This document shows, piece after piece, positions 1 to 64,000 of a stretch of DNA of 64,000 nt. Where the stretch lies: contig NW_005434648.1 in the NCBI RefSeq assembly GCF_000315625.1, positions 283,561 to 347,560 of the forward strand. Direction: 5' to 3'. Under the pieces are notes generated by a model. It was given only the letters and a program-made list of their open reading frames with translations. It ran no database searches and was not told where the DNA came from. The position numbers and the translations under genes are program-made. Positions within the stretch are counted from its first letter, which is position 1. Every line of letters begins with the position of its first letter. Source of the stretch: Guillardia theta CCMP2712 (lineage: Eukaryota; Protista; Cryptophyta).

Positions 1-167
1 TTTCCTGAATTCCTTCTCCAACGTCACATGGAGTCCTCCATCCATCCTGCAAGCTTCACCTTGAAGTTCAAGAGACCGTCGCCGTCCCTGTCCACACTCG
101 AGAGTGCACTTCTCAGCTTGTCTATGTTCTTCTGCAAGTCTTCGATGTCTTCACCAGCAGAGCTCAT
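1..167 (-). CDS. 5' end of an EF-hand calcium-binding protein (runs off window)
   Basis: ATG at 167. Exon 167-60, GT-AG intron 59-13 and the next exon give MSSAGEDIEDLQKNIDKLRSALSSVDRDGDGLLNFK|EFRK, a canonical EF-hand loop DxDxDGxLxxxEF. Confidence 0.7.
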
Positions 168-240
168 GTTGTGGCAACCAGGCTCTCACAAGGCTCGATC
201 AGGAGAATGTCTTTAACTCAACTTGCTCTGTTCTCCACTC

Positions 241-297
241 CTCTGCTCTGCTCTGCTCTGCTCTGCTCTGCTCTGCTCTGCTCTGCTCTGCTCTGCT
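241..297. repeat. (CTCTG)n microsatellite
   Basis: Directly visible pentanucleotide tandem array. Confidence 0.95.
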
Positions 298-482
298 CAT
301 ACCAAGCTGCTCTACACGCCCTACTTCGGCAACGGAAGCCCTCGAATTTCAATTTCGAAGAAGGGTGGGTCCTTTTGAATATATTTCGGAGGATATATGG
401 TGGGGTAGGGTGGTCCAGTGCTACCAGTAGGAAAGGAAAGATTGTTGATAGGAAAGGAAACATGAAATGTTCCTGCTGTTCA

Positions 483-775
483 GGAGGGAGGGAGCGGATG
501 GGGGAGGGAGGAAGGGAGGGAGGGAGGAAGGGAGGGAGGAGGGAGGGAGGGAGGGAGGGGAGGGAGGAGGGGAAGGACGAGAGAGAGAGGAGGAGGAGGA
601 GGAGGAGGAGGAGGAGGAGGAGGAGGANNNNNNNNNNNNNNNNNNNNNNNNNNNNNNNNNNNNNNNNNNNNNNNNNNNNNNNNNNNNNNNNNNNNNNNNN
701 NNNNNNNNNNNNNNNNNNNNNNNNNNNGAGGGAGGGAGGGAGGGAGGAGAGGGAGGGAGGGGAGGGAAGGAGGGA
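483..775. repeat. GA-rich/(GAG)n low-complexity tract containing a 100-N assembly gap (628-727)
   Basis: Poly-purine repeats flank the N run. Confidence 0.95.
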
Positions 776-841
776 CATGGTTCCAGTGGTCGATAACGAA
801 GAACAAATTGAGTCACTCTAAGTCACTCTGAGGTTGCAGAG

Positions 842-909
842 GAAGGGAGAAACGAAGGAGGAAGGGTGAAACGAAGGAGGAAGGGAGAAACGAAGGAGGA
901 AGGGAGAAA
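842..909. repeat. 19-nt minisatellite GAAGGGAGAAACGAAGGAG, about 3.5 copies
   Basis: Directly visible; one copy has a substitution. Confidence 0.85.
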
Positions 910-1037
910 GACTCGAGCCAGGAGTCGAGGACAAGAGGTCTTGCACACTGCAGGGGCGACCTCAGTGAGAACGAATGTTCAATGAGAAGAAGAACTGAAC
1001 GGGAAAGAATATCTTACGCCTCGACACTGAGTCTGCA

Positions 1038-3200
1038 TCAGGGCTCTTGGTTGACAACACTTCTGTCCGCCTGGTCCGAGCTGTTGGGTTGAAGTCGGAA
1101 AAGCGAAGCAAGGTTAAAAATGATCTGCGACACGGGAACTTGATTGCTGAGCTCTATGGCAGTTTGTGCCAACTCAGGGTTTTTAGGGTCTGCCGTTTCC
1201 TTGTCGTAAGGATTCTTTGAGCCGGCAAGCCCTCTATGCCGCAGCCAAGATTTGAGATATGGCACATGCCGTTGCGAACGACCTGCTCAAAATGAGTCGA
1301 AGCTGAGAAGACGAGAGGATCTTTCACGTAATTTCTCGACCATGTTTCTTGCAAGTAAGTCGGAGTGAAGATTCGTGTCTGTCCTTTCGTCTTCGCAGTC
1401 AGACATCGCATGGCCCTAGCAGAGCTCAGTTAGGAAAGCAAATGCAATGTCTCAATCACTTGTTCCCTGCTCTTCTTGTACGCCATGCGTGCTTGTATCA
1501 TCAATGTCTTCCTTCTTTTTTCAACCTTGCAAATCGTTTTTTCAATTTTGTTTTGGTGAAAAATGAAACGGAATCTCACCCTGAGCCAATCTTTCGCGAA
1601 GGGAGCTGAACCTAACGATTGAATCATTGCCTTGCTGATTTCGCTGACGTCAGCAGCTGAATCTCTTGGAGTAATAACGTATCGTCCCTGGTCAAAAACA
1701 ATCAGCGTCGAGACGATACAACACTGCACAGCAAGGAGCCTTACTGGAGTGATCTGCTTGCTAGGGCTGCAAACGACATCAATATTAATCAACACCAAGG
1801 CGAGACAGTCACCTGTTCCCATTGTATTCTCTGTTACTTGAATTCCCCAGAGCAGAAAGTCTGCGCGATCTTCTTCCGGTAGATCGCAATGAATCTTGTT
1901 GCATAGGCCGCATGCTGTCGTCAGCATGCCGCTCCAGCCATTCTTTTACTTTGTCGACATCAAGCGACGGCTTCCAGCTGTCTTTAGACGGAACGGATGT
2001 CCCCCGACGAAGAGTGTCCTGTATGCACAGGTGTCAAACCAATTGTAAAGCAGGGTATTCAGATTGAGTTACATCGCCAGCAAGCTTCAATTCGTTTTGC
2101 TTGTCCTGCTGAAAGAAGGGAATGAATCCATTTTCAACTCTGGTTGAGAATCTTACCTGGACTGAATGACCTTTTTTCGTATCCATTTCTACCTCTCTCT
2201 CTTTCTCCTTCTCTTCCTTCTCTTTTTCCTTCCCCCAAAAGTCTGCGCTGACCGTTGGCTTTAAAGCGCTGCTGTCCACAGATGGATCTTTGCCTCCAAG
2301 CTTGGGAAAAAAGCATCTTTACGATCAAGTCAGCACAATGCACGCAAGGAAAAAAATCAATCCTCTTACGCAAGACAAGGCCCTCCACAACCAGAGAACA
2401 AGGAGTGTGGGGTAGAAACCCGTGGTGTGTCTACATTATCGTCTCCTTCCATGAGTGTGTTGGCGTTGTCTTCAGGGTTTACAGGCTTGTTTTCTGGTCC
2501 AAAGAATCTCAGGGGAGCGCGATCCTCTATCAGTTTCTCAGCTGGCACATCTTCAGGCTCCACCTTAAAATGTGCGGAGACAAGCTCATGCTGTTGAAAT
2601 GAGTTAAACCTGACGCCCAACGTAAGCGACAACAGACTCACCTGCGCAGGCGACTTGCGATGCGAGGCATTGACAGTATTCGGAGTAGGGATGTGAGAGG
2701 ACGGTGAAGAATCACCTTTTGCAGGCGGGTTTTGGCTTTCAACTTGATCATGCGCATCATTTGAATGGTTGGGTGCAAAATGGTCCAAGGAATTTTCTCC
2801 CTGCATGCCATGTTGTTGTCCTGCACCAGCAATAGACTTTCCCTTTACGGTCGTATCTTCAGAAGAATTCATGTAATCGATGCGAGTGTTGTGATGAGCA
2901 GATGGGTTGTGATGGCCAGCTGATAAAAAGTGCTTTGCTCTTCGTGCTTCAGCCAATCGCCTTTCCTTCCTGTATCTTGGGCCTGCCCCTGTCAATGCAG
3001 CGATCATTCCTTACGAATCCTGCCTGCCTTCAAAGACAAATTATTTGTAAAGAGAAACCAACGATACCTGAGTTAAAAACATAAAAGTCCAATGGAAGAG
3101 ATGGAAGTCAAATGGAAGGGACAATCTGTTGCAACGAACAATCTACGCAACGCAAAACGAGTAGTACTACCTTCATTCTTGCGCATAGTCTGGGTCATGG
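1038..3200 (-). CDS. hypothetical multi-exon protein (boundaries approximate)
   Basis: Chain of minus-strand ORFs (2366-3007, 2034-2279, 1430-1927, 1038-1265) separated by short intron-like gaps; no family recognised. Confidence 0.45.
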
Positions 3201-4559
3201 CTCATTCACGAGAGTCATAGAGGCTTTTCCAAATCTATCATCTGTCGAATGTATCACCAACAATCCTCAATAACTTGTCAGTCATCCCGGCTACACCCTC
3301 ATACTCCCCCAACGGAAGTTTTGGCCTCATCTTCCTAGAAGCTATATGATCTACAGCTCGTCTATAGTGCACTTTCCTCTCCAACTACCTGGCTAGCGCC
3401 TAGTCGATCTACTCAACCAAATTCTGCTGTCTGTTGTTCCCCACCGTTCTGAGCAGCAATTCTTTGCGGCGGGATTAGGAATGACACCCATCCCTTGACC
3501 GTCGTACAGGGCGATGAGCCTAACTGCAGCTACCTCAGTAGGAGGTGCCAGCAGGCTTGCAAGCCAGGTTCCCCGGAGTGACTTCTCGATTCTAGTAGTC
3601 TCAACTGAGCTCTTCCTCCTCCTCCTCTCTCTGCCTCTATCGCACAACCGTCTCTACCTCATAGCAGCCTACCATCCGATTGCCCTAAAGAAATAGCGCG
3701 TGGACCCCCACCCCCCTCCAACCCTGTGGAACCCATAGGGGTCGTCAGGGCTCACTTATCTGAGTCCGCCGGGCCGAACCCTTCGGACTCCGAGTGACTC
3801 CGCGGCCGGACTCGGACCCGGCGTTGGATAACCAGGCGGCCGGCCGGGCGGCCCGGGCCCGGCCGACCGGTCCTGTCAGTTGGCGCAGGGTCCCACACGC
3901 TCCAAAGCTCCAGGCGGAAGGGCTGATGACATGCAGGACACGACTGGCAGAGGAGGAAGTTGAAGAGAGAGAGAGAGGAGGGAGAGAGAATGTGGAGGAG
4001 GAGGTAGGGAGGGAGGAGTGACAGAGAAGTCATGGAGTAGAAGGGGGCAGTGTGGTCGGCAGTGGAAGGCATCGAGGATAGACATCGGACCGGCAAATGT
4101 ACTACTGTCATGGGATGCAGTAGAGTTGAGGTTCGGAGCAAAGGAGAGTGTTATAGAGTATCGATGCTTTTGAGTCTTGCAAAGAAAATCAGAGCTGGGC
4201 ATGGTGAGGGAGATTCCAGAAAGTGAGGGGAAGACCCGAGATGAGTATGAGAAGTCCCTGTAAGTTGAGGATGAGTTGAAGACAGAGGAGGGGAGAGGAA
4301 TTTGAAGATTTTAGGCAGAGCGTGGAAGGGAGGGGCGACTAGGGCGTGTACCACCCGATAGGAATGGAGGTTGAGGGGATGGAAGGGAATACAGGAAAGT
4401 CACTGATAGTGTCAAATGCTCCCTTGTTGGCCGATGATCTATAAACCATCAACATGATTAGATTCCATCTAGCCACCTGTTAGCCCTTGATCGCTTTCCG
4501 TTGAATAATCAGAAAGCTTTTCTTCGCAATCCTTGTGTGACTGAATTTTGTTTGTGAAG

Positions 4560-6719
4560 ATGGAAGCTGCTCTCGATTCTTCGACAAGCCATGATACATT
4601 GAATGAAGAGGAAATATTCGCTCCTGCTAGACCGTTCGGCAGCGCGTCAGATTCCAAGAACAAACAAATTGTGAACGTGAGTTGTCGTGTTTCTAAATCA
4701 TGTGTTACCTTTCCCATCTTACTCCACAACATACAGAAGGATACGAATGCCAAGATGAACTGGACAATGTATTCACGAGAAGAATTGTTAGCTATCGGGA
4801 AGCAAGAATCTGTCTGCCGCCGCCCTCCTGACATTCCCGAGTTGTTTCGCAGGTCTGTTCAGATGTTCTCAAGGTATTTTAGCTCATGGCTTTGCAGGGA
4901 TGCTCCAGGAAATGTTGCAGAGAAAGCAAAGATGGAGAGGAATGTCAGGAAAAGAGATGAGCGGGAGAGAGAACGGGAGAGGAGAGATCGCGGAGGTCGT
5001 GGTATCCGCATGCCCATCAATCATGGTGCTGGGCTACTGTCACACCCCGAGCCGAGGGGCAGAGGTGGACTCTCGCATGAGGAGCGGCACAAGATGATGA
5101 TGGAAGAGGTTGAGCGGGAGCGATGCGCCTTGGCCGCTCAAAGAAACCGGGAGAAGGCTGCGATGGCGACCAACCCGGGGCTAGTGGACGACGCGATCAT
5201 CTCCATGAGCGGCACTGAAGCGCCCATGGTGGACCCTCTGATGATGCGAGAGGTCCCAGTGAACCAGCAGTTTGCTGATGACGACGATGTTTTCGACCTA
5301 AAGAACCTCGTCGGGCCTGCGCTCTCGGATATTTCCGATGACGCTGCTCCTTTGGTCGGAACCAACATCCCCGTTCCCCCCGAAGCATCTCCGAGTAAGT
5401 TTGGGGCTTCAAGGGCAGGCAGATGGTTTGCTAGTCCAGCAGAGCGGCAGGGGAATCAGCCCATGGCACAGGAGAAGGACGGCAAAATGAACAGCATACT
5501 GGGAGGCGCCTTGCCCTTGACCTTCAACTCGGACCCACTGCTGAGCCCCCAACCTGCTCCTTCCTCACATACGGCACCCTTCATGCCGCTCAACTCGGCT
5601 TTCATGGATCCTGTCACTTCCTCCTTTCAAAGCTTGCCCAATATGCCACCGCAGCCTCCGCTCCTTTCAAGCTTTCAGGCTACAGACCTCTCCATGCTCG
5701 AGAGGCAGCAGTTCGAGAGCGCCAACAAGTCCGGAGGCTATGAACCTCCTCTGCAACCCCCTCCTCCTCAAACCCCGTCCCCTGCGAGGGCAGAGGTGCG
5801 CGATCTTGATCTTGATGAGCTACATCGTCCTTCTCCTCACGAGTTTGATCCAGAAACCGTCTGCCCCTCCGAACTTAGCCTCGCCAGGAATTCCCTTTGC
5901 TCGCCCAGGGAACAGGTGAGAAGGGCAGGAGAGGGACTTGACTTGTTCTTGAAACCCTACCGCAGCATTCTTTCAAAACTTCTTGGCGCTAACAACCCTG
6001 CTGGCCTCTCTGCCTCTCCGCTTCCCCCTCTTCCTAACGTGCCATCGACCACACTCTCGGTCGAAGACATCGAGAAACAGCTTATGAATGCCAGCAGCAA
6101 GCAGGACGGGGGAGGAGGCGGAAGGGGAGGGGGAGCAGGGGGAGTTCTCCCAAATGTTCCAATCTCTCCTGCAACAACTGCTGGCGCTTTCGATGCGAAA
6201 TCTTTCTTCCAGCTCTATGAGAACCCTGTGAGTCTCAAGACATGTCTTTGTTGTCATTGTCTCATCCTCTGATGCTGCTCGCAGGCTCCTCCTTCAGGTC
6301 AATCGCCTGGCCCTGGACGAGGGAGGCAACCTCAAAATCTCCATCCCCATCCCCATCCCCATCCCCATCCCCATCCTCATCCTCATCCCAATCTCCATCC
6401 CCATCCCCATCCAATCAGTCCCTCGCATCCACCAGGACGAGAGCAGCAGAGTGAAATGCCGAATCACTTTGATGCTTCGAGCTTCTTCATGCAGTTCGGT
6501 AAGCTGCCACGCTCTCTCTCCGTTTTCTGCCTGTTCCTTGCATTTCCTTGATTTTTCTCTTCAGAGCATTTCGCTCCCATATCTCTCATTCCCTCTACAT
6601 CCGATCCCCGTCTCTTGCGCTGACTCCTTACAGGTTCGTCGGCTGCTCTGCCGCCCATGCCAGCAGCATCCGTGGCATACGACGAGTCGCAGATGGCGAC
6701 AGGGAAACCGAAGGCGTGA
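4560..6719 (+). CDS. 4E-T (EIF4ENIF1)/CBE1-like eIF4E-binding protein, largely disordered
   Basis: ORF 4548-6272 with in-frame introns (4677-4736, 4853-4897). Motifs YSREELLAI (YxxxxLphi), SRAGRWFASP and LSVEDIEKQL. 3' exons carry an (HP)n repeat and FDASSFFMQF; stop about 6717-6719. Confidence 0.65.
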
Positions 6720-6943
6720 GGGGTCAAGAGGCCATGCGATGGTTTCACGACTGTTTGTTCGAATGAATGAAATCATAGAAGGCCATGCTCTATCGTTTTC
6801 CTTTTCTGCCATGCTTCCCCTCCCCCTGAATCCTCCCCCTCCCTCTCGTCTTCTTCTTTCGTCCTCGTCCTGCTCAGCCTTCCGATGGTGGATGAGATCT
6901 TCCTGTCCGAGCATGCTGCTCCCTGTCTGCGTGCACTCGCACC

Positions 6944-7567
6944 TTACTTCTGTGCGTCTTTGCGGAGCACGAGCTCGCTCTCCTGCGGTAATGACAGTCA
7001 TCTGATCGATCAGACCCGAGCAGCTTCGAACCCATCCGTCTTGCTTCTGCTTCGCTGCAAGATCTTGAGCCTGCAAGAGCATGCCGGTTACCACTTGCGG
7101 GAAACCGCGAGGCCGGAAGCATCAAACACCTCGCATGCCACACCAAATAAACATGATATGAACATAATATGATGGCAGAATCAGGAGAACAGTAATCACA
7201 GCCTCCTCCTCCTCCTCCTCCTCAGCATAGACCACAGACCATCGGCACTTACATATGCTTGCTTGTCCTTCTCGATCTTCTTCCTTGCGGACTGTGAGAA
7301 GCTCCTCGTCAGCGACCCATCAACAGGAGGAGATGCTGACTAACGATGGCGCCGAGGACAGTGAAGGTGACTCCGAGGACTAGTGCTCCGAGCGGCATCA
7401 CGAGCTGGTCATCAAGACGTCATCCCACCAGAGTGGAAAGGATGCAAGCGAAGGAGGGAGGGAGGGCGAGACGGAAGGAGGGAGGATCGGATTGCGAGAT
7501 GCTGAGCGGCTCTCTTGACTACCTGAGCACGCTGAAACCATGTCCAGCGGCGCTGGTTCTTCTGCAT
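6944..7567 (-). CDS. small (~73 aa) single-pass membrane protein, 5 exons
   Basis: Four phase-0 GT-AG introns join MQKNQRRWTWFQRAQ|LVMPLGALVLGVTFTVLGAI|SARKKIEKDKQAY|AQDLAAKQKQDGW|ESELVLRKDAQK*. Confidence 0.5.
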
Positions 7568-7844
7568 GCCTGTTGCAGTACCGCACTGCCTCCCCCCGCA
7601 ATTGCACAGGTGAATTTTCCCGTAAAGCCTTTGCACTGCTGTAATTTTGGGGTAGGGGGACGGGGTAGAGGAAAAGGAAGTAGGAGGGAGGGAGGGAGGG
7701 AAGGAGGGAGGGAAGGAGGATGGGATGGGAAGGAGACAGGGACGAGAAGGTCTTTCGACGAGCTTTATTTCCATCAACAAGGAGAGAGCGCGAGCGAGGT
7801 GAATCGTATGCTCGAGGATAGAGTACAACCGACGGGGCATCTCA

Positions 7845-8844
<1,000 letters not shown>

Positions 8845-9159
8845 GGCTGGACACCTCAGCCCTTCACCCACCCGACTTGAAGACTACACCCTAGCAATAC
8901 CCTAATAGCCACCCTCACCCCCTCCTTTCCTCATCAATTTTGAAACAATTTCTATATTCCAAATATATTATCAATATTTCAATATAGACCTTTCAAATTT
9001 CGAAAATATATCTCTCGTTTTACGAAAATATAACCCCCATGGAGACCCACCTGTTTAAATCACTTCTCCCTCCCGTGCTCAGGTGTGCTACCCACCTTAT
9101 GGCAACCAGCAGAGCAGGGGTAGGGGTACATTGTAAGCGGCAACACCTAACCACACAGC

Positions 9160-9500
9160 TAGAACTCAGCGGCCCGGCGGCACGGCCCGGCCCGGCCGGC
9201 CGGGCGCCGTACTGCGGCACTGAGTTAACTCGGAATGACTTCCAGGACCCCGGCGTGACTCAGTGACGGGACCCCGGCGTGACGGGACCCCGGCGTGACG
9301 GGCCACCGGCGGCCGGTGACGGTGACAGTACCGGCGGCGCGGCCCGGTGCCGGGCGGCCCGGGCCGGGCGGCCGCCGCGGTTGGATCATCCGGGCCCGGC
9401 CCGCCGTGACTGCCGAGGCCGCGCCCGGCCAGTGACTCCGACCGGGCCGCCCGGCCGGGCCGCGGGGCAGCCTGCTCCCGGCCTGATTGTTCCTGATTTT
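9160..9500. promoter_or_regulatory. GC/CpG-rich island between divergent genes; includes a 16-nt tandem repeat GTGACGGGACCCCGGC (~9263-9302)
   Basis: Dense CCGG/GGCC runs with TGAGT/GTGACT motifs; regulatory role inferred from position. Confidence 0.45.
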
Positions 9501-10110
9501 TAACTTAACTTTTTTGAGTAAAAGATCGCCGGGAGTAGTCACGCTTCAGACCGGCGTGCTTTTACAAGTCTTCTTTACAGTTAAAAGATTATTAAAGTCA
9601 ACATAACTTATTTTTTCAGTACAAGTACCACGGAAAAATCAATTGTTTGAAGCGAGCTTTGTTTGTGCTGTGTGTGGTACCGCTCGGGGTATCCGGCGGC
9701 AGTGAACCATTCTAGACGGAACAGGGGGTCTCTAAAGTACATCTTGGTAGTGAAAGGCAGGGGAGAGAGGGGGTGGGGGTATTTCCCCTCCGAACCAAAA
9801 AGTTAACTCGCGCTATCACCCCACCTCACGAAAGTCGTCGATCTACCCCACCATTTAAGGCATTCAGAGCCGAGTACCACCCACCCAGTGGGCAAGATGG
9901 TCGCCAGTGAAAGAAAAAGATGTAGTCATGTACCCCACCCCCTTGTATCCAAGACGCACAGTTTGAAACTGCATGATTCTACCCCTCCCTGAAGCCCAGA
10001 AACATGCCTTTCCGGGGTACAACAAGCACCAGGGACCCTCCCCGATCGTTCTGCTTTCCTTCTTTCCCGTCCAAGGCCTCCTCGTCGCCACTTCCCCATC
10101 CCCCCTTCCA

Positions 10111-10111
<1 letters not shown>

Positions 10112-10167
<56 letters not shown>
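10112..10167. repeat. (CCCTGT)n microsatellite
   Basis: Directly visible. Confidence 0.95.
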
Positions 10168-10168
<1 letters not shown>

Positions 10169-10230
10169 GTTGTCCTTGCTCCGCTCAACGACCCGACAGG
10201 ATTTCATTTAACCCTCAGGTGCAGTCTATC

Positions 10231-10851
10231 ATGCAGGTCGACGATCGCTGTGCCGTATACCAACTCATCGATGTTGCGACTCTTTGGAACCAGTCGTTCG
10301 ATCTCATCAAATCGAATGCTTCTGATTTGATCCTCAGTCAAAAACGTCCTCGAGGTCGCCCAAAGGGCTCGAAAGACGCACATCCTAGGAAGCAAAAGCA
10401 GGGCTACACAGATATGAGCAAAAGGAAATTCTGTACTGTGCCAGCTGGTCACAACCAATGTGGCGACACAAGCAGCCCGTCGTCATCCGACGACCAATTG
10501 GCCGACGAGGCGCCGCAAAAGATCAAAGTTTACATCCCCAATCGCTGTCGCCAACGCACAGAAAAGCACAAGAAGCTGGTGGCAGAGATTGCAGTTATGT
10601 GCCAGCAGCTTTCGAGGTACAGGCCTGGCGGTCTTGTGCAGCAGAGCAGAGAAGATGTATTGGATACCGTCATGAAAGATCTGCTAGGAGAAGGGTGCCA
10701 TTCGTGCGAGGCCTGCGGGAATTGCCGTCCGTGCCCCTGCACGTCGGATCGCTTCTATTCAAAGCAGAAAAGAGGTAGGGAGGAGGAACAAGAGGTTCCT
10801 ACGACTACCTGCTCGACGTACTCAGAAGCCATTATCATGAACCGAAGCTAG
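10231..10851 (+). CDS. AT-hook protein with a degenerate bHLH-like region and a Cys cluster; putative transcription factor
   Basis: KRPRGRPKGSKD AT-hook; NRCRQRTEKHKKLVAEI...SREDVLDTVMKDL; CHSCEACGNCRPCPC. ATG at 10231 follows the microsatellite. Confidence 0.7.
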   Translation: MQVDDRCAVYQLIDVATLWNQSFDLIKSNASDLILSQKRPRGRPKGSKDAHPRKQKQGYTDMSKRKFCTVPAGHNQCGDTSSPSSSDDQLADEAPQKIKVYIPNRCRQRTEKHKKLVAEIAVMCQQLSRYRPGGLVQQSREDVLDTVMKDLLGEGCHSCEACGNCRPCPCTSDRFYSKQKRGREEEQEVPTTTCSTYSEAIIMNRS

Positions 10852-10949
10852 ATGCGCAAAAAGCGATCGACAGAAACATCGTCGAGGTGTGAAGTATTAC
10901 AGTGTGTACTTTATGATGATAAAATAAACCCTTTCATTGAGCCTTAGCT

Positions 10950-12732
10950 TTATCTGGATTCATACTCCCGCAACATCTTCTTCAGTTCTGTCACGTTAGG
11001 GTCGTTGGATCCCTGCACACAAGTGAGGGTTGTGAAGAACGCAAGACCACCTCTAACAAGTTCAGCTTCCATCTCCCGAAGAGATGACTTGAGAGCTTCC
11101 ATGACTCCGTCTTCTCCCTGCTTCTTCTCATCCTTGCAAGCAAGCTTCAGGTCGTCCACAGCATGTGCAGCACGGTTGACTTACAAAAGGTGAGAAGACC
11201 GCTTCCAGAGCGTGCGAATCTCCCCAGGTGTTGGCGAGCGACTCCTTGGACGGCGACTGCCTCATTCGCTGCCGGGCAGTGAGAGACCAGCACAAGGAAC
11301 AACACTTGAAGGTCTTACCTGGTATTCAGGAGCTTGAGAAGCAGAGCTGGCGCCATAGTCCATCCTGACACCGCAAGTGAGACGCGGAATTGAGCGGAGA
11401 GGAAGACGACAGGGGGAGATATTACATGCTTCTCCCCTCCACTGCGCTCGACCCCGGTTCTATGTCCTCATACTCCGCGTTTTCAATCAGAACCTTGCAG
11501 AGTGGTAAGTTGAGAGCGAGTGGAGATTCCGTAAAGGTTGAGCCTCACATTGTAGAAGAAAATCCCGACTGAGTCAAAAAAGAAAGCAGGCCGTGGGCTG
11601 TTGTGATCTCCACCAAAGGTGATGATATTCTTGTCCCCAGCATATCTCTCATACAGTTGCTTGGAATGATGCGCAAGAACGAAATCATCGCCGTCAGCAT
11701 GCGCAAACAAAGCCTGTCAACGATTCCACTATCAACCAACCAGCACGAAACATGCAGACTGTCAGTACACGAGCGTCTCTATCGACTCACCGGAATGAAG
11801 CACTTGTCGGCTGCGTCCTCTGGATTCACATCTCTGCAGATGGCAGAGAGGATCAGGAATCGAGACTTTCACTTCAATAGATTGGGATGCCTGATGTCGA
11901 AATTCCCCTTCTTCTGGACAGACTTGCGCAAGACGGAGATCGCACCGTTGATGAGAATCTTAGGCACTTTGACTTGTTTCATGTACTGGTTGGCGAGCTC
12001 GTACATGACTTGAGTCAGCGAAGAGAAGGCGCTGTCGAGTACCATTCCTGCCCATCGCATGTGAGCTAGAAATCTCTCCTGATCGTGCTTCTACCAGCGA
12101 TGGAAGGATCCCGAGCAGCGACCAACACGCTCGTCGCCGCTCCCATGCTCCTCCCCCACAAGCCGATCCTCGAGACCAGTCCACTTTCACGCAAGTACTC
12201 GATAACGGCCAGCAGGTCGTCTTGCTCGTAGTAGCCCAGCGAGATGGTCTCTCCTGCTGGAGGTTCAGTCCCTCTCCTCTCGCTACTTCTCCTTGACTCA
12301 CCGTCGGAGAGGCCGGAGCCTGAGAAGTCGAAGGCGAAGACTGATATCATCTGAGGGAGCAGCAGGTCGAGGCAGTCGCTGGCGTCTACTCTACTGCCAC
12401 AATTTCCGTGACAGTAGATGACACACGGGAACTTGGTCGTGTGCCCAGCCCTCGTCCCCTCGAGCACAGGCATGTAGTGGCTGCACTTGAGACGTTGCCG
12501 ACGCTTGTTCATTACCTACCTCCATGTCAAGGTGCCACCCGCACTCTCTACCGCTCCCGACCTCCACGTCCACCCGCTCGAACAGCCTTCCGTCGATCCT
12601 GAACCTCTTGGGTCCCAGCACCTCATCCGGATCGTAGCTGTACCTGCAAGAGCACCTTCATCGATCGTCCACCATCCTCCTTGCAGACCTCGGAGGCCTG
12701 CACACCAGATTGACCAGCGTCTCCCACACCAT
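10950..12732 (-). CDS. alpha/beta-fold serine hydrolase (YqkD/ABHD-like)
   Basis: MVWETLVNLVCRPPR start; VIYCHGNCGSRVD, FDFSGSGLSDG, GLWGRSMG nucleophile elbow, HADGDDFV acid, GDHNSPRP His; multi-exon. Confidence 0.9.
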
Positions 12733-13029
12733 GAGAAAATGCGCAGAGCTGGAAAGCAGCCATGGAGGGGACATGCGAAGGAGGAAGTACAAAGATCATG
12801 TCAGTGGATGCAACCTGTATGTGTACCGACTATCTCCCTGCACCTGTCCCTCGGTTTTCGCTCTTCCAGTAAATCATCGTTGGAACTATCTACAACGTCC
12901 CCGCAGTCCCTCCAATCAGCATAGGTTCTTGACTTTGTTATGTCAGTTTCTCTTCTCTTGCCTTACCTCGCCACATCGTTACGATTAGAATACGATCAAC
13001 ATCTAAAACATCATTATCATTGCTTCCTA

Positions 13030-13240
13030 TCCTGCCTCGATCCCCTCACTTTCATCCTCTTTCATCATCTCCACTACCTCTTCCTCTACTTCTACCTCCT
13101 CCTCCTCCTCATCTCCTAATCCTCCTCTCCTACTCCTCTCCTCCTCCTCCTCCTCCTTCCCCCCCCCTCCTCCTCTCCTCCTCCTCCTCCTCCTCTCCTC
13201 CTCCTCTCCTCTCCACCCATCGCTCTCCTCTCCACCCATC
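13030..13240. repeat. (CCT)n-rich low-complexity tract
   Basis: Directly visible. Confidence 0.9.
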
Positions 13241-13375
13241 CCGTTGCCATCGTCGCTGTCTTGTCCGAAGTGGTGGTACCGAGGGTGCAGCGGGGTAGTG
13301 AGCAGGCAACTATGGGGTAGGGGTAGTATTCGAGTTTTGTTCTTTCAGTTAATAATAGAGTAAATAATTGCAAGA

Positions 13376-14572
13376 ATGCACAAGTGGAAACTGGCCGCCA
13401 TGGCAGCGGTCGCAGCGGCAGCGGCACGGGGCCTCGGGGGAGACATGGCAGGGTGGAGTTCCAAGGGACGATGCGAGGAGTCTCCCCGTCCCGAGCCCTA
13501 CGACCTTGATGTGACCAAGGGCCCTGGGATCGCAGGGCTCCCTAGGTCCACCAAGGGGGCAAGGGACAGGTTTGTTCTGGATGCACAGACATTCCCTGAC
13601 TACCAAGACTTCTCGGATTGGTCGAGCATCCTGAGGTGGAGGAGGAACGTGTCTCCTATCCCCAAGGTCGATCAGACAGCGCTCGACAGCGAGCTCCCAG
13701 TGCGCGAGCCTGACATGGTGGCACTCCTGGCCCCGCCGCAGGACATGATGCAAGTCACATGGATCGGCCATTCCACCGTCCTCGCGCAGTATGACGGGTG
13801 GAACGTCCTGACGGACCCCATCTTCAGTGAGCGATGCTCTCCCTCCCAGTGGGTCGGGCCCAGAAGGTATCGAAGGGTACCCATCCAAATACAGCAACTG
13901 CCCCCGATCCACGTAGTCCTTATCTCTCACAACCACTACGACCATCTCGACCTGCAGTCGGTCAAGGAGCTGTCTCAGCACTCACCCTCCTGTCTCTGGG
14001 TCGTCCCCCTCGGCATGAAGCCTTGGTTCGACGACTTGAGAGTGTCGAGAGTGGTCGAGCTCGACTGGTCGGAGGAGGTGTTTGTACGCGACAGGCTGGA
14101 CCCGGGCAAGCAGGCCCTCCGTCTCGTCTCCATCCCCTGCCAGCACTGGTGCGCAAGAGGCATCTTCGATCGCAACAAGTGCCTCTGGTCCTCCTGGTAC
14201 AGCACGACCAACCGCTCGAGCCTCTTCTTCGCCGGCGACACGGGGTTTAGCCCCATCTTCACCCGAGCTGGGAAGCTGCTGGGGCCTGTGGACGTGGCGC
14301 TGCTTCCCATCGGAGCGTACGGAGGGGAGGACGAGAGCTGGTTCCATCGACCCAACCACATGGAACCGGAGGAAGCAGTGCAGGCGCACGATGACCTCCT
14401 TTCGCGGCTGTCGGTGGCGATCCATTGGGGTACCTTCCAGCTCACGAGCGAGCCTGTCATGCAGCCCAAGGAGCGGCTGATGGCGGCGCTGAGAAGGAGG
14501 GACAAGAGGCAGGACGAGTTCGTGTGTCTCGAACACGGACAGACGATCCGAGCAAGCACGTCAAGCAAGTGA
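13376..14572 (+). CDS. NAPEPLD: N-acyl-phosphatidylethanolamine phospholipase D-like metallo-beta-lactamase-fold hydrolase (intronless)
   Basis: TWIGHSTVL, LTDPIFSERCSP, ISHNHYDHLD, QHWCAR, FFAGDTG, LPIGAY, HMEPEEA, IHWGTF. Confidence 0.92.
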   Translation: MHKWKLAAMAAVAAAAARGLGGDMAGWSSKGRCEESPRPEPYDLDVTKGPGIAGLPRSTKGARDRFVLDAQTFPDYQDFSDWSSILRWRRNVSPIPKVDQTALDSELPVREPDMVALLAPPQDMMQVTWIGHSTVLAQYDGWNVLTDPIFSERCSPSQWVGPRRYRRVPIQIQQLPPIHVVLISHNHYDHLDLQSVKELSQHSPSCLWVVPLGMKPWFDDLRVSRVVELDWSEEVFVRDRLDPGKQALRLVSIPCQHWCARGIFDRNKCLWSSWYSTTNRSSLFFAGDTGFSPIFTRAGKLLGPVDVALLPIGAYGGEDESWFHRPNHMEPEEAVQAHDDLLSRLSVAIHWGTFQLTSEPVMQPKERLMAALRRRDKRQDEFVCLEHGQTIRASTSSK

Positions 14573-14658
14573 ATATGACTGTAACTAAACCAATAAAACC
14601 TCTACACAAAGCCAACCAACCAGCAAACTACATGGGAGCATCCTGCTTCCTCCTTCCC

Positions 14659-17600
14659 CTACTCGCCCGATACCTGGACCATCGCTAGCTTCCGATAAGC
14701 TCCGTCGGGCTTCTGCATGAGCTCGCTGTGTGTCCCAGCCTCCACAATATGTCCGCGCTCGAGCACAACGATCTTGTCGGCGTTGCGGATGGTGGAAAGC
14801 CTGTGGGCGATCACGAGAGTAGTCGGTTTCGAGCTCATCGACTCGGTGCCAGAGGAGCAGATCTTGTCGAGCGCCTCCTGCACCACAGCCTCGCTCTTGG
14901 AGTCAAGCGCTGACGTCGCCTCGTCCAGGAGCATGATGTTTGGCTTCCGAATGACAGCGCGCGCTATTGCCACCCTCTGCTTCTGCCCACCTGACAGCTG
15001 GGAGCCTCTCGACCCGCAGTGAGTGGCAAATGCGTGCTGGAAGCCGGCGATGAAGTCATACGCGTTGGCGTCCTTGGCCGCCTGGACCTCTTCCTCGCTG
15101 GCCTTAGCCCATGTCGATGGATCATGTCTGGTATCGACCTCCTCCGCACTGGCCGCATTCCGGCGGAAGCATGACCTTCTCTGCTCGGCCACGACCTGCC
15201 TGTCAGGAGGTGCTCCGCGATCGGTTTCGGGCTTGACTGTCGATTTCACGCCATAACCGATGTTGTACTGCACGCTGTCGTTGAAGAGCATCGGCTCTTG
15301 CTGGACGAGCCCCATGTTGGATCGAAGCCAAGTCACGTTGAACTCTCGGATGCTCCTACCGTCTATCAAGATATCGCCAGATGACGAGTCGTAGAAGCGC
15401 TGCACAAGCTGAATCACCGTACTCTTCCCGCTTCCTGACTCTCCCACGAGGGCCACCGTCTGCCCGTTTTCAATCTGGAGAGAAAAGTCTTTGAGCACTT
15501 TCAACTCTGGATGCGAAGGATAGCTGAAGGAAACGCCTCGGAACTCTATGTTTCCAGAGATCGGAGCGTCGAGCTTCGTTCCGTTTTCGTCGTCCATGGG
15601 GTCTACGTCCGTTCCTTCATTGGAGCTGTCGATGAGGAAGAAGATGGAGCGCGCTGCCGCCTGAGCTTTGACATTGTCTGGCATAGAGCCTGTGATTCGA
15701 CCGATTCCCTCGCTGGCAACCGTGAAGCCTAAGAAGACACGCATCATCGATTTGAAGTCGAGCTCCCCCCTCTTGATAAACTCTGAGCCTGACCAGAAAG
15801 TCAAGGCATACGCGTTCATCAAGACAAACTGCTTGAAGCCTGCGCCGATGCCCTGAATCATAGCTCGCCGCTTCCCTTCCTCCAATGGTTGGATGAGAGA
15901 ATCGTCAAAGAGTGCCACCATGTCTTGCTGCAGATTGAAAGCGCTGACCGTCCGGATCGCCGTCACCGCGTCCCCCAGGATCTCTCCACCTCGCTCTGTG
16001 GACTTGTTCGCGGTCTTAGTCTGACGGGTGAACCTCTTGAATTCGAAGACTGAGCCGGCAATGAGCAACGGAAAGATAGCCGTCAGAATGAGCGCGAGCC
16101 TCCAGGATGCGGTGTAGCCAATGATCAGCGCAGTTACAAGGGAAGAGAACCCTTCCAGCATCAGCCCTAGAGAATCTCCTGTCGCCCCTTTCACGAGGGT
16201 AGCATCGCTTGCAAGTCGAGTGGTGAGCCTACCGACGGAGTTCTTGGGGTCGTCGAAGAAGGACATGGTCTGCCGGAGAGTAGATTGGAAGGATAGGAAG
16301 CGAAGCTTTCTTGTCAGCTGCTCTCCAAGACCCACAAAGATGGCAATCCTCGTCAAGGCAGCAAGCAGAGCACAAGAACCCAACAAGAAGAAATATCCAA
16401 CATAATTGTTGATCCCGGCCCGCAATGCATTATCATCGGGATTGAAGTACGTGTAAATGATGGATGAATACAACAAGGCAAAGATGGGCTGAATGGTTCC
16501 ACTAGTAAGTGACCCAAGGCAGCCAATCACGATCAACGGCAAGTTATCCTTCTGCAGGTCCCATATGCGCGATAGAGGGACAGGAGGTAGCTCCTTTGCT
16601 TCCTCTAGAAGAAGTTGCTCACTGTTCAACTTCGCATCCTTCCCTTCTTTCTTCGTCTTCTTGCCATCGGACTTCTCATTCTCTCCTTCCGACTGCGTCC
16701 GTTTCAGGTCATCGGATCCATCCAGCGCAGATTCGACATGAGCTTTCTGCTCCTGGTGCGCCAGATCTTGTATGGCTCTCATTGCTTTGTACAGACCTTC
16801 CCCTTTTGCCATCAGTTGAGTGTGAGTTCCCATCTCAACGATTTTCCCCTTTTCCAACACAACAATCTTTTCGCAATTGGTCACAGTTGAGAGCCTGTGC
16901 GCAATCATGATAGTTGTGCATCTATGGTTCTGATCCTTGTACAGAAGGTCATCTAGAGATTCCTGGACAATCCTTTCACTCTCCGAGTCTAAAGCCGAGG
17001 TTGCTTCATCTAGCAGCAGAATCTTCGGATCCTTTACGATTGCTCTTGCTATGCAGATTCGTTGCTTCTGTCCACCGGAGAGCATTACAGATGAGACAGA
17101 GGTGCCAGCCAGAGTATGATATCCCTCAGCAAGTTTGCAAATGAAATTGTGAGCGTTTGCAGCTTTTGCTGCCTGAATACATGCATCTTCGATCTTCCCT
17201 TCAATTTTTCTCGTCAGAACATCTCCCTGACGAAATTGTGGGGCGCCCATAGCAATGTTTTCAATTACTGATGCACCGAACAATTGCGGCTCCTGTTGCA
17301 CAAGGCCAATTTGATCTCTCAAATTCGTCAAATTCCAATCCTTCACTTCCACTCCATCAATCAACACACTTCCTTCTACAAGGTCATAGAATCTCTCAAG
17401 AAGCCCGATGATCGTACTCTTGCCTGACCCAGAGGGTCCAACCAGAGCCACAGTTTCTCCCGGCTCGATTGTAAGGCTGAAATCTTTCAACACCACTTGA
17501 TCCGGCCTTGACGGATAAGCAAACGTACAATTCTTGAATTCAATCTTTCCCTTGATTGTGTCTTTGTGCCCTCCTTCTGAAAAGGAGTCCACGGTAGGAA

Positions 17601-19017
17601 CCGTGTCAATAATTTCATAGATTTCTGCTGCAGCCTGCCGAGCTGCAACAACATTACCGAACGCAGGACCGACGGCACCAAGGGTCACAGAAGCCAGCAA
17701 CACTGTAGAAGGAATCAGCACGAGTCACATGCAAACAAGAGAAAGAATACCAGCAACTATGGTTTGCACGATCTTGCCTCCAGTGAAGCATTCCGAATTG
17801 GTAGCTTGAGCGGGATCTCTGCAGAAAGGATGCGCTTCTCTGCTTTGTAGGATGAACTGACCGCCCGCGTACGTGCTCAAAGCGTACATAGCATACATCG
17901 AGAAAAGCATAAGACCGACGGCAAACCCAGTTCCATAGCCTTTTTTCTTCCCTTGCTTCTCAGCATCAGCCAAGAACTTGTCATATCTTGAAACTTCATG
18001 CCTTTCGCCCGAGAACGCTGTCACTGTACGGATCATAGCGTACACTTCTGAGGCCACATCGCCAGCTCTGGCGTATGCCTTCTGCGAAGCTGCCTCTCCT
18101 GTACTCACACTGGCAACCAAGATACCAATCGCAATCGCAAAAAACGGTGCGCAAGCCATCATCACCAGCGTCAACTTCCAAGACGTGTAAAACCCGATCG
18201 AGAATCCTACGATCAATGTACAAAAAGACCTCGCCACTTGCGGAAACTTTTCCAATCCGGCAGACAAAGCAAGAGTAGTCTCAGCTAGTTTGGAAGTAGC
18301 CTCACCCCCCCTGTGCGTATCATAAAACCCAATATCCTGACGAAGCAGAGACCGCATGTACTCGTGCCTCACTCGCATCAAGATGTGTTCTGAAACAAAA
18401 ACAGAGCCATAGTTCTCAACGAAACTACCCAGACCAGAGATGCACGCGATTCCCACAAAGAATAGACATAATTGCTGAATTTGATTTGCTTGCTCCACAA
18501 GGCTTGAGCTGCCACCAAGCTATGGAATGAGAAAGGAAGGGAGAGAAAGAAAATGTCAGGAAGAATCACATAAGCAATCGAAAACAAGATAACTCACAAT
18601 ATTGATCAAACGACCGTAGAGCAATGAAAATGACGGCAATGCACTGCCGACAACCACTGAACAAAAACATGAGAAACCGTAGATAATCCTCTCTGTTGTA
18701 GTAGCATATCGCCACAGCTGAGAGAAACTGACCATCTTCTTTGCCTTCTTCCCTTCATCTTCCTTGGTGTCAGATGTACTTTTAGACTCAGCATCTGGGT
18801 CTGACACGCTGCCCTTCCTTGCATCGACTGCGTCGGATTCGTGATCAAGGGTATACACCTTGGTCATCTCAAGTTCGTTTTCGAAGCTTTTCTTTGAGTG
18901 ACCGTTTAAATACCCATTGAAGTGACCGTTCGGTATGTCTTCACCACGAGAATTGCCATTCACAGCAACGACGAAATCAGATTGCACAGTTTTGCAGTCA
19001 CTTCCATTCCCTCGCAT
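14659..19017 (-). CDS. full-length ABCB (MDR/P-glycoprotein) transporter, TMD-NBD-TMD-NBD
   Basis: Two Walker A motifs (GPSGSGKST, GESGSGKST), two LSGGQKQR signatures and LLDEATSALD. Three ORFs joined by short introns near 18540-18596 and 17703-17750. Confidence 0.95.
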
Positions 19018-21499
19018 GTTTCACAGGAAACCCCGATGCCCAACCATAAGTCTGCTGTCCTTGGGGTGGAAACAAGCAATCGATTCTAGATAAAAACCAA
19101 ACACTGACTCTTGAGAATTTCTCCACCTTAATCGAGGTTCAAGCAAACCGATAGGTAGGGAAGGATAAGACTTAAGTTTCTGACGCCCGATGTAACACCT
19201 CCGACCCCAATCAGCCGACAAGTTCTCGATCCCCGCTCAAAGACGAGAGAACAACCAGAAGGCTCAGCGATGGGCAGTCAGATTTGAGGAGGAAGGACCC
19301 ACGTGGGGATGAAGAGCAAGGAGAGGAACCCCTTGGGGGTGAGTAGCGGAGCAGGTCCGGTCTGGCAGGGTTGAAAGGCTTGAAGCTGACAGGGTGAGTG
19401 TACGAGCAGGTTGAACTAGGATAACAGGGGTGGTAAGTGTATTTCATGGGGTGGATCGCGTTCAAATTAGGGGTGGTCATCTGGTCTTTGATAAGGTGGG
19501 GTGCGAAGGGGGTAGGGTGGTGTAATTTTAACAAGGGGTAGTTGGTGGATCAAGGGACCAGTTGAAGATATTATGGGGACGTGCAGGACAAAAATAAGGG
19601 GCATGGACCCCACCTTCTCCCTTGTGAGTATATCCTCTTCTAAAGGGTAGGGTAGTACACCGGAACTCCGAAGGATTTGTTGGGTGGGGTAGTTCAGAAA
19701 ATTGCAGGGTGGGGGGTGACAGGGTAGTGTTTTGATGCCTCCACAAAGTGTTTAAATAAAATGTTATATAAGTAAATATTTATTTTTTGTTCATATCCAT
19801 CGTGGAATTTCTACACTGATGTGATAGAATCTGGTACAACATAAATGTATTTATAGAATGAATTGTTGCATCAACAATTTTGTGCAGGAAGGTTAGCAAT
19901 TTGTCGTGAGGGTGGGGTATTTCTTTCGACAATCAAAGGGGGTGGGGGGGGCGCTTGATGTTTCCTGGTTGGTCTAGTGGGGTGGGGTGGGTAGTCTTGT
20001 TTGGTTTGTGTGATGTGTTGTTGTAAAATTGGTACTTCCTTTCGCATGTGCCGAGGCTCGTAAAAGATTGGATTATTGAACTACTGGTTTGTGGGTAGGG
20101 GTGGTTCACATGAAGATCTGGCTCAGGTGGGGTGTATGACACCACAATCGGAAGGAGGGGGTAGGGGAGACGAGACACCCAGGGCTTGGTGTAAGTTAGT
20201 TTAGGATATACATAAAGGTAAAAGGCCAAGGGCCTGGGGGTTGCAAAGGTGGGGACGCGTGGGGGGACGTGAGTTCGAGAACCCTCGAGCGATCGGAGGG
20301 GTGGGGTATTTTCCTTCCGGGGGTGGTCATTGGTCAAGCTTTGATGACAGAGTCACGTCTGTTGTCATGTATCAAAGAGTCTTTGCAAATTTCAACATCA
20401 CTGAGTAAATTTCAAACATGATTGAAATGAAAGGTATTCTCATTCCAACTGTTCCCCCAAAGGAGAGCATTTCGAAGACATCCGAACTCTCGTCACGGGG
20501 ATTTGCCATGGCTGGGACTGAAAGGGCGTACGAGTCCAAGGGGTGATATTGACTGAATGTGCATGGGTAGGGGTGGTCATTCTCCGTCTCGGCTCGTGAT
20601 CTATGTGCGTGACAGGAGCAAAAAATGCACCATGACTGACCCTTGTCCCCCTGTCCGCGAAACCCCTTAATAAGCATCGCTGCCCTTGTAGCATGCAAGA
20701 AATCTTCTTGATGAAACTATGTTTATCTTTTCTGTCCTTTGAAAAGGCACTAATAATAAGCGAGGCGGACTTTTGAAATCTTTTCAAGCCCCACCCCACC
20801 CCACCGTCTGATACCAAGTGTGTATCTCGGATTTGGCCGAACTTGAGTATGTCACGGGACAGACTGTTCTCATGTAAAAATTCTACTTTTGACCATGGCA
20901 GTCTCAGATGGCAGACTCTCGATGGGAGGCTGGTCTGAGGGTGGATGAGAGAAAATGCGACGCCATAAAGATTACCTGAGGTGGATGGAGGAATCAGCAA
21001 CCCAACATGGGAACACTGAGTGTGAAATGTCAGGAGACGGGCATAGAATGTTGCAGTGTAGAACATGAAGGAGATACACATGTTACCTTTATGCAACGGT
21101 TGATGCAACGGTTGATCTGTATTCTATGTTGTTTAATGCGATAGTGTAGGGAACAGTGACCTGCTTTATCTTAACCAATTGCGAAAGCTCAGGTTGAGGT
21201 GCACCAAGGAAAGCAAAGGCACACTTTGCTTCGTGTTGCTGCTGCTCTTGGTCATCTCAGTAGACATGTCACTAAAATTGTGCGGTTGTTTGAATGAAAG
21301 AGATTGTCCTTTGTGCGTGAAAGTGAATCTCAAGACCCTTGGCATGCATTCGAATGACTTCTGAATCAAGAAAAGATGAGGCGTGATAGACTTTCCGAGA
21401 GTCTGGTTACACTGAATGGGGAGATGTCCTCGAGCGCACAGGAGATAGGAGAGCCAAGTTGTAAAAAAATCAAGAGAGTGTCGCCTTGCTTTTGGTCAA

Positions 21500-24322
21500 C
21501 TGTCATGAATCACGATTGAATGTCTGATTCTGGGTTGTACATGAGAGGCCATTTCAATGGAGAGCAGGTAGAATGTCGAGAGGCGGTTGGCAGCGTTTTG
21601 AGACCCAAAGAGGAGTCTCGCGCATGTATCCGTTGGCAACGTCAACTTCCTGGTTGGTTGTAGAGACTCACAGGCCGATTGCAGCAAATCGAAACTAGGA
21701 ATACCTCATGCTGTCCAAACTGATCCTCTTCAAGATACGCATACATTCTCCTGGGGATGCAAAGATGACCAACAGAGAGCAGAGCAGCTTTGCTCACCAG
21801 GAGTTGTGGCACCGGATCTGCTCCCTTGCCAGGAGAATGCTGTAGCGGAGGTAAGGAAAAGAGATATTGATCTCAAGTTGAACCTCAAAGCTGCTTGTTC
21901 GAACCGATGGGTCGATTGGGAGGCTCCTTCAGGAGCAATACATGATCTTCTGCTCGCACACGCGACAAGAGGATGCAAAACCTGCCGTTGTACCTTTAGA
22001 AGGTTCAAGAGTGGGCATGACGAGAAGGAATCATAGCTGAGTGAGGAGCAAATGAAGACTGGTTCGCGAATAGGTGTTTCAGGTGGATGTTGTCTGAATC
22101 GGCTCACATTTTGAACTGCAATGCTTGAGTTTGACATCCCGAGGATGCCAGCAGCGCACATGTCATACCCTTTGACAGATTCCTAAAGGCAGAGATTATT
22201 CTTGCATGCATGCAATTGAATGTTTGCCAAGCCTGGGATATGTTCATCTCGCCAAACATCTTTGGATGGACCTGATGGCTAGGCGGTCACATGAAGAAGT
22301 AGATTTGATGAAGCTTACAAAGTTCGGCAAAGCTCTTTCTTGCTGGATGGTGAAGAAATATCCATCTCTCTGAATGAGACTCCATGCCAAATCGATCGGC
22401 TGCCCCAGCTCTCATCAGGAGAACAACCAGCATGAAACTGAGAGGCAACCTGCTGGACAACTTGACCAGCATCCTGGAAGATGACCTTCAAACAATGAGT
22501 GAGTGAGTCTTAAGTCGAGCACAAATCGATGCGGACAGTACATTCTCCACTCGTTGCAATGCATCCGAGAGAACAAAAGGTTTCCACGCCTTCCATCGTT
22601 TGTTCTGCACATGAGCTCCCAACTTGTCCCATTGTAAACCCATCAGCTCTACATTCTCTGACATCCACATCTCATTCTCTCAGTACAAAGAGGTCAATGT
22701 CACGCACTCCACGCGAAGGAATTTTCCCTTTCCATATCGTTTAGTCCAAGATCATACAGAAAAATCTGTGCCCTTGTCAACTGCATGCTCGGTACACGCT
22801 ATCTATTCGACTTCACCTTCACCCGCGGATGATGCCTGTGGACTGATCCGACGAAGTTGGAAACACAGCCGAAATACAAAGAATTGGCTGCAGTGACAAT
22901 TGCCACCTTCTCCGAGGCTGTACTGAATGATTGACATGGAGAAGGATGCACTCAAACATAACAAGACCTAGATTGTCGATTGAGCGGTTTGGCAAGGTTC
23001 TCCCTTTCAGCAATGATCTTTCTGCCTCGTTCAACACGACCCCTAATTGTCAATCGCCATCTCGGTCATTTCAAACATCACAAACCAATCAGCAAGTATT
23101 AACCATGTTCGATCAGTCCCAATAATTGTGGCGCAATCCACAAATCCTTTCTATCCATTCGCCTTACACCAAAGTAAGGTCGATACCCACCTCGCAAGAC
23201 AACTGTACATTGCTGCCTTTAACGACCGATGAGCCAGATCTATGCTTCCTACTTTTCGCATTACATATGCAATGTGAGAAAAGATCCCAGGCTATCAGAA
23301 TTACGGTTTAGATAAACACTTCAACCCCAAAAGTTTTCTCTACCAATGAATGGTCCACCAAACAGGCAAGCTTGAACGCACGCAGTGCCTCATTCCATCT
23401 TTTCAGCTGCAAAAGAACTTTCCCTTCACCTCCAAAGTCAAGGAATCCAGCTCTTCTCCTTAGTAATTTCTACCTCGCCTGTACTCCGTCGCAGGATGCC
23501 CCGAAAACAACGGAGCTTGAAGCACGCTGAGAGCTTCTTGAAGCTACAGCACGGGTCAAGAGTGGATTCAACCCAAAAAAGGAGAAGTCCTACCCTCCCT
23601 TCAGCTTCTGCCTGAAACGATCGACGAATGACGGATTCAACCTGTTGCATCACAAGTTCCTGCAGTATGATCTCAGCCAGCTATCTGAGCCGCGACATCT
23701 CACCTCATGACTCTCGGTTGTCGATATCAATGGATACATGCAGAGCAGAAGCACTGCTAGTAAAGACGGAGATTGCGAGCCCATGTTCGTTTTCGTTTTG
23801 TTCTGTCTTCCCGGACAGCGGTCAGTGCCACCCTCACGACAAACTTCCAACAAACGAAACAGTTTCAGGCGGGATGGGAATGCCGGAGAGCAGCAGAAAA
23901 GAAGTCAGCTCACGGCACCCTCGGCTCAGCACCGGCATCGTCTTTCATCGAATCTTCTGCAACTTGTGATATCCCCCGCTAATGGATGCTCCTCTCCTAC
24001 CACCGCGACCCTGCCATGGTGCCATACAGATGCGATCCTGGTTCTGATCAATTTTTTTGTAACGACTTTTAACGATACATAACGTCACAATGAAACGGCC
24101 CGTGGAAGATGAGGAGTATGAGGGCGATGCAAGGCTATCCGTACCTTGTGCCCAAAATAGGCGCAGCCCTGTAGGTCCTGATACCGCTGCCGCAATGTTC
24201 GCGCTCCTGAGAGAGGCCGGCGAGGCGAAGACGCAATCCCTGGTGAGGTTTCGATGCCAACCCCTTGTAGGTCTCGGACCGTGCTCTACCGCATCATTAC
24301 TCACTGCGGCCCACTGGCCCAT
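21500..24322 (-). CDS. possible hypothetical multi-exon gene (unresolved)
   Basis: Scattered short minus-strand ORFs with intron-like breaks; no coherent model or family established. Confidence 0.25.
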
Positions 24323-26461
24323 GCCGCCGTAGTCACCTCATAAGTGTCGGATCGGACCTTATGTTCTAGTAGGCTAGTTCTATGCCCTTTTCTCTCTTAT
24401 CTCAGCACTCAGTGATTGTTGAGAGCTTGAACATCTTTTTCATTCGAGTGGGGTGACACCTGCCTTCTGCATCTGAAAGAGACTGATGAGATACAGCCAT
24501 GCATGTTGCTTTGATCTGTTACATCTCTGCCAGTCATCCGGGCCAATGTCATCATGGCAACCTTTGAACAGTTTTCCTCTCTCTCCTCCCCGAGTCGGGT
24601 CCTCTCATGTTCTCTCCTCTGCCCCCCCCCTCCCCCCAACATTTCTTCCTTGTATTTGTTTTGGTATCCGTTGTATATTGGATTCAATGTTCAGTGATCA
24701 TCGGATTGCATGTTAGATCTTTCTCAAAGAGGTGTGGATTGTAGGACTACATGCTTTGTGAGAATGCTGGCTTTTGAATACGGAGTGACGAATATCTACA
24801 ACGCAGTGCTTCGGCAGTGGATGCTATGCCCCAAATAACCATCAATGGTGATCCTTTCCTTTGTTAAGTGACATGGATGCGTAACTGTTTATTGACACAG
24901 GTACAAGTACAACTGGTATAAGTACGCTGGTCCTGGATCCAACCCAACACCAACCATTCCAGCCGCCAACAGCCAGAGACAGTAAAGATCTTTATCAGCC
25001 TGAATAAAGCTTTAGCTTCGTAAAATCTCATCAAACGAAAAGGAAACCTCTACTCTGCTCTCTCAAGTGAGATACGAATTGGACCCCGTTTCAAGTGAAC
25101 CCGTCTTTTCATCATGTATTCAGTGAGTTCAACGAGAAAACTTCTTGCGTACAAGTGTAGAAGTTGTGATTTAAGGCCCACTCGAATCCTGTCCAAAAAA
25201 AAAAAAAAAATTTCGCGTGTTCTTTCTCTCGACATGTTAAAAATTTGCTTGTAATATCAACATTCAAAGCTTTTCAGAATCATGACAAGTAATCCGTTTG
25301 GAAGACTGAGAAAAATAAAAAGAAAATCATCCGCGAATGTGCTATAATAGTGCGAGATGTCAGAGAAACATACCAACTTGCCAGATGTGTTGTTTGATTC
25401 TGGGGAGTGTCAACACCAGACATCCAAAGTCAAGATTGTTCCTTGTTAACAAAGCAGGCTGGTCGCATTAGAGGTCTATAGAATTTGTCGCTACGAATCT
25501 TCAAATTCCACTTTCCTGATTTCATCACAAAATTCTCTAAAGATTGGTCCCATGAATGCTTGTAGAGCATCAATCATCGTGTTCGACCAAGGCAGATCTC
25601 TCCAAAAGTTGGCCTGCATTATTGCCGCGACTGAATTTGTCTGATTTCTCGCCAAATTGCTGGAACTTGGCAGGAAATTGCAAAAAGAGGTGTAGTGTGA
25701 ATTCAAAAAGCCAGAGAGCCTCCGAGAGCAAGACCATGCGGCACCTTTCAGTTGAAGGAAATATTGTACCAACAAGATTTTGGCATGAGAATCTTATTAG
25801 CAGATGAAACATTGCCCTCCTTTCAACTCAGTAGCCCAAATCTCTCATTCCAGGTAGATTCATTCGATAATCGATCTAAGAGGAATCCTTCACCGGACCC
25901 GCCGTCTTTATAGCTATAGGATCTTGAATCAAGCTGAGCGCTGGAGATCTTGTTTCACAACACTTCAACAGCTACTTCAAGTCCTCTCCATGTCACAATA
26001 GATGCTGAACTCTCCTCGCTGCATCTAGCTCACCCCGATCGCTCCCGACAAACACGACAAAGTTGATGTTAACCAGAGTAGCCGGTGAACCATGATTCAT
26101 TCTAGAAGACCTTGTCCAAATTTGAAAACTACAGACTATCAAATGAAATTTACAACAATTTGAAATTGTTGACGATTGTTCGCTGCGCTTGAAGAGTTTT
26201 TCTACAAATTTTCAACATCTGATTAACATTTTGAAATGTCATTCCCCTGGTACTCATGTTGACTAGGGGTCCTTTTGAAAGTAGGGGTTCTATGAGCCTT
26301 ACGGGGGTAGTTTCATAAGGAACTATGTAGCTGCCTCTGGGGTAGGGTGATAATATATGAGCAAGGGGTAGTGGAGAAGGTTTCCAGCATGGAGGGGTGG
26401 GGTACGTGTACTACTAAGTTGTCCCTTGAGAGCGCCTCTTCGTATCGCAGCTAGGTAAACC

Positions 26462-27585
26462 ATGGCAGCAGCGATGGGACGAAGACTCCTCCAGGTATCC
26501 TCTATGCTTTATTGTTCGTCTTCATCGCTTCGTATCATTCTTCGTTCGTCTTCTTCAAGTCCAGATGACCTATGTTCGTGTACGATTCGATTATGGTTGA
26601 GACCTTCGAACGGGAAATAACAAGCCTCGTTCACAGTGCTGTTGCTTTTGTGTAACCTTAGATTCTTGTGAAAATTGTGTTGTATCTGACTTTCATTCGC
26701 CTTGAAAGATGAAAGCAATGTTCTCTTTCTTGTGTTCTGTTCATGATGAAAATTTTGAACTGAATCCCTCGAATTGTAGGAGGCAGAGCAAGCAGCGGCA
26801 GAGCCCACTGTCACCTTCCCCGATGACTACCCCAACTCTGTCCGCCACTTCCTCCTCATTGGCTTCTTGGGCATGTTCATCGGAGCCATTGTGTTCTTCT
26901 ACATGGGCATCTCCCGCAAGGTCAACACCGTGATGCACGTGTTGACCTTCTTCATCGCTGCGGTCTCCGCATGCTCCTACTACGCCGAGTGGGCTGGTCT
27001 CGGAGTTGAGTACAAGACCACCGACACCACCCCCCGTGTGATCTTCTGGGCCCGCTACTTGGACTGGGTTGTCACTGGACCGGTGAGGAGGAGGAGGAGG
27101 AGGAGAATGTGGGAGACTGACACAGTGCCGGGCAGCTCATCCTCACCGACCTCGCCCTCCTCTCCAAGTCGGACACCCCAACCATCATCTCGCTTGTCGG
27201 CAACATGGTCCTGTACGTGATCTGCGGCCTCATTGGAGCCCTCACCGTCGCCCCCTACAAGTACATGTGGTGGGTCGCTGGATTGATCTTCTTGATCATC
27301 GTCTTCATGCTCCTCCTCCAGCGCCTCAACAACGCTGAGGGCTATGGCGGTGACGCTCTCAAGGGCCTCACCTGGCTCACCATCTTGGTGTGGATCGTAT
27401 ACCCCATCGTGTGGATTGTTGGCTCCGAGGGAACTGGCGCTCTTGGACTTTCCCAGGAGGTCGGCATCTTGACCATTGCGGACTTGATTGCCAAGATCGG
27501 CTTCGGCTTCTACCTTTTGGCGAACGTTGATGCTCCTGAGAGCGAGACTGTGCCCCTTAACCAGTCCTCCCAGCAATATGTTTAA
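26462..27585 (+). CDS. type-1 (microbial) rhodopsin, bacteriorhodopsin-like, copy A (~261 aa)
   Basis: Exons 26462-26494, 26780-27082, 27136-27585. Helix C WARYLDWVVTGPLILTDL (DTD), helix F WIVYPIVWIVGSEG, helix G DLIAKIGFG with the retinal Lys. Confidence 0.95.
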
Positions 27586-29039
27586 TCAGTAGCCTAACGT
27601 TTCATTAGACTGGAATGCTTTAGATTTCACTCGGCACTTATGTGGTGCTGTCGAATCCCTTTTTCGCTGAAATATTAAACTTCAAGACGTTACATGAGAT
27701 GTTGAAAGTTTGAACAATTGGATCAGATTGTTGTTGGTTGATGATATTGCGTTTTAACGAATGAGAGTACGCTAAAACTGTATGTGGTGATTGAAAGGGT
27801 TCAATCAAGTCTCGAAGAGATTGAGCAAATTACATGCTTCTGTATAATTCTGAGCTCAATTCATATGTTGGCAAACCGACCTTTGGCAATATTGACGTGA
27901 TGCGATTCTCGAAATGCGATGTTTCATTCCTAACTACGCTTTGGTGAGCTGCAGTCTCTCAGCAAAGCTGAGAGCGGTTTTCTGAACGACAACAAATGTG
28001 AAAGCTTTGTTTTTGAGTAGGTATGCATAATCGCTTTTGTTTTCCAATGTAGTGTCATGAAGATCTCGTATCGGAGGAAACTGCTCACCAACCACGCGAC
28101 TACCAGTGTTCTTGCAGTCGTATTTTCATTCACCGCCCTTTCAATCAATATACAACCCTCTATACCATTATGGCTGTAATCTATGGAAAACAATACATCA
28201 AGTGGTTCAATTTTTCTTCGCTTTAGACGTACTGCTGGGAGGACTGGTTAAGGGGCACAGTCTCGCTCTCAGGAGCATCAACGTTCGCCAAAAGGTAGAA
28301 GCCGAAGCCGATCTTGGCAATCAAGTCCGCAATGGTCAAGATGCCGACCTCCTGGGAAAGTCCAAGAGCGCCAGTTCCCTCGGAGCCAACAATCCACACG
28401 ATGGGGTATACGATCCACACCAAGATGGTGAGCCAGGTGAGGCCCTTGAGAGCGTCACCGCCATAGCCCTCAGCGTTGTTGAGGCGCTGGAGGAGGAGCA
28501 TGAAGACGATGATCAAGAAGATCAATCCAGCGACCCACCACATGTACTTGTAGGGGGCGACGGTGAGGGCTCCAATGAGGCCGCAGATCACGTACAGGAC
28601 CATGTTGCCGACAAGCGAGATGATGGTTGGGGTGTCCGACTTGGAGAGGAGGGCGAGGTCGGTGAGGATGAGCTGCCCGGCACTGTGTCAGTCTCCCACA
28701 TTCTCCTCCTCCTCCTCCTCCTCCTCCTCCTCACCGGTCCAGTGACAACCCAGTCCAAGTAGCGGGCCCAGAAGATCACACGGGGGGTGGTGTCGGTGGT
28801 CTTGTACTCAACTCCGAGACCAGCCCACTCGGCGTAGTAGGAGCATGCGGAGACCGCAGCGATGAAGAAGGTCAACACGTGCATCACGGTGTTGACCTTG
28901 CGGGAGATGCCCATGTAGAAGAACACAATGGCTCCGATGAACATGCCCAAGAAGCCAATGAGGAGGAAGTGGCGGACAGAGTTGGGGTAGTCATCGGGGA
29001 AGGTGACAGTGGGCTCTGCCGCTGCTTGCTCTGCCTCCT
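26778..29039. repeat. large inverted repeat: arms ~26778-27573 and ~28235-29039, spacer ~660 bp
   Basis: Arms are reverse complements, identical by eye except for (GAG)n length in the intron. Confidence 0.95.
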
Positions 29040-29466
29040 GTTATCCAAAAAAAAACGAGGAAGATGTCAAATGGTGTTCAAACAAACGATACAAGGCAGA
29101 GGAGCACTTCGAATCTCATCATGTACAGCACAAAAAGTGATTGGTGTCTTCAAAAATCGTAACAGACAGCATTCAAAAGATTCAAAGGAGGCAAGATTCT
29201 GGACGCAGTCATGATTGTATCACATTACAGAAGAGCTTCAGTAAAGTTGCAGGATATTGAGGATGAGGTCACAAAAAGCATCGTAGAATCCCCAAAGGTC
29301 AACGCTGAACAGTCTCATCTCGATAGAGCAATGTGAAAGATGAAGAACAAATGCGAGATGCTTTCTATCATGAAAACAAATACACATGTTATTGCCACAA
29401 CAAAAAACATGTTGCCTCTGCCCATAGCGCTGTGCGTACCTGCAGAAGTCTGCGCGCGTGCGACAT
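28223..29466 (-). CDS. type-1 (microbial) rhodopsin, copy B
   Basis: Exons 29466-29440 (MSHARRLLQ; in-frame ATGs up to 29490), 29037-28735 and 28672-28223. Protein is identical to copy A after exon 1. Confidence 0.95.
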
Positions 29467-29769
29467 TGCCTGTTCTTGCATGGTCTGCATCGTCTCGATT
29501 TAGAACTCCGAAGAGCCGGACCTTAAAAACTTGAAGAGTACCCGTCATTGAAAGCAGAAATTCCTGGGTGGGTCCGATGACCATCAAGCACGCCCGCCTC
29601 ACTGTTTTCACTTTGCCTGGCGGATGCCGGCAGACCGGTTTTCTGCTGAGTGACCGGCCCCCGTTCCAACAGAGAGCGCAATGGCGGAGGGAGGGAGGAA
29701 GGGAGTTTGATCCAGGCGCAGATACTTCACACACTGCAGCTCACTCTTGATCTGCTCGACATAACTGGG

Positions 29770-31190
29770 ATGAAGGTCGTGAGGTTTCCCCTGTTGATGC
29801 TGTGCATGATGGAGTTCTTCGGATGCACCCACGGTTTTCACTTGAACTTCGGCGATAGTCTAGGAATTTCAGCAGGTGTCGCACACCAGTCATCGTTGAA
29901 GTGCATTGTTGGGAGCAAGCGCTTTCGAATCTGTCAGAAAATGAGACCTAGTCTGTCTCAGGCCTTGCAAGCCAGCGACAGGTAAGTGGTATGCAAAGGA
30001 GATCCCTAGAGTGAAGAGGTGATCAGGTCGGGAGTAGACACAAACCATGCCAAGAAATCAGAAGCGTATCAAGGTTTGTCTGAAGAGCGAATGTTGGGGT
30101 TCAAAAATGATTATCTCACAGCTGCGAAAGCTGATCAACTCGCACCGTGCATCATCCTTGTTCGTCCTTTCCTCGATCAGAACGTAGGGTCGACAGCTCG
30201 GAGTATGCTCAACTTCGGCCTCTCAAACCTCCGACTTGTTTCCCCCGTCTGCGATCATCTCAGCGACGATGCGCTTGCTCGGGCAGCGGGGGCCAGAGAC
30301 GTTCTTCAGAACGCTCGCGTGTTTCCGAGTGTGGAGGAGGCTGTGGAGGACTTACAGAGTGTGTTCGCCACGACGGCGAGGCTAAGAGATATGCAACATA
30401 AGGTCAGCCTCCTTAGCTGAACTTCTCTCGTTCAGAGCATCTGTATCATCTGGTTCCTACAGCTTTCCTTCCATCCTCCTCTTGTCCTTCTGCCGTTCTC
30501 ACCGCCCGAACCCACGTGACATCCTCTCCACAGGTCCTGTCGGCGGAGGACGCGGCCAGGGAAGCGATTCACATATCCTCGCAGTCTTCGCAGAAGACAG
30601 GGTTCTTGTTTGGGCCGGAGAGCAGCGGATTGTCGAACGCTGACCTCGCGCTCGTGGACTGCATTGTCCAGATCCCGACCAACCCTTTCTTCTCCAGCCT
30701 CAACCTGGCACAGTAAATCGCCGGATTGTTGTTGTTGCGATGACGTTTGTTTCAGGGCAGTCAATCTTATTTCTTATGAGTACCAGAAGGCAAGAAACTC
30801 CTATAGCAAGACTGTTGGCGATCAAGCGTTCTCCCTTCAAGTTTCTGACAAGAGCATCGGGCCAAAAGACAACATTGCAGACAAGAAGCTCCTTCTTGAT
30901 TTCTTCACACGTCTCGAGGTAACTCGTGAGGCTTTTTGCGTATTGAATTTAATGGACGATGATAGGAAGCTATGAATGATAGCGAATTTGTTGTTGATGC
31001 CTCTAAACGAGAGATAGTCTACCAGAATATCAGAAATGTTTTTCTGCGTTCACAGGTGTGTTTTGTATCAGACTCCTGTGTGTGAAACTGATCTCTTTGA
31101 TACGAACATTAGATGACAATTAGAGAGGTTGGTACTTTACAAGGAGTTGTGACGGCATTGACCGGCGGAAAGAAACGAAAGCGAGATTGA
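29770..31190 (+). CDS. trmJ: TrmJ/LasT-type SPOUT tRNA 2'-O-methyltransferase, probably plastid-targeted
   Basis: IILVRP..QNVGSTARSMLNFGLSNLRLVSP, FATTAR, FGPESSGLSN, SSLNLAQAV. N-terminal MKVVRFPLLMLCMMEFFGCTHG-F signal-like peptide. Confidence 0.88.
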
Positions 31191-31891
31191 CAAGTGTCGG
31201 GATGATCCGGGGCCTCCCCCTGGCATCGGAGTGAGAAATTCAGGCTACTTGTAATTTTGATCATGAACATTTGGGATACATCTCATTGAGACTCCGAGGC
31301 TCTGAAAGGGCTCTTACCTACCTCACCACCTCCAGCTCCGAGTCACCAGCTGCTCAGTCCGACTCTCAGTCATTCAAGCTCAGTACCGTTTGCTCACAGC
31401 AAGCTCCTTGCCGACGGTCCGAATGAGCCCGCCTCCGACCGCCCCGCCGTGAACGGCCCCCGACGCTCATTACGGCCCGGGCCCGCTTCGGCGGATCGGG
31501 CCGTACAATCCATGGCAGGATGCAGCGAACAAATGCCGCAGTGCTGTGGAGGTCTCAGCCGGAAAGAGAGGGAAGGGGGGGGGGAGGGGAGGAGGAGGAG
31601 GAGGAGGAGGAGATGCTGGAACAGTCGATCCCTGGAGATCCATCACGGTTTCGTCTGTCTCGGATATGCAACGGGAGGGGAGGCGGACTGATCTCCGTTT
31701 GACCGCTGCCCTCAATATGACCACCGAAGAGAGGAAACTGGGTGAGGATAGGATCCTTTGTCCTCTGCTCTCCTGCTCTCCTGTTCCACTGTGCTCCTCC
31801 TCCTCGCGCCTCCTGCTCACGGGCCTCTCCTCCGCTTGCCTTGTACATCCACGCTTGTCGTAGCTGCAAGCCCTGGGCCTGAGCTTGCATC

Positions 31892-32953
31892 ATGGCAAGA
31901 GCAGCAGGGGCATGGAGCAAAGGAAGAATCTCGATAGGCCTTGTTGCCTTTCTGGTTTCCATAGCAGGGGCGCAGAGAGCGAGGATCGAGCAAGGGAAGA
32001 GGAAGGCTTCATCTCAGTTTCACCTTATGGTTGACCTGCAAGTCTGCGGTACACAGCAGTGGCTGGATGTATCTGGAGCCTCTTGCAAACCTTGCCAGCC
32101 AAAAAGCTGTCAGCCGTCAGAGTACCTCAAGAACTGCACGTTGACATCTGATTACAAATGCGTGAGTTGTGTTGGTTCCGACAAGAGCTGTCAGTCGTTG
32201 CAAACCTCCGCAAGTTCTTCGAACAAGACTATGGTAGTAATCGTCATTGTCGGAAGCATGCTGGCTGCTGTTTGCTTGATCGCAGTTATCTGCTGCTCGC
32301 TTCAATTTTCCTACATACCACAGTGCAGAGATCTTATCGACAAGTTCTGGAGAAGAAACAATGGTGAAGCACCCACAGTAAGTTGAGTTGGTGCACGCGC
32401 GACAAGCAACGTCGATTAAGCTTTCACAGGAAAGTCTTGAACGATCCTCCTCCATCTCGCAGGAGGTCTCCAACGTTTGGCAGCATGACAAAGAGATCGC
32501 TGATCTCGAGATTTCTTTGCATTCTGTGGCGTCCAACACGGACGACAGGACGGACGCGGGCATGTGCCAGGTGACTTCTCAGCTCGCTGACCTGGTTACT
32601 GACCCCCTGCAGCTGTGCTTGGAGCGAGATCGAACCGTTGTGGTGTTCCCCTGCAAGTGAGCCTCCTCCCTGCTCTGTGACAGGATTCTGATCATCTTGA
32701 CTGTGTCAGACATGCCTGCCTGTGCAGCGAGTGCTTCGAGAGCGTGATGAATAAGGACAGAAAGTGCGTTGTTTGCAGGAAGGACATTGAGTCCCACCAG
32801 GTGGGGAGGGGAGGGGAGGAGAGGAGAGGAGAGGAGAGGAGAGGAGAGGAGAGGAGAGGAGAGGAGGGTGCAAGACGTTGACTTGTCCATCAGGTTGGCA
32901 ACTTCACTCGTACGTTCCTGGGTATCAGTTTCCCTCAGCCTGACGAAGATTGA
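31892..32953 (+). CDS. single-pass membrane RING-HC E3 ligase with a Cys-rich ectodomain
   Basis: Hydrophobic N-terminus; CKPCQPKSCQPSEYLKNCTLTSDYKCVSC; TM MVVIVIVGSMLAAVCLIAVICC; spliced RING CQ|LC..VVFPCK|HACLCSEC..KCVVCR. Confidence 0.8.
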
Positions 32954-33642
32954 GCCATGGTCTGGAGGATGGAGTTGAAAGGGGAGGAAAGGGGGCGGAC
33001 AGCTGAGGACAGGAGCGAGTGGCAAGGCGTGACGATGCATGACTGTAGATTATATTCCCCGATTGCAAGAAGATCGTTCGATGTAGTTGTATTTTGGGTA
33101 TTGATGGAGAGCGGAGGCTTTTAATTGAAGTTGAAATCGACTGAAGGAGGAGCAAGAGAAGGAGGAAGGGAGGGGAGGAGGGAGGGGTGAGGGGAAGGAC
33201 AAGGTAACGAAGCTTTTGCTCTCTGTAAAGAATAATTTGACGATCACGACCCGTAAGAAAAAGGCCTAATACATGCAAGTGTCACAAGGAATCGCTCTTA
33301 CTCCCTCCTCTCTCCCTGCACTACAAGGCGTTTCCCTCCCCCTCCCCTCTACCTATCCCTGGCAACCCTTCAACCCCCCCCCGCCCCCCCACCCCCCAAA
33401 TCACCTCGGCTCTTGGTCGAAGATGTTGGGGCTGTAGTCGTGCACCGTGTATCCAGCATCTTTCCCTTTCTCCTCCTGCGAGGGCAGTCAGGCAGAAAGC
33501 GCAAATACTGCTCCCTTCACCTCTTGCAGCCACAGGGGCTTCGTCGGGGGGAGAGGAGGGGGTGGGAGAGGGGGGGCAGGGGAAGGAGAGTCTGGAGTTC
33601 TGCTCCATGATGCTTTAGTCGGAGAGAAGAAGGCTGAAATTC

Positions 33643-36263
33643 TCACCTGGAGCTCCTGGGACTCTCTCTGGGGTGCGGGATCCTGGGAATGGGAGGAGGA
33701 GGAGGAGGACTCCTACCTCGCTCAGGTACTTCCTCCCTCTCCTCCTCACGCTGCCTTGGCTCTGCCGGCCTCTCTTCCTCGTTCCTCTTCACGGGGACAC
33801 ACTTGATTGCTTCTTCGAAGTATCCTGAGTCCAGGCACTTGGGTGAGGCGGTCAGACCCCTTGATACGCCCGATGCCTTCATGCAAGAGTCATATTCCTC
33901 CCACTCTCCTCAGCCTCTCCTCTCCTCTCCTCGACCTCGTCCTCTCCCGCCTCCCTCTTGCACATACCTGGTATCCTTCATCGCAGGACACAAAGACCTG
34001 GGTCCCTGCTAGCACGCGGGTCCGAGGGCCATTGAAGGTACTGTGAGCAGGCGCTTGGAAGGAGTCGCACATGATGGGTTCGCACGTCTTTCCCTGCTCC
34101 CACTCTCCCGTCCTAAGGCAGCGGATCGTCTGCCGTCCCCCGTCGCTCAGCTGGTAGTGCTCGTCGCACGTGATGAACAAAGAGTCTGTCCGTGGCCAAC
34201 CCTCCAGCCCCGACGGGCTTGCGATCCTGTACTCGTCCAGCTCGTACCAGACTGATCCATGGTTGGGCGCCTGGTAGGCAGGGCACTGCACGGGGAGGGG
34301 AACGCAAGTTATTCCCTCCTCGTACTTGGTGGTCTCGAGGCACATGGGCGTCGCTGTTCCCACCAGATCGTCGGGCATCCTGTTCGCGGTCTCGCCGAAC
34401 GTTGGCCACAAGGTAGGATGCAGATCGTTGTAGATCCTCGCTCGGTATCCACGATTGCAAACGATCGCCACGCGCTCGCCCACCTGGACGGGGCCCGAAG
34501 GAGTCACGCTTGCATGCTCAGGAGCTACGTATGCTGGGCACATGATAGGCACGCAGGTCACCCCCAGCTCGTAGGCTCTTGTATCTAGACACTGAGGGTT
34601 CTCTTTCGCGTGCTCCTCCCCAAAGTGCGGCATGAACCCAGGATCACACTTGATCGCCACACTCTCCCCAGCAAACACTTGCCCCGTCGGGAAGACGTAC
34701 CCATTGAGAGGAGGCCGGTATGGCTCGCAAGCGATCCTCACGCACGACTGCCCCTTCTCCCACTCGCCGCTCTGCAAGCAGTAAGGGTCTCTGAAGGCTC
34801 CTTCCCTACCATCCAGCTCATAGTGAGGATCGCAATGGATTTTAACTTGCTCGCAGGATGGAATGTCGCCAGCAGCAGCCAGCGGGTATCGGTGGCCGTT
34901 AATGGTAAGGTAGTGACGGCCTGCTTCCTCTGATCCTGTGTGGCTGCGGTACTCCTTCCCCCTGTAGGTCACTGAGCCATGCTCCGGAGCTGTATAGGGA
35001 GGGCAGAAGACTTCCACATGCAGGTGCAGGTGAGCTGAGCAGGCAAACGAGCTAGTGCCACAGCTGGGGGACATCGCACCGCTGGAGCAGGCTGAAGGTT
35101 TCAGGTTGACAGATGCAAAGTGATCGTTCGACATGTCGAAGTATCCCTTGATCACCGAGGCCTTCTTCACAGTCACCGCCTGCGATCCCTCCGAGCGCCT
35201 CTGGACCCTCTTGAGCTGCTTGTGCTGTTGGCTGGTTTGGCCCAACACTGGCGATGGCTTTGAAGCGTGAGCTGCCTGAGCAGCAGCAGCAGCTGATGGA
35301 GTCTGAGCAGCAGCGCGCTGCACGTGTTTGGTCTGCTGTTGCCTCCTTGGCCGTGAGGCCGAGCTCTCTAGCGCTAGCTCTCCCTTCACTGCCTCGCCTG
35401 ACGCTCCCTCAAGCCTTCCCCGGATCTTTGCCATCCTTTGACGATCCCTTCCTTGTTGACCGGCATGCAGCAGCGAAGGAGGAGGATACTGTAGCTCGCT
35501 ACCTTTCATCCCAATGGTGATGAATCCATCATATCTTAGCCCCTCTCTGCGTCCTCAATCAGCTCCTTCTCTTCTCAGGTCTCCAACACTACCTGAACGC
35601 ATGGACTGGGATGTATCCGCTGTTGTCTGGCCTTCCATCCACAAACAAAGGCAGGTTTCCCTGTTCTGTTGAGAGGTGTACGATGCTTCCAGGTTGCAGG
35701 TCAGGTGCCTGGTGCTGCACGCTACCTGCCAAGAATGTCAGACGTTCAATCGCGAGGTCACGGTCAGAAGCCTACGGGTAGTTTGATTCCCACTGGCTTG
35801 AAGGATTCTCGACTGCACGAAGTTTGTCGTAGCGACAAGAGGAGCATCTAGCAGGTCCCTCGACCACGAAGTCCGACGGAGAGGTACCGAAGATTCCGAG
35901 CTCTTGCTCCTTTCTCCGCCTGAATTGGTTGTCGGGCCAGCCCTCAGCAAGGCGTATTTCGAGCAAATGGACGAGTCTGTGCAAGCAAACTTTGGTAGCA
36001 GCTGAATCTTTGTGCTATCAGAAGACAAGATCAGGATCAGCATGCAGCATGTTGCGAATGCCGCCAGCAAAGCACCCGCGCCGCCCCACGTCGCCGACAT
36101 GCGAGCTAGCCTCATAGGACAGGTAGCAAGAGGAGAAGAGGAGGAAAAGGCTGGTTCGCTCCTAGGATCGTGTGTGCTCTGTAGCTTCAGTGCGTTAGGC
36201 ACTCTGCCGTCTCCTTCCCTTCCCTTCCCTTCCCTTCCCGACTCCTCTTATGATGCTTGCCAT
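33643..36263 (-). CDS. membrane-anchored/secreted protein with five Sushi (CCP)-like modules (ends approximate)
   Basis: Five repeats of C-x-x-Y/F-x-x-P-x-H/N-G/A/S...C-D/N-x-G/H-Y/F...C-L...W/Y/F-E...C in ORF 33890-35509 and the next exon. N-terminal hydrophobic stretch GAGALLAAFATCCMLILILSS. Confidence 0.8.
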
Positions 36264-36419
36264 GACGCCCCTTCGCCCGGAAAGGAGTCCGCAACAGATG
36301 GCAGACCAACGGAACTTAGAAAACCGGGCCCGGTCAGCGGGCCGGCGGCCTGTTCAGCTGAATCAACGGCAGTGTAACGGAAAAGGACTGGAGCGGGGAG
36401 GAGGGATAAACCAACGGCC

Positions 36420-38030
36420 ATGGCGGAGGCGGAGTTGACGGACTTTGCGGACGATGCGCTCAAGTTCGAGACATACGAGCAGTACCTTGACTCACAGGTG
36501 AGAGCGAGGGAGAGGAAGATGAGGTTGAAGAGGAAGCAGGGGCAAGAGTGGAACGAGGAGCAAGAGGAAGGAGGACAGGGTGAGGATTACGGGGCTGGGA
36601 CAGGAAGGGTGATCGTGTGGAATGAATTTTGGAATGTTGTGAAGAGAGTGAGAGAAGGATGTATCAATGATGTCTCAAGTAGTACTACTTGATCATACTA
36701 CTTGATACAAAAATGAGGATTCAAGAGAAAGGCATATGATCTTCCCTTCAGATCTCTCCGATGGACATTTATTACCTCGAAGACCAAGACCTGGCTCGAG
36801 ATTTGGTAGAGCTTGGGTACCGAGGGAGTGGAGAAACTCTGAAGCGGGAAGAATTCGAAGCAAGGAAGAAAGCTGCGGAGGAAGCAAAGGTCTCACTCTC
36901 CTTCCTACCGCCTCTCCCTGCCCCTTCTTTTCTCCATTAATCTTTCCTTTCCCCCCTACCTTCTGCCCTCCCCATTGATATCAATCTCCAGGCCTCAAAG
37001 CTGCGAAATGCGCCGAAGAAACTAGCCAGCGCAGACAAAGACCTCTCCCACTTTCCATTCCTACACAGCCTGGCAGAAAGAGAAGATTTGGTGAGGAACG
37101 GCAAGCTGACGTCAATCATCTTTCTTCGAGACAAGAACTCAAAGGGACAGGAGGTTCACAACTTGTTCTGCCCCTCCGTCAACACCACTTCTTCTTCTCC
37201 TGTTTTCTTCCCTTTCTCCTTCGTCACTTGCGCAGTATTTCACTTCCTGTCTCCTCTCCTGTCTTCTCTCCTCTTCTCTCCTCCCCTCCCCCCCTTGCTT
37301 TGCTGATTTCTCCTGCCTCAGGTGTCAGGATACATCGACTATGCTCATCGACTAAAGACAGAGGACTTTGAGCCGTGAGATCCTCTTCTTCTCTCTCCTG
37401 CTTACCCTCCCTGCTTCTTGCTCTTCGCTCCCCTTGTTCTACTCCTCTCCACTCTGATCCGCGTCTGCAGCTACTTCGACCGAAAGAAGAAGCTGATGCC
37501 CAAACCATCGGACTTGAGCTACTACAACTGGGAGACTCAACATTCTACCTCCAACTCCACACCAAACTTTCAGGTTCTGAGCTGCTCTCAAGAGAACAAG
37601 AAGGGCAAGGAGAGGAGGAGGGGGTGCGAAGGGGAAACTGTGGAGAGGTGGAGACGAAAGGGGAGTTGCTGAGCTCTACCAATAGGTGATAGCAGACAAT
37701 GAAGCAGGTCTTCTCTTCAAGAATAAGAGAGACAGAAAGGTGACATGCTAGCGTCACTCCTTGCGAAAATCCCTCCTCGAACTTCACCACCTTCCTCTTC
37801 CTGTGGTTTCTTTCCTTTCCTTGTCGCCTCCTCCCTTCCCTCCCTCAACTCATTCTTTCTGTGCAGGTGATCAACGTCGATCCCAAGAGTCTACCGGGAG
37901 ACAACTCGAGAAGGATTGAGATCAAGACCAACGAGTACGCGCAGGTTTCGACTGTTAGGAGAGTTTGTTTCCTCCCTGAAGCATTGGACAGGTTGTCATT
38001 TACGACCACGTGACCAGGAGGAAGACTTAG
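36420..38030 (+). CDS. CFAP299: cilia- and flagella-associated protein 299 (C4orf22/DUF4464)
   Basis: Spliced [11 protein letters not shown]|[25 protein letters not shown]...[16 protein letters not shown]|[16 protein letters not shown]...DLSYYNW...FKNKRDRK|VINVDP...YDHVTRRKT*. Confidence 0.92.
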
Positions 38031-38099
38031 ATCTACAACTAACTCCACAACCTCCTCCCCCTCCTCCTCCTCCCCCTCCTCCTCCTCTGCCTTCCCTCC

Positions 38100-41000
38100 A
38101 CTCTACCGCCGCCGCCGCCGCCGCTCTCATTGCCTCGCTATCTTTGTCGTCGCCCTCGTCCTCGTCGCCATTACCCTTGTCTCCCCTTGGCTACATGCCC
38201 TTCTTCTTTCCCCCGCAGAATGCCTTGAGTACACGTTTGAATCTCCGCACGTCCCGCAAACAGACATCGGACAGCAACTCCCCCACCTGAACATGTTTGA
38301 TATGATTGACCACAGGAATCTGCAGCTCACAAATGTCTTGAGCTGGGTTTCTGTCGGGTTCTTGTGCTCTTGCGCCGCTGATTCCTGCCGTTCTTTCAAA
38401 ATGCGATCCTCCTCTTCTTCCTCCAGCTCCTCCTCTTCCTCCCCATCCCCCCCCCCCCCCCCCTCTCTCCTCCTTCCCTCTCTCATCTCCTGATTCTACA
38501 ACTGTAACTCACGATGATGACTCGAACTCCGTCCATGTCCGTGCGCACGCATGCGGCATGCAGCGACGCAGCGACGTCGATGACGTGGCTGGGGGGCATC
38601 TGACCATTCGCTGCCTCGAGCATGGCTTTGACAATGGCGTGCAAAGCTCCTCCGGCAATGAAAACCTCCTGCCCGATCGGTGGTAGATTCTTCTCCTTGT
38701 CTCCTGCAGGCATGAAATCACTTCCTCCTCCCTTCTTCGTCCTCCCTCTTCTTCCCTCCCTCCTCTTATTGCCCTCCATGCTCCTTCCTGCTTCATTTCC
38801 TTCTCTCCCCCGTCTTCTCCTCCTTGCCGCCCCCTCGCTCGCTCACCCAGAGCTGCAATGATGAGCTGGGAAGCGAGCTGAAGGGCCAGCCTTGCCGTAC
38901 TGCCGCTACTTCCCCTGAGGAAAGAGAGACAGCACTGGACAGTACGGGCGAGAGCAGGAGGGGAGACAAACTCTGCCAGCAGCAACCTTAGCCTTGGAAC
39001 GAGAATCGAGGAGCGGACCTGGTAGCCTGCACTCGGCGCAGGAGCAGAGGAGGGAGAGGAAAGCATCGATCGTGTGCTCCTCCACTGCTTGCCTCTTCTC
39101 GCCCTCCAGATCGACTAATACCCTGTCGCATAGCCGCGCTGCTGATGGTGCTGCTTGTTCCCGCAGGGACGGGAGAAAGTCGCGGAGCAGGAGGAGGAAA
39201 GTTCCTCCTTGGCCACGTTCGATGGCTAAGAGGAAGGCATGCTCCAGCAACGTCAAAGAATCGGCGATGCTTCCTTGATATGGATGTAAGCGAAAGAGAG
39301 GGGAGAGGGGAAGATGGAGGGAGGAGCGGAGAGCATTGAAAAGTGGAAGAGTGAAGAGGCTTCGTTGTGGGGGAGAATAAGGTCTCCAGTTGAATAAAAA
39401 TGAGAGAGATCCGAGATTCAGAGAATCCAATACAAGCAAGAGGAAGCACGGGAAGAGGGAGGGAGGGAGGGAGGGAGGGAGGGAGGACCGGAGGTCGAGC
39501 ATCGGGGAGAGGTATACCGGCTCTTCCTTGTTTGACGATACTTTTCATCACCTCTGCTGCTGCTTGACTCACCCCGAAACGAGTCTCCTCCTCTCGCACG
39601 GCCATGGTCGCTTCCAGCGCCTCTTTCATCTTCCCCATGACCGCCTCCTCTATCTCCTTCCTCCTCCCCAGGACCATGGGAAAGTGGTCACACACGATGG
39701 CGCATGCTCTCATGCTCCAAGCGAGGGCTGCCAAGGGCTCAGCGACCAGGAGGTTTCCTCCCTGTCTGCTCGAGATCTGCTGGAGGACTGCCCGGACGTT
39801 GCTGATGCTCTCCCCGAGGTCGTGGAGGAGGGGATGGAGCAGCTCTGCTATGCTCTCCTCCTGGGCGTGTGGGTCCTCTTGCCATCGGATGACAGCGACC
39901 AACCCACGCAGCAGCACGACGAGGGAAGGTTCCTGTTGATGCTCAGCTGGGGTACGGAAAGAGCGGACACAGGTACCTGACCCACTCTGAGCTCTGTTGG
40001 GCTTGGAGATGCGAGTTGTTTGTGCTTGTACATCTGCCACAATACACTTGAGGCAAGTTCACATCGCTCTCTCCTTGCTCGCTTCGTCCCCCGCCCCCCC
40101 TCTCCCCCGCGCTCTCTCGGCCATCCCCCGCCTGTAGCACCAGGAAGGCTTCGTTGGCTTGTCCGCTCCGGAGTACCATCGGCCCTGAGCTCTGTGCGAC
40201 CTTCATGAAGGCGACGCATCCTCCTCGAACTGTAGGGTAACGCGGAGACCGCATGGTCTGATAGACGATGTGGAGGAGTGAGGGCCAACCAACTGCCTGC
40301 TCCATCCCAGTCAGATGAAAGCGCGCCTCCACTTCATCCCACCTCCTCCTGCAGAGAGCTGCATAGCAAGCCCATCAGCCATGAACAAGTCTCGAGGAGG
40401 CGAGGGTGGACCGCAGCATGAAGCTCTAGCCCCACATGCGTCAGACCGGCTCTTCTTGTCCTCCGCTAGCCCCGCCATCCTCTTCCTCACCTTGCGTGCG
40501 ATGCAGGAGGAGAGAGACCCCCCGCACACACTCGTTAGCTGCCTCGTGCGAAGCTCCTCGACAGATGGCATGCAAGCTCTGAACGATCCCTTCTGCTTCC
40601 TCCCAAGGGCATGCCCGTGGACTCGACAAGCATCGGGCATGGAGAACTTGCAGACAAGTTGAGATGGCGAGGTCGCTGCCAATGATGACAGCTGCAACAG
40701 AAGAGATTCACGAGCAGGAACAGAACAAAGGAGAGTTCAAGAATGAAGTTCCAAAGGGAAAGGGAAGAAGCGGGGGAGTCGAAGGAGGTATCTGGAGACT
40801 TGTGGCTGTAGGGAAACTTGCCAATATCACGAAGAGCATCTGCGAGGTCCTCTCGCAGGCGGAGATGAGGATGACGAACAAGATCTGCTTCGCACGCTCC
40901 CCCGTATGTCTCTGCACCATCCCTCTCCATCTCTTCGCTCCAGCAGTCCTAGTCCGGTTGTCAAGGCACGTCGCCTCCCTCCCCCTCCCAACAAACCACT

Positions 41001-43002
41001 GGGAATGCGATCTTCGAGGAGATGACGGAGATTGTGCTGCAGCCTACCTCGCGCAAGGACAAGAGAAGGGCAGATCGAACCTGGGAAAAGCAGGGTGAGG
41101 GCAAGGAGGAGGATAGCGGCAACTTACAAGGGGCACACTTGCTTCCGATACTTCTCGGGCGGAGGACCAGGACGAGAGAGACTGCGAGAAGGTCTGCGTC
41201 GCATCTTCCTCCTGCGGAAAAATCATCCAGTCGGGAAGATTTCTCTCCATATCTTCAGCCAGCGCCTTCAATCAACAAGTCAGGAGATGACGTAGACTGT
41301 TCCAGCAAACACACTTTCATCAGCTCTGCACTGATCGCGAAGGATTCTTCATTCTTCAGCGATAAAAAGGTTGCGGCAGAGTGCACTAAGATGGTGATGA
41401 TCGAGCTTCGAACTTCGAACAAAGAGTGCGAAGAAGAAATTCCGTGTACGGCGGGAGGGGGGAGCATCAGTTGTAGCAGATGCAGGCAAAACTGTCGATT
41501 CTCCTCCTTGTACGGGCCATCCTGCGAGCGAAGACAACAGGTTAACTTGCGATGATATCATTTGTCCCTAGAGAACTCACGTTGTGATCCGAACAGACGT
41601 GCGAGACATAGGAACAGAGGAGGGAAATGGCCTGCAGTTAACCTTGTTGATGGCTGACAATCGGATGTTCAACAACGCTGACCTCGGAGATGAAGTCATG
41701 ATGGAAGCAGCAGCTGTGATGCACGTGCGGTGCTGTCGTTGAAGCCCGTGAGATGAGTAAGACAGGAGCTTCTCGAAGAATCTCCGAATGCTGAAACTGG
41801 AAACTTCCGCATCCATGTTCCAACCAGGCGTTGAGGGCTTGTATAACGCACAATCCAACAGAGGCGTCATCAATCGATCGAGATTCTCTCCACATCAGTG
41901 TGAGGTACTCTGCAATTTGGGAGAAGGATTGCTTCAGACAGTTTGAAACGTCCTGCCTTCGTTGAGGATGTATACTGCTTTCGTCTCATTGCACATTTAC
42001 ACAAACGGTACCTTGTCACCTCAAATGTCTACTAGAAACTTCCTCCTGCACTAGAACACATCAGAAAAACTCACTAGATGACAAGAGAGACCGGCAAAAC
42101 CCGTATCGTTTCCTGTCAGTTCACATCATCAGCACAAAACAGGGGGAGGGTTCAAGAGGTACAAGCATCGCCATGTTCGCGGCTGCGAAGGAAAGCGCAA
42201 GATCCTTGACTACCTGCAGGAACAGCGTGTGATGGCCTACAGAGCATCATGGCATCCAACCATCTTCGTCTCCCAGCTCTCCATCTTGCAGACCAGAACA
42301 GCTACGGCAGAGCATATTTGCGTCAGAATCGTTCTTCCGCTCGGCTCATGGGACCATCGCGCTGTTGTATAAGGCAAGGAACTTGTCAAGACAAACAGGA
42401 TTGATAAAAACTGGACCTGCTAGTGCAATCAGCACATTCCTCGCCTCTTCCCAACGATCTGCCGTCATCACTTCATGACTTTTCTGCACTCTGTCTCATT
42501 CACCAGCATGGCCAACCAAGGATTGTCACCTGCTTTCTCTCTGCCTTGGACACGCTACACCGCAATCGCACATGCAGCGCTCTTTCAACGCATCTCAGTC
42601 ACCGTCCACCATCCAGCCATTCACCTGGCGCAGAACAGATGTTCGTAGCTGGTTGCTGTTGGCAGTTTCAGAAGCGCTATGGAGAGGTCCCAGCATTCTT
42701 GACTGTAGAGGAACTCCTACATATACATGGGAGCGCAAGTCAGAAGTCAATGTATGCATGCATAATCACCACCTGGAGGAACTTGTCTGCCGAGTTTCTC
42801 TCCGCTGCATCCGCTGCATGCGATCGGATCAGGGGTCGGAAGGCAACCAACGGATAAGGCTCACCGCAAGTGTACATGGAGGCGAGGGCATGCCTCAGTC
42901 GATCTATCTCCGCCGACATGGCTGGTACAGCTACCTCCCTCTCCAGACTACCGAGGCTCTCCCCGCCTCCTTCCCGTTGCCCCCGTTCCACCCCATCGCC
43001 AT
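38100..43002 (-). CDS. large multi-exon hypothetical protein, Leu/Ala-rich helical (ARM/HEAT-like); ends approximate
   Basis: Continuous chain of minus-strand ORF segments from 42740-42991 down to 38127-38486 with short intron-like gaps; family not recognised. Confidence 0.55.
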
Positions 43003-44405
43003 GATGATGCTGTGTTGACTTTACTGACTGGTTGGACTAGCCTCAGTGTCCGCCAGTGTCCGGGCTCAGCGGACCCGGCGGCCCGGCCCTTCAAAACCTT
43101 TGCCTTCCGCCTGGCTTTTTCAAGGAGGTAAGAACTTATTCACAGTGCTGCCTTCATGACGGCTAATTGTTGGCGTTGAGGCAGACTGGGAAAATCTAGT
43201 TGGTTGTAAAGATTCGTGGCTAACATGTGCCAGTCTGCCTAGGAACAAGATTTATAGATACGGGGGGCAGAGAGGGAGGCCGTGGGGGTGCTTTTACTGG
43301 GGATTGACTCTGATGAAGCGCAAACGCCTGTCGTTTCAAAAGGCGCTAGCAATCCCCAACAACTTTACTCAAGTCCTGGGGGTCCTCCCGTGCCAGTACA
43401 CTGCGACTCTCTGCCGATCGGAAGGGGGTTTAAAAGAAGGTTGTAGAGCATCAGATAGAGGCTACGGTTAAAAGGGGGTTTGTACCAAGATGACACGGGA
43501 TTGTAATTTTAAAACTCTAAATGCTGTCAGAGATCAAGTGGAGATGCAGAAAAAAGAGGAGGAAAGCGGTCTAGCGAGGAAAAGCTCATAATTCTGTTTT
43601 AAACGGGATGTTCATAGCGTATTCCTGTACAACCTTTCAGCCTCAATGAGCTTAAAATTTAACTCAATTCCTGCAGTGGAGCTCCCCCACCCCTTCACAT
43701 CTCTGACCAATTTCAATCTCCCACCCCACCACCCTAGAAGTACTTTTAGACCACCCCCTTGTGCGAAGCATTGTGGTATGTTGACTATTTGCATCTCAAG
43801 ATTTAGGAACTTGACAAAGAAATACCCCAAACCCACTCGTTTGATACTTTGGGCAACCCCCGATTCTGGCAAAATCACATCTTTTCGGATCTATGGGGTG
43901 GATCCGATCTGCCCCCTTCGAGGTAAGTAACGTGACCATCGAAGCTGTCGCCACGTTAGTCATGGTCCCCGCACGGCCATCAACAACTCCGAATCTAGGA
44001 GGTGAGGGTACACCTGCTGTTCTTCGAGAGGTGGACAGGGTGGGTACTAATATCAGGACATCCGGGGTAATTTTCGGTTCTTTTCGAATAGGGGGTGGGT
44101 GGGTCGTTGGATACCCATACGAAGGTCAACTGAGGCCACAGTCAAACAGGACGCAATTACGAGGGAAGGAGTAAAATTGGTGGGTGGGGTGGTTGTGTTT
44201 TGAAGACTACCCCCCTGGAAAGTTGCTCAAGGTACCCCCAAAATGTGTCGAAGGGACAGTGGGGTGGTGGGGTCTGTAAGACCAAAGATTGTGGGGTGAT
44301 AAATAATAAATCGATTTTTTAAGTCTCTCTAGGACTGGGGGGTAGGGGTAAGGGGGTAGGAAGAGAGGAATAAAGAAGGGTGAAGCGCGGAGGTGCCGTA
44401 TCAAC

Positions 44406-44959
44406 ATGTCCTCCCTCGCAAACCTTCACTCGCGCACTGCTAGGATCTTTCCGCGCAGGAAGAGGAAAGGGCCCAACCCTTCTGCTCGGACGTGCTCCGA
44501 GGTCACTCTCACCACAGCCAATATCATCGACATGTTCCATTTGCGACAATCGGAAGCGGCCGAGAAGCTGGTAAGAGTTCACCCTTGCAAATGCCCCTCG
44601 TGTGTCCTGACGAGCAGCGTTTTCAGGGGCTCTCGTTGACGGCGTTTCGTGCTGCATGCCGGCATGTGGGGGTAAACAAATGGCCATATGCTCGCTCGAG
44701 ATCGAAATCGCATTCCGGTTCAGAAGGGAATGATAGTGAAAGCAAGGCCAACAGCGATAATGAAAACATAGATGAATTTGCAAAGCGAAGAGACACATCG
44801 AATCAATCCAGCAATGTGATCAAGAATCATATAGATCCTGAAGGCTCGTTGGAATTGCATTTTCGTTGGAGCGATAGAGTGGTGTTCAGCCCGGAATTAG
44901 ATTCTTTGATGAACGAAGCGTTGGATCACGTGGAATTGAATTTGACATGCACCAATTAG
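44406..44959 (+). CDS. RWP-RK domain transcription factor
   Basis: IFPRRK..VTLTTANIIDMFHLRQSEAAEKL|GLSLTAFRAACRHVGVNKWPY; one intron from 44571 to about 44625. Confidence 0.88.
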
Positions 44960-45759
44960 TGCAAACCAAGGAGATCATGCTCCGTACCCTCTTCCTGTCT
45001 GAGTCAAGGATGTCATGTGAAGATTTTAAGTTTCGAACCTCGTCCGGTGAGGATAGGGTGTAGAATGAGGCGAATGCGCTTTGTAAATTAGTTCGTAGTT
45101 TTTGTTGTTTTCCAATGAATGAGTAACAATTGTCTCAGAATGATTGTACTGATCATACCTCGCATCCTCACAAGAGTGAAAGAAAATGAAAGTGACAAGG
45201 TGGCATAATATCCCCTTTGCAGCTAAATGCTCTCTGTGTGTGGAGCGGAAAAGGTGGATTTCTTGAACGGGCATTGGAAGCATTGTTGTCGTGGTTGATC
45301 GCAGTTGAGCCTTATTGGAACACTTGTTACAATACATTTGTTACAATATAAATGCGCCAATCGGAGGATCTCAAGAAAACGGATCCTCCTCAGAGTGCAA
45401 ATCAGCAATGTCGAGCCTCGGAGGAGCGTCACAACAGTTCTAGGCATAATTATACAACACAGGTGGTTCAAGAACAGCGACCGTACATCTTCACATTGTG
45501 AATGCCATCCCTTGTCCTATAGAGTAGGTTCGCCTAACTATGTTTTGCTCACACTCATATGGACATGTTGATTGGATCATACCGATGATTGAAAACCATC
45601 TTGCTCAGAATGCCATGCCACGGACAGCAGTCGCCGTGATAACTCACAGTGATTTAGCCGCTAGTGTCACCCGCTGTGTGCCAGTAGCCTAGTACCCTTC
45701 ACGCCATAGAAGCTGTAAGTAAGGGCAGCCTTATCGCGCCCCCGACTGAAATTCAGCAC

Positions 45760-46690
45760 TCAACCACTGTCTGGACGGGCTTCCGGCCCTCCGCCACGGT
45801 GACCTGACTCCGCCGCGACGGGCGGCCTTCCCCGCTGGGATCGACTACTCGGTGGCCCGGTGGCGGGCAGCTCGGCCTGGTCGGCGGGGATCATGCGGCT
45901 GCAGTAAACGAGCGGCGTCGCCGGACCTCCGATGGACTCGATCGGGCGGACTCGGGCCGGGCGCGGCAATATGCCTCGTCGTCGCGACTGCCAGCAACGC
46001 CGAGTCTCCCTGATCAGCGACCAGCGGCAGAGCTACACTGACTCGGAGTCCTGAGCGTGATCCCGGGCTTGCAGAGGGCCGTGCTGGCCACGGCGACGTC
46101 TGTGTGACAGCCTGGCAGCATCGAGGAGGTGGTGCTCCGACGACCGCGGCCCGGTCTGCCTGCACTGCGGCGGCGTCCGGCTCGACACACGGCTGAGTGC
46201 CACACGCAGCGCTTCAAGGCTTCGCGAAGGAGGTGGCTCTCAAGTCGTCGGCCTACCGTACAGCACTGATCGCGGCGAACGGTGCCACGGTGCGCGCCGC
46301 CGGGCCCGGCCCCAGGGCCGGCCGGGGCACCAACCAAGTTCGAGACGCCGGTGGTAGCCGACTCGCCGTCGTCTGCCGCACTGCGGCAGTCGGTGGCACT
46401 CCGCGGCCGGGCCTCGCCGAGTCGGGCCCCGGCCCGTCCGCTGCTCCGCGGCGTGCGGCGCTCAGGCAGTCCGACTCCCGCTTCCCGACCGTACGGCGTA
46501 CCGTACCTCGGACCGTTCCGACGGCGGCGGGCAGCGCATCAGCACTGAGTCTTTACTCAAAGTTGAGTAGTAGCCTACTCTGCGAGTCTGAGTAGTACTA
46601 GTTACCTAACTTAACTTTGAGTAAACTAGTCGGCAGACAGTACGGTCTCGGGCCGCGACTCGCCCGCGGCCGCCGCCGAAAAGTTGCTAC
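45760..46690. promoter_or_regulatory. ~0.9 kb GC/CpG-rich intergenic island
   Basis: Very high GC with CCGG/GGCC, GACTC/GAGTC and CGTACGG motifs; only low-complexity ORFs. Function inferred. Confidence 0.4.
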
Positions 46691-46841
46691 TAAAGGCCCG
46701 ACCCCTTTACCGAAGGCAGTCACAACAGACTTTGTTCCATGGCAGTGGGCGGGCGCAACTTGAGCTTGTGCTGAGGGGATGGGGGAGGAGGACTGTACAA
46801 CTGTTGGCGCTGGAGGAGGAGACAGGGAGAGAAGAAATAGG

Positions 46842-48866
46842 ATGGAGGAGATGTAAGGAGTGATGATTAGCTGGATCTCGAGCGTGAGGAAGGGGTATAG
46901 CAAGTGGGACCAGAAGAGTCCTTTCGAGGTCTCAGATGAAGCAAGGAGAATCATCAAGAGAGTCGGAAGCATCGCTGTTTTCCTCGGCATCCTCTCCATC
47001 ATCATCGTTCCATTGTTGGTAAGCTCGCGTGAATTGTTGGTCTTTTGAGAAAGGGGTGGACAACGAAGTACGGATGGCGAGAGGAAGGGGGAGTTGTGCT
47101 GAATTGGGAAGTGAGGGGGGCAGGCAGAGAAAGGGAGGGAGGGAAGGAGGGAGTTAGAGTGATTGCGAGCCAATTTGCTTCCAGGTTTCCAAGACAAACC
47201 AAGATCCCTGCAAAGTCTGGACGGAAGTCCAGGACCTGCTGGCCGAGCGGGACAACATTACGGTAGTCATAGGCAACGGAAGAGGGAATCAATTCATCTT
47301 CTCAAGAGGTAGGTGTACTGCAAGCGAGATGCTTACTCATGTGTTGCTGCTCGCACAGGCAAGAGGTCGACAGCGGCATCGGTCCCTCTGCCGGTGGCGA
47401 GTGCGAGCAAGTGGATTACCGGTGAGTGGTTCACATTTCGCGTGCCCTGAAGGAGTGCATGACGTCTGGATCAGCGACCGTCATCATGAAACTTGTGGAC
47501 AAGGGAGACCTGTCGCTGGAAGACAGGCCCTCCAAGTACCTCAGCTTCTGGAAGGCAAACGACACGAGGGGACAAGTGGGGCTCTGGCATCTGCTCTCCT
47601 TCACCAGTGGTGATGGTGAGCATGAGAGGGAGGAACGCGCTGACATGTGCCAGGGCTGGTGGAGGGAGGTTCTCTCAGATGCTCCTACGGGACCAACGAT
47701 GTTGTTGCGTGTGCCAGAGAGATCTATGAAGCCAACTCAAACATGACCAACGCTCCGGGCGAGTCCTTCTACTACTCCGGGAATCACCTGGTGGTTGCGG
47801 TAGCCATGGCGGAGACAAGGACAGGGAGGTTGGAGGCCAAGTCTGAAGGAACTTCTGCTGACACCACACGCAGAACTCTAAACCAACTTCTCCAAGCCCT
47901 TGTGATTGAGGAACTTCACTTGCAAGAGAGCGTCCATTTCTCCTTGAAGCCACCAGGGTATCTTTCATATGCTCTCATGATTGTTTCTTCGTTTCTCCCA
48001 CTTTGCAATCTCTCACTCTACTCACGCCCAATCAGTTTGAACCCAAGTGGGAGTCTGGTCATTTCTGCTATCGATTATGGAATTTTCTTACGGTGAGGAA
48101 ATCCCTTCAAGGATTTGCTCACTGAGAATCGAATCGATAGTGCAATGCTAACAAAGCAAGAAACGTTTCTCTCCCCACAAGCTTACGCCCAGCTGCTGGC
48201 TCCCTTCACCAGTGCTGCACCAAGTTTCTTCCAGAAGCTCCACTGAATTTCGTGCTCCTGTGCAGGGAATGCCAAAAAGATATCCACACTTGCTCCTTAC
48301 ACTCAAGGGCGAGAGTGGGAGTACGGGCTCGGGTCATAAAAATCTTGCCTTCTTCACGTTGTGCTTTTGATTCCACATGCAGACATTGGGTCGAATGCTT
48401 CAACAAGATGAGTTGTGACGCGTCGAACATCGTGTGCCCCAACAGCTCGATTCAGGTGGCTCGAAAGCTTCCCAGGGCTGCGTAGAGTGATGTCTCCTTT
48501 GCCTTCAGTCATCCTTGGGTGCATTTGGATTCTATCCTGTCCTTGAGGCTGCGATTAAGGTACGTGACCTTGACCTCTCCCTCTCGTTCCTCGCTCCTGT
48601 CTTCCTGGATTGATTGACAATACCGAAGGTCTCTGATCTCAACGATCATTACGTCATCATCTCGCCACAAGTGCCAACATCTGATTTCTCGAAGAATTAC
48701 ATGCTGCCGTCTGTCCTCCTCCATGAGCAGGTTTGAATCTTTCGATCTCGAGAGTCCTATAGCCTTTTGACGTCCGTTGAAGGTCCGGTCAAAGATAAGA
48801 GAGGCCATTTCTTCGTTGCATAGGAGCAATAAGAGAAATTCGGTCTGTGAACGAAGACTGGATTGA
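46842..48866 (+). CDS. beta-lactamase/transpeptidase-fold serine hydrolase with an N-terminal membrane anchor
   Basis: TM IAVFLGILSIIIVPLL; ASASKW (SxxK); LVDKGDLSLED; HLLSFTSG; PGESFYYSG; NPSGSLVISAIDYGIFL; SSLGAFGFYP; multi-exon. Confidence 0.8.
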
Positions 48867-48872
48867 AATTTT

Positions 48873-50468
48873 TCATGTATCATCCTCGCTCGAAGGATCC
48901 TCTGGTATTGTTAAGTTGGCCTTCAGGAAGTCTGGTATACTTCCTTTTCCTTGATACTTGTAAAATTCAGCCCTCATAAGAGAATCTCTAATAGTCGAAA
49001 ATTATGAGTAAAAAGCACGGAAATGATTGGATAAATGAGAACTTACTCTAAATCATCGATCATTCGATGTATTTCTCTCATCTCCTGCAGATATTGAGTC
49101 AATGAAAAATATTTAGCAAGATTTCTGAAACCCGGTTAAAGACCAGCTGAGATGCATACACTGGCTGATCTGATGTGGCAATCTTTTCAAGCTCCTTGAG
49201 ATGTTGAAGTTCGATGTCAAGGACCGTCGGCTCAGGGTTGATCTTCCTCGCAGTCTTCTGTTTTAGCCTGCAGGGCAAAATGATCTTCTTGAAAGTAGAT
49301 GCAGGCCGACGAGAAATACCAAACTTTCTTCAGCCAAAAGAAAGTTGTCCGCTCCCGATTCTCCACATGAAACCGACTGAAGTTCAAAGGTACATGGAAT
49401 GTTATCCAAATCACCATTATACCACCAGAACAAATATAAAGAGGGAGGAAGACTAAAGGACAATTTGATTTCACCTTGGATAATACTCAAGAACTCTCGA
49501 AATCGAAGGACAACGAGGGAATCTGTTCACAATTAGATGTCCAAATGTGAACAAGCCGATAGAAGATACTTGGATTTCAGGAAATCTTTCATTGGTTCAT
49601 CAGGATAGTTCTGTTTCCAGACTTTTCCTAGTCGTGTTTGTACAGCCTTCCCTCCACACTAGAGGAATATTCCAGATGGCAAGAGAACAACAAAAGATCG
49701 TTTCAAAATACAACGATTCCACCTTTAAAGAATACCTCAACCAGGATCTTCTCCACCTTTCTGATAAATTTGAGAGCTTCTTTGTCTTTTACATCGAATT
49801 TAGCTTCAGATCTGAGTGATTCAAACTCATCTCTTTCCTTGATAAATTTGTCTGTGATAATCATATGTCAAGAATAAGGTTAATATCGACGACAGCAAGG
49901 GAATCACCAATTTGTACTTCCAACGAGTCAAGGTAATCATTGATCTCCTTCATCAATGGATCTGAGAAGTTGAATGACAGCTCCTTGACTTTTCTACGAT
50001 ACTCCTCGACCTCCTCTGCTTGTGAAGGCTTTCCCACTTTCGATTTCTTTCTGAGCAATTCCTTGCCTGCACGATAAAACCTCAGTGAATTGGGATGCCG
50101 TTGAAAGCAAAACCTGAATCCTCTGATGTTGTGGCATTTTTCACCTTTGATGCAGTTATTTGTTGTGCCCTTTTCATCAGCGGGTTTTCTGACAGCGATG
50201 TGGCAAACTGAAACCTCTGTCCTGTTCTCTCAGAACCTGTTGCCTTGCTCTGCTCTTTCTTCATGCAAATGATATCAACAAGCTTGCTCGTTCGCTTGTT
50301 AAACTTGCCATGCAGAAGAAGGAGCGACGTGATTGGAGGTGCGAAGCCCACAGCAGGAAATGCAGCAACCCCGTGGGAATAGATAGAGCAGCGTTCCACG
50401 ACGCATGCGAGGATCAGACAAGACAGGGCAAGGCGAACAAGTTGAGGAGGAAGAGGGCGCGGAACCAT
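48873..50468 (-). CDS. hypothetical helical/coiled-coil protein with a putative bipartite plastid-targeting peptide
   Basis: Signal-like LALSCLILACVV..GVAA-FPAVGFAP, then charged helical exons; last exon AEFYKYQGKG...SEDDT*. Confidence 0.6.
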
Positions 50469-51504
50469 GAGCAGCCTCCAGGCGCCTCTCTATTCACCTC
50501 TCCTCTTTCATCCCTGTCCCTCGGCCCCGTTCCCTTCCCTCCTCCTCGTTCCTCTCCTTCTCGTTTCATGCATGGCTCTGAATGCGACCAGTCACCTTCC
50601 CTTCATGAGTGATAACCCTGCCCTGCCAACTCCCCCCGTCCCACCCCACCCCACCCCACCCCACCCCTCAAAATCAGACTACCCCACCCCGCAATATCAG
50701 ACTACCCCATCCCCACTTCACAGCAACCCCCATGTAGCAGTCCAACCCCAAGGATTCCTGATAAACTGACCCCTGCACCGAGCTCAGCCCTGGACCCCTA
50801 CTAGACTCATGATAGGACCCCTTACTCCAGCCCCTGTGAGGGACCCCTGGCTCAGGACCCCCTGCAGGACCAGCTGCAGGACCCCCACCCGAATAAACAC
50901 GAGTGGGGATGAGGGACAAGGGGAAGTGGTCAGGGTCGTCAAGCAGGAACTGCAGTCTAGCTGAGACAAGAATGCTGAAGCGGCGGGGGGGAGGGAAGGA
51001 GGAAGAGGGCGGGGGCGGAGGAGACGGGGATGTGTGTTCATGAGGAACAGGGATGAGAGGAGAGGAAGCATGAGGAGGACAGGAATGAAAGAAGACGGTA
51101 GTGGGGGGGAGGTATTACCGGGGAAAATAGGTGGAAACAGGTCATTTTTTGTAAAGCAGTAGCTAATCGAGATATTCGGGAAGGCAGAAGAGAGAATTTG
51201 GAATTAAGAGAGGTGGTAGAAAGGATGAAGAAGCAAGAAACCCAATGAAAAGAGGGCAGCAAGCTTATAGGACGGGGGGCTGCAGCATGAAAGTGCGAAG
51301 AAGGTGAGGAGCGGGACACAGTGCATTGAGTTCTCAATTACAACATAGTAAAGAAATATTAAACGCGAAGAGACCAATGGAATATGTTGACTTGAGAAAA
51401 TGCAACAAGGATGATGCCTTGTAGTCTTTATCAATCCATCTGAACCTAACCAGATCATGAGGTTGAAGAATCGTTTTATGTATAGACTGACATAATGGAT
51501 GCAG

Positions 51505-53108
51505 ATGGCTTTGTGGGAGTTTCTGTGAGACCATTCTGCTTTCTCACCGCATCTCTTGATTCTTGGACTTGCAGAGAGCATGGGAGGTGGTGTGCTTTTG
51601 ACAAACAGGCAGAGCTGGTCCTAGAGCAGGCTGTCGCCTTTGGGCAGACTCAGACCACTGCGAGGTTTTACAATCCTCGGTTGGGCACGGACGTCGACTA
51701 CGTCTATGACCTTGTGTCGATGTGTCAGGTGAAAGTCTCTTGCTCGAACCCAGCGCTGAAATGCAATCAAGATCAATCAATCTACAAGCTTTCGGAGGCA
51801 AATACGGAGGAATCCACCCGGCGGGCCGCATGTTGTCAACGATGCCGTTGAAATCATCAACTTCACGCAAGGGAGCACTGCCGTGGCATCTCAACATGAC
51901 TTTGAGCGGGTCACCAGCCTGCAAGTCGTTGACGTGAGCTCTCCTTCGATCTCCTCGCAGTCGTTCACCTTGGGCTGGCAGGTTTCGAAATTAGCGCACG
52001 ATGATCAGTGTCCGATTTGCCTTGAAGGTAGAGTGTAGGCACGAGCGACATCTGATTGAGATGTTCTTTGGTTCCAGGATTTCTTCATACGCATGATGAT
52101 TTCGAGAAGTGCATCAGGCTCGGCAGGTGACGCAAAAGACGCAAAGCGCCGTGTCGAGGTCCGAGTGATGGTGCTTGTCCAGGTGTGGTAATCACCACTT
52201 TCACCGGAAGTGTGTCGACAATCCCAATTCTTTTGCAAGAGGATTTATCATCTGCCCCATCTGCAAGGAGAGGTGGACGATCTTTCATTCTGGCATTGGA
52301 CCACCTGAGCCTGTGTTGGTCAGGTACGGAGTGGAAACAGGAAGCATGCCAACAGGCAAGATGATTGTATCGCACATCCCCAACGCCTGTGACGGGTTTC
52401 ACGGGACTGGCTCGTACATGATCAAGTGAGCAGCGGCGTCGGCAAGTGCCTGCTACCACTGTGCTGAGTGATTGGCAGGTACGATTTTCATGGTGGCGTT
52501 CAGGTCCAAGGGATGCCGACTCCTGGTAAGCGACTTCCTCCACCCTTTTGCTCCTTGTGACCCTTTGAGCGCAGGTAAGTCCTATCCTGGAACGAGCAGG
52601 ATTGCTTACCTTCCCGACACCCCTGAAGGAAAGAAGGTAAGGGAGCAATAAGTTTCCAACTTGGCTGCGAACAGTCCAAGTTTCACTGTCACTTAGTCCA
52701 CGACTGGGCATGCATGAGAGGCGTACGCTCATTGTGGCTCAGGTCTTGGGACTCCTAAAGAAATCGTTCTCTCGCGGCCTCACCTTTGTAAGATTCCGAA
52801 CTTACAAGTCCTTTTTGTGATTCTTTGACGCAGACCATCGGGCGATCCGTGACGAGAGGGGTAGACAACCTGATCGTGTGGAATGGAATCCACCACAAGA
52901 CGTCCATGACGGGGTAAAATTTTCCCTCTGGCCTCGTGAGATCTGATAGATGACAAACCAGTGGAGTTGCCAACTTCGGCTATCCTGATGCGGAGTATCT
53001 CAACAGGTAGAGAGTTGAACTCTCTACGTAGAGGAGTAGATGTGACGAGTTTGGTTTGTCAGGGTACAGAAGGAGCTTGCGGATAAAGGCATCACTCCGG
53101 ATAGTTGA
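51505..53108 (+). CDS. Deltex-family E3 ubiquitin ligase (WWE-RING-DTC)
   Basis: WWE MALWEFL|EHGRWCAFD...YVYDLVSMCQ|INQSTSFRRQIRR. RING CPIC..CGNHHFHRKC..CPIC. DTC GSMPTGKM, RIAYLPDTPEGKK, TIGRSVTRG, VWNGIHHKT, FGYPDAEYLNRVQKELADKGI. Confidence 0.92.
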
Positions 53109-53189
53109 GGGTCTTTCACTAGGGAAAGTTAAGAATTTACTGATGGACACTCAAAAACTGTTTGTTTTTTTTGCGGCGGGTGGAGGAGT

Positions 53190-54360
53190 TCAGATCCGAC
53201 ACCCGTGAACGAACAGTATGCTTCCCTTTGACAGCTCGATGTCTTCAAGACTTGTGATATTAAACCTTTAGAGAGTGAGCGTGACAGTCTGCAGTGTGCA
53301 ATCCCACCATCAGTACCTGCTCATCGTCTTTCCTGTGTCAATCATGCACTCGAGGTTGAAATGCAAAGATAGCTGGAGGACGAACTGTCTCTCAAGATTG
53401 TTGGAGCTTCTGATCCTACAGGCTCGTGACATCGGGCCAAGTACAAAGGACCACGTACCGATTGACGATGAGCAGCTGTTTTCCTTTGCCACATAGAACC
53501 AGGATCGTCTGCGACTTCACATCAGAGGCAGCCCATGGAAGCTGCAGCGTCAGAGAGCAGTCAGCCAAGACCTTCAAGAGCCTCTCGGTCGTAGCGTCGG
53601 TCTTGAACCCAAAGGTTTCTGCAAGGCCTCCTTCCTCCAGCGAGTAGATGCACTCACACGCGATCACCTGCGGCAAGCGCATCCCAGGAATCAGACCCTC
53701 CTTCAGTCACAACAGCCATGTTCGCTCGTACATAGTCAATGACTGTCAGGTTCGAGAGGTCAAAGTTCTCCACTTGGTCCCAGTTCAACTCCTTGACCAC
53801 CACCTGTATCCCGTTCAGTATGAGCTGCCCGACGACGGAACTAAAACCTGCGACTCCCTCTGAAACTGGTGACTGTTCTTCTCAACATTCTCTTGCAAGA
53901 GGGGTAAGACCCAAGGGACATCTGTCGCCACCACCTGCTGTTCAACACGAGTCTTTGTCGCTGGCACGGCATGTCCATTTCACATACTCTCGCTCCGTGC
54001 AGACCTAGTGCGATCGCCAGCGCTCCAGTCCCACTTCCCAACTCCAAAACATTTCGATCTTGCAAGGATATTCCTTTGAGCAAGCAATGTCAGACGAATC
54101 GACACGTTCCGTCTCTCACACCTGTCTCCGTCAGAAATTGGCTCAACCGAGTCCCTGCGGACCACACGCACCCTCCTTCTCCAACGTAATCGTCCGTTCG
54201 CAGCTTCACACTCTCCTATGCATGACAGAGATATATCAGCTTGTGAGGAGCGGAACAAATGAATAGATCCTACTCCAAAGAGCGAGATCTCTTGGATCGC
54301 CTTGCCTCTCTCGTAGCTTGACAGGGTTTTTTTATCACCAACTTGGGCATCAGCCTCCAT
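53190..54360 (-). CDS. seven-beta-strand protein lysine methyltransferase (METTL21/Methyltransf_16-like)
   Basis: GECVWSAGTRLSQFL, VLELGSGTGALAIAL (motif I), ELNWDQ, VIACECIY. Confidence 0.85.
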
Positions 54361-54662
54361 CGAGCGCTGCGAGCTTCGAGACGAGAGGTCACTGCCTTCC
54401 ACCCGAGCGAGGTACACGGCTTGTGCGAAGCTGTCTCTTGGATCCCAAACACCTTCCTCGTCCTCAAGGCTGCATGGCCGCGCTTCCAGCAACCATGGCC
54501 GTGATCCCTTGGTGGGATCGGAGGTGTGCAATGGGGGACTTGGGGACTAGCTTGGGGGGTTAAAAAATTCGTTAAAAAATATCTTTCATAAAAAAGAGAC
54601 TGTAAAGGTTTGTGAGGGGTGGTCACAGAGTAAAATGGAGGGGTGGGTGATAGGTGACTGAT

Positions 54663-54681
54663 TTTCCCGCCAATTTCGCGC
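54663..54681 (+). promoter_or_regulatory. two tandem E2F-type sites (TTTCCCGC, TTTCGCGC)
   Basis: Sequence ttttcccgccaatttcgcgcaa about 235 bp upstream of the DHFR-TS ATG; both match TTTSSCGC. Confidence 0.65.
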
Positions 54682-54915
54682 AATAATGGCTGTGGGTGCA
54701 TGCAGGAAGCGATGAGATGGGCGAGAAGATCCATGGATGAGGAGATGGAAGATGGATGGCAGACATGACCTGAAGTTAGTTGCTGATGTAGTGTTCAAGT
54801 GCGAGTAGATCTTGTTGCTGTACGTCGATGAAACAACTCATGGTGTTTCGTGTGCCAGGAGACCATTAATCTTTCTCCCCGTACCATGCTCAAACCATGA
54901 TGACACTGTTTGCAG

Positions 54916-57064
<2,149 letters not shown>

Positions 57065-57181
57065 GAGGCTGTCCCACGTAAATGTTGTAGAGTATAACAC
57101 TCAACGAGAGAAATGAGCGTATATTTAAGTCTGGCGTTTCATTCAAATCAATAATTCCCCTCAGAAACTCTGATGAACTCA

Positions 57182-59084
57182 TCAGCACGTGCCGTAGGAA
57201 GACTCGCTGGCCTGCACTGACTCGGTGAACCTGCGCTTGTTCCTTCGCTGAAGAACCAAGAAGATGGTGGCCACGCACACTGTGCAAAAATCAGTGCCAA
57301 GTGCAAGAGACAAATTTTTGAAAATACCAGCACAAATGACGAACAAGAAAGACGAAGAACCATAACTCATCGAGAACGTCTGACCCCTTGCAGCAAGCTC
57401 CACCGGCTCTCCTTCCTCCACCACGTGATGCTGCGTAGAAGGGTAAGGAGACGGAGGAGGTTTAGCGTTCGTCTTACATATGGATGGTGGGAATGCTTCT
57501 TGGCAAGCTTGTGCGACTTCTTCGACTTATCGCCGAGGCCCAGTGCCTTCATTCCCTCAGGAGGAGGCTCAGCAAAGACTGGAAGCAGTGAGTTCCAAAT
57601 CACGGTTTACCAAGAGAATCACCAGCCAGCATGAACGAGCCCGTGTCGAAGATAACGTCCAGGGGCTGTGGTGGAGAACCAATGGCCAGCTGGATGTTGT
57701 ACGTCACCATCTGCTGGGACTTGACGGCAACCTTGTCAGGGTGGCTGGCATCGATGGGTTCTGCAGACGAAACAAGTTACAATTACACCTTCCAAATGTC
57801 GTGGAAAAAGAACTTGAATGCTCACCAGCAAGTTCAGTGAACCTAGCCTTGAGAGCCTGCTTCGTTGCTGAGAGTGCACGTACGAAGTGCTGATCGCGCA
57901 TCTTCCTTCTGGCATGAATCTAGAGATTTGCGTCAGTACACAGAGCCACCAGCCCTCGGCTCGATCACCTTAGTCACAGGATGATGCTTCTGGTGAGCTT
58001 TGAAGGTCAACTGATGGGGAGCATGATTGGGAGTGAGGATACTGCGATCAGTTGCCGCTCCAAGCTGGTAGCTGGGATTCTTCGGGGCAAGTCCCATCTT
58101 CTTTGAGCTAAGGTCCGTCAAGTCATGCAACACAACCCACTTGCGGAAGAAAGGGTCTCCCAAGATCATGGTCTCATCAGTTGGCTCAACGCATTCGGTG
58201 TAGGACATGGCATACGTGTGTTCCACTCCAAAGATGTCACGAGTCTTGTAGAGCAAAGGGTGACGCTCGCCTTTCGCTTGCTCTCGCGCAAGAATGCCGA
58301 AAGGAGATGTTGTGAAGTTGCCTTGCACATTGGTGTTGGGCAAAAGGAGACAAGTGGTACCAGAGTCGAACTCTCCAACGAACGCCTTCTTGTGATTCGC
58401 CTCACCGAAATGCAGCAGTTCAACCCCACCATACGAGATGGAATGGATGTCGATGCCGTACACGTTCTCACCCGTCATATGGAACATGGTGAAGTCGTCT
58501 GACAACATGGCCGGATCGTAACCACCGAGCTGCAACTCTCCGAGCTCGTTGTTGGCTGTGAAGGCAAACTTTCTCGGCATCGGCACACCATCACCAGCGA
58601 AGGGCTGATCAAATATGTTCCAACTTGGACGACTGGGCTGAGTCAGAGTCTTGAGCAGAGCCGCAGATCGTGGCTGATCGGCCCAACCGAATCCAAGAAT
58701 ACCATCAACGTCATCAAAGTTTCTGCTGTTGCAGTGCTCGATCATGCCCATCCTTGTCATCACACTGTAACGACCCAGAGTGGCCATATCCGCACCATCA
58801 TAACCTCTCAAGTTGGTGTTGTCCAAGAACGTGACGTTGACGTTGTTCAGCTTGATCAGGCTGAAGGTGGAAGAGTAGGAAGGACGGAAGTACCTCCCGA
58901 TATGATTGCCGTATGTCTCTCCTCCTTGGTGCCAGAAGTGGCTGTCTAGAGATTGCTTGCGATGATGTCTTGACATCTGCTTCTTCGAGCTGGTCTTAAC
59001 GTCGCCCAGGGCATCCTGCACGACCTTGGCGTGCACACCAGCCAGGACCGACAACAGAGCGATACAGAAAATTCTTGAGTGCAT
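57182..59084 (-). CDS. pepsin-family (A1) aspartic protease with signal peptide and C-terminal TM; circularly permuted domain order
   Basis: Exons 59084-57969, 57919-57826, 57760-57623, 57578-57478, 57430-57182 (a further small intron is likely in the last). DGILGFG, GELQLGGYD, FDSGT (58356-58370) and ILGDPFFRK come before YNIQLAIGSPPQPLDVIFDTGS (DTG motif 57636-57650). Confidence 0.9.
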
Positions 59085-60084
59085 TGTTGAAGAAAGTGTA
59101 ATCAGATCCAAATCAGGCTTCAGAATCCAAAGTAAGAGTCGAGCTGATCCTTATTCTGGTAAATTCCTCCCCTCAACACGTGCTTGTCTGCCGCAAACGA
59201 ACTTCCGATAGTTTCGTCCCCAAGGTGAAGAACAGGAGACGGGCGAAACGACAGACTGGAACTGGATTAAACAAGAAGAGTGAGACACCGGCATCAAATT
59301 TCCATGCATGTCAAGTCGAATCCAATCCTATCTGTCCTCCCTAAATCATTCGAGTTGAATAATCGCCCAGATTCTGCTCAGAATCTGAACTTTATGAAGT
59401 GGTACTCTTCCTGGACAACCTCATTGAATCCCTAGCTTCTGTTCATATTTCCGGGTTCTGCCTGCTTCCACTGTACTTCTGTCATAGTGTTCTCCTCTCT
59501 ACTCTGCGCTCCTTCATCTCTTGACTCCTCCTATCTGGCATGCCTTACCTGAAACGTCCCAGCATGAACTGCCGCAGCCTGTTGCACCACCACCTGCTTT
59601 TATTGGCAACCCCCACCCTACCTTCAATACACAACAAGTAAACTACATGTTCATATGTCTTCAAAACTATTCTTGATATTTGAAATATTTTCATCTATAT
59701 CTGCGTTAATATTTCAACAATGAGTAAGTGACCCACCTCCTTGATCGTGAATCCTGACTACCCACCCCTCTTTGAACGTCGGTATCTCAGCAGTGGCTCT
59801 TCGCACACTAGAAGAAATCGGGTCCTAGTACCGCTATAGGACTGTATGACCCCATTAGAAAATGTCACCATTACCCCTCAATAGAAGGTTGAAAATGCGT
59901 GTATGTTTAGGGTGGGTAATCAAATTCGAGGGGGTGGTGGAGAGATCAAAACTAGGGGTTATTATGAAGTGTTAAAGTTAAAAAAAGAAAAAAAGAAAAA
60001 AAGAAAAATCTGCAACGCGAATGATGACAGCAGCGTTGTTGGTATATCAGGGTGGGGAGGAGAGGTTAGGTGAGTAAACGAGAG

Positions 60085-60192
60085 CAGGAGAGGAGAGGAG
60101 AGGAGAGGAGACGAGAGGAGACGAGAGGAGACGAGAGGAGACGAGAGGAGACGAGAGGAGACGAGAGGAGACGAGAGGAGACGAGAGGAGAG
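60085..60192. repeat. (GAGACGAGAG)n decamer tandem repeat
   Basis: Directly visible. Confidence 0.95.
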
Positions 60193-60682
60193 TCGAGGAA
60201 AAGGACCCAAAAGGGGGCGCCAGGAGAAGTCAAACAGCAAGCCAGGGCACCAAAGACCTTCAGTTCAAGAAGAGTTTTATAAGGCCTGTCCCCATTATGC
60301 AAGCTTTCATCAACTCAGTTGTAATGTTGCAAATCCGACATGCCGGAGGGTAACCTTTCGGGCAGGTTGATAGTGCCAAGGTGGATGCACGGAAAATAGA
60401 CAAATGTATAGATCTGCTGCCAAAGGTCCTTCTGATTCATAAACTGAAGTTATCTGAACCGTGTGTTGACCATGGGCAGCAATTTCAAACCATTTTGATA
60501 TCATCCAATTTCTCGTATGGGAAAAAGTCACACATACCGCGATATGAGTGAGATCATACAGCCCTGGAAGTTTCCTTTGAGTTGATTGAGAGCTGATTAC
60601 AGGGCAACACAGTACGATGATGCTTACAAGGTGGACGGTGAGCGCTGCATTCTGGACGCGTTGAGAAATCCCGGTGACTGTC

Positions 60683-61720
60683 ATGAAACCAGATGCCGTG
60701 GACGAAGATGAAGAATTCGAGAACCGCGCAGGTTCGGCAGAGGAGAGCAGGCGCGATGTAGAACGGTTTTGATCGACCTGCTTCAGCTGGACAGATCAAG
60801 TTCTGGGCGGCACCAGATGAAGGTATATTCAGTATATGAAGGATTGGTCATGGAGCTCAATGTTTTTACTCCAGATCATGAATGCTCCAACTCCCATCAA
60901 GACCCTTTTGCTGGCGACGACTCAAACGGTCAAATGTCAGAGGATGAAGCATTCGTAAACGGCGGGGATGAGCCTGAGCCAACGCAAGTGCCAGAGATTT
61001 GCTCAGAAAGTCCAAGTTTCGCTGTAGAAGGTGTTTTCTGCTTGAGGTTTCTTCAAGTGCATGATGGTTTTCTTGCTTCAAGGTGAACGAAGCTCTCTGA
61101 AGAGAAAGGTGCCGCACCCTTCAGAGTCATCGAAACGGCAACAAGTGACCAATATTCCATTCTCAAGCTATGAATGCAGGAGGTACCTCGAGACAGACGA
61201 GCATCAAGCTCAAGATACGCCCGAGGCCGTGACTTGCAGTTGGGCAAAGGGCTTCGCGATGGGATGGAGTATGGCAGCAACCCTCTCCGTTGCGCAGTCG
61301 CTTCTTCGCGATGCCACAGCCCAGCATATGAGGAGTGAGCCTGAGACTGATCCTGAGTGCGGGATCTTTGTGGGATGGCAGAACAAGGCATGGGATCAAG
61401 AGCCTGTTGCAAATCCTTCGCCCTCCTCAAATGCGCATGATTCCTTGAGAAAACGTCGGGAAACAAGAAGTTCGAAGTCTACACCCACGAAGACAAGTAC
61501 ATCGCAAGAAACAAGTGCGGAAACTCGCGAGTCACCCGCAACGAGGATTCTTGACCTTGTGAAGCAAGCAGAGGAGAAGGTGATTGACTGCTTGTGGCAT
61601 GCTTCAAATGTTTTGACTGGCAATGTCAGTTTGAGAAACAGTACGGCAAGGGCTCGTGGTCTCGCAAACCAACCGGGTCTGACGAAGACTCTGACATGGA
61701 AGATGAAGAAGATGACTTGA
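60683..61720 (+). CDS. hypothetical acidic/Ser-rich protein, multi-exon
   Basis: Consecutive + ORFs 60769-61086 and 61061-61720 with intron-like joins; no family recognised. Confidence 0.45.
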
Positions 61721-62008
61721 TTGTTTGAAACTTCGATGATCAGCGCTGCGATGTTAGTTTCATTCGTGCCGAAAGGGACTCATTAAAGACTGCAGGCTCG
61801 CTGAATTCCTTCAGAAAACTTCTAGCCACGCTCAGTATGCATTTACTGAAGTCGCGCCGTCACTCTTCTCCTGACTTGATGCATCACTGTGCTCTATAAC
61901 TATCACCGTGACTCACTGGTCATCAGCCTGGCCCGCGAGTGCCGCAGAAATAAAACGTCAAAACTTGACGGGGCTGCGGGGGGAGGAGGCTTCTGGCGGT
62001 TGATAGCC

Positions 62009-62708
62009 ATGGCACCTGGCCCGCGGTACAGCGGGATCGAGGTGCCCGGCATGGTGGCAGAGAGGGGGACGAGGATGGAGCATGCTCGTGCAAGTGAGAT
62101 CCTGAGGAGGCATGAGGAGGAGGAGGGTCAGCATGGCGGGGGAGGGGAGAGCGAGGAAGAGGACTCTTTGTGGACTGCAGGAACGAGGGAAGGTGCTGAT
62201 CTTACACGCTATGTGCTTGAGAGCAGCCTTCAGAGCGCTCCTGAGGTGCCTCAGCTGCTACCAGAGTCGGTGGAGCAGGCAGACGTAGGAGATCTCAACA
62301 CCAACCATGCAAGAATAGTCGCTGTGATCGCCTTCTACGGGCAGTCGGCTGATGGGCTGAGCGCTAGGGAGACGTGGATCAGAGAGTTTGCGCTCCTTGT
62401 GCTCATCTACGAGGGCGTGCAGCTCGGTGTGTTCCAGCTGGATTATGCTCCGAAGAGCATCCGTGTCAACCACAGCGAGTTGGTCGGCAGAGTGTACATG
62501 AACATCTCGCAGGAGGCGCTGGGGGCGGTGGAAGATCTGATGGAGTGGGGGCTAGTGAGCAAACTGCACATGATCACCAAGCAGCACCACATGGTGACTT
62601 CATATCAACTCACTGAGAAAGGCAAGAAGTACGTCTCGGGGATCTCGAGCGAGGACATGGAATCGGTGCGGAGGCTGGTATTCGGCCCTGAGGTATGAAG
62701 GCGTTGCC

Positions 62709-62739
<31 letters not shown>

Positions 62740-64000
62740 CAGCCGTACGGCAAGGAGCTGGTTGACATCATGTTCGACGGGTCCTCGTTCTTCCTTACCA
62801 CACCTGCTGGATACAACAAGGAGTCCACAGTGACGGAAGCGGAGGTGGCAGACAGCTGGGCAACTGTTAACTTTGACATTCCTTATCAGGATGTTTCCTA
62901 CGTGACCAGCCCTTACATCCCCGTCAGCCTGAGGGCAGCATGGGGCCCCGACCTCCCAAGGTTGACCCGCCACATGACTTGTATGGAGGAAGTAGTGAGC
63001 TTGCCTTGAACAGCAACAAGGAGAGGGCGTCAGAGTCCTCCACCGCAGCCAGCAACAAGCAGAGCGCAACGGTGGAGGAGCTGTACCTCTCGAGTGTTCG
63101 GGTTCTTTCTTCAGGTTCGTCAGACTTGTTGAGGAGTCTGTGGGGACGAAAACAGGAGGAGGAGGAGGAGGCTGACAAGAAGTGTGCAGAGTACGTGCCG
63201 CTGAATTCAAGCTCGCTTTCCTCGTTGATCTCTTTATTCGGAGCTTACAGCTCGAGAAAGGTAAGTGGAGGGCAGTAGATGAGGAAGGGATTGCAACTGT
63301 GACCATGTCAGTGACAGAAATGACTTTTTCGTCATGACTTGTCACGTCGATGTTCTGAATGTGACATGGCAGGTTGGTTCGTCTCTTGCCGGAGGAATTC
63401 AAACCGACGAGATTCTTTCCTCCTCGAGTGTCAGCTTACCTGCAGGGCTGACTAGAGCCTTCGTGATGGGTAAGGAGGAGAGGGGAAAGGAGGAGGAAGA
63501 AAAGGAGGAGGAGGAGGAGGAGGAGGAGGTATGTAACAGTGGGGCACAGATTATCAGTGAACTCGACAGAAGTGATTGAATTGGCAAGGAGACCTGCTGC
63601 TGACAAAGGTAAATCACAGGGCGGAAGAGCAATACGGTATGTGGACTCAGAGATGAGGATAACTGACGCCTTGCAAGCCGCATGCCATTCGTTTCGGAAC
63701 TATCGCAGCAGTGTCATTGGCGACTATGTGCGGCTCCTTCTGATTCGGCACAATGGCATCCGGCCAGCTGATCATGATCTGGAAGGTATCGATGTGGATT
63801 CAGGATCCAAACTGCAATCCATGTGCGAAGATTTTACAGAGGAATGGGAAAGATTGTTTGTCAAGACTGTCAAGGCTGGTTTGCCGCTTATTGAGAATGT
63901 TTGTTATGGTTCAAAGTCCTCGGTATGTGGGGCCAAAAGATCAGAATGTCCAGCTGGCACTTCCAGTCTCATTCCGGATGAAAATGAAATTAGCGGCAAA
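62009..64000 (+). CDS. hypothetical protein, multi-exon, runs off window
   Basis: ORF 61889-62698 (ATG 62009) continues after a (GAT)n-containing intron into 62742 onward; includes a globular-looking segment WIREFALLVLIYEG..DYAP..MNISQE..YQLTEKG. Confidence 0.65.

What the first reader, a model, noticed from the sequence alone, without database searches (positions are those of the whole stretch)
57182..59084. Circularly permuted pepsin-family aspartic protease
Seen: hand-splicing with in-phase GT-AG introns gives this order: signal peptide; HIGRYFRPSYSSTF; flap region TFLDNTNLRGYDGAD; DGILGFG; C-lobe with FDSGT and ILGDPFFRK; linker; VTKIHARRKMRDQHFVRAL; DKVAVKSQQMVTYNIQLAIGSPPQPLDVIFDTGSFMLAV; linker; TM; short tail. 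Known: in A1 proteases (pepsin, cathepsin D) the Y-x-x-x-I-x-I-G-T-P-x-Q...FDTGS segment carrying Asp32 is at the mature N-terminus, before the 'F.P..SSTF' motif and before the second D(T/S)G. Here no DTG precedes SSTF and that segment lies after the second lobe. Inference: the chain is permuted at the surface loop around pepsin residues 45-50 and keeps both catalytic Asp, so it may be active. I know of no described natural permutant of the A1 fold itself (the plant 'swaposin' concerns only the saposin insert).
Basis: partly seen in the sequence, partly recalled or inferred. Interest (0 to 1): 0.93.

Follow-up and report, generated by a model that had tools for sequence, protein, structure and literature searches.

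The report
Circularly permuted membrane-anchored pepsin-family protease
This expressed gene of a cryptophyte alga (Guillardia theta-like genome) encodes a pepsin-type protease in which the first ~45 residues of the fold, carrying one of the two catalytic aspartates, have moved to the end of the chain beside a membrane anchor. All such proteases in this genome with both pieces share this order, and I found no published description of it.

Summary
The minus-strand gene has six exons (CDS 59084..57182, 549 aa, no internal stop). RNA contigs from three studies show all five GT..AG introns removed. Pfam, a PDB profile search and a structural alignment agree. Residues ~55-336 correspond to pepsin 46-326 (Z 20.4), and residues ~411-455 correspond to pepsin ~1-45, including the Asp32 DTGS motif.

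An AlphaFold2 model and a two-chain ESMFold2 test (0.88; best control 0.08) place the C-terminal piece against the DGILG strand and the DSGT loop. This completes a normal two-Asp cleft.

The order is shared by a large family. All 130 family proteins with a near-complete body and one N-terminal piece among those fetched have it. So do 18 of 21 A1 loci in this genome; three have no N-terminal piece and none is colinear. It is labelled in five cryptophyte genera, and also in Ancoracysta twista and the jakobid Andalucia godoyi. On a tree one branch (SH-aLRT 99) separates permuted from canonical A1.

No paper in the searched library describes a natural A1 permutant. The scan already reported the same thing on two other pieces of this genome (s1-433757, s1-434689). 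Enzymatic activity is untested.

The parts
57120..59264 (-). Transcribed region (mRNA), 5' end at least at 59264, poly(A) site at 57120
   Evidence: RNA contig of X2 reaches 59264. X22 raw reads carry poly-T loose ends before 57120.
57969..59084 (-). CDS exon 1 (aa 1-372). It holds the signal peptide (aa 1-19), a basic N-terminal extension (aa ~20-55), the protease body equal to pepsin 46-326 (aa ~55-340) and the start of the linker.
   Evidence: ORF. Pfam Asp profile 43-218. VIA-align to 1psn residues 46-326, Z 20.4, rmsd 2.3 A, 240 aligned. Splice join 57969|57919.
58365..58367 (-). Codon of Asp240 in the FDSGTT motif (C-lobe catalytic Asp, pepsin Asp215 equivalent)
   Evidence: Invariant in alignment A1. 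Asp in 126 of 130 permuted proteins.
57920..57968 (-). Intron 1 (49 nt, GT..AG). It contains the in-frame stop at 57933-57935 that ends the unspliced ORF.
   Evidence: Skipped in contigs of X1, X2 and X9. Ends checked.
57826..57919 (-). CDS exon 2: linker with the conserved basic motif (V-T-K-I-H-A-R-R-K) and a predicted helix
   Evidence: Motif conservation in A3. Helix 382-402 in the AF2 model.
57761..57825 (-). Intron 2 (65 nt, GT..AG)
57623..57760 (-). CDS exon 3: relocated N-terminal segment of the pepsin fold (aa ~404-449, pepsin ~1-45) with the IFDTGS motif
   Evidence: Pfam Asp profile 2-23. PDB profile stretch 368-400 aligned to BACE2 13-45. pLDDT 82-93. Docks on the body with ipSAE 0.88 against 0.08 for the best control.
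57645..57647 (-). Codon of Asp442 (N-lobe catalytic Asp, pepsin Asp32 equivalent)
   Evidence: Invariant in A1. Asp in 125 of 125 aligned permuted proteins.
57579..57622 (-). Intron 3 (44 nt, GT..AG)
57478..57578 (-). CDS exon 4: conserved Pro-rich motif (VFAEPPPEGMK) and basic stalk
57431..57477 (-). Intron 4 (47 nt, GT..AG)
57328..57430 (-). CDS exon 5: stalk and first half of the transmembrane helix
   Evidence: AF2 helix 507-535.
57280..57327 (-).
   Evidence: Skipped in contigs of X1, X2 and X9. The Hanusia protein lacks these residues.
57182..57279 (-). CDS exon 6: second half of the TM helix, basic stop-transfer residues, a 22-aa tail ending Y-G-T-C, and the stop codon at 57184-57182

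Best explanation
The locus is a real, expressed six-exon gene. It encodes a type I membrane-anchored aspartic peptidase of the pepsin family (MEROPS A1) whose chain is circularly permuted.

Domain order. After a signal peptide and a short basic extension, the chain starts at the equivalent of pepsin residue ~46. It runs through the rest of the N-lobe (SSTF motif, flap, DGILG) and the whole C-lobe (DSGT with Asp240, ILGD). A ~70-residue, mostly disordered linker follows. Only then comes the segment equal to pepsin ~1-45, which carries Asp442 in DTGS. A Pro-rich stalk, one TM helix and a 22-residue cytosolic tail complete the chain.

Predicted fold. In the folded protein the C-terminal segment is predicted to insert into the N-lobe beside the DGILG strand and to meet the DSGT loop. 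That rebuilds the usual two-aspartate cleft. The protein most likely works as an ordinary acid endopeptidase on the lumenal or extracellular face of a secretory or endolysosomal membrane.

Origin. The arrangement arose once and anciently. The usual route would be in-frame tandem duplication followed by loss of both ends; this route is inferred, not shown. It is now the only A1 topology detectable in this genome.

Shown: exon chain, segment order, family conservation.
Predicted: fold completion.
Inferred: catalytic activity, topology, localisation and origin.
For: Transcript. Contigs of three RNA studies remove all five introns. One contig (X9) spans 57120-59023 in spliced form, and a poly(A) site lies at 57120. 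The CDS is 1650 nt and 549 aa with no internal stop, and is 93% identical end to end to Hanusia phi P0001.

Order.
- Pfam Asp profile positions 43-218 come before positions 2-23.
- PDB profile hits to BACE2, pepsin and renin come as two stretches in swapped order.
- VIA-align pairs model residues 55-336 with pepsin 46-326 (Z 20.4, rmsd 2.3 A, 240 aligned).
- All top Foldseek hits are A1 enzymes.

Fold completion.
- AF2 pLDDT is 80-98 for residues 61-345 and 82-93 for residues 411-465.
- In the ESMFold2 two-chain test (body 55-348 plus piece 405-470) ipSAE was 0.88, 0.88 and 0.89 against a best control of 0.08. That mark was reached by 51 of 78 solved complexes and 2 of 108 mismatched pairs. 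The runs agree in at least 90% of contacts and the partner's pLDDT is at least 78.
- The lowest-error contacts pair residues 127-131 (DGILG) with 439-442 (VIFD). Residues 238-244 (FDSGTTC) are in the interface.

Conservation.
- Both Asp motifs are invariant in 34 diverse homologs.
- The C-lobe Asp is kept in 126 of 130 permuted proteins and the N-lobe Asp in 125 of 125 aligned ones.

Family.
- All 130 family proteins with a near-complete body and one N-terminal piece among those fetched are permuted.
- This genome has 21 A1 loci: 18 permuted, 3 with the body only, 0 colinear.
- On a tree of 45 permuted and 34 canonical sequences the label changes once, on a branch with SH-aLRT 99.
Against: - No enzymatic or protein-level data exist.
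- The flap Tyr75 equivalent is Phe in this protein and its clade. In known A1 enzymes this residue is nearly always Tyr (my knowledge), so activity or specificity may differ.
- The structure evidence is prediction only. The complex test can pass from memory of solved pepsin folds, so it shows likeness rather than proof.
- Logan contigs cannot exclude a minor intron-1-retaining isoform that would stop at 57933 and lack Asp442.
- The RNA label of X1, X2 and X9 is a guess by the index. However, their contigs lack all five introns, which genomic DNA would not.
- The canonical outgroup in the tree is limited to animal, fungal, ciliate and environmental sequences. 'Single origin' is therefore not excluded rather than proven.
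Confidence: 0.86

Rival explanations
1. The permuted protein folds as described but is a catalytically dead pepsin-like binding protein, comparable to xylanase-inhibitor or PAG-type pseudoproteases. It would not be an enzyme.
For: The flap Tyr is replaced by Phe in this clade and by Arg in 13 of 130 family proteins. No N-terminal A1 propeptide is detected. The Andalucia homolog has DSA in place of DSG in the C-lobe. Four of 130 proteins have Gln at the C-lobe Asp position, so some members have lost catalysis.
Against: In the window's protein and nearly the whole family, both Asp residues are kept, together with their Thr/Ser-Gly-Ser/Thr neighbours and both hydrophobic-hydrophobic-Gly motifs. 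That is 126/130 and 125/125 for the two Asp and 130/130 for both Gly. Such conservation is not expected in a binding-only protein. Phe is the most conservative change at Tyr75.
Confidence: 0.1
2. The apparent permutation is an artefact: misassembly, a chimeric contig, or two neighbouring genes (an N-terminally truncated protease and a leftover 5' fragment of a tandem copy) joined only by hand-splicing.
For: The unspliced first exon ends at an in-frame stop (57933). Circular permutation by tandem duplication does pass through such intermediates.
Against: Spliced contigs from three studies join all exons. Transcriptome proteins of Hanusia, Baffinella, Hemiselmis and Rhodomonas have the same order. 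So do 18 separate loci of this genome, among them an intron-free 563-aa ORF at C9 that holds both pieces.
Confidence: 0.02

Closest known systems
Canonical pepsin-family (A1) peptidases: pepsin, cathepsin D, renin, plasmepsins
   Same: Same Pfam family (PF00026). Same predicted bilobal fold (Z ~20, rmsd 2.2-2.4 A over ~240 residues). Same two D-T/S-G catalytic loops and psi-loop Gly motifs.
   Different: The segment equal to pepsin ~1-45, with Asp32, lies after the C-lobe instead of at the mature N-terminus. No N-terminal A1 propeptide is detected, so the pepsinogen-type zymogen mechanism cannot apply as known. The flap Tyr75 equivalent is Phe here.
BACE1/BACE2 (memapsins), type I membrane-anchored A1 peptidases
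   Same: They are the best PDB sequence-profile hits (BACE2, E 2e-16). They share the architecture of a signal peptide, a lumenal catalytic domain, one C-terminal TM helix and a short tail.
   Different: BACE enzymes are colinear. Here the TM helix follows the relocated Asp32 segment, so that catalytic strand is the membrane-proximal part. Orthology was not tested: no BACE sequence was in the tree.
Swaposin (plant-specific insert of plant A1 proteases)
   Same: It is a natural circular permutation associated with an A1 protease gene, thought to arise by duplication (PMC3320104).
   Different: It concerns only the saposin-like insert. The protease fold of plant A1 enzymes is colinear. Here the protease fold itself is permuted and there is no saposin insert.
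Circularly permuted papain-like NlpC/P60 enzymes (LRAT-like, YaeF/YiiX-like)
   Same: They are another hydrolase superfamily in which a catalytic residue moved from near the N-terminus to near the C-terminus by permutation (PMC3142127 abstract).
   Different: The fold and catalytic chemistry are unrelated. This is an analogy only.

Membership tests
Peptidase family A1 (pepsin family, Pfam PF00026) | Significant match to the family profile above the curated cut-off | tested here: met
   Exon-1 product: 53.3 bits against a cut-off of 19.9. Downstream piece: 23 bits. All 34 aligned homologs match.
Peptidase family A1 (pepsin family, Pfam PF00026) | Two catalytic Asp in D-T/S-G-S/T motifs, each backed by a hydrophobic-hydrophobic-Gly motif | tested here: met
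   D240 in DSGT and D442 in DTGS, with DGILG and ILGD present. Conserved across the family.
Peptidase family A1 (pepsin family, Pfam PF00026) | Bilobal pepsin fold with both Asp in one cleft | tested here: met
   Prediction only. AF2 model with VIA-align Z 20.4 to pepsin 1psn. The two-chain test places 439-442 on 127-131 and has 238-244 in the interface. No experimental structure.
Peptidase family A1 (pepsin family, Pfam PF00026) | Colinear order: N-lobe DTG segment at the mature N-terminus, before the SSTF/flap region | tested here: not met
   Profile positions 1-~35 lie after positions ~40-310. This is the finding itself: a permuted variant, homologous but not colinear.
Peptidase family A1 (pepsin family, Pfam PF00026) | Flap tyrosine (Tyr75 of pepsin) | tested here: not met
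   The HMM alignment puts the Phe of VTFLD opposite the flap Tyr of BACE2. Across the family this position is F 62, Y 53, R 13 of 130.
Peptidase family A1 (pepsin family, Pfam PF00026) | N-terminal inhibitory propeptide (PF07966) making a zymogen | tested here: not met
   No PF07966 match in any of 34 members at E<=10. Linker against a canonical propeptide profile: hhalign probability 0.13%, E 0.45.
Peptidase family A1 (pepsin family, Pfam PF00026) | Pepstatin-sensitive endopeptidase activity at acid pH | not testable with these tools
   Needs expression and an assay.
Natural circular permutant (sensu Bliven & Prlic, PMC3320104) | Two segments homologous to a reference protein but in swapped order, giving the same three-dimensional fold | tested here: met
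   Swapped order by sequence. Same fold by prediction. Order conserved in 130 proteins.
Natural circular permutant (sensu Bliven & Prlic, PMC3320104) | Evidence of the route (tandem-duplicated intermediate or fission/fusion halves) | tested here: inconclusive
   Three canonical-order, multi-unit proteins turned up (P0212, P0223, P0230). P0212 is an exact self-repeat, probably an assembly artefact. The other two are unrelated multi-domain or messy models. No intermediate was found.

The most novel reading that the evidence does not exclude
The permuted A1 lineage would be an ancient eukaryotic invention shared by Cryptista, Ancoracysta and the jakobid Andalucia, and it would have entirely replaced canonical pepsins in cryptophytes. 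It would also use a new kind of regulation. The 35-140-residue linker with its conserved basic V-x-K-[IVL]-x-A-x-R-[KR] motif would act as an internal prosegment. Its cleavage would give a two-chain enzyme whose Asp32-bearing light chain stays tethered to the membrane.
Probability: 0.2. Interest if true: 0.88.

Novelty: new variant of a known kind. Interest (0 to 1): 0.76.

Why it matters
The pepsin fold is a textbook case of a duplicated two-lobe enzyme. To my knowledge, and in the library searched here, no natural circular permutant of it has been described.

A conserved, expanded and expressed family in which Asp32 sits at the C-terminal end of the fold raises several points:
- It shows that the fold tolerates a new chain start at the 45/46 loop.
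- It removes the N-terminal propeptide geometry on which pepsinogen-type activation depends, so how these enzymes are kept inactive is an open question.
- It offers a natural system for studying folding order in a two-lobe beta protein, because the last-made segment completes the first-made lobe.
- It is a clean topological character for tracing deep eukaryote relationships or gene transfer between cryptophytes, Ancoracysta and jakobids.
- It is a practical warning for annotation. Colinear HMM matches report these proteins as N-terminally truncated A1 domains, and gene callers stop at the first in-frame stop.

Tried and rejected
1. Linker as a retained A1 propeptide. By eye the linker motif (V-T-K-I-H-A-R-R-K-M-R) resembles the start of pepsinogen-type propeptides (L-x-R-I-P-L-x-K-G-K-S). 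Pfam PF07966 did not match any of 34 members. hhalign of 26 linkers against 15 canonical propeptides gave probability 0.13% and E 0.45, in a different register. Not supported; kept only as an idea.

2. Tandem-duplicated intermediates. Three proteins with a canonical order and repeated units appeared among the top 150 representatives. On reading them, P0212 is an exact self-repeat, a likely assembly artefact. P0223 is a two-domain protein with two distinct canonical A1 units. P0230 is a messy pepsin-like model. They rank high because two copies add up in the score. None is an intermediate.

3. A relic of pepsin residues 45-74 after the C-terminal DTG segment of the C9 paralog. This was suggested by a Pfam stretch 1-74. 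Reading the ORF showed nothing convincing.

4. Taxonomy of the deep branches. The profile search with alignment A2 was swamped by canonical A1 enzymes and named no new permuted taxa. The look-up of encoding contigs gave only an unnamed Logan contig for P0218 and nothing for P0136. Cluster look-ups were what supplied the Ancoracysta, Andalucia and Rhodomonas labels.

5. Raw RNA reads of X22. They are 3'-biased and cover only ~57120-57680. They confirm the strand, the poly(A) site and two introns with 1-2 reads, but say nothing about intron 1 retention.

6. Literature. Seven searches and two papers read gave only the swaposin case.
Full report
**What is in the sequence**

The feature lies on the minus strand. 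An ORF from the ATG at 59084 runs to a stop at 57933. It encodes, in order:
- a signal-peptide-like start;
- a basic stretch;
- HIGRYFRPSYSSTF;
- VTFLDNTNLRGYDGAD;
- DGILGFG;
- FDSGTT;
- ILGDPFFRK;
- KMGLAPKN.

No D[TS]G motif occurs before SSTF.

Downstream on the same strand lie in-phase pieces that encode a basic linker motif, then the segment VTYNIQLAIGSPPQPLDVIFDTGSFMLA, then a hydrophobic stretch and a short tail.

Pfam PF00026 matches the first ORF only from profile position 43 onward (residues 64-254, E 3.7e-14). It matches the small downstream ORF at profile positions 2-23 (E 6.3e-05).

**Is the exon chain real?**

The look-up of sequencing runs returned runs that hold 0.81 of the words of the stretch and others that hold 1.00. 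That is the pattern expected for spliced RNA against genomic DNA.

I laid four runs on 56950-59350. Contigs of X1, X2 and X9 (three studies) skip exactly five intervals:

| Intron | Coordinates | Length |
|---|---|---|
| 1 | 57968..57920 | 49 nt |
| 2 | 57825..57761 | 65 nt |
| 3 | 57622..57579 | 44 nt |
| 4 | 57477..57431 | 47 nt |
| 5 | 57327..57280 | 48 nt |

All five read CT..AC on the plus strand, which is GT..AG on the minus strand.

- The X9 contig covers 57120-59023 as a single spliced piece.
- The X2 contig continues unspliced to 59264, so no upstream exon is joined.
- Raw reads of X22 give the strand (first mate on the minus strand) and poly-T loose ends before 57120, which mark the poly(A) site.
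The fifth intron sits inside his 'TM' exon and was missed.

Joining the exons gives 1650 nt and 549 aa with no internal stop. The product is 93% identical over residues 1-549 to the 548-aa Hanusia phi transcriptome protein P0001.

Intron 1 contains the 57933 stop. The spliced mRNA therefore reads through into the linker.

**The order is a true circular permutation of the A1 fold**

A profile of 34 homologs was searched against PDB sequences.
- It hits BACE2, cathepsin E, pepsin(ogen), renin and chymosin at E 1e-14 to 2e-16.
- The hits come in two stretches of swapped order. For BACE2 (3zkm_A), profile 368-400 aligns to chain 13-45 and profile 36-222 aligns to chain 53-241.

An AlphaFold2 model of P0001 was built with that alignment.

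| Region | Residues | pLDDT or feature |
|---|---|---|
| Body | 61-345 | 80-98 |
| Relocated segment | 411-465 | 82-93, four strands |
| Most of the linker | ~350-380 | below 45 |
| TM | 507-535 | predicted helix |

- All Foldseek top hits are A1 peptidases (probability 1.0).
- VIA-align pairs model residues 55-336 with human pepsin 1psn residues 46-326 (Z 20.4, rmsd 2.3 A, 240 aligned).

**Does the C-terminal piece complete the N-lobe?**

I tested this as a two-chain problem: body 55-348 plus piece 405-470, folded by ESMFold2 without alignments.
- The score was 0.88, 0.88 and 0.89 in three runs. The best of three controls was 0.08.
- That mark was reached by 51 of 78 solved complexes and 2 of 108 mismatched pairs.
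- The runs agree in at least 90% of contacts, and the partner's pLDDT is at least 78.
- The lowest-error contacts pair residues 127-131 (DGILG) with 439-442 (VIFD). In pepsin, the same contact is made by the 118-122 strand and the 29-32 strand (my knowledge of the fold).
- Residues 238-244 (FDSGTTC) are in the interface. This is the expected contact of the two catalytic loops.
- Caveat: a pass can reflect the model's memory of pepsin structures. It shows likeness, not proof.

**Catalytic equipment**

- D240-S-G-T and D442-T-G-S are invariant in alignment A1, as are the Gly residues of DGILG and ILGD.
- Across 130 permuted proteins with a near-complete body, the C-lobe Asp is kept in 126. The N-lobe Asp is kept in all 125 that align there. 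Both psi-loop Gly residues are kept in 130.
- These counts include close relatives, so they are not independent events.
- The flap Tyr75 equivalent is the Phe of VTFLD, according to the HMM alignment to BACE2. Family-wide this position is F 62, Y 53, R 13.
- No A1 propeptide domain is detected.

I therefore read the protein as most likely an active acid endopeptidase with an altered flap and an unknown mode of latency. Activity is inferred, not shown.

**Architecture**

The chain runs as follows:
- signal peptide (aa 1-19);
- basic extension;
- body;
- linker (~70 aa, with a conserved basic motif and a helix);
- relocated segment;
- a conserved Pro-rich motif;
- a basic low-complexity stalk;
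- one TM helix;
- a 22-aa tail that starts with basic residues and ends Y-G-T-C.

Most homologs share the signal peptide, the TM helix and a tail ending Y-G-x-C/V. This predicts a type I protein with a lumenal or extracellular catalytic domain. The tail resembles a terminal tyrosine-based sorting signal, but that is only my inference.

**Family and distribution**

- The first homology search returned 79 proteins. Every full-length one has DSGT before DTGS.
- A profile search of 1.84 billion representatives gave 4309 hits at E<=1e-3 and 119 at E<=1e-30.
- I split the profile into a 'body' HMM and an 'N-strand' HMM. In the first set of 240 fetched proteins, 125 were permuted and 111 had the body only. 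Only three had the canonical order, and all three are unrelated multi-unit models.
- With all proteins fetched, all 130 with a near-complete body and a single N-terminal piece are permuted.

Census of the window's own genome (87.1 Mb, 669 contigs):

| Class | Loci |
|---|---|
| Permuted order on one strand | 18 |
| Body only, no N-strand found within ~4-5 kb | 3 (C56, C9:1007k, C19) |
| Colinear (canonical) | 0 |
| Total A1 loci | 21 |

- One paralog at C9 is an intron-free 563-aa ORF that holds both pieces.
- The nearest paralog of the window gene, at C55, is 55% identical.

Source labels place family members in these taxa:
- Guillardia theta. A paralog cluster includes EKX52756.1 (GUITHDRAFT_101908). 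This, together with the genome size, suggests the organism.
- Hanusia phi, Baffinella frigidus, Hemiselmis and Rhodomonas abbreviata.
- Outside cryptophytes: Ancoracysta twista (P0136, EukProt EP00164) and the jakobid Andalucia godoyi (P0171, EP00762, gene model ANDGO_05950).

Pfam confirms the swapped order in both non-cryptophyte proteins:
- P0171: profile 38-314 at residues 35-336, then profile 2-28 at ~426-453.
- P0136: profile 38-306 at residues 26-301, then profile 1-26 at ~470-496.

P0171 has DSA instead of DSG in its C-lobe. I could not test whether these two records are contamination-free.

A maximum-likelihood tree used body plus N-strand, concatenated in the same order for all rows (45 permuted, 34 canonical). 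It needs one change of the label, on a branch with SH-aLRT 99. This fits a single origin. The canonical sample is narrow and the root is not inferred, so it is not proof.

**Origin**

Permutation by in-frame tandem duplication and loss of both ends is the standard route (PMC3320104), and it would fit here. I found no intermediate. My idea that the linker is the retained propeptide of the second copy failed its test.

**Novelty**

- Seven full-text searches found nothing on a natural permutant of the A1 fold. The terms combined circular permutation or permuted with aspartic protease, pepsin, pepsin-like or aspartic peptidase, and Guillardia or cryptophyte with aspartic or aspartyl protease.
- The only link the general reviews make is the swaposin insert.
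- The library lacks most subscription journals and MEROPS, so prior notice elsewhere cannot be excluded.
- Public names for these proteins are only 'Peptidase A1 domain-containing protein' or 'hypothetical protein'.
- Within this scan, the same conclusion was reached on two other pieces of this genome (s1-433757, s1-434689). Those are paralogs. The notes agree with my results but are not independent evidence.
- New here, beyond the summaries of those notes shown: the per-locus census, the split-HMM count, the tree, and the Ancoracysta and Andalucia members.

**Verdict**

The gene is a new topological variant of a well-known enzyme family. It is real and expressed with high confidence, and it is probably active. 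Its mode of activation and its origin remain unknown.

Noticed in passing
window 55839-57064 (+): A multi-exon thymidylate synthase gene (Pfam PF00303 on three exon ORFs) converges on the protease gene. Its 3' end and the protease poly(A) site (57120) lie within about 60-130 nt of each other. Logan contigs of X1 and X2 merge the two transcripts into one contig.
   Followed up: partly
window 57349: A>G on the plus strand in 3 of 28 minus-strand RNA reads of run X22. It falls in exon 5 (the stalk region). It could be a strain polymorphism, a paralog read or RNA editing. No DNA run of the same strain was compared.
   Followed up: no
window ~59960-60300, both strands: Long ORFs on both strands are made of a repeated unit (SSRLLSSPLV on one strand, Arg/Glu-rich EERRREETRGD on the other). 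This is a tandem low-complexity repeat just upstream of the protease gene's promoter side.
   Followed up: no
P0171 (Andalucia godoyi, EukProt EP00762) and P0136 (Ancoracysta twista, EP00164): Permuted A1 proteins labelled as coming from a jakobid and from Ancoracysta, far from cryptophytes. The Andalucia protein has DSA instead of DSG in the C-lobe. Contamination or gene transfer was not examined.
   Followed up: partly
P0359 = EKX52756.1 / GUITHDRAFT_101908 (paralog, not in the window): The public Guillardia theta model of a paralog is 417 aa and starts in the middle of the protease body, while its Hanusia counterparts are 511-547 aa. Public gene models of this family may be truncated. No 100%-identical model of the window's own gene appeared in the homology search.
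   Followed up: no
G000 C56:~101584-102171, C9:~1007403-1007891, C19:~210072-210530: Three A1 loci show the body but no recognisable Asp32 segment within ~4-5 kb on either side. They may be pseudogenes, genes with long introns, or single-Asp derivatives.
   Followed up: partly
family alignment, flap position (aa 86 of the window protein): Thirteen of 130 permuted proteins carry Arg, not Tyr or Phe, at the flap Tyr75-equivalent position. The same number carry Asp at the Thr218-equivalent position. This may mark a subfamily with a remodelled active site.
   Followed up: no
P0212 (704 aa, metagenome representative): A canonical A1 protein made of two exactly identical tandem copies. It is most likely an assembly artefact of a repeated or circularised contig, not a duplication intermediate.
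   Followed up: partly
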